Of a stretch of DNA of 64,000 nucleotides, positions 1-64,000 are shown in pieces (position 1 is the first letter of the stretch; each line of letters begins with the position of its first letter). The notes under the pieces were generated by a model. It saw only the letters and a list, made by a program, of their open reading frames with translations. It searched no databases and was not told where the DNA came from. The DNA comes from an uncultured delta proteobacterium (GTDB lineage Bacteria; Myxococcota_A; Polyangia; Haliangiales; Haliangiaceae), in NCBI GenBank assembly GCA_963848295.1, contig CAWKDB010000010.1:96001-160000 (forward strand), given 5' to 3'. The position numbers were made by a program, and so were the translations under genes.

Positions 1-390
1 TCGGACGAGCGCGCGGGTCAGCGACAGCGCGGCGCCGACGAGCCAGATCGTCGCGACCGCGAGGTAACCGACGGCGGGCCACGCACGAGCCGCGGGGAGC
101 GGTGCGGCCAGCGTCGCCGGCAACGCGCTCGGCGTCGCACCGGCGCCGTGATGAAACAGCCCGGCGACGAGGTCGGACAGCGACCATGGCAGCGCCGGGC
201 CCCATGGCAGCGCGAACTTTACGATCACGACGAGCCAGATCGCGGCTTGCCAGCTCGGGCGCAGCCGGCCGGCACGCGCGATCGCGAGCGCGAGCAGCGC
301 GACGATCGTGCCCTGCACCGCGATCATGCCGAGCGTCGCGAGCGTGGTCTTCGCGACCGCACCGGCGGAGACGAGCGTCGCGACCGTCAC
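1..390 (-). CDS. BlaR1/peptidase M56-family membrane protein, N-terminal part (runs off window)
   Basis: GTG at 390 overlaps the blaI-like stop (GTGA); manual translation MTVATLV...SWQAAIWLVVIVKFALPWGP...ATIWLVGAALSL resembles the M56 N-terminal membrane region; directly follows a BlaI-family gene. Confidence 0.8.
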   Translation of the reverse strand, partial: MTVATLVSAGAVAKTTLATLGMIAVQGTIVALLALAIARAGRLRPSWQAAIWLVVIVKFALPWGPALPWSLSDLVAGLFHHGAGATPSALPATLAAPLPAARAWPAVGYLAVATIWLVGAALSLTRALVR

Positions 391-806
391 GTGCGGTCCT
401 TGCGCTTGCGCGCCGGCTTGGCGGGCGCTTGAGCTTCGGCGACCGCGATCCGCCGCTCGATCGCGCGCAGCTCCTCGCGCGTCAGCGCCGCGTCCTCGAC
501 CAAGCTCAACACGAGCGAATCGGCGTTGCCGTCGAACACGTCGCGCACGAACTCGCGCAACCGCTCGCCGAGCACCGATTCGCGACGATAGGCGGCGCGA
601 TACACGAACGGCTCGCGCGCGCGATCGACATCGACCGCGCCCTTGCCGGCGAGCCGACCCAGGAGCGTCATCACCGTCGTATAGGCGACCTCGTGGCGTC
701 TCGCCGCGAGCTCGGCGCGAACCTCGGCGACCGACGCCGAGCCGAGCTGCCACAGCGTCTTCATGACGCGGAGCTCGGCGGGCGTGAGGTCGGGGCAGCG
801 GGGCAT
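387..806 (-). CDS. BlaI/MecI/CopY family transcriptional repressor
   Basis: LTPAELRVMKTLWQLGSASVAEV...VAYTTVMTLLGRLAGKG...FVRDVFDGNADSLVLSLV winged-helix signature. Confidence 0.93.
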   Translation of the reverse strand: MPRCPDLTPAELRVMKTLWQLGSASVAEVRAELAARRHEVAYTTVMTLLGRLAGKGAVDVDRAREPFVYRAAYRRESVLGERLREFVRDVFDGNADSLVLSLVEDAALTREELRAIERRIAVAEAQAPAKPARKRKDRT

Positions 807-829
807 GGTTATTACGTCGTTCGTATGAT

Positions 830-845
830 TACTACAGACGTAGTA
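830..845. promoter_or_regulatory. Putative BlaI operator palindrome inside the blaI promoter
   Basis: TACTAC-AGAC-GTAGTA inverted repeat with TACA-N2-CGTA core, immediately downstream (minus strand) of TTGACG at 855-850. Confidence 0.7.
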
Positions 846-898
846 CGAACGTCAACACCGGTCTAGAACCGGCGTGACCTCGCCCGCATTCCGCTCCG

Positions 899-2155
899 CT
901 ACAGGCCGGCTTGGTTGAGGTAGGCGACGATCGCGGCGGTCTCGTTGACCGTGCGTTGATTCACCGCGAAGTCGGCCCCGACGTAGCTGAACGAGTGGAT
1001 GTTGAGCTCGGCGCCCTGGTTGAATGTCGGCTTCATCTCCGACGGCAGCACGTAGACGCCGTCGGCGGTGAACGCATCGGGCGCGTTCGCTTCGACCAGC
1101 TGGAACAGCGGCTCCGCCACCGTCATCTCGGTCGGCGTCGCGAGGTGACAACTCGCACAGTCGATCGTGTTCGGCGAGTTGCGCGCCGGGTGATCGACGT
1201 GGACCAACCCCTCGAACGCGGTGTGGAGCTCGGTGGGGGTCAGCTGCTGCGCGGTGTTCGCCGACGCGAGCGGCTCGAAGTTGTCGGCGCTCGATGTCGC
1301 CGGGGTGAACTGCTCGGTCCCGTCGGTCTCACCGCTCCCGCTGCCACTGCCACTGTCGCTGCCGGCGTCGGTGAGCTCCTCGGACACGAACTGCTGCTGT
1401 TCCGCACCGCCGAGCGTCGGGATCACCATCGGCGTGACCACGGCGGCCATCGCATCGGTGACATCGAAGCCTTGGAACGTCCACAGGAAGTCTGGATCGG
1501 TCGCGGACAGCGTGGTCACCCGCGTCAGGTTCGAGGGCCCTGCGTGAGCGACGATGAGGTCGTAGACCGCGTGAGCCATCGCGCCATCGGCGCCCTGCTC
1601 GACCATGATCGGATGTGGCGCCAGGCCGCCGAGGCGCTCGCCGTTCGACGACGCCGCGCGCGCCTGACCGATCGCGGTCGCGATCTCGATCAGCTCGGCG
1701 CGCGAGATCGTGTAGAACGCGTGCACCGCGGAGTCCGCCGCAAACGATCCGGTGGTCCCGACCGCGGTGATCGACTGGAAGATCAACCGGAGCTGCGCCA
1801 CGCAGCCGGTGCCGTGCGGATCCGGCGCCAGCGCGGCGAAGCACGGATCGAGGCGCATCGCCACGACGTGCAGGGAGTCATACGTCGCGTTGTCGGAATC
1901 CGGCCCGCCGTTCTCCAGCTGCGTCGACCCGGCGATGCCGCCGACCGCGGTGTACAGCGCCTCGGGCAACAGCGGCCCACCGACGCCCATGGTCGACGCC
2001 GCGGGGTACACGGACGGCGCGCTCGACAGGGGGAACAATACGCTGACGTCGTTCATCTGGACCGGGCCGGCGGTCGGACCGATCGGTGGCGACTGATCCG
2101 TCGTGCAGCCGACGGCGACCACGAACATGAAGGCGAGGCTAGGTGTCGGTCGCAT
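899..2155 (-). CDS. Lipoprotein with C-terminal CxxCH (possible monoheme c-type cytochrome)
   Basis: Start re-assigned to ATG 2155 (MRPTPSLAFMFVVAVGC lipobox); IDCASCH motif; the upstream part of ORF 899..3382 overlaps other genes. Confidence 0.7.
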   Translation of the reverse strand: MRPTPSLAFMFVVAVGCTTDQSPPIGPTAGPVQMNDVSVLFPLSSAPSVYPAASTMGVGGPLLPEALYTAVGGIAGSTQLENGGPDSDNATYDSLHVVAMRLDPCFAALAPDPHGTGCVAQLRLIFQSITAVGTTGSFAADSAVHAFYTISRAELIEIATAIGQARAASSNGERLGGLAPHPIMVEQGADGAMAHAVYDLIVAHAGPSNLTRVTTLSATDPDFLWTFQGFDVTDAMAAVVTPMVIPTLGGAEQQQFVSEELTDAGSDSGSGSGSGETDGTEQFTPATSSADNFEPLASANTAQQLTPTELHTAFEGLVHVDHPARNSPNTIDCASCHLATPTEMTVAEPLFQLVEANAPDAFTADGVYVLPSEMKPTFNQGAELNIHSFSYVGADFAVNQRTVNETAAIVAYLNQAGL

Positions 2156-2168
2156 GCCCGGCGCATTC

Positions 2169-2184
2169 AGCAAGGTCCGAGCCA
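2169..2184 (-). promoter_or_regulatory. Putative sigma54 (-24/-12) promoter
   Basis: Minus strand TGGCTCGGACCTTGCT = GG-N10-GC, about 14 nt before ATG 2155. Confidence 0.6.
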
Positions 2185-2226
2185 ACCGACGAGCACCCAC
2201 CTCGTCGAGCGCGAGCCGCGGTCGCC

Positions 2227-3123
2227 TCAAGAATCTGAGGTTCGCCGGCGCCGCGATCGGAGATATCCGGCGGCGCGCTGGATCGGCGCCTCGAGCGCGA
2301 GCAGCGGCAGGAACGCGAAGCCGAACAGCGGATACGGAAACCAGATGTTCATCGTCAGCACGACCGTGACGTGAAAGCCCCACGCCGCGAGGGCCCAGCC
2401 CCGCGCGAGCCGGCCGCCGAGCAGCGCGATCGGCGCGCCGAGCTCGACCGCGATCGCCGCGGCCGATCCGATCGCGAGCCAGAGCGGATGGCCGAGCACG
2501 ACCGTCGCGAGCGGCGCGGTCGCATCGCCGAGCAGCGCCTTGCGCAGGTTGTCGATCGCGATCTGGCCGCGCAGCTGGTCGCCGTCGAGCCAGCTCGCGC
2601 CGGACAGTCGCAACTTCGCGAGCCCGGCGATCACGTAGGTCGCCGCGGTCAGCGCGACGAGCAACTTGATCGGCCAGCCGTAGCCGGCCGGCGCGACGCA
2701 CGGGCTGCGGCGGCGAATCGCCCAGACGTCGGCCGCCGGCGACAGCGAGAGCGCGAGCACGTGCAGCGCCATGAGGTTCTCGGTGTGGAACAGCTGGCCC
2801 CATGAGCTGCGATAGCTGCACGTCCAGATCAGCGCGAGCGCGGCGATCGGCGCGAGGTAGCGATGCGCGACGCCGAGCGTGAACGCGGCGAGCAGCACGC
2901 ACGTCGCGATCGCGAGCGCGAGCACCGCGTTCGGTGGCAACACGCCGACCACGTTCGCGACCCCGACGCCGCGAAAGCTCGACGGCGCGAGCCGCGCGAC
3001 CGCGACGAGGTCCGGCACGCGCGCGACCGTGTAGCACAGCGCGAACGCGCCGATCGCGATCCGCAGCGCCGCGAGCCGCTGTGCCGGCGCTGGCGCGAAC
3101 CACCAGTCCGCGAGCCGCTTCAT
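2227..3123 (-). CDS. HTTM-domain (SdpB/VKGC-like) membrane protein
   Basis: MKRLADWWFAP..RLAALRIAIG; SSWGQLFHTEN; WPIKLL..YVIAGLAKL..W.DG; GFH; multiple TM segments; ATG overlaps upstream stop. Confidence 0.8.
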   Translation of the reverse strand: MKRLADWWFAPAPAQRLAALRIAIGAFALCYTVARVPDLVAVARLAPSSFRGVGVANVVGVLPPNAVLALAIATCVLLAAFTLGVAHRYLAPIAALALIWTCSYRSSWGQLFHTENLMALHVLALSLSPAADVWAIRRRSPCVAPAGYGWPIKLLVALTAATYVIAGLAKLRLSGASWLDGDQLRGQIAIDNLRKALLGDATAPLATVVLGHPLWLAIGSAAAIAVELGAPIALLGGRLARGWALAAWGFHVTVVLTMNIWFPYPLFGFAFLPLLALEAPIQRAAGYLRSRRRRTSDS

Positions 3124-3563
3124 CGCAGGACCTGACAGCGCGCGCGCTCGCGCTCGAAACCGATCGTGCCGTGCGCGAGATATTCGATCGCGTCGTTCGT
3201 GCCGGTGACGATCCGGATCCGCGTGACGTCTGCGTAGCCGGAGTCGGCCGCGACGCCACGCGCGATCCGTTCGCACAGCGCGGCGCTGCGCTTGCCGGCG
3301 ACCTCGCGCGCGATGTTCGCGAGCGCTTGCAAGACCTCGCTGCTGCCGACGAGCTCGGGCGCGACCGACCGGCGCGCCCCATCGCGGGTCTCGGCGATCG
3401 CGTAATCGAGGGTCAGCTTCGTCGCGCGCGGGGTCGCGAACATCGGATACGTCGACAGCGGAAAGCCGTCGTCGCCGGGCGAGCGCAAGATCGGCTCGAG
3501 CGTCGCGGCGACGAGCGCGATCGAAACGAGGGCTGCAGCTCGCCGCCGCTCGCTGACCCTCAC
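3120..3563 (-). CDS. Hypothetical partner of the HTTM protein (SdpA-like position)
   Basis: N-terminal TM, DDGFPLSTYPMF motif; 4-bp overlaps with both neighbours. Confidence 0.7.
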   Translation of the reverse strand: MRVSERRRAAALVSIALVAATLEPILRSPGDDGFPLSTYPMFATPRATKLTLDYAIAETRDGARRSVAPELVGSSEVLQALANIAREVAGKRSAALCERIARGVAADSGYADVTRIRIVTGTNDAIEYLAHGTIGFERERARCQVLR

Positions 3564-4987
3564 ATCGAGCGGATCACGCGATACGAAGGATGGCCGCCGC
3601 CGATCTCGAAATAGAACGAGAACGCGAACGTGATCAGGTTGTCCGACCCGACCAGCTCCTTCGGCGGATTCGGAAACGGCGCCGCGGCGTGGAACGAGCG
3701 CACCGCCTCGTCATCGAGATCGCCGACGCCGGACGGTGTCACGATCACGATGTGCGCGAGATCGCCGTGCGGCGACAGGCTGACCCGAACCTCGGTGACG
3801 CGCGTCTTGAACCCGTAGACCGCGCCGGTCGGATCGTCGCGCCGCCACACCGTGGCGGGATCCCAGTTCTGTGCGACCGCGCGCTTCATCCGGTTGAAGA
3901 AGCTCGCATAGATGAAGCGCTTCGCGGTGAGCGCGGTCTCGTCGCCGTTGTCGATGTCGTCGAGGTGATCGACGTTGCCGCCCCCGAGCGCGCGCTCGAG
4001 CACGTCTTGCGATGGCTTGAGGTTCGGCACTTGCGGCTGGCCCCCACCGGCGCCGCCCTGCCCCCGCGGCAGCTCCGAGCGATCCTTGCGTTGCTGCTCG
4101 AACGCGCCGTCGCCCTTGCGCGTCAGGTAGCCGTCGGCGGCCGCGCCCGAGCCGCCGGTCGTGGATCCGAGCGTCTTGAGATCTTGCTGGAGCTCCGCCG
4201 GCGAGCGCGCCCCGGGCGAGCGCATCGACAACGTTCCCGGCATGTCCGGCGCGCGCGGATCCGCACCTCGCATCCGATCGGGGTCTTGCTCGTGGACCGA
4301 TTCCGGCCTCGGCTCGGCCTTCGCGACGAGCTCCTCGGGCTTGCTCTTCGCGACCATCGGCTCTTTCGGCGTGCCGCGGGCGACCGTCTGATGATCGACC
4401 TTGGTGTCGTACTCCGCGAGGAACCGGGCGTTGTCCGGCGCCTTCTCCTGCGATGGCTTCGCGGTCTCGACGATCTGCATCGGTCGCGCGGGCGCCGGCG
4501 GGGGCGGCGGCGGTGGATTATTCGGGTGCGGCGGCGGCACTACGACCGGCTTCGGCAGCTCCGGAACCGCTTGCTTGAACGCCTCGAGCAACGGCTCGGG
4601 ATCGATCGACTTGATCTTCTCCGCCTGCTTCGGATCGATCATCGCGATCTCGGTCGACGCCACATGGCGCGCGTCGCACGACGACAGATCGAGCCACATA
4701 TCGTTCATCGCCTCGTCGATGCAGGCGTCGGGGTCGCTCTGCCACGGCGCGAAGCACAGGGCGTCGCGCGCAGAGGCCGCGAGATAAGCGTTCGCGACGC
4801 AGCCCTGAGCGAGCTCGGTCGCGCGAGCCTCGGGCAGCGGCTTGGTCGGCTGGCGCAGGTTGAAATCGGCGACGCCGATCGCGTGCACCATCCCCAGCGC
4901 GGTCGCGTGCGCGGCGAACGCGGCGAAACCGAGCACGACCCAAAAGGCCGCACTCGTCTGCCTGGCTCTCCTCCTCGCGATCGGCAT
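3560..4987 (-). CDS. TonB-family protein (TonB C-terminal domain)
   Basis: N-terminal TM, Pro-rich linker, C-terminal YASFFNRMKRAVAQNW...PSGVGDLDDEAVRSFHAAAPFPNPP. Confidence 0.85.
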   Translation of the reverse strand: MPIARRRARQTSAAFWVVLGFAAFAAHATALGMVHAIGVADFNLRQPTKPLPEARATELAQGCVANAYLAASARDALCFAPWQSDPDACIDEAMNDMWLDLSSCDARHVASTEIAMIDPKQAEKIKSIDPEPLLEAFKQAVPELPKPVVVPPPHPNNPPPPPPPAPARPMQIVETAKPSQEKAPDNARFLAEYDTKVDHQTVARGTPKEPMVAKSKPEELVAKAEPRPESVHEQDPDRMRGADPRAPDMPGTLSMRSPGARSPAELQQDLKTLGSTTGGSGAAADGYLTRKGDGAFEQQRKDRSELPRGQGGAGGGQPQVPNLKPSQDVLERALGGGNVDHLDDIDNGDETALTAKRFIYASFFNRMKRAVAQNWDPATVWRRDDPTGAVYGFKTRVTEVRVSLSPHGDLAHIVIVTPSGVGDLDDEAVRSFHAAAPFPNPPKELVGSDNLITFAFSFYFEIGGGHPSYRVIRSM

Positions 4988-5182
4988 CCGACCTCGTTCG
5001 AGTATAGGTACGCGCGGCCCCAGCGTCAGGTCGATTTTGCGTTCCTGGTGGGATCCGCCCCGCTTGGCGCGCTCGCGGTTCGATGCCCGGCCGCGGTCTT
5101 CCTCGCGCTAGTGCGCCAAATCCGGACGAATTTCTTCGCCGGCGTCCGTGTGCCCGGGCGCGATCGGTGACACGGTTCGGCC

Positions 5183-7999
5183 ATGCCGACTCCGATCCAA
5201 CAGGCCGCCAAGCTCGGACAAGCCATCTGGTACGACAACCTCCGGCGCTCGATGCTGACGACCGGCGCGCTCAAGCAAATGATCGAGCACGACGGCTTGC
5301 TCGGCATGACGTCGAACCCCTCGATCTTCGAAAAGGCGATCGGCAGCGGCGACGACTACGACGCCGCGATCCGCGCGGACGCGTCGACGAACGACATCGA
5401 GGTGTTCGAGCACCTCGCCATCCACGACATCCAAGGCGCGTGCGACGCGTTCCGTCCGGTGTTCGATCGCACGAAAGGCGGCGACGGCTACGTCAGCCTC
5501 GAGGTCTCGCCACGGCTCGCGAACGACACCGACGGCACGATCGCGGAGGCCAAGCGCCTGTTCGCGGCGGTCGATCGCCCGAACGTGATGATCAAGATTC
5601 CCGGCACGAAGCCATGCGTCCCCGCGATCCGCGCCGCGATCGGCGCGGGCATCAACGTCAACACGACGCTGCTGTTCGCGATCGATGCGTACCTCGCGGC
5701 CGCCGACGCCTACATGTCCGGGTTGGAAGACTTCAAGATGAAGGGCGGCGACTTGTCGAAGGTCGCCGGGGTCGCGAGCTTCTTCCTGTCGCGCATCGAT
5801 ACCGCGGTCGACAAGCAGCTCGACGAGCTCGCGAAGAAGCACCCCGAGGCCGCCGCGCTCAAGGGCCAGACCGCGATCGCGAACGCGAAGCTCGCCTACA
5901 CGAAGTACCAGGAGTTGATCGCCTCGCCGCGGTGGAAGGCGCTCGTCGCCGCCGGTGCGAAGCCGCAGCGCCTGCTGTGGGCGTCGACCGGCACGAAGAA
6001 CCCGGCGTACCCGAAGCTGCACTATGTCGAGACGTTGATCGGGCCGGACACCGTCAACACCATGCCGACCGACACGTACGACGAGCTGCGCGATCACGGC
6101 GACGGCCACGTCGCGGTGACGCTGACCAAGGACGTCGAGGTCGCGAAGCAGCAGCTCGCCCAGCTCGGCAAGCTCGGGGTCTCGCTCGACAAGGTCACCG
6201 ACAAGCTGCTCGTCGACGGCGTCGCCGCGTTCGCCAAGTCGTTCGACACCCTGCTCGCCGCGGTCGCCTCGAAGCGCGCCGCGGTCGCAGCCACTCCGCA
6301 GGCCCCGGCGCAGGCGCCGGGCACCGGCGATCAGTTCCAGCTCGGTGATGCGTCCGACGACGTCGCCTCCGCGGCGCGCGATTGGGCCGCGAAGGTGCCG
6401 CGCGTCTGGAAGAAGGACGCGTCGGTGTGGACCGGCAAGGACGAAGGCAAGTGGCTCGGCTGGCTCGATGCGATCGACAACGGGCGCAAGCAGCTCGGCG
6501 ACTTCGTCGCGATCGCCGAGGCCGCGAAGAAAGACGGCCTGACCGACGCGGTCGTGCTCGGCATGGGCGGGTCGAGCCTGTGCCCGTGGGTGTTCACCCA
6601 GGCGTTCGCCGCGACCGGCTTGAAGCTGCACGTGCTCGACTCGATCCTGCCGGCGCAGATCCTCGCGATGGACAAGGCGCTGCCGATCAAGCACACGTTG
6701 TTCATCGTCAGCTCGAAGTCGGGCTCGACGACCGAGCCGAACGTGCTGATGGCGTACTTCGAGGATCGCGTGAAGGCCGCCGGCATCGACAAGCCGGGCT
6801 CGCGGTTCATCGCGATCACCGATCCGGGCAGCAAGCTCGAGGCCGCCGCGAAGGACCACGGGTTCCGCGCGGTGGTGCCGGGCGATCCGGCGATCGGCGG
6901 GCGTTACTCCGCGCTGTCGCCGTTCGGCCTCGTGCCGGCGCAGATCATGGGAATCGACGTCAAGACGCTGCTCGATCGCGCGGGCGACATGGCGACCGCG
7001 TGCAAGCAGCCGGACAAGAACCCTGGCGTCCAGCTCGGCGTCGCGCTCGGCGTGCTCGCGACCCGCGGGCGCGACAAGCTCACGATCGTCGCGTCGCCGA
7101 AGCTGCGCGCGCTCGGCGCGTGGCTCGAGCAGCTGATCGCAGAATCGACCGGCAAGCTCGGCAAAGGGATCGTCCCGGTCGACAACGAGCCGCTCGGCGC
7201 GCCCGAGGTCTACGGCGGCGACCGCGTGTTCGTGCACGTCCAGGCCAAGGGCGAGGCGGATCCGCAATCGACGCAGCTCGACGCGCTCGCGAAGGCCGGC
7301 CATCCGGTGCTGCGGCTCGATCCGATCGAGGCGATCGAGCTCGGCAAGGCGTTCTTCCGCTGGGAGATGGCGACCGCGGTCGCGGGATCGGTGATCGGCA
7401 TCGATCCGTTCGATCAGCCGGACGTCGAGGCCAGCAAGATCGCGACGCGGCGCCTGCTCGAAGCGGGCGGCACCGTCGCCGGGGCGCGGCCGATCGCGAG
7501 CGAGAGCGGGCTCTCGGTCTACGCCGACGTCACGAACACGGGCCAGCTCACCGCCGGGCGCGCGATGAGCTTCGGCAAGGTGCTCGCCGCGCACCTGTCG
7601 CGCGCGAGTCGCGGCGACTACGTCGCGATCAACGCCTACGTCGAGATGAACGCCGAGCACCAGCAGGCGTTGCAGGCGATCCGGATGTTGATCCGCGACC
7701 ACCGCAAGGTCGCGACGACGCTCGGCTACGGTCCGCGGTTCTTGCACTCGACCGGCCAGCTCCACAAGGGCGGACCGGCGAGCGGCGTGTTCTTGCAGCT
7801 CACCGCCGAGCCGGCGCGAGAGCTGGCGATTCCGGGCGAGACCTACACGTTCGCGACGCTCGAGCGCGCGCAGGCGCAGGGCGACTTCGAAGTCCTATCG
7901 GCGCGCGGCCGTCGCGCGATCCGCGTCCATCTCGGCAGCGACGTCGCGGCCGGGCTAGCCGCACTGCACCGCGCGGTTTCCGCCGCGCTCGGCGTTTGA
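5183..7999 (+). CDS. tal: Bifunctional transaldolase / phosphoglucose isomerase
   Basis: [34 protein letters not shown] (transaldolase); [42 protein letters not shown] (PGI). Confidence 0.95.
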
Positions 8000-8019
8000 T
8001 TCTTCACAGGGAGAGCTCG

Positions 8020-9003
8020 ATGCAACTCGGAATGATCGGATTAGGCCGGATGGGCGCGAACATGGCGCGCCGGCTCATGCGCGGTGGTCATCAGGTCGTG
8101 GTCTACGATCGCAGCCCCGACGCGGTGAAGCAGGTCGTCGGCGAAGGCGCGAAGGGCGCCGACTCGCTCGACTCGCTGATCGCGCAACTCTCGGCGCCGC
8201 GCGCGGTGTGGGTGATGGTGCCGTCGGGGCAAGCGACCGAGTCGACCGTGATGGCGCTCGGCGAGAAGCTGTCGGCCGGCGACACGATCATCGACGGCGG
8301 CAACTCGTTCTTCAAGGATGACGTGCGTCGCGGCAAAGCGCTCGCCCCGCGCAAGATCACGTACGTCGATGCCGGCACGAGCGGCGGCGTGCTCGGGCTC
8401 GAGCGCGGTTACTGCCTGATGATCGGCGGCGACAAGGTCGCGGTCGATCGGCTCGAGCCGATCTTCAAGACGCTCGCGCCGGGTCGCGGCGACATCGAGC
8501 GCACCCCCGGTCGCGACAAGCTCGGGGGCACCGCCGAAGACGGCTACCTGCACTGCGGTCCGACCGGCAGCGGTCACTTCGTCAAGATGGTCCATAACGG
8601 CATCGAGTACGGAGTCATGCAGGCGATCGCCGAGGGCTTCGACATCATGAAGGGCGCGATGAACGCCGGCGTCGCCGACGATCACAAGTTCGACTTGAAG
8701 CTCGGCGATATCGCCGAGGTCTGGCGCCGCGGCAGCGTCCTGAGCTCGTGGCTGATCGATCTGTCCGCGAAGGCGCTCGTCGCCGATCCGACGCTCGCGA
8801 AGATGACCGGCGCGGTCGCAGACTCCGGCGAAGGCCGGTGGACGGTCATGGCCGCGATCGAAGAGGCAGTGCCGGCCGAGGTGATCACCGCCTCGCTGTA
8901 CACCCGGTTCCGGTCGCGCCAGGAGCACACGTTCGCCGAGAAGATGCTGTCGGCGATGCGGTTCGAGTTCGGTGGCCACCTCGAGAGGCCGACGGGTGGT
9001 TGA
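8020..9003 (+). CDS. gnd: 6-phosphogluconate dehydrogenase (decarboxylating, short type)
   Basis: [53 protein letters not shown] 8020 after GGAGAG. Confidence 0.95.
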
Positions 9004-9724
9004 GGTCCGGCGGTTTGCGGATCTCGATGCGTTGAGCCGCGCGGCGGCGGATGACTTCATCGCGCTCGGGCGAGCGGCGATCGCGGCGCGCGGCGTGTTT
9101 CACGTGGTGCTGTCCGGAGGCTCGACGCCGAAGCGGCTGTTCGGGCTGCTCGCGGCTCGCGGCCCGGCGGCGCTCGCGTGGGACAAGGTCGAGCTGTGGT
9201 GGGGCGACGAGCGGTCGGTCGGCCCGACCGACGCCGATTCGAACTACCGGATGACGCGCGAGGCGTTGATCGATCCGCTGCACCTCGACGCCCGGCGCGT
9301 CCATCGCATCGCCGGCGAGCTCGAGCCGACGAAGGCCGCCGCAGACTACGAACGCGGGCTCGTCGCCGCGCTCGGTCAACCGCCGATCAGCGACCTCGCG
9401 CTGCAGGGGATGGGGCCCGACGGACACACCGCGTCGTTGTTCCCGCACTCGCCCGCGCTCGACGACACCACCCACTGGGTGGTCGCGAATCCGGTCGACT
9501 CGCCGGTCGCGAAGGGCAAGACGACGCGGATCACGCTGACCGCTCGCGCGATCAACGCGGCGCGCGCCGTGCGCTTTCTCGTCGCCGGCAAGGACAAGGC
9601 CCCCGCCCTGTACTCGGTGCTCGAAGGACCGCGCGACGGCAAGGCGTTTCCGGCGCAGCTGATCGACAACGCGACCTGGCTCGTCGACGAGGCCGCGGCG
9701 GCCAAGCTCGGGACCACGAGGTGA
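8996..9724 (+). CDS. pgl: 6-phosphogluconolactonase
   Basis: [37 protein letters not shown]; start uncertain (GTG 8996). Confidence 0.92.
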
Positions 9725-10695
9725 TCCTCGCCGGTGACATCGGCGGCACCAAGACCGTGCTCGCGACGTTCGGCGACGGCCTGCATCAGGTGCGAGCGCA
9801 GGAGCTCAAGTCGGGCGACTTCGCCTCGCTCGAAGCGGTGATCGAGGCGTTCGCGCCGGAGCGCGTGACCGCGGCGTGCTTTGGAGTGGCCGGGCCCGTG
9901 ATCGGCGACAGCGCGAAGATCACGAACCTACCGTGGACGATCGCCGCGCCCTCGTTATCGCGGCGCCTCGGTGGCGCGCGCGTCACGCTGATCAACGACC
10001 TACAGGCGACCGCGTTCGGCATGCTCGCCCTGCCCGCCGACAAGTTTGCGGTCCTGCAGCCGCCTGCGGAAGCGGTGAGCGACGGCACGATCGCGGTGAT
10101 CGCGCCGGGCACCGGGCTCGGCGAGGCGGTGCTGGTCTCGGTCGCCGGCAAGTACCGCGCGCTGGCGTCGGAGGGCGGCCATGCCGATTTCGCCGCCACG
10201 ACCGACGACGAATTCGAGCTCGTACGATTTCTGCGCAGGCGTTACGGCGACCACGTCAGCAACGAGCGCGTGCTGTGCGGCGCCGGCATCGGCGACCTCT
10301 ACAGCTTCGAGCGCGAACGCACGACCGCGCCCGAGCCCGCGTGGCTCGCCCAGCAGATCGCGAGCGGTGATCGCAACGAGGCGGTGTCGCGGGCCGCCCT
10401 CGCAGGAACCGATCCGTGTTGCATCGCCGCGCTCGATCGGTTCGCGGCGCTCCTCGGCGCCGAAGCTAGCAACCTCGCGCTGCGATCGCTCGCCCGCGGC
10501 GGCGTCGTGATCGGCGGCGGCATTCCGCCGAAGGTGTTGCCGATCCTGCAACGCGGTGGGCTGATCACGCGGTTCAATGCCAAAGGACGATTCTCCAACT
10601 GGACGCGCGCTCTCGGAGTGCGCGTCGCGCTCGAGCCTCGCGCCGCGCTTTTCGGCGCAGCCCATCACGCCACCACGAAAGACCATGCGCCATGA
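9721..10695 (+). CDS. glk: Glucokinase
   Basis: [49 protein letters not shown]. Confidence 0.93.
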   Translation: MILAGDIGGTKTVLATFGDGLHQVRAQELKSGDFASLEAVIEAFAPERVTAACFGVAGPVIGDSAKITNLPWTIAAPSLSRRLGGARVTLINDLQATAFGMLALPADKFAVLQPPAEAVSDGTIAVIAPGTGLGEAVLVSVAGKYRALASEGGHADFAATTDDEFELVRFLRRRYGDHVSNERVLCGAGIGDLYSFERERTTAPEPAWLAQQIASGDRNEAVSRAALAGTDPCCIAALDRFAALLGAEASNLALRSLARGGVVIGGGIPPKVLPILQRGGLITRFNAKGRFSNWTRALGVRVALEPRAALFGAAHHATTKDHAP

Positions 10696-12233
10696 GTGAG
10701 ACCATCCCTCCCCCGAACCTCGTCGGTGAAATTCTCGGCGATCAGAAGACCAAGAAACGCCGCCCCGATCCGTGCGCGATCGTGATCTTCGGCGCGACCG
10801 GCGATCTGGCCGGACGCAAGCTCGCGCCGGCGCTCTACAACGTCATGCTCGACAAGTCGATCTCGGACCCGACAGTGATCATCGGCGTGTCGCGAGGTCA
10901 GATGCCGGTCAAGGATCTCGCCGCGAAGCTCCACGACGGTGTCGCCGAGTTCTCGCGCCAGAAGCTGCAACCCGCGGCGTGGGACAAGTTCGTCAGCATG
11001 CTCGACTACGTCGGCGGCGACTTTGCCGACGATGCGACGTACGTCGCACTCAGGGCCAAGCTCGAACAGGCCAAGGCCAAGGGCACGCGCGGCAACCGGT
11101 TGTTCTACTTCGCGACGCCGCCGGCGATGTTCCCGCTCATCCTCGCGAAGCTCAGCCAACACGGGCTGATCGAGCACGGCACCGGCGTCGGCCACGAGAA
11201 CACCTGTCGTGTCATCGTCGAGAAGCCGTTCGGTCGCAACTTCGCGACCGCGACCGAGCTCAACGACCTGATCGCGAAGCACCTCGACGAGAGCCAGATC
11301 TATCGCATCGACCACTACCTCGGCAAAGAGACGGTCCAGAACATCTTGGTGCTGCGGTTCGGCAACTCGATCTTCGAGCCGATCTGGAATCGCAACCACG
11401 TCGACTACGTCGAGATCACCGCGGCGGAATCGATCGGCATCGAGGGGCGAGGCGCGTTCTACGAGTCGACCGGGGTCGTTCGCGACATCATCCAGAACCA
11501 CCTGCTGCAAGTGCTGTCGCTCGTCACGATGGAGGTCCCCGCGTCGTTCAACGCCGACGACATCCGCGACGAGAAATCGCAGGTCTTGCGTTCGGTGCGC
11601 AACCCGACGCTGGTCGATGTCGCGACCGAGTGCGTCCGCGGGCAATACCGCGGCTATCGCCAGGAGCCCGGCGTCGCGAACAACTCGCAGACTCCGACGT
11701 ACGCGGCCATGCGATTCATGATCGACAGCTGGCGCTGGCAAGGCGTGCCGTTCTATCTACGCGCCGGCAAGAAGATGACCGACCGGCTCACCGAGGTCGC
11801 GATTCACTTCAAGGCCGTGCCGCTGATGCTGTTCAAGGAAGAAGCGGCCGGCAGCGTGCTGCAACCGGCGGTGCTGATCCTGACGATCCAGCCGCACGAG
11901 GGCATCTCGCTGCGGTTCGCCGCGAAGGTCCCGGGCGACAACATCGAGGTCGGCAACGTCCACATGAACATGACGTACGCCGACGCGTTCAAGCGCCCGA
12001 TCGCAGAGGCCTACGAGCGGCTGCTGCTCGACTGTTTGCGCGGCGACGCGACGCTGTTCAATCGCCGCGACGCGGTCGACCGCGCGTGGGCGTTGATCGA
12101 TCCGGTGTTGCAGGTGTGGGACGCGTCTCCCGGCGTCGAGATCTACGAGCCGGGCTCGGCCGGGCCGGCGTCGGCGGACGAGATGATCCGGCGCGACGGC
12201 CACGCGTGGCGGGAGCTCGCGCCGAGTGCTTGA
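10692..12233 (+). CDS. zwf: Glucose-6-phosphate 1-dehydrogenase
   Basis: IFGATGDL, VEKPFG, YRIDHYLGKETVQN, RDIIQNHLLQ, WQGVPFYLRAGK. Confidence 0.97.
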   Translation: MSETIPPPNLVGEILGDQKTKKRRPDPCAIVIFGATGDLAGRKLAPALYNVMLDKSISDPTVIIGVSRGQMPVKDLAAKLHDGVAEFSRQKLQPAAWDKFVSMLDYVGGDFADDATYVALRAKLEQAKAKGTRGNRLFYFATPPAMFPLILAKLSQHGLIEHGTGVGHENTCRVIVEKPFGRNFATATELNDLIAKHLDESQIYRIDHYLGKETVQNILVLRFGNSIFEPIWNRNHVDYVEITAAESIGIEGRGAFYESTGVVRDIIQNHLLQVLSLVTMEVPASFNADDIRDEKSQVLRSVRNPTLVDVATECVRGQYRGYRQEPGVANNSQTPTYAAMRFMIDSWRWQGVPFYLRAGKKMTDRLTEVAIHFKAVPLMLFKEEAAGSVLQPAVLILTIQPHEGISLRFAAKVPGDNIEVGNVHMNMTYADAFKRPIAEAYERLLLDCLRGDATLFNRRDAVDRAWALIDPVLQVWDASPGVEIYEPGSAGPASADEMIRRDGHAWRELAPSA

Positions 12234-12834
12234 ACCCGAGGTCGTGTTCTTCGACATCGGCGGCGTGTTGCTGACGAACGGTTGGGATCACGACTCGCGC
12301 GGCCTCGCGGCCCAGCAGTTCGCGCTCGACGCCGGGTTCGAGCAGCGCCACAACGCGCTCGCGATCGATCTCGACCGCTCGACGATCACGCTCGACAGCT
12401 ACCTCGATCGCGTCGTGTTCGATCGGCCGCGCCCGTTCTCGCGCGCCGAGCTGATCGCGTTCATCGAGGGCCAATCCCAGCCCTATCCCGAGATGCTCGC
12501 GGTGCTCGACGAGGTGGTGCGCTCCGGGCGTTACCGGGTGTTCTCGCTCAACAACGAGTCACGCGAGCTCAACGGCTATCGCATCGCCACGTTCGAGCTC
12601 GCGCGCCGGTTCCACGGCTTCTTGTCGTCGTGTTACCTCGGGCTCGCGAAGCCGGATCCGGCGATCTACGAGCGCGCGCTCGAGATCGTGCAGCGGCCGG
12701 CGCAAGCGTGCGTGTTCGTCGACGACCGCCCCGAGAATTGTGCGCCCGCCGCCGCGCTCGGGATTCGCACGATCCATCACTCGTCGGCCGCGACCACGCG
12801 CAGCGCGCTACGCGAGCTCGGCGTCGCGTTCTAG
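12226..12834 (+). CDS. HAD-family phosphatase
   Basis: FFDIGGVL, LNN, KPDPAIY, VFVDDRPEN motifs. Confidence 0.9.
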   Translation: MLEPEVVFFDIGGVLLTNGWDHDSRGLAAQQFALDAGFEQRHNALAIDLDRSTITLDSYLDRVVFDRPRPFSRAELIAFIEGQSQPYPEMLAVLDEVVRSGRYRVFSLNNESRELNGYRIATFELARRFHGFLSSCYLGLAKPDPAIYERALEIVQRPAQACVFVDDRPENCAPAAALGIRTIHHSSAATTRSALRELGVAF

Positions 12835-13263
12835 CGCCGCGATCTTCGCGAGCCTACGCACGTGGCGCGGCTCGCCGCTGAACGTCGCGCCGATGAATGC
12901 GGTGACCAGCTCGGGCACGAGCGCTTCGCCGAGCACCCGCCCCCCGAGCGTCAGCACGTTCATGTCGTCGTGCTCGACTCCCTGGTGCGCCGAGTACGTG
13001 TCGTGGCACACCGCCGCGCGAATCCCGCGGAGCTTGCACGCCGCGACCGACGCACCCACCCCGCTGCCGCAGATCAGCACACCGCGCTGAGCACCGCCGC
13101 GTCGGATCGTCTCGCCGAGCAGGAGCGCGACGTCGGGATAGTCATCGCCCTCGACGAGCGTCGGTGACAAGTCCAGCGGCTGATCGCCATGCGCGCGGAT
13201 GGCGGCGATGGCCTGCGCTTTGAGCACGAACCCGGCGTGATCGGTGGCGACCGCGATGATCAT
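12808..13263 (-). CDS. rpiB: Ribose-5-phosphate isomerase B (RpiB/LacA/LacB)
   Basis: IAVATDHAG, DDYPD, ICGSGVGASVAACK, HDDMNVLTLGGR, EPRHVRRL. Confidence 0.93.
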   Translation of the reverse strand: MIIAVATDHAGFVLKAQAIAAIRAHGDQPLDLSPTLVEGDDYPDVALLLGETIRRGGAQRGVLICGSGVGASVAACKLRGIRAAVCHDTYSAHQGVEHDDMNVLTLGGRVLGEALVPELVTAFIGATFSGEPRHVRRLAKIAALERDAELA

Positions 13264-13368
13264 GCTCGAGGTTGTACCGCGTCTGCTAGCCGGCGCACGG
13301 GCTCGCGAGCGCCCAGCCCCAGATCGCAAGAACTGGCCCGCCGGCCGTGCGCTGGCGAGAATTTCGGG

Positions 13369-13863
13369 ATGGACAAGCAGGACTTGATCGCCCAGCTGGT
13401 GACCCGGCTCCAGGCCTCTGCTCGCAGTGCGCTCGCCGCGCGCGATGCGACCGCGGCCGAAGCGCGCGACGGCGCGACGCCCGACGAGAAGCGCGAGGAC
13501 GCGCGGGCCGCCCACCAACTCGGCACCCTCGGCCGTGCGCAACAACGCCGCGCGCAGCAAGCGATCGCCGAGGTCGACGCGCTCGCGACGTGGAGACCGG
13601 CTCCGGTCGCCGCCACGGCTCGGATCGAGGTCGGAGCGATCGTCGAGATCGAAGATCCCGATAGCGGTGAGGGCCGCACGTTCTTTCTCGCCCCGGTCGG
13701 CGCCGGCGTCACGTTGACCGGGCCCGGTGGTGATGGCGTGTTGTCGGTCGTCACCCCCGCGTCGCCGATCGGCACCGCGGTGATCGGTCGCGTCGTCGGC
13801 GACATCGTCGCGATCTCGCAAGCCGGCGAGTGGCGCGAGTGGCAGATCAGCTACGTCGCGTGA
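13369..13863 (+). CDS. GreA/GreB-family elongation factor-like protein
   Basis: N-terminal coiled coil; C-terminal IEVGAIVEIE...SVVTPASPIGTAVIGRVVGD. Confidence 0.8.
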   Translation: MDKQDLIAQLVTRLQASARSALAARDATAAEARDGATPDEKREDARAAHQLGTLGRAQQRRAQQAIAEVDALATWRPAPVAATARIEVGAIVEIEDPDSGEGRTFFLAPVGAGVTLTGPGGDGVLSVVTPASPIGTAVIGRVVGDIVAISQAGEWREWQISYVA

Positions 13864-13917
13864 GCTCCGAGGCCAATCGATCGGCTGTTCGGCGCAGCAA
13901 GGACGGCCGAATCGGCG

Positions 13918-14094
13918 CTACTGCGCGCGCGCGACGTGCACTCGCATCTTGCCGCCGGCGCGCTCGACCGTGACCGCCCACGGCCGGCAGCACACCGCGC
14001 AGTCCTCGACGAGCGCGCCCGTCGTATCGGGATCGACGTAGAGCTCGACCCACTCGCGGCAATACGGACAGCGTACGCGCACGGTGTCGGCCAC
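13918..14094 (-). CDS. CPXCG-motif cysteine-rich small protein (58 aa)
   Basis: Manual translation [58 protein letters not shown]; below ORF-track cutoff. Confidence 0.85.
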
Positions 14095-14115
14095 GTGACA
14101 ACGGTAGCACCCGGC

Positions 14116-16026
14116 TCAACCGTCGTCGTGCATCGCGGGCCGTACGCCCGAGGCGGCCGCTTCTGCTCGCTCCGCGGCGCGGACGCGCATGAACTCGCGC
14201 GCGATCTCGGCCTCGTCGACGAAGCCGACGACGCGTTGTTCGGCGTCGACCACCGGGAGCTCGCGCACGCCCATCGCGAGCATCAAGTCGAGCGCGCGGG
14301 TCGCCAGCTCGCGCTGCGCGAGCCCGACCGCCGGCCGCATGACATCGGCAGCGCGGACGAGGCCATCGAGATCCGGCTCCGCCGCGAGCAGCGTGACGTC
14401 GTCGAGCGTGATGATGCCGACGAGCCGCTGCGCCGCATCGATCACCGGGAACACGTCCTGCCGGCCCGCCGCCTCGGCGACCTCGAGCACTCGGGCGACT
14501 TGCTCGGTCGGCGCGAACACCGCATGCTCGTCGGGATCGAGCTTGATCCGATCGATCGTCAGGCGATCGATCGCGTCGCTCTGCGGCTTCTTGGGCGGAT
14601 GCAGCTGAATCCCGTCCTGCTCGAGCAGCGCCTCGTAGATCGGTGTCGGCCGGATCCCGCGCGCGACGCCGTAGGCGACCATGTTCGCGATCATCAGCGG
14701 CAACGTCAGGCCATACCCCGCGGTCATCTCGATGATGATCAGCACCGACGTGATCGGCGCGCGCACGACGCCGGCAAACACCGCGCCCATCCCGACGAGC
14801 GCGAACGAGCCCACCTCCGAGTGCGCATGGCCGAACAGATAGACATCGAGAGCACCGAACGCGCCGCCGAGCATCGCGCCCATGAACAGCGCAGGCGCGA
14901 AGATGCCACCGGAGCCACCGCTCGCGTACGAGAACACGGTCGCGACCAGCTTCGCAGCGCCCATCACGAGCAGCACCTCGACGCCGAGGTTGCCGGACAA
15001 GGCGTCGGCGAGCGCGCCGTAACCACCGCCCGTGATGCCGGACTCGTGACAGACCAACATCACCGTGACCGCCAACCCGCCGGTCACCAAGCCGCCGACC
15101 GCCGGCTGGGCCCAGCCCGGGACCCTCTTCATCGCGTTGAACCGCTTGCGCAACCGCAACAGCGACTCCGTGAACGCCATCGACATGAACGCCGCGCTGA
15201 TGCCGAGCGCTCCGTACAGCACGAGCGACGAGGCGTGGTCGAACGAGTACCCGGTCGGGATCGTGAACACCGGGTTCTCGCCGAGCACGCTGCGCTCGAC
15301 GACGGCCGCGAGTGCCGCGGCGACGATCACGCCGGACAGCAGCGTCTGATCGAGGTTGCCGACGATCTCTTCGATCGTGAACGTCACCGCCGCGATCGGC
15401 GCGTTGAAGGCCGCCGCGATACCCGCCGCCGCGCCGACCGGCAGCAGCAACTGGAGGTTCCGCGCCGACACCCCGGCGAGTTGGCCGATGCCCTTCGCGA
15501 CCCCCGAGCAGATCTGGACGGTCGGGCCCTCGCGGCCGAGGGATGATCCGCTACCGATCTGAACGACGCCGATGAAGAACTTCCCGATCGCGTCGGTGAG
15601 CTTCAGCTTTGCCGCCGACATCGCATACGCGACTTTGATCTGCGGAACGCCGCTGCCACGCGCGCCCGGCACGACGTAGAGCATCACGCCCGCGATGAAC
15701 GCACCGAGCGTCGGGATCAAGATGACCCACGGGATCCCGCTATGGCCTTGGTCGAAGGCGCGGTTGACCGTGCGGTCCGCTAGCCAAGAGATCGTCTCGT
15801 GGAACGCGACCGCGACCAGCCCGCACGCGCCGCCGATCAGGATCGTCAGCCCGAACAACCGCTGGCGCTCGGTCGGGCTGAATCGCGCCTTCGTCTGGAG
15901 CCACAGCTGATAGCCGCGCTGTGCGACCTCGATCGCAAACGGGGCCCGCGGCGTATCAGTGGCGCGCCGCTCGGGATCAGGCTGGGGTGGCGTAGCTTCT
16001 ACGCTCACACGCGCGCGACCAAACAC
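14116..16026 (-). CDS. ClC-family H+/Cl- antiporter with C-terminal CBS domains
   Basis: GSGVP, GREGP, AAAFNAPIA, TIEE, GGIFAP, PIYEALL; CBS pair; exact start uncertain. Confidence 0.92.
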   Translation of the reverse strand: MFGRARVSVEATPPQPDPERRATDTPRAPFAIEVAQRGYQLWLQTKARFSPTERQRLFGLTILIGGACGLVAVAFHETISWLADRTVNRAFDQGHSGIPWVILIPTLGAFIAGVMLYVVPGARGSGVPQIKVAYAMSAAKLKLTDAIGKFFIGVVQIGSGSSLGREGPTVQICSGVAKGIGQLAGVSARNLQLLLPVGAAAGIAAAFNAPIAAVTFTIEEIVGNLDQTLLSGVIVAAALAAVVERSVLGENPVFTIPTGYSFDHASSLVLYGALGISAAFMSMAFTESLLRLRKRFNAMKRVPGWAQPAVGGLVTGGLAVTVMLVCHESGITGGGYGALADALSGNLGVEVLLVMGAAKLVATVFSYASGGSGGIFAPALFMGAMLGGAFGALDVYLFGHAHSEVGSFALVGMGAVFAGVVRAPITSVLIIIEMTAGYGLTLPLMIANMVAYGVARGIRPTPIYEALLEQDGIQLHPPKKPQSDAIDRLTIDRIKLDPDEHAVFAPTEQVARVLEVAEAAGRQDVFPVIDAAQRLVGIITLDDVTLLAAEPDLDGLVRAADVMRPAVGLAQRELATRALDLMLAMGVRELPVVDAEQRVVGFVDEAEIAREFMRVRAAERAEAAASGVRPAMHDDG

Positions 16027-16151
16027 ATCCGTGCTCTATACCGCAGGTCGCTTGGCCGCCCAATCGCGGAACGCGGATTCGTATGTGGACCGAGCCGTTG
16101 TCGAAGCCGGCGAGCTGTGCTGCGAGCCTCGGGCTACTGGCAACTCCGCAC

Positions 16152-16568
16152 TTACGGTCGACCGTGCACGGCAAGCGCCAGCTGCTCGACCCGTCGGGAC
16201 GCGTCGCCGCCCCGGGCGGTGTCGCGCCGGCCATGGACGAGCTCGTCGAGTTGGCGGCGCGCGGCTCGGAACGCATCGGCGATCGCGACGTAGACGTCGG
16301 CGTGCCCCTCGTCGTGGTCCGGATCGTGCGAGACCGAGATCGTGTGATCCGGGATCGCGAGCGTGATCCTCACCTGGAACAGGTCACCATGACGATGGCG
16401 GCGACAAGGTTTGTCGATGACGACGGCGCAGTGCTCGATCCCCTCGTAGACATGCTCGAGCCGTCCGAGCCAGCGCTCGATCGCCGCTTCGACCGATGGG
16501 CTTGTCGTCATCCCGCGAAACGTGATGTCGAGTGAGGTGTTTACCAAGCCGAGATGTCCGAGGCGCAT
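16152..16568 (-). CDS. HPF/RaiA-family ribosome-associated protein
   Basis: LDITFRGMTTSPSVEAAI...FQVRITLAIP...DVYVAIADAFRAARRQL; start uncertain. Confidence 0.85.
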   Translation of the reverse strand: MRLGHLGLVNTSLDITFRGMTTSPSVEAAIERWLGRLEHVYEGIEHCAVVIDKPCRRHRHGDLFQVRITLAIPDHTISVSHDPDHDEGHADVYVAIADAFRAARRQLDELVHGRRDTARGGDASRRVEQLALAVHGRP

Positions 16569-16581
16569 GGACCATGCGTAG

Positions 16582-16597
16582 TGCAAGAACGCCGCCG
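16582..16597 (-). promoter_or_regulatory. Putative sigma54 promoter of the HPF-like gene
   Basis: Minus strand CGGCGGCGTTCTTGCA = GG-N10-GC with TTGC. Confidence 0.5.
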
Positions 16598-16705
16598 GCT
16601 GCGGACACGGCGTCAGGCTCGAGCGTTCGTGCGCGCACGTACCCGTGGGCGATGGCGCACGTGCGCGCTCGCGTCGCCGCACGCGGTCGAGCGTCGCTGA
16701 CGACG

Positions 16706-16734
16706 TTGGCCGCCCGGCGATTTCCGTGTAGTTT
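16706..16734 (+). promoter_or_regulatory. Putative sigma70 promoter of tRNA-Sec
   Basis: TTGGCC-N17-TAGTTT ending 7 nt before the tRNA 5' end. Confidence 0.55.
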
Positions 16735-16741
16735 CACGCGC

Positions 16742-16838
16742 GGAAGCGCACGTCGATCTGGTGACGGCCTCGGTCTTCAAAGCCGGTGGTGCTCCGCGCG
16801 AGCGGCGGCACGGAGGGTTCGATTCCCTTGCGCTTCCG
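16742..16838 (+). tRNA. selC: tRNA-Sec (anticodon UCA)
   Basis: 8-bp acceptor GGAAGCGC/GCGCTTCC, anticodon loop CTTCAAA, long variable arm, 5-bp T stem with TTCGATT loop, G discriminator; CCA not encoded. Confidence 0.93.
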
Positions 16839-16903
16839 CTGTCTCGTATCAAACATGGCTCGTGCGCGCGATAGCTCTAGAACAGTGTGCAGCCGTCCGC
16901 TGA

Positions 16904-17227
16904 TCAGGTCTCGGCGAGACCCAGCACGTCGAGCAACGCGGCCGAAAGCTCCTGCCATCGCGCTGCCGAGAATGTGGCGATCCAAGGGCCGAGCGCGCTG
17001 CGATCGACGGTCTTGATCCACTCCGGCTTGAGCACGCAATCGCTGGGCAGGCCATCAGTCGCGAGGAGACGCACCTCCCAACGCAGGCCGCGAATCTGGG
17101 TCGACAGCGGGACGACCGGGATCTGCGAAAGCGACGGCAGCAGATCATCGCGACCAAGGACGAGCACGGGCCGGCGCTTGTCCGGTGCGTCGAATCGGAA
17201 CCAGCGGATATCGCCGCGTTGGATCAC
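16904..17227 (-). CDS. PemK/MazF-family toxin
   Basis: IQRGDIRWFRF..PDKRRPVLVL...VVPLSTQIRG; GTG start overlaps the upstream stop. Confidence 0.9.
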   Translation of the reverse strand: MIQRGDIRWFRFDAPDKRRPVLVLGRDDLLPSLSQIPVVPLSTQIRGLRWEVRLLATDGLPSDCVLKPEWIKTVDRSALGPWIATFSAARWQELSAALLDVLGLAET

Positions 17228-17436
17228 GGAAGCTCGGTGTCAGCGCCGTCCTCGATCGGCCCCTGAGGTCCTTGGGCAACCCACACCCTCCACAGCTCGC
17301 TCTGCTGCTCTGTCGTGAGGTGCTGCTCGTCCACCGCTTCGAGGACCACGCGTACGCGCTTCCCATCAAGCTCGGGAACGGTGCTCTCGAGCTCGATCGT
17401 CTTGCCATGCACTGTGCCGGTCTTCGTGGTTGCCAT
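17224..17436 (-). CDS. Putative antitoxin (DUF104/AF2212-like N-terminus)
   Basis: MATTKTGTVHGKTIELESTVPELDGKRVRVVLE with acidic tail; coupled upstream of the toxin. Confidence 0.75.
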   Translation of the reverse strand: MATTKTGTVHGKTIELESTVPELDGKRVRVVLEAVDEQHLTTEQQSELWRVWVAQGPQGPIEDGADTELP

Positions 17437-17528
17437 CTGCGTTCTCAATGTAGCAGCGATGCGCTGATGCGAGATCCTCGATTAGTGACACCCGCGACGT
17501 AAGCCTGCGGACACGCGATCCCAAATGA

Positions 17529-17592
17529 CTTCAAAGCCGGTGGTGCTCCGCGCGAGCGGCGGCACGGAGGGTTCGATTCCCTTGCGCTTCCG
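17529..17592 (+). repeat. Duplicated 3' 64 bp of tRNA-Sec (attR-like)
   Basis: CTTCAAAGCCGG...GGGTTCGATTCCCTTGCGCTTCCG identical to 16775-16838. Confidence 0.95.
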
Positions 17593-17662
17593 TTTTGTTC
17601 CGTGCCCGAGCGAGTGCAGGAGGCGGAGGAGAGCAACTACGGTTGTGGAATAGGCTCGCCGG

Positions 17663-19717
17663 GTGGAGACTGTCCTCAACATCACGACGGCTCCAGGCCG
17701 CGACGTTCTTCTCCGCTATCAACTGCTCCAGATGCGGCGGATTCGCGCGTTACTAGAAGCGCGAGCTGCCGAGAAGAACAATCAGGATCCAGGCCCGTTT
17801 CCGGCGGCGTTTCGTTCAGCTGGCGACGAGCTAGTGGCGCTCGAACGTGCGCACGTGATTCCGTTCGCCGAGTTGTGCAAGGTGCTCGATCTTCCCCCAT
17901 GGCTCCGGGATGCGCTCGTGCTCGCGGCGGCACCGCATCTCGACCATGGTGCTCGAGGCTCGATCGCGCGCTACTGGGGCCGCGAATCCAGAACACATGT
18001 CGATGCCGCACTCGTGATCGACCTGCTCTGCACGACGCCTGACGAGGCGATCTCCGCTGGCCCAGTCTTGCGCGAAGGGGGGCGACTGCACGCTGCCGCA
18101 CTTGTCGAATCGATCGCGCTCGCGCTGGTGCATTCGCCATCGCGGCTCGAACACGAGCTCGTTCCAACTCCTCGTCTGCTCCGCGTATTCGATGGCGAGA
18201 TCGGACTCGATCCGCGTTTCAAGTCGTTCGCGCGCTTGATCAACGCACGAATTGCGGATGCGATCGGCGTCCTGCCGGCCGAGCGCCTTGCGTGGACGGA
18301 TGCGCTCGTCGGCGCATCGCATCAGGTCAACGACCGCGATGGAGCGTGTTTGTTGCTCGCGGGGTCTCCGGGCGCAGGCAAGCTGCGCGTCGCCCAAGCG
18401 CTCGCCGCCGTGAGCGGCCGGCGATACGTCCTGAGCGTGGAGGCGTCATTCCTTCCGAGTGACGCACTTCGCCTCGGAACGTTGTTGCGCGCGCTCGCGC
18501 AGGAGGCGGAGATCCTCGGCGCGCAGCTCGTACTGCGGCGAATCGACAACTTCGTCACCGGCGGCCCCATCACCTCGGTGTTGCGCCAGTGCATGACTCT
18601 GGCAGGAGCACCGATCTGGTGTACCTCGGATGTCGATCCGATGAGAATGGATGCACCCCATCTCGGCGATCTGGCCATCGTGCGTGTCTCGATCGGACTG
18701 CCGGACATCGAGCTCCGCCGGATGGCGTGGGCCGCGGATCTCGCACGCCTTGGTGTCGCCGTCACCCAAGAGGATGTGAACACCGTCGGCAGCGAGTACC
18801 CGCTCTCGCGTGCCGGAATCGAGACAGCCGCGCGATTGGTCCGCGCACAGGCTTCGGACGTCGAACCAATCTCGACGGTTATTGGAAGGGCAGCCGAATC
18901 TCAGATGCGAGGCCAGCTAGCGCGATTTGCGAAACGCAGTCGCAGCAAGGCACGCCTCGATCACCTCGTGCTGACGGATAATACGCGCGAGCAAGTGAAC
19001 GAGCTGCTGACAGCGCTGCAACGGCGAACCTTCGTCATGGATCGTTGGGGTCTCACCGATCGTCACGCAACCGGTCGTGGGATCGTGACGCTGTTCAACG
19101 GCGCGCCGGGGACGGGCAAGACGATGTGCGCGGCCGCACTCGCGAACGAGATCGCGCAGCCCCTCTATCGCATCGACGTGAGCACCGTGGTCGATCGGTT
19201 CGTCGGCGAGACCGAGAAACAGCTCGTCAGACTGTTCGAGGAAGCGGCGGCGACACGCGCGGCGTTGCTGTTCGACGAAGCGGATTCGTTGTTCAGCAAG
19301 CGCGTCGAAGCAAAGGATTCAACCGACCGTTACTCCAATATGCAGGTCAACCTGTTGCTGAACCTCATTGAGGACTACGACGGGTTCGTCGTGCTCACGA
19401 CTAACCTCAAGGGCGCACTCGACGATGCGTTTCTTCGCCGCATCGTCTACAAGATCGTGTTCGAGATGCCAGAGCACGACGAGCTCGTCGCGCTCTGGGA
19501 ATATCATCTGCCGTCGTCGATTCCTCGCGCACAGGATGTGGATCTCGACGCGCTCGCCGAGGAGTTCCGTACGATCGCCGGCGGCGACATCAAGAACGCT
19601 GTGCTTCGCGCCGCGCTCGCCGCTGGTGGCGAACGGCCGGTCACGCTCGAGATGTTGCGGAAGTCAATGATCAACGAGCTACGTGCAAACGGTGGGGTCG
19701 TCGCCGATCGTCGGTAG
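17663..19717 (+). CDS. AAA+ ATPase, Afp15/Pvc15-like (eCIS-type) architecture
   Basis: N-terminal LVLAAAPHLD region, degenerate first P-loop GSPGAGKL, intact GAPGTGKT, LLFDEADSLFSKR, TDRYSNMQVNLLL, LTTNL..ALDDAFLRR. Confidence 0.82.
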   Translation: METVLNITTAPGRDVLLRYQLLQMRRIRALLEARAAEKNNQDPGPFPAAFRSAGDELVALERAHVIPFAELCKVLDLPPWLRDALVLAAAPHLDHGARGSIARYWGRESRTHVDAALVIDLLCTTPDEAISAGPVLREGGRLHAAALVESIALALVHSPSRLEHELVPTPRLLRVFDGEIGLDPRFKSFARLINARIADAIGVLPAERLAWTDALVGASHQVNDRDGACLLLAGSPGAGKLRVAQALAAVSGRRYVLSVEASFLPSDALRLGTLLRALAQEAEILGAQLVLRRIDNFVTGGPITSVLRQCMTLAGAPIWCTSDVDPMRMDAPHLGDLAIVRVSIGLPDIELRRMAWAADLARLGVAVTQEDVNTVGSEYPLSRAGIETAARLVRAQASDVEPISTVIGRAAESQMRGQLARFAKRSRSKARLDHLVLTDNTREQVNELLTALQRRTFVMDRWGLTDRHATGRGIVTLFNGAPGTGKTMCAAALANEIAQPLYRIDVSTVVDRFVGETEKQLVRLFEEAAATRAALLFDEADSLFSKRVEAKDSTDRYSNMQVNLLLNLIEDYDGFVVLTTNLKGALDDAFLRRIVYKIVFEMPEHDELVALWEYHLPSSIPRAQDVDLDALAEEFRTIAGGDIKNAVLRAALAAGGERPVTLEMLRKSMINELRANGGVVADRR

Positions 19718-20722
19718 TCAGTTCACCGGGACCGAGCGAATCGACCAGGTCCCCTTGGGCAGCTTCTCGGCCCAATACACAGCAGTGTTGTTAGCGGCGA
19801 TCGCGGATAACTCACCTTTCGCGGTCGTGACCATCCGGGTCTTTCCGTCGGCGGTGCGCGCCACAATCGCGCGCCCCTTCGTGTAGAACAGCTCGCGATC
19901 ATTGGCGGCGCACGCCACGCCAGGGTCATCGCTCTTGCGGGGGTCCGGTACCTGGACCGCCGGTCCGCCCTTGATCGGCGCGCTGAACAGCTCGATCAAC
20001 GCGCCCGGCTGCTGCGATGCGAGCGTCTGCCGGAACCACCACACGGTGGTCGCGGTCACAGCGATACACTGGATCGGGCCAGCGGGCGCCGAGACCGCTG
20101 CGATCTCCCCGCGGTTGCTGACCTTGAGCGTCGTACTCGCAATTTCGTATGCGACGAACGTAGCGTCACCCGCGCGCGCGACTTCCAGTTCGCCCGACGT
20201 TGCTGCAGCGGCCGTCGGATCGGGCAGCGCCACCGGCGCCAGCGCACCGGTCTTCAGATCGACGCGGATCGCGCGTGTTTCATAGCCGACCTGTCCCATG
20301 ACCTGGCCGATCACGATCACCGCGCCATCGACTGCGACGATGCCATTCGCCTGATCTATGACATGCTGCCTGACGTGTCGCGGAGCACCGTCATCCAGGT
20401 TGATCGCGTACACGTCCCCGCTCATGTTGGTGACGTAGTACGCCACGCCTGTGGCGATGGAGATCGAGCCTGCCGGGAGGACTCCGAGCAAGTGGAGGTC
20501 GCCTCCGGGCGTGACCGTGTAGATGCCGTTTGCCGGACCTGTGTCGTCGGCCGTCTCACCGCGCTGTGTCTGGACGACGAGCTTCGCACCCACCGCTTGG
20601 ATCCAGACCGGAATCTCTGGGATTTCGATGACTTGAGATCCCCGCGCCGCATGGCCCCCGCATCCATCCAACGCGAGTGGTGCTAACAGCGCAGTCGCTG
20701 CAACGAGATGGCGTCTTCCCAC
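19718..20722 (-). CDS. Hypothetical lipoprotein, beta-propeller-like
   Basis: Signal peptide with LALDGC; repeated beta-strand blades (IAVTATTVWWF, IAANNTAVYWAE). Confidence 0.72.
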   Translation of the reverse strand: MGRRHLVAATALLAPLALDGCGGHAARGSQVIEIPEIPVWIQAVGAKLVVQTQRGETADDTGPANGIYTVTPGGDLHLLGVLPAGSISIATGVAYYVTNMSGDVYAINLDDGAPRHVRQHVIDQANGIVAVDGAVIVIGQVMGQVGYETRAIRVDLKTGALAPVALPDPTAAAATSGELEVARAGDATFVAYEIASTTLKVSNRGEIAAVSAPAGPIQCIAVTATTVWWFRQTLASQQPGALIELFSAPIKGGPAVQVPDPRKSDDPGVACAANDRELFYTKGRAIVARTADGKTRMVTTAKGELSAIAANNTAVYWAEKLPKGTWSIRSVPVN

Positions 20723-20757
20723 GTTGCGATGATACTCCAGCTACAACAGACCTCTGA

Positions 20758-22242
20758 TTCGATGACCAGGGCGAGCAAGCAGCCACCGCAACGACGGGCA
20801 AGACCGCACCGGTTCGCGAGGAGCGGGTCACCGAGAAGCATGGGGAGCAGACGTGGAACCGGGACGAAGGCGTGATGGGCATCCTGCCCGCACAACCCAT
20901 CGGCATCGAATACGCGACCGGCAAGGCCGAGAGTTTCAAGCTCATGGCGGAGGAGACTGACTCCTCACGCGTGACGATGACAGGCACGCGGAGATCTGGC
21001 GAAGGGGCTGCCTTCCACAGCCAGATCCGGATGATGAACAACTACAACGAGGACGTTTGGTCGATCGAGGAGTCGCAGCGCGAGTACGACTCGATGGCTC
21101 CGCTCGGGAACTTGGCGGTGCAGTCGTTCGCCAAGCTCCAGATGGTCGGGAAAACGATCGGCGTGGACGAAGGCTTCCAGCTCGATGCCAAGGAGACCGC
21201 CGCCCTCGGACCGGCGTCCAGAACCGCCGAGAACATCGGCATGCTCCAGGACGGCGAAGGCCACTCCGTAAAATCTGCCGCCGACAAGGTCAGCGGCTTA
21301 CGCGTGGAGTTGCTCGGGGCGGGTACGAACATGGCATCCGTCGCGGACAAGGTCGTGTTGCGCAAGCTAAAAGAAGAGCTCGAGACCGAGAAGGGCAACA
21401 AGGAAAAGATCGAAAAGAAGATCGAGAAGATCGCGGGCGTCATCGGTTATCTCGACAAGGCGGGTGCACTCGTGGCCGGTGGCGCTGGGCTGGTTGCGGG
21501 GCCGGGAGCTGCAGCGACCGCTGCCGCTGAGTTGGATGAGGCGAGCGCCGTCGCCCCGGAGATGAAGAGCCTCCAGGAAGGTGGCGACAAAGTCGAGAAG
21601 GCCGGCGGACCACTCGAGGGAATCGCGAAGGTGGGGCTCGAGATGTTCTACGCCAAGGAGATGAACGCGATCCAAGGCAAGATTGCGACGATCACCGCGG
21701 AGATTCCGGGTGCCGAATACCGGCTAGAGCGCGACGCGATCAAAGCCGCGAAGGATCACTTCGACGGCGTCGCCAGGCTGTACGAGAGCGCCGTCGAGAA
21801 CTACAAACTGGCGATCAACAATCGGCGCGAGTCGATGGGGGCGATCGGCGGCAGGGCCGACAACGTCGTCGACAAGACTGGCAACGATGCGATGGATTCA
21901 CAAGCGATGGTCTACACCGCCACTGCGTACGAAACGCAATCCTTCCTCGGCACCGCGATGGAGGCCGGAGCACGTACCCAGGCGAAGGTCGATCAGGCGT
22001 CCCACGACATGCGCACCCGCCGAAACCAACACTGGGGGATGCTCAGTGACGCGATGGACGTGACGAATGAACCGCGTACTGAGGGCGAAGACGGGCCGGA
22101 CATTCAAGGCATCAAACACATGAGCCGGCTCATGATGTGGTGGATGCAGGGCGCAGGCAAGGTCGCAGGCGACGTCGATCGACAGGTCGACAAGAAGGCG
22201 AGTCACGTCATGGGCGCGGTCGGATATAGCGGCCACTACTGA
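20758..22242 (+). pseudogene. Probably 5'-truncated helical toxin/effector-like gene (first start codon at 20872)
   Basis: Frame is open from 20758 (after TGA) for 38 codons without a start codon; coiled coils flank a Gly/Ala hydrophobic segment. Confidence 0.5.
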
Positions 22243-22327
22243 CGCGCCGATGCAAACGACTTCGGATCCCGATCGTACGGGATGCTCCTTCTCGCACGCG
22301 ATGGGGCTCGGCGACGGAAGCTACAGC

Positions 22328-22346
22328 TTTCGCGGTTCCCGCGAAA
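22328..22346. terminator. Hairpin between convergent genes
   Basis: TTTCGCGG-TTC-CCGCGAAA just after the ppc stop. Confidence 0.55.
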
Positions 22347-22349
22347 CGC

Positions 22350-25007
22350 CTACCCTGCGGTCTGGAGGCCGGCCGCGATGCCGCCGATCGTCGTGGAGAC
22401 GATCCGTCCGAGCCGCGCGTGATCGCCGAGCGCGGCGCGCCGGCGGAGGAGCGCTTCGATCTGGATGTGCGACAGCAGATCGAGGTGAGGATTGCGCCGG
22501 GCGACCGAGGTCGCGAGGTACGGGCGGTTCACGAGTGGATCGGTGATCGCCAAGGTCTCGTGCAGGGCAGCGACCGTGCGCGCGTGCTCGGTCTCGATCA
22601 GCTCGAACAGCTTTGCGGCGTCTGGATCGGCAAGCCTCGCGTACTCGCGGGCCACGTCGATGTCGGCGCGCACCAGTGAGAGCTCGCAGTTTCGGATCAG
22701 GGCTCGAAAGAACTTCGACCGGCGCACGAGGTCGCGCACGCCATCGACGCCGAGCTCCGACGCGAGCGCCTCGATCGCGGTGCCGACCCCGAACCATCCG
22801 GGAATGCCGTGGCGGCTCTGGGTCCAAGAGAACACCCACGGAATCGCGCGCAGCGACTCCAGCGTGAGGCCGCCTTTGCGCGACGCCGGCCGCGAGCCCA
22901 GCGGGAGGTGCGCGACGTCTTCGATAGGGGTTGCCGCGAGTGTGTACCGCGCGAGCCGATCCTCGTCGGCAGTCAGCTCGAGATACGCGAGCCGAGCGGC
23001 GGCCGCGGCGCGTTGAAGCATCGGGTCGTCGGCCAGATCGTCGTCGCGCTTGCGGTCGCAAGTCGCCGCGAGCACGGCGGCCAGCGTCTGCTCGAGATCG
23101 CGCTCTGCGATCTCGGGTTGGGCGTAGCGCGCCGTGACCGTCTCGCCCTGCTCGGTGACGCGGAGACGTCCGCGTACCGCCGACGCCGGTTGCGCCAGGA
23201 TCGCGTCGCTCTCCGGTCCGCCGCCGCGGCCGAGCGCGCCGCCTCGACCGTGGAAGATCGTGAGCATCACACCGGACTTGTTGGCCACGGCGGCGAGCTC
23301 GACTTGCGCGTGACGCAGCACGACCGCCGCCGCGACGTACCCGACCTGCTTGCCGGAATCCGAGTACCCGATCATCACCTCGAGCTCGCCGCGGAGCTCG
23401 GCCGATAACGCGGGCTGTGCGAGGATGTCGGTCGCGATCGCTCCCGCGCGCGACAGGTCCTCGAGTTGCTCGAGCAGCGGCACCGGCCGGAGCTCACCGG
23501 GCGCGAGGCCGGCAGCACGAGCAAGGAACGCGACCTCGAGCAGATCCGAGACCTCGCGCGTGAAGCTGATCACGTAACGCTCGCAGGCGCGCGGTCCGAG
23601 CTCGCGGCGCGCGCGACCTATCGCATCGAGCGTCGCCAGCAGATCCTTCGTTGCTTCGGAGGCACCTTGCCGATCGCGCTCTGGCGCAAATGGCCGAGCG
23701 AGGACTTCGCCGAGCACCTTCCGTCGGGCCGCCTCGTCGCGAGCGAGATACCCGGTCACGCCACCGCGGGTCAGCAGCTCGCCGACGACGCGCTCGTGAA
23801 CGCTTGAATGTTGGCGCAGGTCGAGCGATGCGAGGTGAAACCCGAAGACGTCGACGCGGCGTCGAGCGTCGCGGAGCTCTTCGTTAGCGACCTCGGCGAG
23901 CCCGGCCGCGCGCAGGTTGCGATCGAGGAGGTCGAGCTCGTCGTGGTATGCGGTCGCATCGACGTAAGCTTCGTCGCGTTGGTCGAGCGTCGCGCGCAGC
24001 CGCGCCTGCATGTACCAGAGCTTCTCGCGCCATGGCTCGTACGCGGTTCGCGGCCGGGCCCGGGCGGCGACTTCCGGGAGGCGCTCGCGATCGAGCGCGA
24101 GAGACCTCTCGAGCTCCTCGATCGACCCGGCCGACCCGTTGGCGCGCAGCGACGACACCGACAACGTCCGCCCGAGGGTCACGACGTCTTCGAGGTAACG
24201 CGAGATCGCGACCGTGCGCTGACGAGCGAGCGCCGTGCGCGTCACCGGTGCGGTGACGTTCGGGTTGCCGTCGCGGTCGCCGCCGACCCAGGTCCCCCAC
24301 CGCAGGAACGTCGGGAGCCGCCAGGTCTCGCCGAGGCGCTGCCCGAGCCGATCCTCCGCGGTCCGATAGATTCGCGGCGTCACATCCAACAGCGAGCGGC
24401 GAAACACGTCGAGAGAGTTCTCGATCTCGTCGATCGGCGTGGGACGCCGCGCACGCGAATCCTCCGAGGCGAGGAGCGCGAGGACCTCGGCCGCGAGCAT
24501 CTGTTTGGCACGCGCGCGCCCGGTCCGATCGAGGTCATCGAGGATCGCGGTGATCCTCGCGAGGTGATCGAGCGCGGTCCGGCGTCGCGCCTCGGTGGGA
24601 TGAGCCGTCAACACCGGCATGACCAACGCCGCATCGAACAGGGTGCGTAGCTCGGGTGCGGTCGCGCCGGCATCGATCACGGAATCGATCGTTGCTGCTA
24701 GGCCGTCGGGGATGCGATCGCCACGCGATCGAAGCGTGCGGAGACGTTGGCGCTCCTCGGCGATGTTCATCAGGTGGCACCACAGGGCCTGCGCACGCGC
24801 CACTTCTTCGAGCTCACCCTCGGTGAGATGGGAGAACTGATCGGCAAGCGCACGTCGTCCGCCGGACAGCTCGCCGGCTCGGAGCTCGGTCGCCGTCGCC
24901 CCCAGGCGTCTACTCAGCTCGAATGCGGACGGTCCATCGAGCGTCGCGACCGCCGCCCACAACGCGTCGACGAGATGCGTGATGTCGCGCTCCAGAGGCT
25001 CGTCCAC
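22350..25007 (-). CDS. ppc: Phosphoenolpyruvate carboxylase
   Basis: VLTAHPTEA, WVGGDRDGNPNVT, EVMIGYSDSGK, FHGRGGALGRGGGP, LRAIPWVFSWTQSR, C-terminal IAAGLQTAG. Confidence 0.97.
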   Translation of the reverse strand: MDEPLERDITHLVDALWAAVATLDGPSAFELSRRLGATATELRAGELSGGRRALADQFSHLTEGELEEVARAQALWCHLMNIAEERQRLRTLRSRGDRIPDGLAATIDSVIDAGATAPELRTLFDAALVMPVLTAHPTEARRRTALDHLARITAILDDLDRTGRARAKQMLAAEVLALLASEDSRARRPTPIDEIENSLDVFRRSLLDVTPRIYRTAEDRLGQRLGETWRLPTFLRWGTWVGGDRDGNPNVTAPVTRTALARQRTVAISRYLEDVVTLGRTLSVSSLRANGSAGSIEELERSLALDRERLPEVAARARPRTAYEPWREKLWYMQARLRATLDQRDEAYVDATAYHDELDLLDRNLRAAGLAEVANEELRDARRRVDVFGFHLASLDLRQHSSVHERVVGELLTRGGVTGYLARDEAARRKVLGEVLARPFAPERDRQGASEATKDLLATLDAIGRARRELGPRACERYVISFTREVSDLLEVAFLARAAGLAPGELRPVPLLEQLEDLSRAGAIATDILAQPALSAELRGELEVMIGYSDSGKQVGYVAAAVVLRHAQVELAAVANKSGVMLTIFHGRGGALGRGGGPESDAILAQPASAVRGRLRVTEQGETVTARYAQPEIAERDLEQTLAAVLAATCDRKRDDDLADDPMLQRAAAAARLAYLELTADEDRLARYTLAATPIEDVAHLPLGSRPASRKGGLTLESLRAIPWVFSWTQSRHGIPGWFGVGTAIEALASELGVDGVRDLVRRSKFFRALIRNCELSLVRADIDVAREYARLADPDAAKLFELIETEHARTVAALHETLAITDPLVNRPYLATSVARRNPHLDLLSHIQIEALLRRRAALGDHARLGRIVSTTIGGIAAGLQTAG

Positions 25008-25176
25008 GCTCCCGTTGTAGTAGATGACGGTCGGACAAGCAGCCCATCCGGAAGCCGATCATCGTCACCGTCAGCGCGACGGCGATGGCGCCGACGTGCG
25101 GCCGACTCACCTGACTCGATCCGAGCGCATGGCGGCGAGCGCGGTACGCTTCGAGCATCCAACCGCTGGAGGAGTC

Positions 25177-25308
25177 ATGTGGGACCTCGGAACAAACCAT
25201 CCGGACTACACCTACTCGAACGACGACGCGCAGGCCAAGCTGGCCCTGGTCTTGAGCTCGGTCGCCGCGACCGTCTGGGTCTGGATCATCCTCGTCGTCG
25301 TCGCGTGA
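25177..25308 (+). CDS. Small single-TM protein (43 aa)
   Basis: GGAGGA RBS before ATG 25177; C-terminal hydrophobic helix. Confidence 0.55.
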   Translation: MWDLGTNHPDYTYSNDDAQAKLALVLSSVAATVWVWIILVVVA

Positions 25309-25319
25309 GCCCGCGCCGA

Positions 25320-25850
25320 TCAAACCCTCGCGCCGGCCGCGTGGATCGCGGTCTCGGTGGCGCCGGTGCGTAGCAAGATCGCCCGGGCGCGGTCGACCTC
25401 GCCCGCCGTGCCATGAACCGCAAGGACGAATTGATCGGCCTTGAGAGCGCGCTCGTACCGGATGACGCTGTCCTTGGGGATCCCGACGTTGTACAGCGCG
25501 GCGCCGACCACGCTCAGGCCGCCGACGACGACCGCGCCCTCGAGCACACCCACGAGCCAGCTGACGACCGGCCCGGCGAGGGCCAGCGGTCCGATCCCCG
25601 GCACGATGAAGAACGCGCCCCCGAACAACGCGCCCCACAACCCGCCCCAGAACGCACCGCGCGTGCCCCAGGCCTTCAGTCGATCGCCGTGGTTGTAGTA
25701 CCCGACGACTTGTTCCTCGGTGTGATAGTCGCGCCCCATGATCGACAGCGACTTCATGTCGACCCCGGATCGTTGCAGCTCCTTGACCGCGGCCTCGGCC
25801 AACTGGTGAGTCGGATAGATCGCCACCGCGATGTCGTCGTGGTTCGGCAT
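25320..25850 (-). CDS. General stress protein 17M / DUF1269-like membrane protein
   Basis: AIYPTHQLAEAAVKELQRSG, RDYHTEEQVVGYYN, Gly-zipper GAFWGGLWGALFGG, IPGIGP, GIPKDSVIRYE. Confidence 0.85.
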   Translation of the reverse strand: MPNHDDIAVAIYPTHQLAEAAVKELQRSGVDMKSLSIMGRDYHTEEQVVGYYNHGDRLKAWGTRGAFWGGLWGALFGGAFFIVPGIGPLALAGPVVSWLVGVLEGAVVVGGLSVVGAALYNVGIPKDSVIRYERALKADQFVLAVHGTAGEVDRARAILLRTGATETAIHAAGARV

Positions 25851-25874
25851 GGTCGTTCTCCCTTCACCGGGTAC

Positions 25875-25900
25875 GACGCACGCTGCATCGCGACGTTCAG
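25875..25900 (-). promoter_or_regulatory. Putative ECF sigma promoter
   Basis: CTGAAC-N16-CGTC; one of five copies. Confidence 0.65.
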
Positions 25901-25939
25901 CTGCGCGCACCGAGGCGACGCCGCACGCCGGGCGAGCGG

Positions 25940-26347
25940 TTACGCGTCGCCGGGCGGCGCGTATTGCAGCGCGGCGGCTCGGATCACGTCGAGATCGAAC
26001 GGCTTGTCGATCACGCACGAGGCGCCGAGCCGTCGTGCTTCGGCGCGAGTGACCTCGTCGGCAAACGCGGTGATCAAGATGAACGGCATCGACCAGTCGA
26101 CCGCGCGTAGATGCGCGAGGACCTCGAGGCCGGTCAGCGACGGCATCCGTTGGTCTGCGATGATGAGATCGACGCAGCGCTGATCGCGCGCGGAGATGAT
26201 CAAGCGACGAACCCAGGCTTCGAGCTCGAAGCCATCGCTCGCGTCGATGACCCGGAACCGGTCGGTCTCGAGCGAGATCGTGAGCAGATGGCGCAACAGC
26301 GGATCGTCTTCAGCAACCAGGACGACAGGCGATCGAGTCTCGGTCAT
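25940..26347 (-). CDS. Single-domain response regulator
   Basis: VLVAEDD, LIIADQRMP, ILITAF, DKPF. Confidence 0.92.
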   Translation of the reverse strand: MTETRSPVVLVAEDDPLLRHLLTISLETDRFRVIDASDGFELEAWVRRLIISARDQRCVDLIIADQRMPSLTGLEVLAHLRAVDWSMPFILITAFADEVTRAEARRLGASCVIDKPFDLDVIRAAALQYAPPGDA

Positions 26348-27855
26348 GAGGAACCCCTTCCGTGATCGTTCGATGGTGCGGGCGATGGCTGCTCGGGCTC
26401 GAGTGGCAGCGCGATCGCGAATTGACTTCCTTCGCCCGGTTTCGAGCTGACATCGATCCAACCGTTGTGCTCCGCGACGATGCCGTAGGCAACCGAAAGT
26501 CCGAGCCCGGTGCCTTCGCCGACATCCTTCGTCGTGAAGAACGGCTCGAAGATGTGGGGCAGGACGTCCGGCGCGATGCCCGGTCCGGTGTCCGCGATCT
26601 CGATCTTGGCGAAGTCCCCGGCGATCTGCTCCGGATTCTCTAGGTTCGACCCGACGAAGCGAGTGACCTTCACCGACATCCGACCCTTGTGCCCCATCGC
26701 CTGCAATCCGTTGACGACGAGGTTGGTGATCACCTGCTGGATCTGGCCGCGATCGACGCTACAGACGAGGACGCGGTCGCCGACGTCGACGTCGAGGTCG
26801 ACCCGGTGTTGCGACGCGAGCGGCGCGAGCAGCGCGAGCGTGTCCCGCACGAGTGGGCCGACTTCGACGCGCGCCCGTTGCGGGGCGCCGCGTCGCGCGA
26901 AATCGAGCAGCTGGCGAAGGATCTTGGCGACCCGCTGGGTCTGCTCGATGACGATCGACGCGCTGTCGTGATCGCGCGTCCCGGGCGGGTGCCTGCTCGT
27001 GATCAACTGCGCGTGACCGCTGATCACGTTGAGCGGAGTCCCGATCTCGTGCGCCATGCCCGCCGCGAGCTTGCCGACGGTCGACAACCGGTCGGCGTGA
27101 CGGACCAGCTCGAGCGCCGTGATCTTCTCGGTGGTCTCGGCCGCGAGTCGATCGCGCGCCTCGGCGAGGCGATCGCACATGATGTCCACCTCGGCCCCGA
27201 GCTGCCCGAGCTCGTCCTTCTGCGCGAGGTGAAGCCGCGCCGACAGATCACCGCCGCCGATCCGGCGGGTCTGCTCGACCAGCCGATTGACCGGCCGGCC
27301 CACGAGCACCGCGCCGAGCGCGAGCGCCAAGCCTCCGCACAGCCCGACCACGATCAGCGCCGCGATCGTCGCATGTCGAATCGTCCGGTGGATGAGGCTC
27401 TCTTCCCGGGCCAGCGAGCGTTGCACCTCGATCGCGCCGCGCCGCCCGTTCGGCGCCGCCGCGGCGACGTAGGTGAACGTGGAGTCAGCCTGATCGCCGG
27501 CGCGACGCCCACGCACGACCAGCGGTGCGCCGTCGGCCAGCGCCGCGAGCGACGCCGACGTCTCGATCGGCGCATCGCGATCGCTCGCGGCGACGTCGAG
27601 CCACACCCACCGGATCGCGACCCGGTGCTGGCGTCGGTTGGCGCCTTCGACGAGCAGCCGTGCCTCGGCCTCCCCGGCCGAGCGCCACACGCTCGTGGTC
27701 GCTCCCGCGAGCGTTCGACCGAGCATCACATCATCGTCGTGAAGCGCGGCCTCGGACTCGTCGACCTCGCGACCGACGCGAAACCCCGAGCTGACCGCGA
27801 TCACCGGAAGGATCGCGAGCACGAGCCCGATCGTGAGCTTCAGCGTGACGCGCAT
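26344..27855 (-). CDS. HAMP-domain sensor histidine kinase
   Basis: Two TMs, HAMP, AHEIGTPL, QQVITNLVVN, DTGPGI, FEPFFTTK, GTGLGLS. Confidence 0.95.
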   Translation of the reverse strand: MRVTLKLTIGLVLAILPVIAVSSGFRVGREVDESEAALHDDDVMLGRTLAGATTSVWRSAGEAEARLLVEGANRRQHRVAIRWVWLDVAASDRDAPIETSASLAALADGAPLVVRGRRAGDQADSTFTYVAAAAPNGRRGAIEVQRSLAREESLIHRTIRHATIAALIVVGLCGGLALALGAVLVGRPVNRLVEQTRRIGGGDLSARLHLAQKDELGQLGAEVDIMCDRLAEARDRLAAETTEKITALELVRHADRLSTVGKLAAGMAHEIGTPLNVISGHAQLITSRHPPGTRDHDSASIVIEQTQRVAKILRQLLDFARRGAPQRARVEVGPLVRDTLALLAPLASQHRVDLDVDVGDRVLVCSVDRGQIQQVITNLVVNGLQAMGHKGRMSVKVTRFVGSNLENPEQIAGDFAKIEIADTGPGIAPDVLPHIFEPFFTTKDVGEGTGLGLSVAYGIVAEHNGWIDVSSKPGEGSQFAIALPLEPEQPSPAPSNDHGRGSS

Positions 27856-27867
27856 CCAACCCCGTAC

Positions 27868-27893
27868 GACGACGCGCGGCGCCCGTCGTTCAC
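27868..27893 (-). promoter_or_regulatory. Putative ECF sigma promoter
   Basis: GTGAAC-N16-CGTC, 12 nt before ATG 27855. Confidence 0.65.
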
Positions 27894-27970
27894 CGAGCGG
27901 GAATGCACCGACCCGTGGGTCGGTTAACGCGTCAGCGACACCGGGTCTGATTGCCTCGACCCGTGTGGCG

Positions 27971-28354
27971 TTACGACGCTGGCACGGCCGGCGGCTTGAA
28001 GTCGTAGACGAACGTCGCTCGGCCCTCGTTGCGGTCCGGTGGATCGAGCTTGAGGCCGGTCATCGTCTTCAAGACGCAGTCGCCGACCGGCTTCGGCGCG
28101 GTCGACTTGGTCGCATCGACCGTCGCGTCCGCGATGCTGCCGGTCTTCTTCTGAACGACGAACTTGACGGTCACCGTGCCGGCGGCCGTCGCGTCGGCCT
28201 TGAGCGCCTCGTCGTAGCAGCTCTGCAGCGGACCGTTGCCGGTGGCCAGCAACGCGGCCGTATCGGTCCGATACGCCTCGAGCCCTCGCGCCGTGCCGGT
28301 GCAGCCGGACGCGGAGGCGAACAACACGCATGCGATTGCGAGCGATTTCATCAT
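27971..28354 (-). CDS. Lipoprotein with AgmX/PglI-type TonB_C-like domain
   Basis: ASGC lipobox; LQSCYDEALKAD..AGTVTVKFVV...VGDCVLKTM. Confidence 0.78.
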   Translation of the reverse strand: MMKSLAIACVLFASASGCTGTARGLEAYRTDTAALLATGNGPLQSCYDEALKADATAAGTVTVKFVVQKKTGSIADATVDATKSTAPKPVGDCVLKTMTGLKLDPPDRNEGRATFVYDFKPPAVPAS

Positions 28355-28992
28355 GGCGTCTTCCCCTTCGCCGGAGTGTGGTTCGCCGTCTGCGTCGTTT
28401 TCGGCGTGGTCTCACCGACGTCGACCGTCTCGTGTTTTTCCTCGACGACCTTCTCGGCGCCGGTCTTGGGATCGACCTCGACCTTCTTCTTCGTGACGTC
28501 CTGCTCGAGGATCGAGAACTCGACCCGGCGGTTCTTCTCGCGACCGTCGTCGGTGCTGTTGTCGGCGATCGGCTTGTCGACCCCGTAGCCGACCGAGGTC
28601 AGCTCTTTCGCGGAGATTCCGTGACCGGTGAGGTACTTCATCACCGCGGCCGCGCGCTGCGAGGACAGCGTCAGGTTGTGGCTCGCGCTTCCCTCCGAGC
28701 TCGCATAGCCCTCGACCCGGATCCGCTTGATCTGCGGATTCTTCGTGATGACCGACGCGATCTCGTTCATCAGGTCGTCTGATTCCGGCTTGATCGTCGC
28801 CTTGTCGAAGTCGAACTGGATCTTCTCGTGGATCTCGATCTTGTTGTCACGCACCTCGACGCGCGGCGGCGCCGCGGCGACCGGAGCGGCGCTGCCGGTG
28901 ATAGCGAGCGTGCTCTGCCCCTGAAACACGACTGGCTTGCCGCAGGCCATGAGCGAGCCGGCGGCAACCGAGATAAGCAATATTGAGCGCAT
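28351..28992 (-). CDS. OmpA-family lipoprotein
   Basis: LMAC lipobox; IQFDFDKATI, IRVEGY, NLTLSSQRA, GREKNRRVEF. Confidence 0.9.
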   Translation of the reverse strand: MRSILLISVAAGSLMACGKPVVFQGQSTLAITGSAAPVAAAPPRVEVRDNKIEIHEKIQFDFDKATIKPESDDLMNEIASVITKNPQIKRIRVEGYASSEGSASHNLTLSSQRAAAVMKYLTGHGISAKELTSVGYGVDKPIADNSTDDGREKNRRVEFSILEQDVTKKKVEVDPKTGAEKVVEEKHETVDVGETTPKTTQTANHTPAKGKTP

Positions 28993-29002
28993 CTTGGGCC
29001 AG

Positions 29003-29028
29003 GACGGCTCGTCCGGGCGGGTGTTCAC
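29003..29028 (-). promoter_or_regulatory. Putative ECF sigma promoter
   Basis: GTGAAC-N16-CGTC, 10 nt before ATG 28992. Confidence 0.65.
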
Positions 29029-29112
29029 GACTCGCCGCGCTTTTGTGCGCGGTTTCGTCTAACTACGCGTCATCACTGGGGTCAGAGATCGCACGATCCG
29101 GAGCTATCGGCG

Positions 29113-30015
29113 CTATTTCTTGGGCGGGGTTCCGAGATCGTCGAGCGGAGGCAAATCGGACAGGTTGGGCTGCAACACGATCTCGATCCGGCGGTTTTGA
29201 GCCCGGTGCTCGTTCGTGTCGTTGGGGCCGATCGGATCGAACTCGCCATACCCGGCAGCGGCGAGCACCTTCGGGTTCATGCCCTGGGCGATGAGATAGT
29301 GGACGACCTCGACCGCACGCCGCGTCGATAGCTCCCAGTTCGACGGAAACAGCTCGGTGCGGATCGGCACGTTGTCGGTGTGGCCGGCGACGAGGAAGTC
29401 GCGATCGGGGACGGTCGCGAGCACCTGAGCGACCTTCGCGAGCGCGGCCTTGCCGTCGGCCTTGACGTCGGTCCGCCCCGAGGCGAACAAGATGTCGTTC
29501 GGCAGCGCGATGATCATCCGGCCGCCGCGGATCACGACCTTGAGCTGGCCCGAGTCGATCATCGAATGCAACTTCGCGACGAGGTTGCGGAACGTCGCCG
29601 CGCGCGCTTCGGCTGCGGCGGCCTGCTTGCGAAGCTCGTCGAGCCGCGCCGAGGTGTCGGCCATCGCCTGGGTGAGGGCGCCGCGCTCCTTCACGAGGCT
29701 GTCGACGTTCTGGCCGAGCTTCTCGAGCCGAGACTTGAGTGTCGTGATCAGCTGCGTGTCGTCGTCGAGCTGCTTCTGAAGCCCAGCTTTCTCGGCGACC
29801 GCTTTGTCGAGCGCGGCCTGCGTGTCGGCGAGCTTGCTCTGTTGCTCGAGAAAGTTCTTCTGCGCCGTCGCGATCTGATCGGACAGCGACGACTCGCGCT
29901 GCTTGGCCGCCGCGGCATCGGATTCGCGCGCCTTCGTAAGGTCAGCGATCTTGCGGTTGTAGGTGCCGCTACTGACGCATGCAGACAGGGCGAGGACCGC
30001 GATCAGCGCTTTCAT
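29113..30015 (-). CDS. MotB-like/OmpA-domain coiled-coil lipoprotein
   Basis: LSAC lipobox, long coiled coil, ILFASG, GHTDN, SNWELSTRRA, QNRRIEI. Confidence 0.9.
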   Translation of the reverse strand: MKALIAVLALSACVSSGTYNRKIADLTKARESDAAAAKQRESSLSDQIATAQKNFLEQQSKLADTQAALDKAVAEKAGLQKQLDDDTQLITTLKSRLEKLGQNVDSLVKERGALTQAMADTSARLDELRKQAAAAEARAATFRNLVAKLHSMIDSGQLKVVIRGGRMIIALPNDILFASGRTDVKADGKAALAKVAQVLATVPDRDFLVAGHTDNVPIRTELFPSNWELSTRRAVEVVHYLIAQGMNPKVLAAAGYGEFDPIGPNDTNEHRAQNRRIEIVLQPNLSDLPPLDDLGTPPKK

Positions 30016-30025
30016 CGGGACTAAA

Positions 30026-30084
30026 GACGATGGTCCGAACCTCGCGTTCACGATTTTCGTGAACGTCGATCCGATACGGGCGTC
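30026..30084. promoter_or_regulatory. Back-to-back divergent ECF promoters
   Basis: Minus 30051-30026 and plus 30059-30084 both read GTGAAC-N16-CGTC; palindrome CGTTCACG-ATTTT-CGTGAACG. Confidence 0.7.
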
Positions 30085-30110
30085 GTTGTGGGCAGCAAAG
30101 GAGCCAAGTC

Positions 30111-30839
30111 ATGCGTCTGTCCGCCTTGTTAGTTGTCACTGCAGCGATCGCCCCGGCGGTTGCTTCGGCCGCCCCCACCACCCACGAGTGGAAGCTCGAC
30201 CGACCGGTCGTCAGTCGATTCTGGCCCGCGAAGGGTGACCCTGGCACGAAGGTCACGATTCATGGCCAGAACTTCGCGACCGATAGCGTCGTCGTGTGGG
30301 GCGGAGCCACCATTCCCGGAGCCCACGTCACGCCGACCGAGATCTCGTTCACTGTCCCGCACGGCGCGAAGACCGGAGAGCTCGAAGTTCGCGAAGGCGC
30401 GCACGAGCTACCGGTCGGGACGTACCAGGTCGAGCACTACGACGCCGCTCGCGATCTAGCGAAGCTCGACGCCGACCGCAAGCAGCAGGCCGAGGCTGCG
30501 TGGAAGACCCGCCAGGCCGCGCTCGCGAAGGACGCGACCGCGCGCGCGGCGGATCTCGCGAAGAAAGAACATGACCTCGAAGCGACGCGCGACAAACGAC
30601 GAGAGGTCGAGTTGTCCGAGCTGCGGACCAAGTGGCATGCGCCGGTGCTCGCTAACCCCGACGTCCAGGCCGAGCTCACCCTGCACGCTCAGCGCACCGC
30701 CGAGCTCGATCGCATGGATCGACTGGCCGCGGCAAAGGCCGACGGCAAGCTCGCCGTCCGCATCCAGGTCGCCTTGGCGAAGGAGAACGATCGCCACGAG
30801 CAGCGGATGTCCACCTTCCAGAACATGAGCAAGAAGTGA
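30111..30839 (+). CDS. Secreted IPT/TIG-domain protein with coiled-coil C-terminus
   Basis: Signal peptide; PVVSRFWPAKGDPGTKVTIHGQNF...ISFTVPHGAKTG; AAGGAG RBS. Confidence 0.8.
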   Translation: MRLSALLVVTAAIAPAVASAAPTTHEWKLDRPVVSRFWPAKGDPGTKVTIHGQNFATDSVVVWGGATIPGAHVTPTEISFTVPHGAKTGELEVREGAHELPVGTYQVEHYDAARDLAKLDADRKQQAEAAWKTRQAALAKDATARAADLAKKEHDLEATRDKRREVELSELRTKWHAPVLANPDVQAELTLHAQRTAELDRMDRLAAAKADGKLAVRIQVALAKENDRHEQRMSTFQNMSKK

Positions 30840-30847
30840 GGTCCGCC

Positions 30848-31159
30848 ATGAAATCGATCATCCTGGTGCTCGGCCTGGCCGCAGTCACCACCGGCTGCAA
30901 GAAAAAACACGCCGAAGAAGCGACCGCACCAGCGGCGGCGAACAACTCGATGAACGGCTCGGCCAACGGCTCGGCGATGGCGGGCAGCGGTAGCGCGGCT
31001 GCGATGGCCGCGGGGTCCGGCGCAACGGCGAGCGGGAGCGCGACGGCGCCGGCAGATCTGCCGACCTCGGTCGACTTCGAGGCCCAGGCGAGCAAAGATG
31101 TGACCGATTCCAACCTAGAGGCCAAGCTCGGCGCTCTCGAGAAACAGCTCGCAAACTGA
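30848..31159 (+). CDS. Small lipoprotein
   Basis: MKSIILVLGLAAVTTGC, low-complexity linker. Confidence 0.8.
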   Translation: MKSIILVLGLAAVTTGCKKKHAEEATAPAAANNSMNGSANGSAMAGSGSAAAMAAGSGATASGSATAPADLPTSVDFEAQASKDVTDSNLEAKLGALEKQLAN

Positions 31160-32505
31160 CGACACCAGCGGATTCCCAGGAACGAGCGCGGGTCCTCGCG
31201 CTCCTGAAGCGCTACGGCTGGAACGCGACGTCGTTCCAGATCCTCGAGCCTGGCTATCGCTATTGGTTCGACGGCGACGACGCGTGCGTCGGTTACGTCG
31301 ATACCGGCCGCGCGTGGGTCGTTGCGGGATCGCCGATCGGCCCGGCCGAGCGCATCGCCGGCGTGTGCGAGCGCTTCATCGCGCATGCCGCGGCGGCTCG
31401 ACGGCGCGTTTGCTGCTTCGGAACCGAGGCGCGGTTCAGCGAGGCGACTGGTTGGCCCGCGCTTCGAGTTGGCGACCAGCCGATCTGGGATCCGGCCGAG
31501 TGGACGCGCGTCGTCGGCGAAGGTCCGAGTCTACGCGAACAGCTCCGTCGCGCGCGCGCGAAGGGCGTCGTGGTGCGAGCCGTCGCCGAGTCCGAGCTAG
31601 CGCCCGATCATCCGACGCGCGCTCGTCTGGAGGTGGTGATCCGGAGGTGGCTCGCGACCAGGTCGATCGCGCCGATGGGCTTTCTCGTCCAGGTCGATCC
31701 GTTCACGTTTCCCGAGGAACGGCGTTGCTTCGTGGCCGAGCGCGACGGTGCGACCGTGGCGTTCCTCGGCATCATCCCGATCTACGAGCGCCGCGGCTGG
31801 TTCTTCGAGGATTTCCTGCGCGACCCGGAGGCACCGAATGGAACGGTCGAGCTGCTGGTCGACGCGGGGATGCGCGCCGCCGCGGCCGAGGCCGTTCCGT
31901 TCGTCACGCTCGGACTGGTACCGCTCGCCGGCGAGGTGACCTCTTGGCTGCGAGCGGTGCGCCGACTCGGCCGTTCGCTCTACGACTTCGACGGGCTGCG
32001 CGCGTTCAAGGCGAAGTTCAAGCCGAAGGCCTGGCATCCGATCTACATCTCGTATCCGCCTGACAAGCGCGGCATCGTCGCGCTGTTCGATACGCTGACC
32101 GCGTTCGCCCGCGGCGGGCTGCTCCGCTTCGGGCTCGAGACCTTGCTTCGAGGTCCCGCGGTCGTCGTGCGCGCGCTCGCCGCGGTGCTGGTCGCCTGGA
32201 CGTGCTTGCTCGCGCTACCGACCAGCGCGACGTATTTCCCGACGGCCGCTTGCCAGTGGGGTTGGGTCGGGTTCGACGTGCTGCTCGCGGTCGCGCTGTT
32301 CGCGCTGGCTCGACGATGGCGGCAACCCCTCGCCGACGTGGTGGCGACCGCGGTGACGATCGACGCCGCCGTGACGATCACGCAGGGCTTCGCGTACGAC
32401 CTACCGAGGCATTCGGCACCGGTCGACGTGATCGTGATCGCGATCGCGATGCTGGCGCCTTGCCTCGCGGCGCTTCTGCTGTGGAATGCGCGAGTTCACC
32501 GATGA
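31156..32505 (+). CDS. DUF2156 / MprF C-terminal-like aminoacyltransferase domain protein with C-terminal TMs (probable CTG start)
   Basis: RVLALLKRYGWNATSFQ...WVVAGSPIG lies upstream of ORF 31363; RDPEAPNGTVELL, YDFDGLRAFKAKFKP. Confidence 0.82.
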   Translation: MTTPADSQERARVLALLKRYGWNATSFQILEPGYRYWFDGDDACVGYVDTGRAWVVAGSPIGPAERIAGVCERFIAHAAAARRRVCCFGTEARFSEATGWPALRVGDQPIWDPAEWTRVVGEGPSLREQLRRARAKGVVVRAVAESELAPDHPTRARLEVVIRRWLATRSIAPMGFLVQVDPFTFPEERRCFVAERDGATVAFLGIIPIYERRGWFFEDFLRDPEAPNGTVELLVDAGMRAAAAEAVPFVTLGLVPLAGEVTSWLRAVRRLGRSLYDFDGLRAFKAKFKPKAWHPIYISYPPDKRGIVALFDTLTAFARGGLLRFGLETLLRGPAVVVRALAAVLVAWTCLLALPTSATYFPTAACQWGWVGFDVLLAVALFALARRWRQPLADVVATAVTIDAAVTITQGFAYDLPRHSAPVDVIVIAIAMLAPCLAALLLWNARVHR

Positions 32506-32532
32506 GCCTCTAAACCAGTCCGGAGACTCCAG

Positions 32533-33669
32533 ATGACCCGAACGAACGCTTGGTCACCGTGGCGCGCGGTTCTCGTTCTCTCGGTTACCGCGTGCAGCGG
32601 AGCCGGGGCGGTCGAGTACGTCAATGGCAAGTGCCTGATCCGCGGCGTCGTCTCCACCCTGCCCCAGGTGGAAGCCCGCCAGGCGGAGCTCACCCAGCAC
32701 ATTCTGTCGCGCCAGCCGATCCTCACCGGGATCGCGGTCGCCGCGGTCGTGATCGCGGGTGCGAGCTACGCCCAGCGCCTGTTCTCCGTGCTCGCGGCGC
32801 GGCGAGCGTCCGCGACGACGTTCGCGGAGCGTCTGCGCGCCCGCATGGAACGCTACAGCGCGCATCCGGTCCGTTACTTCTCGATCCTCGGCGGGATGCT
32901 CGCGATCCTGCTCGCCGCCGGCACCGCGTACATCCAGCTCGACGCCGACAAGCGGACGAGCGAGCGGGCTCTGACCACGCTCCAGTTCTGCCACCTCGCA
33001 CTGCGCACCGCGGACGAGCAGCGCGTGCTGACCCAGCAGCGCGACAACCTCGCGGCGATCCAATCGACCGCGGGTGACATCCGGGTGCTGGTCGACAAGC
33101 TGCCGCCGGCCGAGCAACAGAAGGCGCACGAGATCGTCAACTCGCTCACCGCTTCGCTCGGCCAACAGCGGGCGCTGGTGACCCGCTATGCCGCGCAAGC
33201 GGATGAATCGACCCGCGCGGTCCAGGAGCGCCAGGCCGATGTCGAGCGCGGCCTGTCGAAGCTCGACGGCGACGTCGGAACGCTGAAGGCCGTGCCCGAT
33301 CAGCTCGGGCGAATCGACGGTGCGCTACACGACGTCGGCGCCCGCAGCGATGATCTCGCCGGCAAGGTGGACTCCAACGGCGACCACCTCGAGACCATCG
33401 AGCGCATCGTCACCGACCTCGCGGCGCGGCCGGCACCCGTGTGCAACTGCGCGCCGCCGCCAATCGCCTCGGCGCCCGCGCCGGCCGAAGCGCACGCAGG
33501 ATCGGCGCACGTCACGGCGACACCCGCGAAGACGAGCGGGTCGCACGTCGCCGCGCCCGCGGTGGCCGCGCCGCCCGATCCGCCGGCGAAAGGCTCTGCA
33601 GCGCCCGCCGCGCCCGCCGTGCCGTCGGCGCCGAGCGGGCCACCGACGCCGGCCTCGTCGTCGCCGTGA
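32533..33669 (+). CDS. Hypothetical membrane/coiled-coil protein with Pro/Ala tail
   Basis: Lipobox-like SVTAC, two TMs, long coiled coil. Confidence 0.7.
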   Translation: MTRTNAWSPWRAVLVLSVTACSGAGAVEYVNGKCLIRGVVSTLPQVEARQAELTQHILSRQPILTGIAVAAVVIAGASYAQRLFSVLAARRASATTFAERLRARMERYSAHPVRYFSILGGMLAILLAAGTAYIQLDADKRTSERALTTLQFCHLALRTADEQRVLTQQRDNLAAIQSTAGDIRVLVDKLPPAEQQKAHEIVNSLTASLGQQRALVTRYAAQADESTRAVQERQADVERGLSKLDGDVGTLKAVPDQLGRIDGALHDVGARSDDLAGKVDSNGDHLETIERIVTDLAARPAPVCNCAPPPIASAPAPAEAHAGSAHVTATPAKTSGSHVAAPAVAAPPDPPAKGSAAPAAPAVPSAPSGPPTPASSSP

Positions 33670-33681
33670 CCGGCGGTCGTG

Positions 33682-34488
33682 CTACTGCAAGAACGCGAGC
33701 GGCAGCGAGTCGGTGATCAGGGGCTCGTAAGGCGCGAGCGCGGCCGCGACATCGGCGGTCCCGTCGCACGCGTCGTGGAAGTCGAACAGGACCCAGCCAC
33801 CGCCGCGCGTGCCGGCGCGCTGGACCGCGGCGATGCCCGAGCTCGGATTCTTGCGACAGCCGGCCTTGAACGTCGCGGCGGCGACCGCGACCTGCGTCAG
33901 GTCGGCATCCGGTGTTTCGCTGCCGACCGCGAGCAGGCTCTGGTCGCCGCCCGAGACCGCGATCGTGTCGTCGGTCGGATCGGCGGTGCCGGCGGTGTCG
34001 ACGTCGACGACCCAGGCGACCTCGTCGAGGCCCGCGCCGACCACGTCGCCGGTGCCGACCATGATGTCCTCTTCGCCGTACGCGATCGTCAGGTGGTCCG
34101 TGTTCCCCGGCGTGACCGTGAGCGCGCCGATCCCGACGACGAGCATCGGCTGCCCGCCCGAGGTCACGCCGGTGAAGTCCATCACGAACGTCGCGAGCTG
34201 TGGCGTCCACGCGCCGGTCACGACGACGGTGCCGGCGTCATCCGCGCCGAACATCGGCGGACAGCCCGCGCCCAGGTCGATCTCGACGCGCGCGGCGGCC
34301 CCCGGCGCGACCACGTTCGCGCACGGCGACGAGTCACCACCGAGCGCGGACATCGCGACCGCGGCGAAGTAGGCGGTGGGCACCGCGGCGCCGAGCGTGC
34401 TCTCGAGCGGCTGGACGATCTCGGTCGCGTCCGGCTTCGTACAACCGCCGAGCAGGGAGACCAACGCGATCGCTCGCAGCGCGTGCAT
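33682..34488 (-). CDS. Hypothetical lipoprotein
   Basis: LLGGC lipobox, beta-rich, paired Cys. Confidence 0.75.
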   Translation of the reverse strand: MHALRAIALVSLLGGCTKPDATEIVQPLESTLGAAVPTAYFAAVAMSALGGDSSPCANVVAPGAAARVEIDLGAGCPPMFGADDAGTVVVTGAWTPQLATFVMDFTGVTSGGQPMLVVGIGALTVTPGNTDHLTIAYGEEDIMVGTGDVVGAGLDEVAWVVDVDTAGTADPTDDTIAVSGGDQSLLAVGSETPDADLTQVAVAAATFKAGCRKNPSSGIAAVQRAGTRGGGWVLFDFHDACDGTADVAAALAPYEPLITDSLPLAFLQ

Positions 34489-34578
34489 CGCACCATCCTT
34501 GCACGCCCGAGCTCCGAGCCAGAGACTTATCGCGACGGAGCCCAGACTTCGCCGGCCCGCGTGACCGCTTTCACACGG

Positions 34579-35592
34579 CTAGAAACTGCCGGTGTACGCG
34601 AGGCCGGTGTCATCGTGGCCGACGTGCAGCGTGACGTGAGAGCTCTCCTTGTGATGCGGCGCGAGCAGCAGGTACGCACCCGCGACGATCAGCACGCCGC
34701 TGCCGATGCCCATGCCGATCGCGACCCCGCGCAGCGTGTGGCCATCCGACAGCTGTGACCTGGCCTTCGTGAGGTCCGCTGCGGTCGCGCACTTCGAGTC
34801 GGGGCACAGCGTGTGCTCGTCGTCGAACTTGCCCGCCGAGAGCTCGTAGACCACCGCGGTCCCGATCAGCGCCGCGACGCCGACGCCGCCCGCGATCACA
34901 CCGTAGCGCTTGCGATGGTCGGTGGGCTCGGTGTCGGTCAGCCTCGGCGCCGGCGCAGGCGTCGCGGCTGGCTCGGTCGTGTCCGGCGGCGCAGGCGGCG
35001 GTGCAGGCGCTGGCGTCGGAGCCGGCGCGGGTTCGGCGCGCGGTTGCATGCGGATGATGACGTCGACCGTGCCGTGCGGGCGATCGACCGGCGCCGACGC
35101 GTGGCCCTCGTAGCCCGGCGCGGTCGCGGTGACCTCGTGCGGGCCGACATCGACCCGAATATCGCCGGTGCTCGCGACCTCGACGCCGTCGACCTTGATG
35201 ACGAGGCCCTCGGGCCGCGGGTTGATCGCGAACCGCAGCTTCGGCGCGAGCGTCTCGAGCCGCGCCGCTTTCTCGCTCGAGGTCTTGGCCCGGCCCGCGT
35301 TCGAGTCCTTCTCGGCCGCCGCGCGATAGAGCCGCGCCGCCGCCATCAGCTTGCCGTCTTGCTCGTAGCAGTCGGCGAGATCGAGCTCGGTGGCGATCTT
35401 CGCGTCGAGCTTCTCGCTCGCTTCGAATGCCTGACACGCCTCGTGAACTCGACCGGCGCGCAGCGCGATCTGGCCGTGCTCGAGCGCCCCGGCCGCGGTG
35501 TCGTCCGGATCGGCGCCGGCGACGCTCGCGTCGGCGAGCAGCGTGGCCGCGAGCAGCAGTCGGGTCGTGGTCTTGATCGATAGCTTGGTCAT
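34579..35592 (-). CDS. TPR/PEGA-like secreted protein (myxobacterial type)
   Basis: Signal peptide, EACQAFEASEKLD..ELDLADCYEQ TPR-like, VDGVEV..VDVGPHEVTATAPGY, C-terminal hydrophobic hairpins. Confidence 0.8.
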   Translation of the reverse strand: MTKLSIKTTTRLLLAATLLADASVAGADPDDTAAGALEHGQIALRAGRVHEACQAFEASEKLDAKIATELDLADCYEQDGKLMAAARLYRAAAEKDSNAGRAKTSSEKAARLETLAPKLRFAINPRPEGLVIKVDGVEVASTGDIRVDVGPHEVTATAPGYEGHASAPVDRPHGTVDVIIRMQPRAEPAPAPTPAPAPPPAPPDTTEPAATPAPAPRLTDTEPTDHRKRYGVIAGGVGVAALIGTAVVYELSAGKFDDEHTLCPDSKCATAADLTKARSQLSDGHTLRGVAIGMGIGSGVLIVAGAYLLLAPHHKESSHVTLHVGHDDTGLAYTGSF

Positions 35593-35596
35593 GGGC

Positions 35597-36985
35597 CTAT
35601 TCCTTGGCGATCGGCTGGCGCGAGTTGCCGAACTTGTCCTTGCTCGGGCCGCGCTCGGCGTCGCCCTTGACGTCGAAGTTGATGTTGTTGACGCCCGCCT
35701 TGATCGTGATCTCGGACTCGGCGGGCTCCGCGCTGCGCTCGCTCCACACCCGCGCCTTGTACTTCCCGGGCGCGAGGCTGCGGAAGTCGAACGGGTTCGG
35801 GCCCTCGACCGGAACGTACGCGGGCGCATCGATGACGAAGATGAACGACGCCATCTTCGCGTGGACGTTGCAGCCGAGCCGGACCATGCCGGTCTTGTCG
35901 AACTTCATCTCGCGCGACTGGCCGTTCTTGTAGAGGCCGAGGTCGAACGATTGGGTCGGCGAGAGCGAGAACACGTTGTGATAGAAGTCGTCGTAGTTCG
36001 GGAACGCGACGGTCGAGCCCGGCGGCACCGCGAGCAGGTGCGGCGAGAACGTCTTGTTGCGCTGCTCGACGACGCGATGCTTCGCGGTGCGCTTCGCGTA
36101 CTTCTTGTGTTCCGGGTACAGCATGACCAGGCCGACGCCGTCGAGCGGCTTGCCGTCGACCGTGATCGAGCCTTGCAGCGAGCCCGGCAGCTTCGTCGCC
36201 GACGGATCATCCTCGTCGGAGCTCCCGACGATCTTCGGCTGCGGCGGCGTGTCCTTCGGCATCTGCGTGATCGGCGAGTCGATGCGCTTCGGTGCGCCTT
36301 CGCGGAACGTCGACGCCGCGGACGCGACGACGTCGGGGCCCATGATGATCTCGACGCGGCTGAACAGCTGGTCCGCGTAGTTGCGCTGGCCGCGCTTGGC
36401 CGCGATGATCGCGGCCTTCATCAGCTCGAGCGCGGTCTTGTCGGTGACCTTCCCGAGCACCGCGGTCGCCTTCGCGAGCTGCGCGTCGCTGACCGGCTTC
36501 AGCCGATTCTTCGGCGTCACGATCGACGGCTCGAGCGGACCGAGCGCGCCGAGCAGCTCGCCCTTCTCCTTCGCGGGCACCTTGAACTTGTCGAGCGTCG
36601 CGGCGAGGTCTTCGACCAGCGCGGTGAACTCTTCATCGACCAGCTCCATCCCGGCGTGCGAGGTCTCCATGTCTTGCCCGCTGTACTTGCACGGGCCGCC
36701 GGTCGCCATGCACACGAACTCGACGAGCAGGCTCTTGAGCCGCGGGATGTCGGTGTTGATGAAGCGGAGCTTGATCCGATCGTCGGCCGCGACGCGACCG
36801 ATGAAGTCGTCGACCACCGCGACGATCGCTCGTTGCCCGCCCAGCCGATCGTAGAGCTCGGGCTGAGCCGCGGCGGGTTTAGCGCTCGCCGGAGCGGTCG
36901 TCGCTGTCGTCGTCGACCTCGGTGCCGCCTTGGCGCCACCACAGGCCATCATCACCACGCACGAGAGTGCTGCGAGCTTCGTCAC
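35597..36985 (-). CDS. Lipoprotein: group I truncated hemoglobin fused to cupredoxin-like/carboxypeptidase-regulatory domain
   Basis: GTG 36985 after GAGGAGG; MMAC lipobox; LYDRLGG...GGPCKYSG.DM..SH (trHbN); QRNKTFSPH, HNVFS, LGCNVHAKM. Confidence 0.85.
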   Translation of the reverse strand: MTKLAALSCVVMMACGGAKAAPRSTTTATTAPASAKPAAAQPELYDRLGGQRAIVAVVDDFIGRVAADDRIKLRFINTDIPRLKSLLVEFVCMATGGPCKYSGQDMETSHAGMELVDEEFTALVEDLAATLDKFKVPAKEKGELLGALGPLEPSIVTPKNRLKPVSDAQLAKATAVLGKVTDKTALELMKAAIIAAKRGQRNYADQLFSRVEIIMGPDVVASAASTFREGAPKRIDSPITQMPKDTPPQPKIVGSSDEDDPSATKLPGSLQGSITVDGKPLDGVGLVMLYPEHKKYAKRTAKHRVVEQRNKTFSPHLLAVPPGSTVAFPNYDDFYHNVFSLSPTQSFDLGLYKNGQSREMKFDKTGMVRLGCNVHAKMASFIFVIDAPAYVPVEGPNPFDFRSLAPGKYKARVWSERSAEPAESEITIKAGVNNINFDVKGDAERGPSKDKFGNSRQPIAKE

Positions 36986-37004
36986 GATGCCTCCTCGGTC
37001 CTGG

Positions 37005-37298
37005 TTACTGGAACAGCACGCTGTAGGCGGCCGCGTTGTTGTCGTCGCCATCCGGATCCGGCAACGCCGAGAACGTGGAGTAGTCGGCGGGCGTCGGATC
37101 GCTGCTGTGGTTCTTGATCAGGTCGATCACGAACGACGTCAGCGTCGGGTTCGGCATCGAGCCGTCCGAGCCGGTCGTCAGCGCGTCCCCCGCGAGCGAG
37201 GGGTTGTCGTCGCCGCAGCCGGTAGATGCGAGCCCGAGCCCGACAGCGATAGCGATGCCAAAGCTCGCGCGGGCGAGCTGATTCCTCAATAACCTCAT
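37005..37298 (-). CDS. Small lipoprotein
   Basis: GGAG RBS; STGC lipobox; first gene of the globin operon. Confidence 0.75.
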   Translation of the reverse strand: MRLLRNQLARASFGIAIAVGLGLASTGCGDDNPSLAGDALTTGSDGSMPNPTLTSFVIDLIKNHSSDPTPADYSTFSALPDPDGDDNNAAAYSVLFQ

Positions 37299-37330
37299 GC
37301 GGTCTCCCTCGAGTAGTGGTGGACCCTCCA

Positions 37331-37358
37331 ACTACGACCGTCCCCGCCAGGTGGATCG
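37331..37358 (-). promoter_or_regulatory. Putative ECF promoter (second type)
   Basis: CGATCC-N16-CGTAGT. Confidence 0.5.
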
Positions 37359-37405
37359 GTGGTTGGAGCGACTACTCGGAGGCGTCGAGGCCGGTGGCCC
37401 CTCCG

Positions 37406-38134
37406 CTACTCGGTGACGGTGGTGTTCGTGAACGCGTTCGCGTGGGCGTTGATCACGTGCGACTTGAACGAAGCGCCGGCCATCGCCGCGCTGACCGTGA
37501 CGTCCCCGGGCGGGACGTTGATGCAGAACCCGGCGCCGTCGGTGCCGGTCGAGATCTTGCCACTGGGCGTGCCGCCGGCGGTGTAGCGGTACAAGCCCGA
37601 CGCGGGGTCGCTCTGCACCGTCGCGCCTGTGATCGCGTCGCCAGCCGCGTCCGTGATCTCCACGACGATGAAGCCATTGGTCGCGGTCTGGCCGGTGATG
37701 ATGCCGAGCAGCCCGAAGTCTCCCGTGCTGATGAGGTCGAGGTCGGTCGACGTGTCGGCCTGAAACGGCTTGGCCGGGTAGACGTAGTTGTCGACGTAGC
37801 CCGACAGCGTCGCCTTGATGAACGCATCGACGACCAGGCCGTCGGTCGTGACCGAGAACGAGTACGTGCCGTCCGCGGCCGACGTGGTCGACGCGATCGG
37901 CGTGGTGTCGTCGCCGACCTTGTACAAGCCGATCGCGACGTTCGCGAGCGGGCTGCTGCCGCTCTGCCCCTGGTCGGTCGCGGTGCCCGACATCGTGATC
38001 ATCGGCGGAACGAACGGCGGCGCATCGAGGAACACCCGCGCATCGATCGGTTTGCTATCGGGCGGACCCGCGTCCGTGGTGGCGTGGCTGGAGCCGCAAG
38101 CCGCGAGAATCACGAACGACGCGTACAACTTCAT
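37406..38134 (-). CDS. Lipoprotein with carboxypeptidase-regulatory-like beta-sandwich domains
   Basis: LAAC lipobox; TTSAADGTYSF; NVPPGDVTVSA. Confidence 0.78.
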   Translation of the reverse strand: MKLYASFVILAACGSSHATTDAGPPDSKPIDARVFLDAPPFVPPMITMSGTATDQGQSGSSPLANVAIGLYKVGDDTTPIASTTSAADGTYSFSVTTDGLVVDAFIKATLSGYVDNYVYPAKPFQADTSTDLDLISTGDFGLLGIITGQTATNGFIVVEITDAAGDAITGATVQSDPASGLYRYTAGGTPSGKISTGTDGAGFCINVPPGDVTVSAAMAGASFKSHVINAHANAFTNTTVTE

Positions 38135-38241
38135 GCGCGGCAGCGTGCACCCGGTCCGGCCCGCCAATTCTCACATTTCGCTAACATCGACTGGGACGGC
38201 GCCGTGCGTCTGACAGCACTGGCGGTTAAGCTGCCGCCGCA

Positions 38242-40209
38242 ATGAGCGAACTTGCCGCGGTCACGATCACCCTTCCCGACGGAGCCCAGAAGACCGTGGC
38301 GGCCGGGACGACGATCGCCGACTTCGTGCGCGAGCAGATCGGGCCCGGGCTCGCGAAGGCCGCGCTCGCCGCAAAGCTCGATGGCGTCGAGGTCGATCTC
38401 AGCCGCACGCTCGATCGCTCGGGCCAGCTCGCGATCGTCACGGCGAAGAACCCCGAGGCGCTCGACCTCGTGCGCCACGATGCCGCGCACATCGTCGCGA
38501 GCGTCGTCCAGAAGCTGTTCCCCGGCACCCAGGTCACGATCGGCCCGACCACCGAAGACGGCTTCTACTACGACTTCGCGCGCGACAAGCCGTTCACGCC
38601 GGAGGATCTCGAGCTGATCGAGAAGGCCGCGAACGAGGAGGTCCGCGCCGATCACAAGTTCGTGCGCAAAGAGGTCACGAAGGACGAGGCGCTCGCTCTG
38701 TTCGGCAAGCTCGGCGAGAAGTTCAAGCTCGAGATCATCGAGGACATCTTCGGCAAGGGCGCGACCACGCTGACCTTGTACTCGCACGGCGATTGGACCG
38801 ACTTCTGCCTCGGGCCGCACGGGCCGTCGACCGGTCGGGTCGGCGTCATCAAGCTGCTGTCGGTCGCCGGCGCCTACTGGCGCGGCGATCATCGCAACGC
38901 GCAGCTCCAGCGGATCTACGGCACCGCGTTCTTCACGCAGAAAGAGCTCGATGCGTGGACGACCCAGCAAGAAGAGGCGCGCAAGCGCGATCACCGCAAG
39001 CTCGGCAAGGAGCTCGATCTGTTCGCGTTCCATCCCGCGGCGCCCGGTGCGGTGTTCTGGATGGCGCACGGCACGGTGATCTTCACGCAGCTCCAGACCG
39101 CGATGCGCCGGATGTGCCTCGCGAACGGCTACGTCGAGGTCAAGACGCCGCTGCTCTACAACAAGTCGCTGTGGGAGAAGAGCGGCCACTGGGGCAAGTA
39201 CCGCGAGAACATGTTCCTCATCCTCGATCCCGAGGCGCCGCCCGACGCTTCGCTCGACGACCGCGCGAGCTTTTCGTTGAAGCCGATGAATTGCCCCTCG
39301 CATCACCTGTTGTTCGAGATGAAGCGCAGGTCGTATCGCGAGCTGCCGCTGCGCCTGCATAGCCAAGACGTCTTGCATCGCAACGAGCCGACCGGCGTGC
39401 TGTCGGGGCTCACGCGCGTGCGCCAGTTCCAGCAAGACGACGCACACATCTACCTGATGGAGTCGCAGATCACCGACGAGGTGAAGCGGCTCACCCAGCT
39501 GATCGCGAAGGTCTACGGCGCGTTCGACCTCGAGTTCACCGCGAAGTTCGCGACCCGGCCGCCGAACAAGCTCGGCGATGACGCGCTGTGGGACAAGGCC
39601 GAAGGCGCGCTCAAGGCCGCGCTGGTCGAGACCGGCCTGCCGTACGAGGAGAAGCCGGGCGACGGCGCTTTCTATGGCCCGAAGATCGACTTCGACGTCG
39701 CCGATTCGATCGGGCGCAAGTGGCAGCTCGGGACGATCCAGCTCGACTACCTCGCGCCCGAGCGGTTCAATCTCGGCTACATCGGGCCCGACAACGTCGA
39801 GCACCGGCCGGTCGTGATCCATCGCGCGATCTACGGATCGTTCGAGCGGTTCATCGGCATCTTGATCGAGCACTACGCCGGCAACTTCCCGGTCTGGCTC
39901 GCGCCCGAGCAAGCGCGCATCCTGCCGGTCGCCGAGCGCCACCACGGGTGGGCCGAACACGTCGCCGAGACGATGCGCGCCCAGGGGCTGCGCGTCGAGA
40001 TCGACCGCTCGCAGAGCAAGCTCGGCGCGATGATCCGCGATGCGCAGCTCGCGAAGATCCCCTACGCGCTGGTCGTCGGCGACAAAGAGGTCGAGGCGAA
40101 GGGCGTGTCGCCGCGCAAGCACGGCACGGGAAAAGAAGCCGACCTCGGGTTGTTGGCCCTCGAGGCCTTTGTCACGCGGATCGCGGCCGAAGCGGCGATT
40201 CCGTTCTGA
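38242..40209 (+). CDS. thrS: Threonine--tRNA ligase
   Basis: TGS domain, [61 protein letters not shown]. Confidence 0.98.
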
Positions 40210-40217
40210 CCTCGCAA

Positions 40218-40859
40218 TCAGCCGCGGCTCGCGCCCGGCGGAACTCCGCCGACGAGCTCGTCGTCGCGCAGCGCGCCGCGCGACCACAACGTGCGGCTGA
40301 CCATGACGCGAAACACGTCGAGCATCGCCGCCTCGACGCGCTCGCCCGCGTCGCCCTCGAGCACGCGCAACGCTCGCGCGATCGCTTCGAGCGTCGCGAG
40401 CCCACCCTGCTTCGGCTCGGCGCGCAGTCGATATTCGGTCGCGCGCGGATCGTCGAGCGTGACCTGGCGCGCGCGTTCGAGCCCGGGCACGCGCTTGGCC
40501 ATCTTCGCGGCCTGGCGCCAGTTGCCGTCCGGAACGATCAGCATCCAGCGCTCGGCCGGCGCCTCTGCGATCGCGTGCGCGAGTGGCACGGCATCGTCGC
40601 CGGGATAGAGCAGCAACGCGCGCGCGGTCGCAGGCACCGTCACCGGCCGATCGCGCTCGCCGATGATCGCGACGCGACTGTCGACGACGCAGCGCGCGGC
40701 GAGCACGCCGGTGTTCGTCGGCTTGCGCGCCTCGCGATAGTGCAAGAGCACGACGAGCTGGGTCCGCGTCACGAGCCGCGGGATCAGCGTGCACACGCAC
40801 AAGCCGGCGAGCATCCGGCACTCGGGACAACGCGCATCGCGGTGAGCGCGCCGACTCAT
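40218..40859 (-). CDS. DTW-domain protein (tRNA acp3U transferase family)
   Basis: RCPECRM..LCVC, LHYREARKPTNTG, IVPDGNWRQA, EYRLR, LATLEAI. Confidence 0.88.
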   Translation of the reverse strand: MSRRAHRDARCPECRMLAGLCVCTLIPRLVTRTQLVVLLHYREARKPTNTGVLAARCVVDSRVAIIGERDRPVTVPATARALLLYPGDDAVPLAHAIAEAPAERWMLIVPDGNWRQAAKMAKRVPGLERARQVTLDDPRATEYRLRAEPKQGGLATLEAIARALRVLEGDAGERVEAAMLDVFRVMVSRTLWSRGALRDDELVGGVPPGASRG

Positions 40860-40881
40860 CGCCGCAATGATATATGAACGC

Positions 40882-41229
40882 ATGATGCTGCGCTGGCTCG
40901 TGCTCTCGGTCGCCGTCGCTTGCGGCTCTACCCGCGTCGCGACTCCGCCCGCGCCGCCACCGCACGAGCCGCCCGCCGAGCCACCGCCGTCGTGCCCGCC
41001 GGGCCAGTTCGTCGACGACGTCACGGACGGCATGGTGAATCCCGACGGGACGCAGACTCGGAGCACCAACTGCCGGTCCTTCCCGGAACCCTGCGCCGCG
41101 ACGCCGACCTGCGACTGCATGAAGACGCTCGGCTACTCGATGTGCAGTGACGACGGCCATGGCCTGCTCAAGATCATCGAGCTGCGGCCGTCGGTGGCAC
41201 CTGCCCCGCCGGGACCACCTCGGCGGTGA
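40882..41229 (+). CDS. Small Cys-rich lipoprotein
   Basis: AVAC lipobox; CRSFPEPCAATPTCDC. Confidence 0.7.
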   Translation: MMLRWLVLSVAVACGSTRVATPPAPPPHEPPAEPPPSCPPGQFVDDVTDGMVNPDGTQTRSTNCRSFPEPCAATPTCDCMKTLGYSMCSDDGHGLLKIIELRPSVAPAPPGPPRR

Positions 41230-41299
41230 CTTGTTCGGCGGGCGATCGCCGCGGCGATTGTCGATCCGCGCCAGCCGGGACCGCGCCATACTCCGAGAC

Positions 41300-42406
41300 G
41301 TGCGTGGCGTTCTCATGTTGTTGGTCGCAGGCGCCGGCTGTGGACATCCGGCACCCGCCGGCGGTGATGGCTCCGGCAGTGAGATCGACGGCGGGATTCC
41401 GATCGACGTGCCGTTCCACGGTCCGATGGGCCCGGCCGGTCACTCGCAGCTCACGGTGAGCGGGCTCACCGCCGGTGCTGCGCTCGTCGATTTTCCGCTG
41501 CTCGTCGTGCTCGACGACGCGCGCGCAGACCTCGCGGCGATGGCATCGGATGCGTCGGACGTGCGGTTCTACGACGACGGTGGCAACGTGCTGGCGAGCG
41601 AGATCGAGCAAGCGGGCGATCCGGGCGTCGCGCCGCTCGTCGCGTGGGTGCGGATGCCCTCGCTCGTCGCGGGTACGACGCTGACCGTGAGCTATGGCGC
41701 GCCCGCGACCGACACCTCGGCGAGCTCGGTGTGGAGCGACGCGTACCTCGCAGTGTGGCACCTGTCTGACTCCGGCGTGGCGCACGATTCGACGAGCCAT
41801 CACTTCGATGGCACGCCGAACGGGACGAAGCGAGCCACCGGTCAGATCGGCGGCGGCCGCGCGTTCGCGAGCGCGAGCCCGGATTGGATCACGGTCACGA
41901 GCGGCACGGCGCTGACGACGGCGGTGCTCACGATGTCGGCGTGGATCGACCCGAAGATCGCACCGCCGACCTACTTCGTCGCGGTGTCGCGCGAGGCCGG
42001 CAGCGGGGACGACAACGCGCTGTGGCTCGGCGAGGGCAATGGCGCGCTCGCCGAGGCCTCGACCTCGAACAGCGGCGATGTGTCGATCGAAGGACCGGCG
42101 ATCGCGACGTCGCACTGGACACATCTCGCCGCGACGGTCGACGGCACGACCGGCGTGTTGTATGTCGATGCGACCTCGGTCGGCTCCGCTTCACTCGTCG
42201 GCTCGCTGATCAACGACCCGCTGCCGATCTTTCTCGGCGCCGCGCGCGATGGCGACGCTGCTGCGGGCATGCCCGACCACGACTTCGTCGACGGCACGCT
42301 CGACGAGATCCGGCTCGAGAACGTGGTGCGCCCGGCCGCCTGGCTGGTCGCCGACGACGCCGCGCAGCGCGATCGGTTGATCACGTACGGCGCGATCGAG
42401 CACTGA
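41300..42406 (+). CDS. DUF2341 + LamG-like domain lipoprotein
   Basis: LVDFPLLVVL, DVRFYD, LASEIE, AWVRMP, VWHLSD, WTHLAAT, GTLDEIRL. Confidence 0.85.
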   Translation: MRGVLMLLVAGAGCGHPAPAGGDGSGSEIDGGIPIDVPFHGPMGPAGHSQLTVSGLTAGAALVDFPLLVVLDDARADLAAMASDASDVRFYDDGGNVLASEIEQAGDPGVAPLVAWVRMPSLVAGTTLTVSYGAPATDTSASSVWSDAYLAVWHLSDSGVAHDSTSHHFDGTPNGTKRATGQIGGGRAFASASPDWITVTSGTALTTAVLTMSAWIDPKIAPPTYFVAVSREAGSGDDNALWLGEGNGALAEASTSNSGDVSIEGPAIATSHWTHLAATVDGTTGVLYVDATSVGSASLVGSLINDPLPIFLGAARDGDAAAGMPDHDFVDGTLDEIRLENVVRPAAWLVADDAAQRDRLITYGAIEH

Positions 42407-42520
42407 CCTGCGGATTGCGCTACGCCGTGCGCGCGCGCTCGCTGCGCGATCACGCCACGAGCCGGCCGGGAATTTTGCCAGGGCTCGCGGAGGTCTAGCG
42501 GGTGCACAAGGAGGTCTGCC

Positions 42521-43078
42521 ATGCGACGACGAATGCTCGGACTGTTACTAGCCGGGTTGACGGCGGCGCCGCTCGTAGCTGTTGCTGGTCCCAATCCAGC
42601 GCCGAGCGACACACCGACCCGACATGAATTTCATTGGTCGTATACCTCGGAGCGCGGGCGACTCGGGGTCGCCCTGATCGGCATCACCGGCGAGCTGCGC
42701 GCCCACTATGGTGCACCGGCCGATCGCGGCTTGCTCGTCGGCCGCGTCGTCCGCGACTCGGCCGCCGCGCGCGCCGGACTTCACGTCGGCGATGTCATCA
42801 CCGCGGTCGCGAATCGACCGACCCACGATGCGGGAGACGTGCTCGCGGTCGTAGAGCACGCGCCGAAAGGCAACAAGATCGCGATCGACATCATGCGCGA
42901 CGGCAAGCCGCTCCAGCTCGAAGCGACGCTGACCGACGATCCGATCGCCGGGGCTGCCACATTCGACTCGTCGATTCCGGACATGCAGGGCATGTGGCGC
43001 GACCTGATGAAGGACATGCCGGGCTGGATGAGCCCGTGGTCGGCCACGCCGCCGCGGCCCGCTGGCCACCGTACCTAG
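42521..43078 (+). CDS. Secreted PDZ-domain protein
   Basis: AGGAGG RBS, signal peptide, GRLGV..ITGELRAHYG, SAAARAGLHVGDVITAV; possible RpoE-type promoter GGAATTT-N17-GTCTAG at 42469-42498. Confidence 0.88.
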   Translation: MRRRMLGLLLAGLTAAPLVAVAGPNPAPSDTPTRHEFHWSYTSERGRLGVALIGITGELRAHYGAPADRGLLVGRVVRDSAAARAGLHVGDVITAVANRPTHDAGDVLAVVEHAPKGNKIAIDIMRDGKPLQLEATLTDDPIAGAATFDSSIPDMQGMWRDLMKDMPGWMSPWSATPPRPAGHRT

Positions 43079-44115
43079 TACGCGCCGGCCAGCAACTCGC
43101 GAATCGCCGCGCGATCGAACGCGCGCGGGTTGCGATACGGCGATGCGACGACCAACTCCGCAGCGCGATCGAGCGCGTCTTCGGCGAGCCCGAGCGCGCG
43201 TAGCCGCGTCGGTGCGCCGAGCCGCCGGGCGAGGTCCGCGAGCCCGGTCGCTGGATCGGCGGTGCCGAGTGCGCGAGCGATCCGCGCCATCGCATCGGGC
43301 GCCGCCGCGGCGTTGAACGCCACGACGTGCGGCAAGACCACCGCGTGGGTCTCGGCGTGCGGCAAGCCGAAGCTCCCGCCGAGCACGTGACACAGCTGGT
43401 GGTGCAGCCCCATCGCGACCGTACCGAGCACGGTGCCGCATGCCCACGCGCCGAACAGCGCGTCACCGCGCGCGTCGCGATCGTCGAGCCGTCGCGCGAT
43501 CGCGGGGAGCGAACGGGCGAGCGCCGCGATGCCCTGCTCGGCGAGCGCCGCGGTCACCGGATTGCCATCGTGCGCGTACAGCCCTTCGACCGCGTGCGCG
43601 ATCGCGTTGAGCCCGGAGGTCGCGCTCAGCGCGCGCGGCAAGGTCAGGGTCAGCACCACGTCGTAGACGATCGTCTCGGGTAGGACCTTCGGATCGCGCA
43701 GCGTCGTCTTGCGCCCAGCTTCGCTCTGACCGAGCACCGAGGTCGCCTCTGACCCCGCGTACGTCGTCGGCACCGCGACCTGCGCCAGATCGGTGCGATA
43801 GGCGATCGCCTTGCCGAGCCCGATCGTCGAGCCGCCGCCGAGCGCGACCAGACAATCGCCGCCGCGTTCGCGCACGTAGCCGACCGCTCGTTCGGTGACC
43901 TCGACCGGCGTGTGCATCACGGCCTCGGCGAACAGGCCGGCCCCGCCGATCTGCGTGCACAACGCCGCGCCCGCCTCGCGCTGTTGCGCGGTCGCCAGCA
44001 CGATCGGCCGCACGCCGCCGAGCCGCGTGACCTCGTCGCCGACCTGCGCGAGCGTGCCTTCGCCGAACACGACGCGCGCCGGCGAGCCGGCATACGTGAA
44101 CGCGGGCGTCGTCAC
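43075..44115 (-). CDS. Maleylacetate reductase (Fe-ADH family)
   Basis: RVVFGEG, AVMHTPVEVT, GGGSTIGLGKA, PTTYAGSE, NAIAHAVE, GLHHQLCHVLGG, PHAETH. Confidence 0.92.
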   Translation of the reverse strand: MTTPAFTYAGSPARVVFGEGTLAQVGDEVTRLGGVRPIVLATAQQREAGAALCTQIGGAGLFAEAVMHTPVEVTERAVGYVRERGGDCLVALGGGSTIGLGKAIAYRTDLAQVAVPTTYAGSEATSVLGQSEAGRKTTLRDPKVLPETIVYDVVLTLTLPRALSATSGLNAIAHAVEGLYAHDGNPVTAALAEQGIAALARSLPAIARRLDDRDARGDALFGAWACGTVLGTVAMGLHHQLCHVLGGSFGLPHAETHAVVLPHVVAFNAAAAPDAMARIARALGTADPATGLADLARRLGAPTRLRALGLAEDALDRAAELVVASPYRNPRAFDRAAIRELLAGAY

Positions 44116-44144
44116 GAGCGCAGCTTACCGGACACCGCGATCGG

Positions 44145-45746
44145 TTACTTGCCCGAGATCGAGCTCAGCAGCGTCGCGTATTGGGTCGAGTACGCGCCGG
44201 GCGGCGTCGAGCACGCGCTGCCGGTGACCGGATTCGGATCGAACGCGTAGAACAGGTCGCACAGATAGATCTCGAACGCGGTCGCGCGATGGGCGATGCC
44301 GAACGGCACGGTCGTCGGCAAGAAGTCCGGCGTGCGCGCGCTGCCCGTGGTCGCGGTCGTCGTGGTCGTGGACGCGAACTGGAACGACGTCGGCGACACG
44401 ACCTTGATCGCGTACGAGCCATCATAACCGCCGGTGCCGCGAATCTCCGTCCAGCCACTGTTGCCGGGGTACAGGTCGAGCGCCCCGCCACACGCCGCGC
44501 CGCCGTCGAGCGCGGTGCAGTTGCCGACGCACGTCGCGGTCGCGACGTGGCCGTCGCCGGTGATCGACATCAGTCGATAGTCCGGCGTCGTGGTCGGACA
44601 CGTCGTTTGCAACACGAGAGGAACATGCGCCGGAGCGCGCTCGAACTGACCGCACCAGTCGTCTCCACACAGGTTGCCGGCTGCAAGCTTCGCCGGGTCG
44701 GCGATGCTGAGCGACTCCATCCCGATGCCGACGCCCTCGGCGACTGCCGCCGCACCTTCGGCATCGGCGAGCGTGAAGTCGGTTTCGTCCGGCGGGCCGT
44801 TGTGCGCGTTGATCTCGAGACCGATGGTCGGGTGAGCACCGGCCATCGTCGCGACCATCGGGGCGATGTAGTCCGTCACGAAGATGTCCTTCGTGTAGCC
44901 GCCCGGATCCGCGGCGAGTCCATTGGGGCCCGGCCACACGTCTTGGCAGAACAACTGGGTCTCGCCGCCCGCGGTCATGCCAAATCGCGCGTACCCGACG
45001 TGCGGCGCAAGCGTCGGACCATCGCCGTCGCCAGCCGGCGAATAGTGCCTGATCACGTTGGCGACGAAGTTCTCGTACGCGGTCATGTACGGCTTCTCGT
45101 AGACGATGGGAAATCCGCTGTGGTCGGTCGAGGCCGCGCAGGTCCCGGCGGAGGCGGTGCAGCTGGTGCTGTTCCACACCGCGCTGACCGTCGCCGACCC
45201 ATGCACCGGGGCGTTCGCTCCGCCCGGCCATAGCCCGCACACGGAGAAGTCTTGCGGCGGCGAACCGAGGCTCGCTGCGTAGCTCGCCTCGAACACGTAG
45301 TCCGGCGTGCCGTCGTTGCCGTGACCGCCTTCGGGAACTCCGATCACGACGAGGTTGACGGTCAGGCCATGACTAGCGAGGTCGGCGACGCGCGCGTCGA
45401 ACGCCTGCCAGTCGCATGGCGTGCTCGAGCCTTCGACGCACGGTGCATCCCCGTGGTCGATCTGACTCCACAGCAAGAAGATGCTGACGCCGTTGACGTG
45501 AGGCGCTACGTACTTGATGAAGTCGCAGTACTGCGACGCACCATCGGCGACACCGATGCAGCCACCATCGGGCGCGACCAGGTTTGGCGCGAGCGCGTTG
45601 ATCGCGACGCCGCCGCTAGCGAGCCCCCCATCGATCGGACCATCTCCAGGCGGCGCGATGTCGACCGAGCCGCCATCTGGCTGACCGTGATGGAGATCGT
45701 TCTGCGAGCACGCGACGAGTGCGATGAGCGCGGCGGCTTTGTGCAT
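44145..45746 (-). CDS. Lipoprotein, possible glycoside-hydrolase-like TIM barrel
   Basis: LVAC lipobox; GVSIFLLWSQID..DWQAFD..TPDYVF..YENFVANVIRHY pattern. Confidence 0.65.
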   Translation of the reverse strand: MHKAAALIALVACSQNDLHHGQPDGGSVDIAPPGDGPIDGGLASGGVAINALAPNLVAPDGGCIGVADGASQYCDFIKYVAPHVNGVSIFLLWSQIDHGDAPCVEGSSTPCDWQAFDARVADLASHGLTVNLVVIGVPEGGHGNDGTPDYVFEASYAASLGSPPQDFSVCGLWPGGANAPVHGSATVSAVWNSTSCTASAGTCAASTDHSGFPIVYEKPYMTAYENFVANVIRHYSPAGDGDGPTLAPHVGYARFGMTAGGETQLFCQDVWPGPNGLAADPGGYTKDIFVTDYIAPMVATMAGAHPTIGLEINAHNGPPDETDFTLADAEGAAAVAEGVGIGMESLSIADPAKLAAGNLCGDDWCGQFERAPAHVPLVLQTTCPTTTPDYRLMSITGDGHVATATCVGNCTALDGGAACGGALDLYPGNSGWTEIRGTGGYDGSYAIKVVSPTSFQFASTTTTTATTGSARTPDFLPTTVPFGIAHRATAFEIYLCDLFYAFDPNPVTGSACSTPPGAYSTQYATLLSSISGK

Positions 45747-45853
45747 CCGCGATGTACGAGCAAGTGGCAGGCCGAGCGGGCGCGCCCTGCGATCGCGGAC
45801 GTAGCGCGCCCGATCGTCCGCTGGACCGGACAGGTGACGGCGCTGCCGGACGG

Positions 45854-47446
45854 CTATGGGCTGAGCCGAAGCGGGGTCGCGCTCGTGTCGTGCTCTGCGA
45901 CGTCGATGTCCACCGTCGACGTCGTGTTGTCGCTCCGCACCACCGTCAGCTTGTGGTGCCCGGTGGCGACCTCGATCTTGTTCGGCGCGTAGCCGCGTGA
46001 CTTTCCGTCGATCAGGATCTCGGCTCGGAGATCTGCGTCGCCGACCACTTGGACATAGCCGGTGGTCTGCGGTGGAGCGACGACCGGGGCATCGATGACG
46101 GCGATCGCGCGGCCGCCATCGCGACGATGATGGATCGCGGCATCGCGCAAGACGGCGGCATCGATCGCCACAGCCTGCGCGTCGGGCTCCGGCGTCGCAT
46201 CGACCGGCGGCGCGGGCAGATCGGTCAGCGCGAGATCGAGCGGCGCGCTGTCGCGGCCGGCGATCGCAAGCGGCGCGTGCGAGCCGTTGTTCGACGCGAC
46301 GAAGCGCCACCCGGCGTAGCCACCGGAGGCCGCGATCGCGACCGCGGCGAGCGCGATCAACCCGCGCGCACGACGCCGCAGAATCGGGCGAGCTCGCGAG
46401 GTCGCGGCATCTGGCGACGACCCGATCGCGGGTGGCAAGCCATCGGCTTTGGGCGGAGCAAGCTCGGTCTTGCGAAGCTCGTAGTGGGGCTCGGCTTCGC
46501 TGCCGCTGGTGGCGACGACCTCGAGGCCGAGGAGCTGATCGAGTGCGCCAGGCCTGGGTCGCTTGTCGTGCAGTGGCTCGAGAAACGTCCTCAGGCAGCT
46601 CCGCGGATCGCGGGTCAGCCGCGGCGCGAGCGCGGTACCGATCGCATCGGCGAGCTCTTCGGCGGTCGGGCGTGCCCGGCGCTCGGGTGCGACCGCGCGT
46701 GCGATCAGCGCCCTGATGTCGGGAGGGAGCTCGGCGTCGAGCGGCACCGGGACGCCGGCGAGCAGCTGGATCTCGACCGTGATGTCCTGCAGCGGCGTGT
46801 AACCGGCGATCAGCGCGTGCAGCATCAGCCCGAGCGCGAACACGTCGGCCCGGCCGTCGACCTCGGAGCGCGTACGTTGCTCGGGGGCAATGAACCCAGC
46901 GGTGCCCGGCACGATGCCAGCTTCGGTCACCGCGGCGCGATCGCGAGCGAGCGCGATGCCGAAGTCAGTGAGCTTGACGTCGCCGCCCCATGACACGAGC
47001 ACGTTCGATGGCTTGACGTCGCGATGCACGATACCGAGCGCGATCCCGGCGTCATCGCGAGCGGCGTGCGCGTGATCGAGTGCGTGCGCGACATCGGCCG
47101 CGATGATCAACGCGATCTCGAGCGGCAACTTCCCGCCCGCGGCGCTCTGCAGCTGTCGTGCGTCGATGCCGTCAACGAGCTCGAGCACCTGGAACGGCAG
47201 GCCATCGAGCAACCCGACATCGGTGATCGCGACGATGTTCGCGTGATGTAACCTGCTCGCGATCCTCGCCTCGTCGAGAAAGCGCCGCGCGGCCGAGACG
47301 TCGGTCGCCGCCTCCCCGAGCATGCGCTTGATCGCGACCTTGCGCGCGAACCCCAGCTCGCCGACGAGCTCGGCCTCGAACACCTCGGCCATCCCGCCTT
47401 GGCCGAGACGGCGGGAGATCCGGTATCGGGCATTCCCGCTAGACAC
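45854..47446 (-). CDS. Ser/Thr protein kinase with TM and PEGA domain
   Basis: LGQGGMAEVF, VAIKR, HRDVKPSN, DFG, APE; TM; C-terminal ILIDGKSRGYAP. Confidence 0.93.
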   Translation of the reverse strand: MSSGNARYRISRRLGQGGMAEVFEAELVGELGFARKVAIKRMLGEAATDVSAARRFLDEARIASRLHHANIVAITDVGLLDGLPFQVLELVDGIDARQLQSAAGGKLPLEIALIIAADVAHALDHAHAARDDAGIALGIVHRDVKPSNVLVSWGGDVKLTDFGIALARDRAAVTEAGIVPGTAGFIAPEQRTRSEVDGRADVFALGLMLHALIAGYTPLQDITVEIQLLAGVPVPLDAELPPDIRALIARAVAPERRARPTAEELADAIGTALAPRLTRDPRSCLRTFLEPLHDKRPRPGALDQLLGLEVVATSGSEAEPHYELRKTELAPPKADGLPPAIGSSPDAATSRARPILRRRARGLIALAAVAIAASGGYAGWRFVASNNGSHAPLAIAGRDSAPLDLALTDLPAPPVDATPEPDAQAVAIDAAVLRDAAIHHRRDGGRAIAVIDAPVVAPPQTTGYVQVVGDADLRAEILIDGKSRGYAPNKIEVATGHHKLTVVRSDNTTSTVDIDVAEHDTSATPLRLSP

Positions 47447-47480
47447 GTCGCGCTCAGGCTATCATCAGACCCGATCTGCG

Positions 47481-48524
47481 ATGACCACGCTCCGCGCTGC
47501 CGTAGTCTCGCTCCTGATCGCCGCGTGCGGGGCGAGCTCCGCGCATCCGATTCCGATCGCCGTGGTGGTCGACGGCGATCCGGCCGCGGTCGGCGACTTG
47601 CCGAGGGTCGATGGCCTCGAGTTACGGCGCGTCGCCCTGCCCGCGCCGGCGCAAGCCGGGACTCACGACAGCGAACCGACCGTCGCGCTCGCGCGCAAAG
47701 CCTACGTCGCGGGCGACTTCGCGACCTGCCGGACCATACTCGCCGCGATCGACATTCCCGCCGAGCTTGCCGCAGGCGAACGCTCGCTCGCATCACGGGC
47801 ACTGACGCTCGCGACCGCGTGTGCGTTCGGGGCCGCTGCGAAATCCGATGCGATGACGACCGCAGCGCAGCTCGCGAGCTACGGGCTCGAGTTGCCGAGC
47901 GCCACGGTTTCGCCCGATGTCGAGACCCTGATCGGTAACGCGATCGAAGCCGCCGGCTCCGCCGCGCGCGGTCAGCTCGCGGTCAGTGGCGTGGTCGGCG
48001 CGCGACTTTCGGTCGATGGGTTGCCGGCCTGCGCGCTGCCCTGCACGATCCCGCTCGCCCGCGGTGACCATGTCGTCGCGGTCGCCGCCGACGGTTATGC
48101 GCCGGCAACACGGACTGTCCGGATCCCGGACGAAACCACCATCGCGATCGCGCAAGCCGTCGCGTCACCCGAGCTCGCGGCGAATCAATGGCGCGCGCGC
48201 ATGGCTCGCGGTGCGCCGGTGGGCGACCCGGTCGGCGCGGCCCTGCTCGGCGCGATCGGTCGCGATCGCCGCGTCGCGTACGTCCACGGCGATCGCGTGT
48301 TGACCGGCGAGCTCGTTGTCGATGGCAAGCTCGCCGCGACGGCCGAAGCGGGCCACGGGCGCAGCGCAGCGCTCGTGAGAGAGCTCGCGTACGACGCGCG
48401 CGTCTTGCATCGCCCGCCGGTCTGGCAACGACCATGGTTCCTGATCGCGGTGACCGGCGTCGCGCTCGCCGCGGTCGCCGCGACCCTGTACGTCAACCGG
48501 CCGACCGAGATCGTGGTGCGATGA
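47481..48524 (+). CDS. PEGA-like domain lipoprotein
   Basis: IAAC lipobox; ARLSVDG..GDHVVAVAADGY; C-terminal PVWQRPWF anchor. Confidence 0.78.
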   Translation: MTTLRAAVVSLLIAACGASSAHPIPIAVVVDGDPAAVGDLPRVDGLELRRVALPAPAQAGTHDSEPTVALARKAYVAGDFATCRTILAAIDIPAELAAGERSLASRALTLATACAFGAAAKSDAMTTAAQLASYGLELPSATVSPDVETLIGNAIEAAGSAARGQLAVSGVVGARLSVDGLPACALPCTIPLARGDHVVAVAADGYAPATRTVRIPDETTIAIAQAVASPELAANQWRARMARGAPVGDPVGAALLGAIGRDRRVAYVHGDRVLTGELVVDGKLAATAEAGHGRSAALVRELAYDARVLHRPPVWQRPWFLIAVTGVALAAVAATLYVNRPTEIVVR

Positions 48525-49135
48525 GGCGAATCCTCGTGTTCGCTCTGCTCGCTGCGTGCTCGCGCGACCACGACGTGACGCTCGAGATCGTCGCATCGAA
48601 CGGCAACGTCGACCCGGGATACACCTGCACCGATCCCACGGGCGTACCAATCTTCGCGCATTCGATGCAGAGCGATGGCGACTACCACTTCCAGGTGTTG
48701 CTCGACGTGTTCGAGATCCCGGATGCGAGAGGCCAGTGCCTCGCACAGACCCTTGCCGACGCCTGTGCGGAGACGGGCTGCCCGAATGTGGCGTCGAGCT
48801 GCATCGACCTCGTCGTCAGCTCGCCGACCACCGTGGAATACGACGTCGGTAACGCGATCGATGCCGCGCTGGCGGCCAAGAGCCCGCTGTTTAGTGACCT
48901 GCCCGATTCGGTCGTGTCGATCCGCGCGGTGTTCGCCCTCGGCAACTGCGGAGATCCGGCCGCGCTCACCGTGTTGGGTTGCGGCTACACCTGTCCCCAG
49001 AGCCTGGAGAATGCACCGTCCACGCTCGATCTCGAATACGAGGATGCACTCGGCCTCGAAGGCAGCGGTAGCTCGGCAGCCTGTCGCACCAAGATCGGCG
49101 ACTGCGCCGATTTCACCGGCGCGGAGACGAACTAG
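48521..49135 (+). CDS. Cys-rich lipoprotein
   Basis: MRRILVFALLAAC; ATGA coupling. Confidence 0.78.
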   Translation: MRRILVFALLAACSRDHDVTLEIVASNGNVDPGYTCTDPTGVPIFAHSMQSDGDYHFQVLLDVFEIPDARGQCLAQTLADACAETGCPNVASSCIDLVVSSPTTVEYDVGNAIDAALAAKSPLFSDLPDSVVSIRAVFALGNCGDPAALTVLGCGYTCPQSLENAPSTLDLEYEDALGLEGSGSSAACRTKIGDCADFTGAETN

Positions 49136-50430
49136 CTCCGGCGCTTCGCGATCAAGTCGTTGAGATACGAGCGCGTCATCCGCGCCATCCGCGCGGCGGC
49201 CGAGACGTTGCCCCCGGCGCGCTGCAGCAACGCATCGAGGTAGCGTGCCTCGAATGCGTCGAGCACCTGCGCGCGCGCGTCCTTGTATGGCAGTGACAGA
49301 TCGGCCGCTACGGCGAGCTCGGCGCGGTCAGTGGTGGTGGGCGCGGGCGCGCCGATCGATGGCGCCTCGCCCATCGCGACCGCGGCGTCGACGAGGTTGC
49401 GCAGCTCGCGGACGTTGCCCGCGAAGTGGTAACCGGACAGCGCGTCCATCGCCTGCGGCGAGATCAGCGCCGCGACCGGCTGGTCCCATCCGGCGTCGCG
49501 CAAGAAATGCTCGACCAGCGCCGGGATATCGTCAGGCCGCTCACGCAACGGCGGCAGCCACAACGTCACGACCGCGAGCCGGTAGAACAGGTCGAGGCGA
49601 AATCCGCCGCGGTTGACCTCGGCGCGCAGGTCGCGATGGGTCGCCGCGACGACGCGGACATCGACCGGGAGCTCGTTGCGGCTGCCGAGCCGACGCACGC
49701 GCCGGCGCTCGAGCACACCGAGTAACGTCGATTGCACCGCCGGTTGCAGCTCGCCGATCTCGTCGAGAAACAGCGTGCCGCCCTGCGCCGCTTCGAACGC
49801 GCCTACGTGCTGGCGATCCGCGCCGGTAAACGCTCCGCGCTCGTGACCGAACAGCTCGCTCGCGATCAACGTCGGTGGCAGCGAACCGCAATCGACCGTG
49901 ACGAACGGCTTACCCGCGCGCGGGCCGAGGTCGTGCAACGCACGCGCGACGAGCTCTTTGCCCGTGCCGCTCTCGCCGGTCACCAGCACCGACACGTCGC
50001 TGCGCGCGGCCCTCGCGACTTGCGCCATCAACCGGCGCATCCCGGGCGATCGGCCGATGAGGCCTGCGAGCGATTCGCCGCCGTGGATCTCGACCTCGAC
50101 CGGCGCGGCGTCGCCGACCCGCAGCGTGGAGTCGCCGACGCGCAGCAGCGTCCCCGGCGGCACGATCGCGCGCTCGATCCGCAACGTCCCGAAGAACGTG
50201 CCGTTCGTCGAGCCGTGGTCGACGACCGCGATCCCGCCGACCGCCGGGCGGAGCTCGACGTGGAACCGCGAGACCGCTGGATCGGTGAGCCGCAACCCGC
50301 TGCCCTCCGCGGTGCCGATCGTGACCTCGTCGCCGGAGGCGCGCTGGCCAGCGTCCGGGCCGGCCTCGATCTCGACCATGACACTGCGCACGGGCAGGTG
50401 CGCGATCTCGCGACGAACCGTCTCATCCAC
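49132..50430 (-). CDS. FHA-domain sigma54-dependent enhancer-binding protein
   Basis: [14 protein letters not shown] (FHA); [27 protein letters not shown], Fis HTH; start could be 50451. Confidence 0.94.
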
Positions 50431-50531
50431 CGGCCGGTTGTACCGCATCACGTGCCCGGGCCGGCGGTCGCTGTCCGGGGGACCGGACAGCTCGAGCGAC
50501 CGGCAGCCGGCTTCATTCGCCCACCTAGGCG

Positions 50532-50547
50532 CGGCACGGCGGTCGCA
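50532..50547 (+). promoter_or_regulatory. Putative sigma54 promoter
   Basis: CGGCACGGCGGTCGCA = GG-N10-GC, 12 nt before ATG 50560. Confidence 0.6.
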
Positions 50548-50559
50548 ACAACGGTCGCC

Positions 50560-51453
50560 ATGTTCAAGCTCATCGCGATCACCGCGTGTCTCGCAGGCTG
50601 CGGGGTCGAACCGGGATCGGGTGGATCGGGAACCGGGTTGGGCTCGGGATCGGGCTCCGATGCAGACGGCTTCACGACGCTCGTCAGCTCGTCATGGACA
50701 CTACCTGCATCGACCGAGCAATACCTGTGCGTGCGGCTGACCATACAGGCGGACACGTACATCAGCGCGATCAAGCCGATGTCGCCGGCTGGCACGCATC
50801 ACTCGGTCTTGATGGCTGGTCCGTCGGACGGCCAGCCGGATGGCACGACGCAATGCGATAGCACGCTCAGCCGACCGTCGATCTATGCCTCGGGCGTCGG
50901 GACCGACGAGCTCGACTTGCCCGACGGCGTCGCGATTCACCTCACGCCGGGCGAGCAGCTCTTGCTCAACCTCCACTTGTTCAACGCCACCGACGGCGAA
51001 ATGACCGGCACATCCGGCATTCAGATCGCCGAGGTCGATGCATCCGATGTCCAGCATGTCGCCGGCGTCTTGCTCGCGGGCAAGGCGAAGGGCTTGGTCG
51101 TCGTTCCGGACGCGAGCACGCAGACCGGGACATGCACGACCCCCGACGGCATGACGATGTTCGCCGCGGCGCCGCACATGCACTTGCTCGGCACGTACTT
51201 GACCGCGACGTACACGCCGCCCGGTGGGCAACCGCAGACATTGATCGATCAGAGCTACTCGTTCGATGCTCAGAAGTACGTCATGCAAACGCCCGAGGTC
51301 GTGACCCAGGCCGGAGGCCAATACGCGATCACGTGCAGCTACTTCAACCCGTCGCCCGAAAACGTGTACTTCGGCGAATCGACGACCGACGAAATGTGCT
51401 TCGCGCTGACGATGGTCTACCCGGTACAACCGAACGACGAGTGCACGAACTAG
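50560..51453 (+). CDS. Copper type II ascorbate-dependent monooxygenase-like (PHM-like) lipoprotein
   Basis: LAGC lipobox; THHSVL, NLHLFN, PHMHLLG, DEMCF copper-ligand pattern. Confidence 0.85.
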   Translation: MFKLIAITACLAGCGVEPGSGGSGTGLGSGSGSDADGFTTLVSSSWTLPASTEQYLCVRLTIQADTYISAIKPMSPAGTHHSVLMAGPSDGQPDGTTQCDSTLSRPSIYASGVGTDELDLPDGVAIHLTPGEQLLLNLHLFNATDGEMTGTSGIQIAEVDASDVQHVAGVLLAGKAKGLVVVPDASTQTGTCTTPDGMTMFAAAPHMHLLGTYLTATYTPPGGQPQTLIDQSYSFDAQKYVMQTPEVVTQAGGQYAITCSYFNPSPENVYFGESTTDEMCFALTMVYPVQPNDECTN

Positions 51454-51557
51454 CGACGGTCGGACCCAGCGCTGACCGAGGAGTACGCGACGCTGCTGTG
51501 AGACGCGTTTTCGACCCGGACGGCCGCATTGCGATCGCCGGCAGCGTACCGTAGGCC

Positions 51558-54254
51558 ATGCCTCGTTCGATCTGGGTCGCATGCATGTTGGCCGCGTGCG
51601 CGAGCTCGCCGCCGCCGACTCGCCCGGTGCCCGCGACCGCGCCGGTAGCCGCGCTTGATCCGACGATGCCGGCGCTCCGGTTGCCGCGGTATTTCACGCC
51701 GACTCGCTACGTCGCGACGCTCGCGATCGATCCCGCGGCGCCGACGTTTCACGGCCACATCGAGATCACCGGCGCGCTGGCGCAACGCGCCGCCGTGATC
51801 TGGCTGCACGGCGAGCACCTCGCGATCGCGGATGCGACGATCTCGAACGGACGCGATCGGGTGGCGGCGACGGTGACGGCGCGCGGCGACGATCTGCTCG
51901 AGGTCCGGCCCGCGACGCCGCTCGAAGCCGGGCCGTGGACGGTCGCGATCACCTATGACGGCACGATCGTCGACCCCGGCTACGTCGGCGCATTCCGCTC
52001 GCGCATCGGCAACGACGCGTACGTCGCGACCCAGTTCGAGTCGACGACCGCGCGCCTGGTGTTTCCGTGCATCGACGAGCCCGATCGCAAGACCGTGTGG
52101 CAGCTCTCGCTCGACGTGCCCGCGAGCCTCGTCGCGGTGTCGAACACGCACATCGTCGCGCGCACCCCGCTCGGCGACGGCAAGGTCCACGTCGAGTTCG
52201 CGCCGACCCGGCCGCTGCCGAGTTACCTCGTCGCCTTCGCGGTCGGCCCGTACGACGTCGTCGACGCCGGCAGGAGCAAGAGCGGGCTACCGATCCACGT
52301 CTACGCGATGCGCGGCGAGGCCGCGCGCGTGGCGGTGATGGTCGAGGTCATGCCGAAGATCGTCGACGCGCTCGAGGCGTGGTTCGGCACGAAGTTCCCG
52401 TACGACAAGCTCGATCTCGTCCCGGTCCCGTCGCTGCGCGGTGCGGCGATGGAGAACGCCGGGATGATCGTCGCGGACTGGCGCGACTTCGAGACCGATC
52501 CTGCGCATCCGTCTGCGCTCGCCCGGCACGACATCGTGAACCTGTTCGGCCACGAGACCGCGCACCAGTGGTTCGGTGATCTCGTCACCGCCGCGTGGTG
52601 GGACGACCTCTGGCTCAACGAGAGCTTCGCGACGTGGATGGAACCGAAGGTCGAAGAGGCGATCGATCCGTCTTGGCACTCGGTCGACGAGTACGTCGTC
52701 ATGCGTAACAACGCGTTCAACCTCGACCGGCTCGTCAGCGCGCGCAAGATTCGCCAACCGATCGTCAGCGCCGCCGACATCCACAACGCGTTCGACGCGA
52801 TCACGTACCCCAAGGGCGGCGCCGTCTTGCGGATGTTCGAGCTCGCGATCGGCCCGGACGTCTTCCAGCGGGGCATTCGCGCCTATCTCGCGAGTCACGC
52901 CGATGGCAACGCGACGGTCGTCGATCTCATCGCCTCGCTCGAGCATGCCGCCGGCGCTCCGATCGGCCCGGCGCTGTCGACGTTCGTCGATCAACCCGGC
53001 GTGCCCACGCTCGAGATGACGCTCGCATGCGGCGACGGACCGCCGAAGCTGCGCATCACGCAGCATCGCGACCTGCTCGCCGGGTCTCCCGCGCCGAGCT
53101 CGCCGAGTGTGCCGTGGCAAGTCCCGGTGTGCGTCGCGTTCCCGCGCGCCGACCATTCGCGCGGTCGCAGTTGTACGACGTTGACCGGACCGAGCGGTGA
53201 GCTCGCGCTCGATACGACGGGCTGCCCGGCGTGGATCCTGCCGAACGCCGCGAATGGCTACTACCGATCTGCGCTCGCCCCTGCGCTGGTCACGGCGCTC
53301 CGCGATCTGGCGTGGCCGCAGCTGACGATGCCCGAGAAGCTGATCGTGCTCGAAGATGCGCGCGCCGCAGCGCTCGACGGCACGCTGCCCGTCGCAGTGC
53401 TCGGCTCGTTGGTGCCCAAGATGCTCGAGACTCGCGACCGGTTTGCGGTGGCGGCGGCGTTGGGCGACGTCGAGCTGCTCGGCTGGGTCCGCGGCCTACC
53501 CGCCGGCCTCGCCGAAGCGACTCCAGATGACCTGCGAGCTGTGCAGCGTGCGAAGGTGCGCGCGTCGATCGCGCCCCTGGTCAAGCAACTCGGCCTGGTC
53601 GCCTCGGCTCACGACGATGTCGACGCCGAGATGAACCGGCGCAGCGTGCTCGCGACCGCCTTGCTCGTGGGCGAACCGGCGAGCGAAGCGGCCGCGACCC
53701 GACGGATCGAGCACTATCGCGAGCTGCCGCACTCGAGCCGCGCGATCATCCTCGGCCTCGCCGCGAACGCGAGCCCGGCGATCGATGCGCGCCTGCGCGC
53801 CGACGCGGTCCACGAGACCGACCCGCTCGTGCGCCAAGATCTGTGGATGGCGGTGGGCGCGGTGCGCGACCCGAAGCGACGCGCCACGTTGCTCGCGCTC
53901 GTGCTCGGTCCCGACACGACCTCGGAGGATAGCTACCCGCTGTTGTTCGACCGCGATCCCGACGTCCGTGCCGAGACGGCCGCGTGGTTGCGCGCTCACG
54001 TCGCGGAGGTCTTGAAGCGGTTCCCGGCGAGCGCGGATGAAGACTTCCCGAGAGCACCGGGGCTGGCGGAGATCTTCACCCGAGCCTGCGACGCGGCACA
54101 TCGCGACGACATCGCGCGCTACGTGACAGCGACCTTCGGTTCGCTCGCGAACGGCGCACGGCCGGTCGCCCAGTTCGTCGAGCAGATGGACCAATGCATC
54201 GCGACCAAGCGCCGGCTCGACGCGAGCTTCCGCGCCTGGCTCGGAGCCAAGTGA
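51558..54254 (+). CDS. M1-family aminopeptidase lipoprotein (ERAP1-like C-terminus)
   Basis: TQFE, FPCIDEP, AAMENAG, HETAHQWFG..WLNE, ITYPKG. Confidence 0.95.
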   Translation: MPRSIWVACMLAACASSPPPTRPVPATAPVAALDPTMPALRLPRYFTPTRYVATLAIDPAAPTFHGHIEITGALAQRAAVIWLHGEHLAIADATISNGRDRVAATVTARGDDLLEVRPATPLEAGPWTVAITYDGTIVDPGYVGAFRSRIGNDAYVATQFESTTARLVFPCIDEPDRKTVWQLSLDVPASLVAVSNTHIVARTPLGDGKVHVEFAPTRPLPSYLVAFAVGPYDVVDAGRSKSGLPIHVYAMRGEAARVAVMVEVMPKIVDALEAWFGTKFPYDKLDLVPVPSLRGAAMENAGMIVADWRDFETDPAHPSALARHDIVNLFGHETAHQWFGDLVTAAWWDDLWLNESFATWMEPKVEEAIDPSWHSVDEYVVMRNNAFNLDRLVSARKIRQPIVSAADIHNAFDAITYPKGGAVLRMFELAIGPDVFQRGIRAYLASHADGNATVVDLIASLEHAAGAPIGPALSTFVDQPGVPTLEMTLACGDGPPKLRITQHRDLLAGSPAPSSPSVPWQVPVCVAFPRADHSRGRSCTTLTGPSGELALDTTGCPAWILPNAANGYYRSALAPALVTALRDLAWPQLTMPEKLIVLEDARAAALDGTLPVAVLGSLVPKMLETRDRFAVAAALGDVELLGWVRGLPAGLAEATPDDLRAVQRAKVRASIAPLVKQLGLVASAHDDVDAEMNRRSVLATALLVGEPASEAAATRRIEHYRELPHSSRAIILGLAANASPAIDARLRADAVHETDPLVRQDLWMAVGAVRDPKRRATLLALVLGPDTTSEDSYPLLFDRDPDVRAETAAWLRAHVAEVLKRFPASADEDFPRAPGLAEIFTRACDAAHRDDIARYVTATFGSLANGARPVAQFVEQMDQCIATKRRLDASFRAWLGAK

Positions 54255-54866
54255 TCACGGCGGAGCCAGCACCGTCACGAGCGTCGGGCCGAGCCGATCG
54301 ATCGCGACCGGTAGCTCGAGCTCGAATGCAGTCGCGAGCCCGAGCGCGGTGACGACGAGCAGATCGCCGAGGGCGCGACTGTCGAGATCAGCGCGCAATG
54401 TCCCGGCCTCTCGATCGTGCTCGAGCGCGAGCGCGAGCCGATCGCGCGCGTGCAACAGCAGGCCGCGATACGCGTCGCCGACCTTGGTCGACCGCCGACA
54501 CGCATCGAGCACGTGCTGCATGCGCAAGCCGCGGCCTCCGAAGACCACAGGCGAACGCGCGCTCGCCGCCGCGAAGTACAGCTGGATCACGCGCTGGATC
54601 CCGGCGGTCGGCACCGCGGTGAGCGCCGCGACGAACCCGGTCAACAACTGATCCATCACCGCGATGATGAAGTCGTTGCGATCGGCGAAGTGGACATAGA
54701 ACGCGCCTCGCGTCACCCCGGCCCGCTCGCAGATCGCATCCAGGCTGACATCGAGCCCCTCGCCGTCGAACGCCGCGATGCCCGCGCGGATCAGCGCCGC
54801 ACGCGTGGCGGCCTTGGCCTCGTCGCGCGACGGCTTGGCCATGGACTTGCGGGGGCGGCTGCGCAT
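54255..54866 (-). CDS. TetR/AcrR-family regulator
   Basis: TRAALIRAG..SLDAICERAGVTRGAFYVHF; start could be 54842. Confidence 0.92.
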   Translation of the reverse strand: MRSRPRKSMAKPSRDEAKAATRAALIRAGIAAFDGEGLDVSLDAICERAGVTRGAFYVHFADRNDFIIAVMDQLLTGFVAALTAVPTAGIQRVIQLYFAAASARSPVVFGGRGLRMQHVLDACRRSTKVGDAYRGLLLHARDRLALALEHDREAGTLRADLDSRALGDLLVVTALGLATAFELELPVAIDRLGPTLVTVLAPP

Positions 54867-54874
54867 TTCGTTTG

Positions 54875-54925
54875 ACATACCACTTCGTATGTGGGAATCC
54901 AAGCCCACATACGAAGCCGTATGTG
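54875..54925. promoter_or_regulatory. Two TetR operator palindromes
   Basis: ACATAC-N6-GTATGT at 54875-54892 and 54907-54924; the first overlaps TTGACA at 54872-54877. Confidence 0.8.
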
Positions 54926-54942
54926 AGATCAGGAGCCGGTAC

Positions 54943-55824
54943 ATGACCTCGTTCATCCTCGTCACTGGAGCCAGCTCGGGCATCGGCCGCGACGCCACGC
55001 TCGCGCTCGCCCGCCTGGGTCACCACGTCATCGCCACCGGTCGCCGTATCGCGGCGGTCGAGGCGTTGTGCGCGCGGGCCGCGCCCGGCCGGATCACGCC
55101 GCTTCATCTCGACCTCGACGATCCGGCGAGCATCGCGGCTGCGGCGACCGAGGTCGAGCGGATCACCGCCGGCTACGGGCTCGACGTGCTCGTCAACAAC
55201 GCGGGGTTCGCGACCGCCGGCGCGCTCGCCGAGCTGTGCGATGCGGATCTGCGCAAGCAGTTCGAGACCAACGTGTTCGGGCTGATGGCGATCACGCGCG
55301 CGATATTGCCGGCGATGATCGCGCGCGGCCGCGGGCGCGTGATCAACGTGTCGAGTGTGAGCGGCCTCATCCCGGCGCCGGTGCTCGGCGCGTATCACGC
55401 GAGCAAGTACGCGCTCGAAGCGCTCTCGGATGCGCTGCGCATGGAGCTCCACCCGTTCGGTGTTCAGGTCGCGATCGTCGAGCCGGGGACGATCCGGACC
55501 GAGTTCGCGTCGCGGACGCTCGGCGAGGCCACGCGATCGCGCACCGCTGGTAGCCGCTACGCCGCGGTCTACGCGCGCGCGGGCTCGATCGAAGCGAAGT
55601 TCGATCGGATCGCGAGCACGACCGCGCCGGTCGTTCGCGCGATCGTCCATGCGGCGACCACGCGCCGCGCGCGTCGTCGCTACATCGCGCCGCGACGGTT
55701 CGCGCTCGGCGTCGCGCTCGTCCGGATCTTGCCGATGTGCTGGTTCGACGCCGCGATGCGCCGGATCTTTGGCCTGACGCGCGCGGGCTTGCTGCCGCCG
55801 CCTACGCCGCGCCAGCTCGTGTGA
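54943..55824 (+). CDS. SDR-family oxidoreductase
   Basis: TGASSGIG, LVNNAG, NVSS, YHASK, VEPG; AGGAG RBS. Confidence 0.94.
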   Translation: MTSFILVTGASSGIGRDATLALARLGHHVIATGRRIAAVEALCARAAPGRITPLHLDLDDPASIAAAATEVERITAGYGLDVLVNNAGFATAGALAELCDADLRKQFETNVFGLMAITRAILPAMIARGRGRVINVSSVSGLIPAPVLGAYHASKYALEALSDALRMELHPFGVQVAIVEPGTIRTEFASRTLGEATRSRTAGSRYAAVYARAGSIEAKFDRIASTTAPVVRAIVHAATTRRARRRYIAPRRFALGVALVRILPMCWFDAAMRRIFGLTRAGLLPPPTPRQLV

Positions 55825-55887
55825 TCTCGGCCCGAATCCGGCGCAGGCTCGGCTCGAGCTCGACCGACGCTGTTACCATCGCCGGCG

Positions 55888-56478
55888 ATGAACCGGTGGC
55901 TCGTTCCGATCGTGCTCGCGCTCGCGAGCTGTGCTTCGACCATGACCCGCGGCGGCGGCGGCGGCGGCTACACCGACGTCACGGTCGGCGGAGGTCCGAC
56001 CGTCCCGTCCGACACCCAGATCGTCATGCCGAACCTGGTCGGCAAGACCTTCGACGAGGCGGTCAAGCTCTGCAAAGCGGCCGGCTTCGTGCTGCCGCCG
56101 GAGACCGGTCGGGCGCCCGATTGCGACGAGAGCGCACCGAAGGTCGACGGCAAGATTCGCTGCCAAGATCCCGACGCCGGAGCCAAGGTCGGATCGCACG
56201 CGCTGATCGAGCTCAGCATCTACAAGACTCCGCCGCGCACCAACATCTCCGCGGAGGAGGCTGATTCGCTGATCGGCAAGATGCCCGACGTCGGCAAGAA
56301 GATGCTCGCCGGCTGGGGCTTCCGCGGAAAGATCCGCACGCAGAGCGCGGGCACCGGCAACCGCCGCTGTAGCGCCGGCCAGATCTGCGAGATCATGCCG
56401 TCCGCGCCGTTCGGCCTCGATGAAGAAATCTCGTTCGCCATCGCAGACGCGCTCAAGATCACCGCGCCCCCGCCATAA
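55888..56478 (+). CDS. PASTA-domain lipoprotein
   Basis: LASC lipobox; VMPNLVGKTFDEAVKL..AGF..IRCQDPDAG. Confidence 0.78.
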   Translation: MNRWLVPIVLALASCASTMTRGGGGGGYTDVTVGGGPTVPSDTQIVMPNLVGKTFDEAVKLCKAAGFVLPPETGRAPDCDESAPKVDGKIRCQDPDAGAKVGSHALIELSIYKTPPRTNISAEEADSLIGKMPDVGKKMLAGWGFRGKIRTQSAGTGNRRCSAGQICEIMPSAPFGLDEEISFAIADALKITAPPP

Positions 56479-56493
56479 TTTCAGCTACCTACC

Positions 56494-56545
56494 TGGGGAC
56501 GGTGTTCACTTTGACAACCGGTTGTCAAAGTGAACACCGTCCCCA
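56494..56545. repeat. Perfect 52-bp palindrome (REPIN/MITE-like, copy 1)
   Basis: TGGGGACGGTGTTCACTTTGACAACC|GGTTGTCAAAGTGAACACCGTCCCCA. Confidence 0.9.
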
Positions 56546-56547
56546 CC

Positions 56548-56575
56548 GTAACCGATCAGGCGTCAGGCTCGTAGT
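56548..56575 (+). promoter_or_regulatory. Putative ECF promoter of msrB
   Basis: GTAACC-N16-CGTAGT upstream of AGGAGG RBS. Confidence 0.55.
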
Positions 56576-56593
56576 ACAGGGCAGGAGGTCGTC

Positions 56594-57142
56594 ATGTTGT
56601 CTCGGCTCACCATCGCTACCCTCGCCGCCCTTGGTTTCGCGTGTGGTTCGCCATACGCCGACGCGGACACCAGCAAGGCCGCCCTGACCGTGCATCCGAT
56701 GCGCACGCAGAAGCCGTCCGATGAGGTGATCCGCAGGGAGCTCAACGACCTGCAATACGACGTCACGCAACGCGATGGCACCGAGCCGCCGTTTCACAAC
56801 GCGTATTGGGATAACCACGCCGCCGGCATCTACGTCGACATCGTGACCGGCGAGCCGCTGTTCAGCTCGACGAACAAGTTCGACTCGGGGACCGGGTGGC
56901 CGAGCTTCTATCAAACGATCGGCCCGAACGTGCTGCAAGAGAAGCACGACGGCACGCACGGCATGGATCGCGAAGAGGTCCGCAGCAAGATCGGCAACTC
57001 GCACCTCGGCCACGTGTTCGACGACGGCCCGCGACCGACCGGGTTGCGCTACTGCATCAACTCGGCGGCGATCCGGTTCGTGCCAGTCGACCAGCTCGCG
57101 GCGCAGGGCTACTCGCAGTACGCGTCGCTGTTCAAGAAGTAA
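56594..57142 (+). CDS. msrB: Peptide-methionine (R)-S-oxide reductase, exported
   Basis: [34 protein letters not shown]-terminal signal/lipobox; no Zn CxxC motifs. Confidence 0.95.
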
Positions 57143-57203
57143 GCAACCGACCGGTGGGCGGCCGCGCGCAACCCGCCGCGCCCGGCTACAATCAGGGTCG
57201 GAG

Positions 57204-58982
57204 ATGGGCCGCGCGAATGACTCGGGCGCTTCCGACAGGGATGCCGGGTCGCGCCGTCCGGCGACCGCAGACCCGACGGTCCACGATCGCCCCGCAAGCG
57301 AGCTCGGCGCGACCGATGCAGATGCCGTCGTGCCCGATCGCGAGACGATCGTCGACCGACCTCGCAGCACCGCGCCGATCACGCCGTCCTCGGCCGCTGC
57401 GAGCTCGCGCGCGAGCCCAGTGCCGGCGACCGCGATCGCGACCGCCGCGGATGCGATGCACGACGAAGAGGTGTTTCGGCTCCGCCTGTTCATCCGCATC
57501 GGTTGGCTCGCGAGCATCGCCGGCCTCGCCGCGGTTCCGTTCGTCGCGGGCGAGCCTCACGTCACGGTCGCGTACATCGCGGCGCTCGTGATCGGCATGA
57601 TCGTCAGCTTCTACTACCACCAGGCGTTTCGCGATCCGCGGCGCTACACCGACCGGTCGATGGGCGTGCTCGGTGTCATGTCGATGTTCAACTCGCACGT
57701 CGCGATCCTGTTCTTCGGCGCATTCACGATGGCGCCGCTGCTCGGCGTCGTCGGCTTGCACTTCATCGGGCGCAGCGAGCTCGCGTCGCGACGAGCGGTG
57801 TACCTGACCGCCGCGTTGTCACACGGCGCGATCGCGATCGGCCTGATCGTGTTCGCGTTGCCCGATCCCGGGGTGTTCGCGACCGCGCGGCCGCTCGGGG
57901 CGAGCAGCTACTTGATCGCCGCGCTCTACGTCCAAGCCGCGTACGCGCTCGCCTACGCGACCGGCAAGATCCAGCGCCAGGTCTCGTTGCGATCGATCGG
58001 CCAGCTGCAACGAGCGACTCGGATCGCGTCGCAACGCGCCGCCTTGCTCGATGAGCTGCGCGCGGATCTCGAGCGCGCGCAGCATGCCGACGCGGGCCGC
58101 TATACCGGCCAGATCCTCGGCGGCTACAAGCTCGGGAGCATCATCGGCCGCGGCGCGCACGGCGAGGTCTACGACGCGCTCCACGTGGACACCGACGCGC
58201 CTGCCGCGGTCAAGCTGCTGCACCGCGAGCACCTCGCCGACCCGACGACGGTGGCGCGCTTCGTTCGCGAGGTTCGCGCGACCGCCGCGGTCAGCTCTCC
58301 GCACATCGTGCGCGTGCTCGCGACGAGCGAGGCCGAGGCCGCGCTGCCGTTCCTCGCGATGGAGAAGCTCGACGGCGCGACGCTCGCCGAGAAGTTACGC
58401 CGCACCCCCACGCTCCCCGCCGACGACGTGCTCGCGCTCGTCACGCAGGTCGGCGCCGCGATCGACGACGCCACCGCCACCGGGGTCGTTCACCGCGATC
58501 TCAAGCCGCAGAACCTGTTCGTCGCCGGCACGAGCTGGAAGGTGCTCGACTTTGGCGTCGCCGCGCTCGGCGAGCAGACCGGTACGCTGACTCGCGGCGG
58601 CATCGTCGGCACGCCTCACTACATGGCGCCCGAGCAAGCGCGCGGCGCCGCCGTCGACTACCGCGCCGACCTCTACGCGCTCGGCGCGATCGCGTATCGC
58701 GCGCTCACCGGTCGCAACCCGTTCGCGGGCAGCGACACGCCGACGATCCTCTACGCGGTGGTCCACACGATGCCGGTCGCGCCGTCGACGCTCGCCGAGC
58801 TGCCCGCCGATGTCGATCGCTGGGCCGCACTCGCACTCGCGAAGAATCCCGCCGATCGGTGGCAATCGGGCGCCGCGCTCGCGACTCATCTCCGCGCCGC
58901 GCTCGCCGGCACCCTCGATGCGGAGTCGATCGCCGCGGCCGCGCGCGTGCTGGCGGCGGCGCCGTGGCGGAGCGCGACGTGA
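57204..58982 (+). CDS. Ser/Thr kinase with N-terminal multi-TM domain (paralog 1)
   Basis: About 5-6 TMs, then GRGAHGEVY, AVKLL, HRDLKPQN, DFG, YMAPE. Confidence 0.92.
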   Translation: MGRANDSGASDRDAGSRRPATADPTVHDRPASELGATDADAVVPDRETIVDRPRSTAPITPSSAAASSRASPVPATAIATAADAMHDEEVFRLRLFIRIGWLASIAGLAAVPFVAGEPHVTVAYIAALVIGMIVSFYYHQAFRDPRRYTDRSMGVLGVMSMFNSHVAILFFGAFTMAPLLGVVGLHFIGRSELASRRAVYLTAALSHGAIAIGLIVFALPDPGVFATARPLGASSYLIAALYVQAAYALAYATGKIQRQVSLRSIGQLQRATRIASQRAALLDELRADLERAQHADAGRYTGQILGGYKLGSIIGRGAHGEVYDALHVDTDAPAAVKLLHREHLADPTTVARFVREVRATAAVSSPHIVRVLATSEAEAALPFLAMEKLDGATLAEKLRRTPTLPADDVLALVTQVGAAIDDATATGVVHRDLKPQNLFVAGTSWKVLDFGVAALGEQTGTLTRGGIVGTPHYMAPEQARGAAVDYRADLYALGAIAYRALTGRNPFAGSDTPTILYAVVHTMPVAPSTLAELPADVDRWAALALAKNPADRWQSGAALATHLRAALAGTLDAESIAAAARVLAAAPWRSAT

Positions 58983-59016
58983 GGTCGCCGCTCGAACGAT
59001 TCGCGGAGATCGCGTA

Positions 59017-60633
59017 GTGGCAACCGGGGTCACGAGCGAGCGCAGCGTCATCACGCCGCAGCGCACGACCGCGCTGACGACCGCCGCGGATGCGCTGCGC
59101 GACGAGGAGGTCGATCGCACGCGCGGCTTCATCCGGCTCGGCTGGGCGATCGCGGCGTGCTCGATCCTCGCGACGCTCGCGCTTCCCGGAGATCCGCACC
59201 TCGGCCATGCGCTCGCGCTCGCGATCACCGCGACCGCCGTCGCTTCGGTCGGGGTCTACGTCCGGTTGCGCGATGCCAGCTCGCTCAGCTCTCCGCTGAT
59301 GAGCGCGCTCGCGCTCGCGTGCTGTGGCTGCGGCTTCCTCGCGGTGCTGTACACCGGCCTGTTCGGCGGCGCCCCGCTGATGATCGCGCTCGGCGTGTAC
59401 TTCTTCTGCCGGACCGAGAACCGCGTCGCGGCGATCGCGATCTACGTCGTCGTCATCGCGAGCTACGCCGGGTTCGCCGCGCTCGTCATCTCCGGCGCCG
59501 TGCGCGACCCGGGCCTCGCGCCGATCAAGCCCACCGTCAGCGTGGAGGCGATGATCGCCGGCCATCTGTGCGCGCAGGTCGGCTACGCGATGGCGTTCTG
59601 GCTCGCACGCTCGACTCGCGCGGCGTCGTTGCGCTCGATCGACCAGCTCCAGCAGGCGACCCGGCTCGCCGCGATGCGCCTCGCCCAGCTCGACGAAGCG
59701 CGCGACGACCTCGACCGCGCGCTCAAGGTCGGTGGCCCCGGTCAGTTCACCGGCGCCGTGGTCGGCAGCTGGGAGCTCGGCTACGTGCTCGGTCGCGGCG
59801 GCATGGGCGAGGTCTACGAAGCGACGAACGTAGACAACTCCGCGCCGGCCGCGGTCAAGCTGTTGCGCCGCGAGCTGATGATCGATCGCATGCACGTCGA
59901 GCGGTTCTTGCGCGAGGTGCGCGCCGCGAGTGCGCTCGATTCGCCGAACGTCGTCCGCGTGCTCGAGGCCTCGCGCCCGGATGATCTCGTCGCGTTTCTC
60001 GCGATGGAGCACCTGCGCGGCGACACGCTCGCGGGCCTGTTGCGCGGCGCCGGCACGCTCGCGCCGGACATGATCGTCGGCTTGGTCGACCAGCTCGCGT
60101 CGGTGCTCGAGCTCGCCCGGGCCGCCGACATGGTTCATCGCGACGTCAAGCCGCCGAACATCTTCCGCACCCAAGACGGCACGTGGAAGCTGCTCGACTT
60201 CGGCGTCGCCGCGCTCGGCGACACGACCGGCACGCTGACCCACGGCGGCGTGATCGGGACGCCCGGCTACATGGCTCCCGAGCAAGCGAAGGGCGAGACC
60301 GTCGACTACCGCGCGGATCTCTACGCGCTCGGCGCGGTCGTCTATCGCTGCCTGACCGGCCGCCAACCGTTCACCGGCAGCGATCCGGCCGCGATGCTGT
60401 ACGCGATGGTCCACGACATGCCGCCGCAGCCGAGCACGCTCGCGCGGGTCGGTCGCGACGTCGAGCGCTGGCTCGCGATCGCGCTCGCGAAGAAGCGCAC
60501 CGATCGGTTCCAGAGCGCCGCCGCGTTTGCGACCGCGTTGCGACTCGCGCTCGCGAACAAGCTGCCCGCCGGGGAACGGGCGGCGGCCGACGCTTTGCTC
60601 CGCGCGGCGCCATGGCATGCTGCGCGCACATGA
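59017..60633 (+). CDS. Ser/Thr kinase with N-terminal multi-TM domain (paralog 2)
   Basis: GTG 59017 after GGAG; TMs; GRGGMGEVY, HRDVKPPN, DFG, YMAPE. Confidence 0.9.
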   Translation: MATGVTSERSVITPQRTTALTTAADALRDEEVDRTRGFIRLGWAIAACSILATLALPGDPHLGHALALAITATAVASVGVYVRLRDASSLSSPLMSALALACCGCGFLAVLYTGLFGGAPLMIALGVYFFCRTENRVAAIAIYVVVIASYAGFAALVISGAVRDPGLAPIKPTVSVEAMIAGHLCAQVGYAMAFWLARSTRAASLRSIDQLQQATRLAAMRLAQLDEARDDLDRALKVGGPGQFTGAVVGSWELGYVLGRGGMGEVYEATNVDNSAPAAVKLLRRELMIDRMHVERFLREVRAASALDSPNVVRVLEASRPDDLVAFLAMEHLRGDTLAGLLRGAGTLAPDMIVGLVDQLASVLELARAADMVHRDVKPPNIFRTQDGTWKLLDFGVAALGDTTGTLTHGGVIGTPGYMAPEQAKGETVDYRADLYALGAVVYRCLTGRQPFTGSDPAAMLYAMVHDMPPQPSTLARVGRDVERWLAIALAKKRTDRFQSAAAFATALRLALANKLPAGERAAADALLRAAPWHAART

Positions 60634-61865
60634 AGACCGTCGCCGTCGTTTCGTATTGCCGGACCGGGATCGCGAAGGCGCAGCGCGGTGCGCTCAACCA
60701 GACCCACGGCATCCCGCTCGCCGCGCACGTGATGCGACACGCGGTCGCGCGCGCCGGTGTCGATCCCGCGGAGATCGAGGACGTCGTGCTCGGGTGCGGC
60801 TTGCCCGAAGGCGCGACCGGCCACAACGTCGCGCGCAACGCCGCGCTCGAAGCTGGATTCGGCGACGGCTGCCCGGGGATCACGATCAATCGCTACTGCG
60901 GCTCGGGCCTGTCGGCGGCGTCGATCGTCGCGAATCGGATCGCGGCGGGCGAGATGACCTGCGGGATCGCGGGCGGGGTCGAGAGCATCTCGCTCGTCCA
61001 GTTCCACCTCAACCTCAACAACTTCTTCTACGCGCCGCTGCAACAGCGAATGCCCGCGGTGTGGTGGACGATGAACCAGACCGCGGACTTCGTCGCGAAG
61101 AAGTACAACATCACGCGCGAAGCGCAGGACGAGTACGTCGTCCGCAGCCAGCAGCGCGTCGCGAAAGCCGCGGCCGCCGGCGTCTACGCCGAGGAGATCG
61201 TGCCGTTCAAGACCGTGATGAAGGTGACCCACAAGTCGGGCGAACGCCCGACGCGTAGCGCCGCCGAAGGCGGTGCGGAGATATTAGACAAGGCGACGAA
61301 GGAATCGCACGATCAAGAGGTCACGCTCGAGCGCGACGAAGGCCCGCGGCCGGACACGACGCTCGCCGCGCTCGCCGCGCTGAAGCCGGTGTTCGCCGGC
61401 GGCACGACGACGGCCGGCAACGCCTCGCAGCTGTCCGACGGCGCGGCGGCGGTGATCCTGATGGACGCCGACCTCGCGGCCAAGCGCGGCTTGCCGATCG
61501 TCGGGCTGTTTCGCGGCATGCAGCTCGCGGCGGTGCCGCCCGAGGAGATGTCGATCGCGATCGCGCCGGCGATCAAGAAGCTGATGAAGCACCACGGCCT
61601 CGCGATGGCGGACATCGATCTGTGGGAGCTGCACGAGGCCTACGCGACGACGACGCTCTACAACCAGGCGCAGCTCGAGACCCCGTGGGACCTCACGAAC
61701 GTCAACGGCGGCGCCGTCGCGCTCGGTCATCCGTACGGCATGTCCGGGATTCGCTACCTCGGCACCTCGCTGTTCGAGCTCCGCCGGCGCGCCAAGCACA
61801 AGGCGATCGTCGGCGTCTGCACCGCCGGTGGCATGGCCACCGCGGCGTATCTCGAACGCCCCTAA
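60630..61865 (+). CDS. Thiolase (acetyl-CoA C-acyltransferase)
   Basis: INRYCGSGL, TAGNASQLSDGA, ELHEAY, GGAVALGHPYG, GVCTAGG. Confidence 0.95.
   Translation: MKTVAVVSYCRTGIAKAQRGALNQTHGIPLAAHVMRHAVARAGVDPAEIEDVVLGCGLPEGATGHNVARNAALEAGFGDGCPGITINRYCGSGLSAASIVANRIAAGEMTCGIAGGVESISLVQFHLNLNNFFYAPLQQRMPAVWWTMNQTADFVAKKYNITREAQDEYVVRSQQRVAKAAAAGVYAEEIVPFKTVMKVTHKSGERPTRSAAEGGAEILDKATKESHDQEVTLERDEGPRPDTTLAALAALKPVFAGGTTTAGNASQLSDGAAAVILMDADLAAKRGLPIVGLFRGMQLAAVPPEEMSIAIAPAIKKLMKHHGLAMADIDLWELHEAYATTTLYNQAQLETPWDLTNVNGGAVALGHPYGMSGIRYLGTSLFELRRRAKHKAIVGVCTAGGMATAAYLERP
61230..61286. repeat. 57-bp double-hairpin element inserted in frame in the thiolase gene
   Basis: GTCGGGCG-AA-CGCCCGAC then GTAG and GCGCCGCC-GAA-GGCGGTGC; encodes HKSGERPTRSAAEGGAEIL; atypical ATA TTA codons. 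Confidence 0.65.
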
Positions 61866-61867
61866 CG

Positions 61868-61953
61868 GGGGACGGTGTTCACGATGACAACCGCGTCATA
61901 ACGATTCCGCTGCGTTGCGTCGGTTCTGGTTGTCAAAGTGAACACCGTCCCCA
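61868..61953. repeat. REPIN/MITE-like element, copy 2 (inverted arms with 35-bp spacer)
   Basis: GGGGACGGTGTTCACGATGACAACC-N35-GGTTGTCAAAGTGAACACCGTCCCCA; same arms as 56494-56545 (2 mismatches in the left arm). Confidence 0.9.
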
Positions 61954-62025
61954 GTGAGGCATGACGCCTCGAAATATTTCTGGAGCTGTCGATTCATCGG
62001 TAGCGGCCGAATGACTAGGCACGCC

Positions 62026-62508
62026 ATGACGATCACGTCTGTCTCCAGCACGACCTCGACCCCTTCGATCGCGCAGCTCGGCCCGCCGCCACAACCGGCA
62101 CCGGAAGACGCCGCGATCGCGACCGGCCAAGACACCACGCAGCTGTCCGGGCCCGCGCAGTTCTTCAACAAGCTGCAAGGCCTCGAGCAGAGCGATCCGA
62201 GCAAAGCCAAGCAGGTGCTGAGCGACATCGCGAACAAGCTGTCCGATCAGGCGACCAAGGTCGGCGGCGACCGCGGCAAGCAGCTATCGGCGCTCGCCGA
62301 CAAGTTCACGCAAGCGGCGCAGACCGGCGATCTCGGCGGCCTGCAATCGCCGGCCGCGGCGCAAGGCGCGCAAGGCGGTGGCCATCACGGCGGCCATCAC
62401 GGGCACCATCACGCGACCCAGAGCTACAGCCAAGCGCAGAGCGCCGACGGCTCGGACTCGACCGACCCGGCGCAGATGATGATGGACACACTCGGCGCCG
62501 CGACCTAA
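62026..62508 (+). CDS. Hypothetical Ser/Thr/Gln-rich protein with His-rich tract
   Basis: MTITSVSSTTS..DTTQLSGPAQFFNKLQ..HHGGHHGHHH; host-like codon usage. Confidence 0.72.
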   Translation: MTITSVSSTTSTPSIAQLGPPPQPAPEDAAIATGQDTTQLSGPAQFFNKLQGLEQSDPSKAKQVLSDIANKLSDQATKVGGDRGKQLSALADKFTQAAQTGDLGGLQSPAAAQGAQGGGHHGGHHGHHHATQSYSQAQSADGSDSTDPAQMMMDTLGAAT

Positions 62509-62518
62509 CCTTCCCGGC

Positions 62519-62824
62519 GTGGGCCGGCTCGACGACATCGTGACGCGAAACCGCGGCGAGAAAGGCCCGCGCGAACGCACGATCGTGTCGATCGCACTCG
62601 GCTTCGGCCTGCTGCTGATCATCGCGCTCGTCCTGTTCACGAACCTCGGCTTGCCCGACAGCATGCGGCACCCGACCGCCGGTTCCGGGTCCGCCGCGCC
62701 GGCGAACCACCGCGCCGACGGCGTGACGCTCGCGGCGCCGCCGAGCCACGCGCCGGTCGTGCCATCGCATCCCGTTCCCGCGATCGATGCCGGGACTAGC
62801 GATCGAGCATCGCGAGCGCCTTGA
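62519..62824 (+). CDS. Small single-TM protein
   Basis: MGRLDDIVTRN..IVSIALGFGLLLIIALVLFT. Confidence 0.7.
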   Translation: MGRLDDIVTRNRGEKGPRERTIVSIALGFGLLLIIALVLFTNLGLPDSMRHPTAGSGSAAPANHRADGVTLAAPPSHAPVVPSHPVPAIDAGTSDRASRAP

Positions 62825-64000
62825 ACACCGCCTCGCGCGTGCGCGCGAACCCGCCGGTGCGCGCGCCTTCGAGACGCTTGCGCCCGGTCGAGCCGGCGCG
62901 CTTGGCGCCGAGCATGCCGATGCCGATCGCCGCGTTGACCTGCACGTTCTCCGCCGGGCTGTCGAACGCGTCGGTCAGGATCTCGAGCGGCTCGGGCAGC
63001 GCGTTGATCAGCTCGAGGATCCGCCGGCCGTGCGCTTCGTCGTCGGTCTCCAGGCCCTTGACGAGCGCGACCTGGACCTTGGACTTGCGCGGCCCGAGCA
63101 CCTTGGCGACCGCCGCGGCGACCTCGGCGTCACCGCGCAACGCGCCGACGAGATAGTCGCCGACCTCGCGCACCGCATCGTCGCCGAGCTTGTCGAGCGC
63201 ACCGGCCGCGCAGATCCGCACGCGCGAATCGTCGTCGCGCATCAACACGCCGAGCGCGAGCGCCGAGCCGCGCGCCGCCGGGCCGAGCGCGCCGAGCGCG
63301 ACCGCCGCGTTGCCCCGGACGAGCGCGCGGCCGTCTTGCAGATACGGCGCGAGCGCCTCGACCGACAGCTTCGCCGGATCCGCGAACGCCTCGGGGCCGA
63401 GCGGCTTGGTCTCGAACCCGTCGATCGCGATCGCAGCCGGCCCACTGCGGCGCGGACCGTCGAGCAGCTCGAGCGCTTCACGCACGGCTTGCCGCGTGCG
63501 CGCGTCGCCACCGGTGCGCGCCCCTTCGAGCGCACGGCGACCGCGGCCGACGCGATCGGGACCGAGCAGCGCGAGCCCGAGCGCCGCGTTGACCTGGACG
63601 TTGACCGCCGGGCTGTCGAACGCGTCGCACAAGATGTCGAGCGCATCGGGCAACGCGCCGATCACGAGCGCGATCCGCCGGCCGCCCGCGGGCTTGTCCG
63701 TCTCCATCCCACGGACGAGGGCGCCGACCATCCGGCCTTTGCGCGCGCGCACGACGCCCGCGGCCGCATCGGCGACGCCCGCGTCGCTATCGCCGAGCGC
63801 GCCGACGAGATCATCGGCGGTCTCGACCACCGCGGCATCGCCGAGCTTGTCGAGCGCTTGCGCCGCGGACAGCCGCACTCGCGCCGCGTCATCGCGCAAA
63901 CGCACGCCGAGCGCACGCGCCGCCGACACCGCTGCCGGGCCGAGCGCGCCGAGCGCGATCGCCGCGTTGCCGCGGACGTGATCGCGGCCATCTTGCAGGA
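62796..64000 (-). CDS. HEAT-repeat protein, C-terminal part (start outside window)
   Basis: Frame open to the window edge; VRGNAAVALGALG, VRLSAAQALDKLG, VQVNAALGL repeats. Confidence 0.88.
   Translation of the reverse strand, partial: LQDGRDHVRGNAAIALGALGPAAVSAARALGVRLRDDAARVRLSAAQALDKLGDAAVVETADDLVGALGDSDAGVADAAAGVVRARKGRMVGALVRGMETDKPAGGRRIALVIGALPDALDILCDAFDSPAVNVQVNAALGLALLGPDRVGRGRRALEGARTGGDARTRQAVREALELLDGPRRSGPAAIAIDGFETKPLGPEAFADPAKLSVEALAPYLQDGRALVRGNAAVALGALGPAARGSALALGVLMRDDDSRVRICAAGALDKLGDDAVREVGDYLVGALRGDAEVAAAVAKVLGPRKSKVQVALVKGLETDDEAHGRRILELINALPEPLEILTDAFDSPAENVQVNAAIGIGMLGAKRAGSTGRKRLEGARTGGFARTREAVFKALAMLDR

Follow-up and report, generated by a model that had tools for sequence, protein, structure and literature searches.

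How does a toxin-antitoxin (TA) pair come to lie alone between two copies of the 3' part of a tRNA gene? This question is raised by a locus in the 64,000-nt stretch of DNA analysed here (the window), which belongs to an uncultured delta proteobacterium whose genome assembly (G000) amounts to 7.78 Mb in 11 contigs, is 85% complete by markers and holds the window in a contig of 4.9 Mb; its affinities appear to lie with soil-dwelling myxobacteria (family Kofleriaceae). An original prediction, made from the window alone, had left two origins side by side: a non-autonomous micro-element mobilised in trans, or an island that had shrunk to its addiction module. We have addressed this choice by comparing the locus with its relatives, with other tRNA-flanked units and with known systems.

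Layout of the unit at selC

The unit is bounded by a direct repeat of 64 nt, whose two copies are 100% identical and lie 754 nt apart from start to start (Table 1). A blastn search with this fragment against the 7.78-Mb genome (E 7e-26) revealed no other full-length copy. The left copy is the 3' part of the tRNA-Sec gene, selC (67 bits in Rfam against a cut-off of 47), and the repeat extends from base 1 of the 7-nt anticodon loop to the base after the acceptor stem, with no CCA directly 3' of either copy; positions 16775-16781 would constitute the crossover core. Between the repeats lie 690 nt with a GC content of 63% (68.5% for the window), in which a codon model finds a pair of overlapping ORFs on the minus strand as the only genes. 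Furthermore, none of the integrase or resolvase matches of the genome (15 to PF00589, 2 to PF13356 and 1 to PF00239) falls in the window. The original description of the locus, namely identical selC repeats starting at the anticodon loop, a single enclosed TA pair and the absence of a recombinase from the window, was therefore accurate. The selA gene is located elsewhere in the same genome. A scan of the region upstream of the TA pair for consensus sigma-70 promoters and terminators returned no sites.

Table 1. Features of the unit and its target gene, in window positions
Feature	Position	Strand	Basis
tRNA-Sec gene (selC), integration target, intact	16742..16838	+	ARAGORN, Rfam RF01852
Left repeat (attL side), selC 3' part from anticodon-loop base 1	16775..16838	+	Same start in relatives' selC fragments
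Left spacer, 52 nt, without arm-repeat pair	16839..16890	.	Arm score at background
PemK/MazF-family toxin gene, 107 aa, intact	16904..17227	-	PF02452, E 2.5e-12
Predicted antitoxin ORF, 70 aa	17224..17436	-	Homologue pairing with toxin; modelled complex
Region upstream of TA, presumed promoter	17437..17486	-	Includes HTH-gene tail 17468-17485
3'-terminal six codons (LIEDLA) of the 248-aa HTH gene of the island, rest deleted	17468-17485	-	Comparison with relatives
Deletion junction, HTH-gene tail / right-end stub	17487..17491	.	Query 17400-17592 split in G016
Core-proximal stub of selC island right end, 37 nt	17492..17528	+	94% identity with G016 over 35 nt
Right repeat (attR side), displaced selC 3' fragment	17529..17592	+	Read contigs from two studies link it to the TA pair

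The DNA 3' of the right repeat (17663-22242, GC 0.62-0.65) contains genes for an AAA ATPase and for proteins of 291-334 aa and 455 aa. The first of its genes is matched in only 3 of the 90 other genomes of the genus, at no more than 72%, and no syntenic relative was found among them. This block is possibly older acquired DNA.

The closest solved chains to the toxin are PDB chains named MazF3 (E 1e-8), and in an alignment of 14 sequences R19 is invariant while S42 and T43 are nearly so; we take the Arg and Thr residues to be the conserved MazF active-site positions. The GTG start codon of the toxin gene overlaps the stop codon of the upstream 70-aa ORF. The family of this ORF comprises 69 proteins at E<=0.001, itself included, and in 18 of 19 metagenome loci a match to it directly precedes the toxin gene. 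This family yielded no match over the cut-off in Pfam, none in NCBIfam and none among PDB sequences, and its AlphaFold model (pLDDT 80.8, pTM 0.41) has no fold match at Z>=2. An Atlas lead to PF01954 (AF2212-like, AbrB-related antitoxins), with a score of 0.87 that falls under the 0.9 mark, hints at a relationship to the AF2212-like antitoxins, which are grouped with PIN toxins where PMC2701414 treats them.

The modelled complex of the 70-aa product with the toxin dimer reached an ipSAE of 0.76, against 0.03 for the best control, the mark applied being one that 116 of 157 solved pairs and 2 of 215 mismatched pairs reach. The runs agree in at least 78% of the contacts, the pLDDT of the partner is at least 78, and the C-terminal half of the 70-aa product covers R19, S42 and T43 of the toxin. 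This model supports binding of the toxin by the 70-aa product, although solved MazEF complexes exist and the pass may reflect likeness to those. In comparison with three relatives, the pair has a dN/dS of about 0.10-0.13 (dN 0.06-0.12, dS 0.52-0.86), a value that spans the whole history of the lineage and not the time since the collapse discussed below. From its sequence and the modelled complex, we read the pair as an intact type II mazEF-like system of predicted function. Like chromosomal type II TA loci of the mazEF family, it consists of two small overlapping genes, the antitoxin first, with a toxin of the PemK/MazF type; unlike them, the partner of the toxin lacks a Pfam or NCBIfam family and a fold match.

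Probable parent islands and the deletion scar

Of the other 90 genomes in the genus, 77 gave a match to selC, and a number of them carry a second selC fragment that starts at the same base as the repeat described here. Beside such second fragments lies a P4-like integrase of 430-448 aa, composed of an Arm-DNA-bind_3 and a Phage_integrase domain. When GTDB was scanned for the right end that these islands conserve, seven loci emerged, all of them with a direct-repeat pair about 100 nt out and with an adjoining integrase gene (six by gene model, one cut by the contig end). The same repeat pair is also found 47-50 nt downstream of selC in 15 of 42 distinct selC loci, the window's own being one of the 42 and the unpublished genome G010 contributing one of the 15. 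According to their position and to the Arm-DNA-bind_3 domain of the integrase, these paired direct repeats are probably the arm sites of the integrase.

The genome G073 contains a contiguous selC island of 18.5 kb on a single contig, and the gene lists of this island and of that in G008, read by eye, show an integrase, an HTH gene and cargo. The HTH gene (248 aa, with a weak MerR-like match) lies 3-4 kb inside the right end in three contiguous islands. It is followed by a 77-aa gene in G073, and in G016 by the TA pair and then a 73-aa homologue; as the TA pair lies between these two genes in G016 and is absent from G073, it appears to be optional cargo. The TA-containing cassette was matched in 8 of the 90 genomes. 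In G016, G090, G096 and the metagenome locus L078, the TA pair (80-87% DNA identity; 83-89% over the matched part) lies behind the HTH gene or its remains, and the last codons of the HTH gene overlap the region upstream of the pair. Integrase, HTH gene and complete TA pair do not occur together on any single contig; those of G016 are on two contigs that are linked only by synteny with G073.

Two of these relatives represent separate decay states of one island family. In G090 the TA pair lies 527 nt behind selC and the HTH gene is broken, with no second selC fragment found, and G096 contains in a row a right-end piece, 93 nt of the integrase gene, the HTH tail and half an antitoxin, the product of a separate collapse. 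The TA pair also travels by other routes, since G031 has a close homologue (80%) without a link to a selC island and a tRNA or tmRNA piece lies near the pair in only 3 of the 19 metagenome loci.

Other arrangements at selC were observed in the relatives. A second element type has the end of a XerC-like integrase gene directly behind selC or its fragment (L004, L011, L029, L035, L043 and L049), and a third leaves only a T-loop fragment (L078, L097 and L099). G068 carries two full-length selC copies 7 kb apart (G068:C163:3030-10123, L048), and in G074 three fragments of selC lie at spacings of about 137 nt (L054).

In the window, the last codons of the HTH gene are followed after 5 bases by the 37-nt stub, which agrees with the best of the seven GTDB right ends at 34 of 37 positions and with the other six at 23-28 of 37. 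When the segment 17400-17592 was used as query against G016, its positions 1-87 and 93-193 matched at two different places. The fusion of HTH tail and right-end stub is, on this comparison of sequences, a deletion scar, and the contiguous islands put the size of the right-hand deletion at about 3-4 kb. The junction is whole only in the window's own genome, one of 147, and was found in none of the 146 others, many of the 147 being fragmented and incomplete.

The 52 nt of the left spacer gave no blast match in the loci or in the genome and match no island left end, and in alignments with 40 selC-downstream sequences, judged against shuffled ones, the best z was 2.6 and the mean z 0.1 (the G096 row, which is out of register, was left out of the alignments of end sequences). 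A word containing TCTAGA that the spacer has in common with the left ends of tRNA-Ala units has 8 copies in the genome and was discarded as evidence.

Short tRNA-flanked units in the genome and the genus

The search for further mini-cassettes flanked by tRNA fragments that the original prediction had proposed was productive. Including the selC unit, we have found eight units of 0.75-2.0 kb flanked by tRNA or tmRNA fragments; seven carry TA-like genes only and the eighth one unrelated gene. Pfam matches over the cut-off were to MazF, to MNT with HEPN and to AbiEi with AbiEii, that to DUF6036 being under it, and one toxin resembles ParE (29%, E 1e-6). An aspartyl protease with a small partner was counted as TA-like on our own assumption.

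Three of the units stand in a row behind tRNA-Ala(CGC) (G000:C10:2841930-2845315, L031); they measure 1127, 1231 and 954 nt, lack an integrase and carry TA-like genes. A PIN domain was called by eye in the third of them, with no support from Pfam or the PDB. We compared this stack with 20 further tRNA-Ala(CGC) loci (L102-L121) picked for close spacing from at least 150, a choice that biases the set to short units (111 more loci exist). The 21 loci hold 32 units, of which 20 have TA-like genes (control, 1 of 320 random stretches), a count that is partly circular because the TA query set came in part from the same units, and 2 have integrase matches. An inverted-repeat right end is present in 27 of the 32 (control, 28 of 3000) and a left motif in 15 of the 32 (control, 62 of 3000). 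The selC unit does not have this right end. Judged by their sequences, the tRNA-Ala(CGC) units are better candidates than the selC unit for a family of cassettes mobilised in trans, and, if they are moved in this way, they would constitute a TA-cassette system.

Several other loci of the window's genome deserve description. A 1979-nt unit with AbiEi and AbiEii only lies behind a tRNA-Ala(GGC) island (G000:C10:4231910-4233888, L034) and has the same direct-repeat pair at both ends, so that it looks like an intact non-autonomous element. Behind a tRNA-His island lies a 1745-nt MNT-HEPN unit (G000:C10:3870682-3872426, L032) that has its core-proximal stub in common with that island and has lost the arm repeats, which is the pattern of the selC unit. 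At the tmRNA gene (G000:C4:288404-289490, L033), 3' fragments flank two units, one of 944 nt in which an aspartyl protease gene is accompanied by a small ORF, the other of 122 nt and gene-less; the gene pair is related to a small ORF and aspartyl protease found in tRNA-Ala(CGC) units of relatives. Two tRNA-Leu genes (G000:C10:1111688-1112711 and C10:2152583-2153225) each have regularly spaced copies of their final 17-19 nt behind them, five at intervals of 188 nt at one gene and four at intervals of 140 nt at the other. Finally, the tRNA-Ala(TGC) island (G000:C10:48958-58703) has the backbone of the selC islands, with a related integrase and a frameshifted HTH gene (about 52% identity), and other repeat motifs.

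Origin of the unit and comparison with known systems

The 754-nt TA unit is most likely the collapsed remnant of a larger selC island, held in place by its TA pair. Judging from the relatives, an island with a P4-like integrase would have entered selC at the anticodon loop and produced the 64-nt duplication. Comparison within the island family places the TA pair among its optional cargo, directly behind the HTH gene. A deletion of about 3-4 kb would then have fused the HTH tail, as preserved in the scar, to the 37-nt stub, with loss of most of the HTH gene, an excisionase-like gene, the integrase gene and the right arm repeats, and a further loss or replacement on the left may have taken other cargo and the left arm repeats, leaving the 52-nt spacer. 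Having neither arm sites nor integrase, the resulting unit would no longer be an integrase substrate and could still undergo host recombination; cells deleting it would lose the antitoxin first and then suffer MazF poisoning, so deletions would stop at the TA pair and the remnant would persist. Relatives carry large islands with the same end and the unit contains an internal deletion scar, which is the combination that the original prediction had said would leave only a remnant; of its two origins the collapsed island is supported and the micro-element is not, since both ends lack arm repeats, the genome yielded no close selC integrase and the junction does not recur in the 146 other genomes.

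P4-like tyrosine integrases need arm sites. The arm score at the two ends of the unit is -13.5 and -13.7, close to the median of random sequences (-12.2), whereas real pairs score 23.7-28.6, and no arm pair at one mismatch or fewer was found in the whole genome. The best match of the genome to the selC integrase (35-37%) belongs to a tRNA-Arg island; the search for a selC-targeting integrase that the original prediction had proposed gave no close homologue in this genome, which, being 85% complete, could hold one in its missing part. Two integrases of this type are present in the genome, one in the tRNA-Ala(TGC) and one in the tRNA-Arg island, and were rejected as helpers, by reasoning from the other repeat motifs there. 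With arm repeats absent and no close integrase found, integrase-driven excision of the unit is unlikely. Host recombination could still remove the unit through its perfect 64-nt repeats, and MazF addiction would select against such a loss. The persistence of TA systems in islands and their remnants is discussed in PMC2654758, which also reports that some chromosomal TA systems fail to prevent deletions.

In five relatives with larger islands, the tRNA gene and its fragment differ at 0, 0, 1, 2 and 11 of 64 sites, and the selC gene of G112 is identical to that of the window (97/97) with different flanks. Perfect repeat identity is thus a weak clock, and says little about the recent event that it had been taken to suggest. 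No empty site was found among the relatives, and the contigs of four runs showed neither a circle nor an excision joint, which, at their low depth, is weak evidence.

Among the other explanations, an assembly artefact, in which the 64-nt repeat would have caused a collapsed or chimeric join, is extremely unlikely. In its favour, not one of 18 read-contig pieces crosses the left junction (16838/16839), and a contig of run X2, nearly identical at selC with 2 differences in 141 nt, runs on into other DNA. However, the window sits in a 4.9-Mb contig, the junction of the TA pair with the right repeat is the same, with 0 differences, in read contigs of two studies (X1, perhaps the source sample of the assembly, 17445-17796; X3, 17377-17612), and one X2 contig joins the toxin gene to the final 16 nt of the left spacer. 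The selC contig of X2, together with the intact selC of the window, also speaks against the proposal that the unit guards the attachment site.

That the unit is a non-autonomous mini-element, a 754-nt circle moved in trans by the selC integrase of a visiting island, seems distinctly unlikely. Its two perfect repeats and retained core-proximal stub of 37 nt would suit such an element, selC integrases exist in the genus, and there are precedents in the integrase-less tRNA-Ala(CGC) units with conserved ends and in the AbiEi/AbiEii unit with its repeat pair at both ends. But both ends of the selC unit lack arm repeats and it has no right-end motif of the Ala type, its junction occurs in one of 147 genomes only, and a helper was not found in the genome; moreover, the right-end pattern in GTDB comprises only full-type ends (the seven loci), with no matches in viral contigs, and the four runs (low-depth contigs, and weak on this point) gave neither joint nor circle. 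A very unlikely variant has the deletion taking place in a circle or in another host, from which a small circle entered selC once by homologous recombination through the 64 nt; it would account for a perfect duplication without arms and for the dissimilarity of the left spacer to all island left ends, yet the same island decays stepwise in place in G090 and G096, and neither a second copy nor a circle was seen. A broader and unlikely possibility is that these myxobacteria have a cassette system resembling integrons, anchored at tRNA genes and lacking a resident integrase. Islands would collapse onto their TA pairs, and the resulting units of less than 2 kb would retain enough of their att ends for visiting integrases to excise and restack them; the selC unit would be one of these, and the tRNA-Ala(CGC) units, with their conserved inverted-repeat ends, would be the mature form, by which TA pairs and other cargo are distributed through the genus.

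As the collapsed remnant of an island, the selC unit can be set beside several known systems. The literature covered, in which subscription journals were thinly represented, yielded no account of TA-only units of less than one kilobase at tRNA genes. The Islander survey (PMC4383910) deals with tyrosine-integrase islands in tRNA genes that have an anticodon-centred attP, their own integrase and a size of 2-200 kb. The parent islands in the relatives fit this class, and the selC unit agrees with it in having a tRNA gene and a displaced 3' fragment in the same orientation, with a crossover at the anticodon loop, and departs from it in its 754 nt and its lack of an integrase. Being smaller than 2 kb and without integrase, it would be rejected by both filters as that source states them, so that the survey misses units of this kind and small integrase-less units may be undercounted. 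From a non-autonomous element mobilised in trans, the selC unit differs in having no arm repeats and in its whole junction being present in one of 147 genomes.

The CIMEs (cis-mobilizable elements) of streptococci, as PMC5704250 and PMC7563491 present them, are decayed, integrase-less derivatives of integrative elements, formed by deletion and flanked by att repeats at 3'-end targets such as tRNA genes, very common and stacked in tandem; according to the latter source, microCIMEs measure 130-220 bp and have no genes, and classical CIMEs measure 1.2-13 kb. Like them, the selC unit lacks integrase and transfer genes (it has two ORFs only) and derives by deletion from a parent, pieces of which are found in G016, G073, G090 and G096. 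Unlike them, its 754 nt fall between the microCIMEs and the classical CIMEs and its cargo is a TA pair only. In the gene lists of the G073 and G008 islands, read by eye, no relaxase or conjugation gene was recognised. It keeps the core repeats and the 37-nt stub and has no arm repeats at either end, so its att sites are probably not functional. As a remnant, the selC unit would provide a mappable case of an island shrinking down to an addiction module, relatives showing the parent and two other stages of decay, and would bear on the question of why chromosomes accumulate TA pairs. By analogy, we suggest that it behaves like a CIME reduced to a presumed addiction module.
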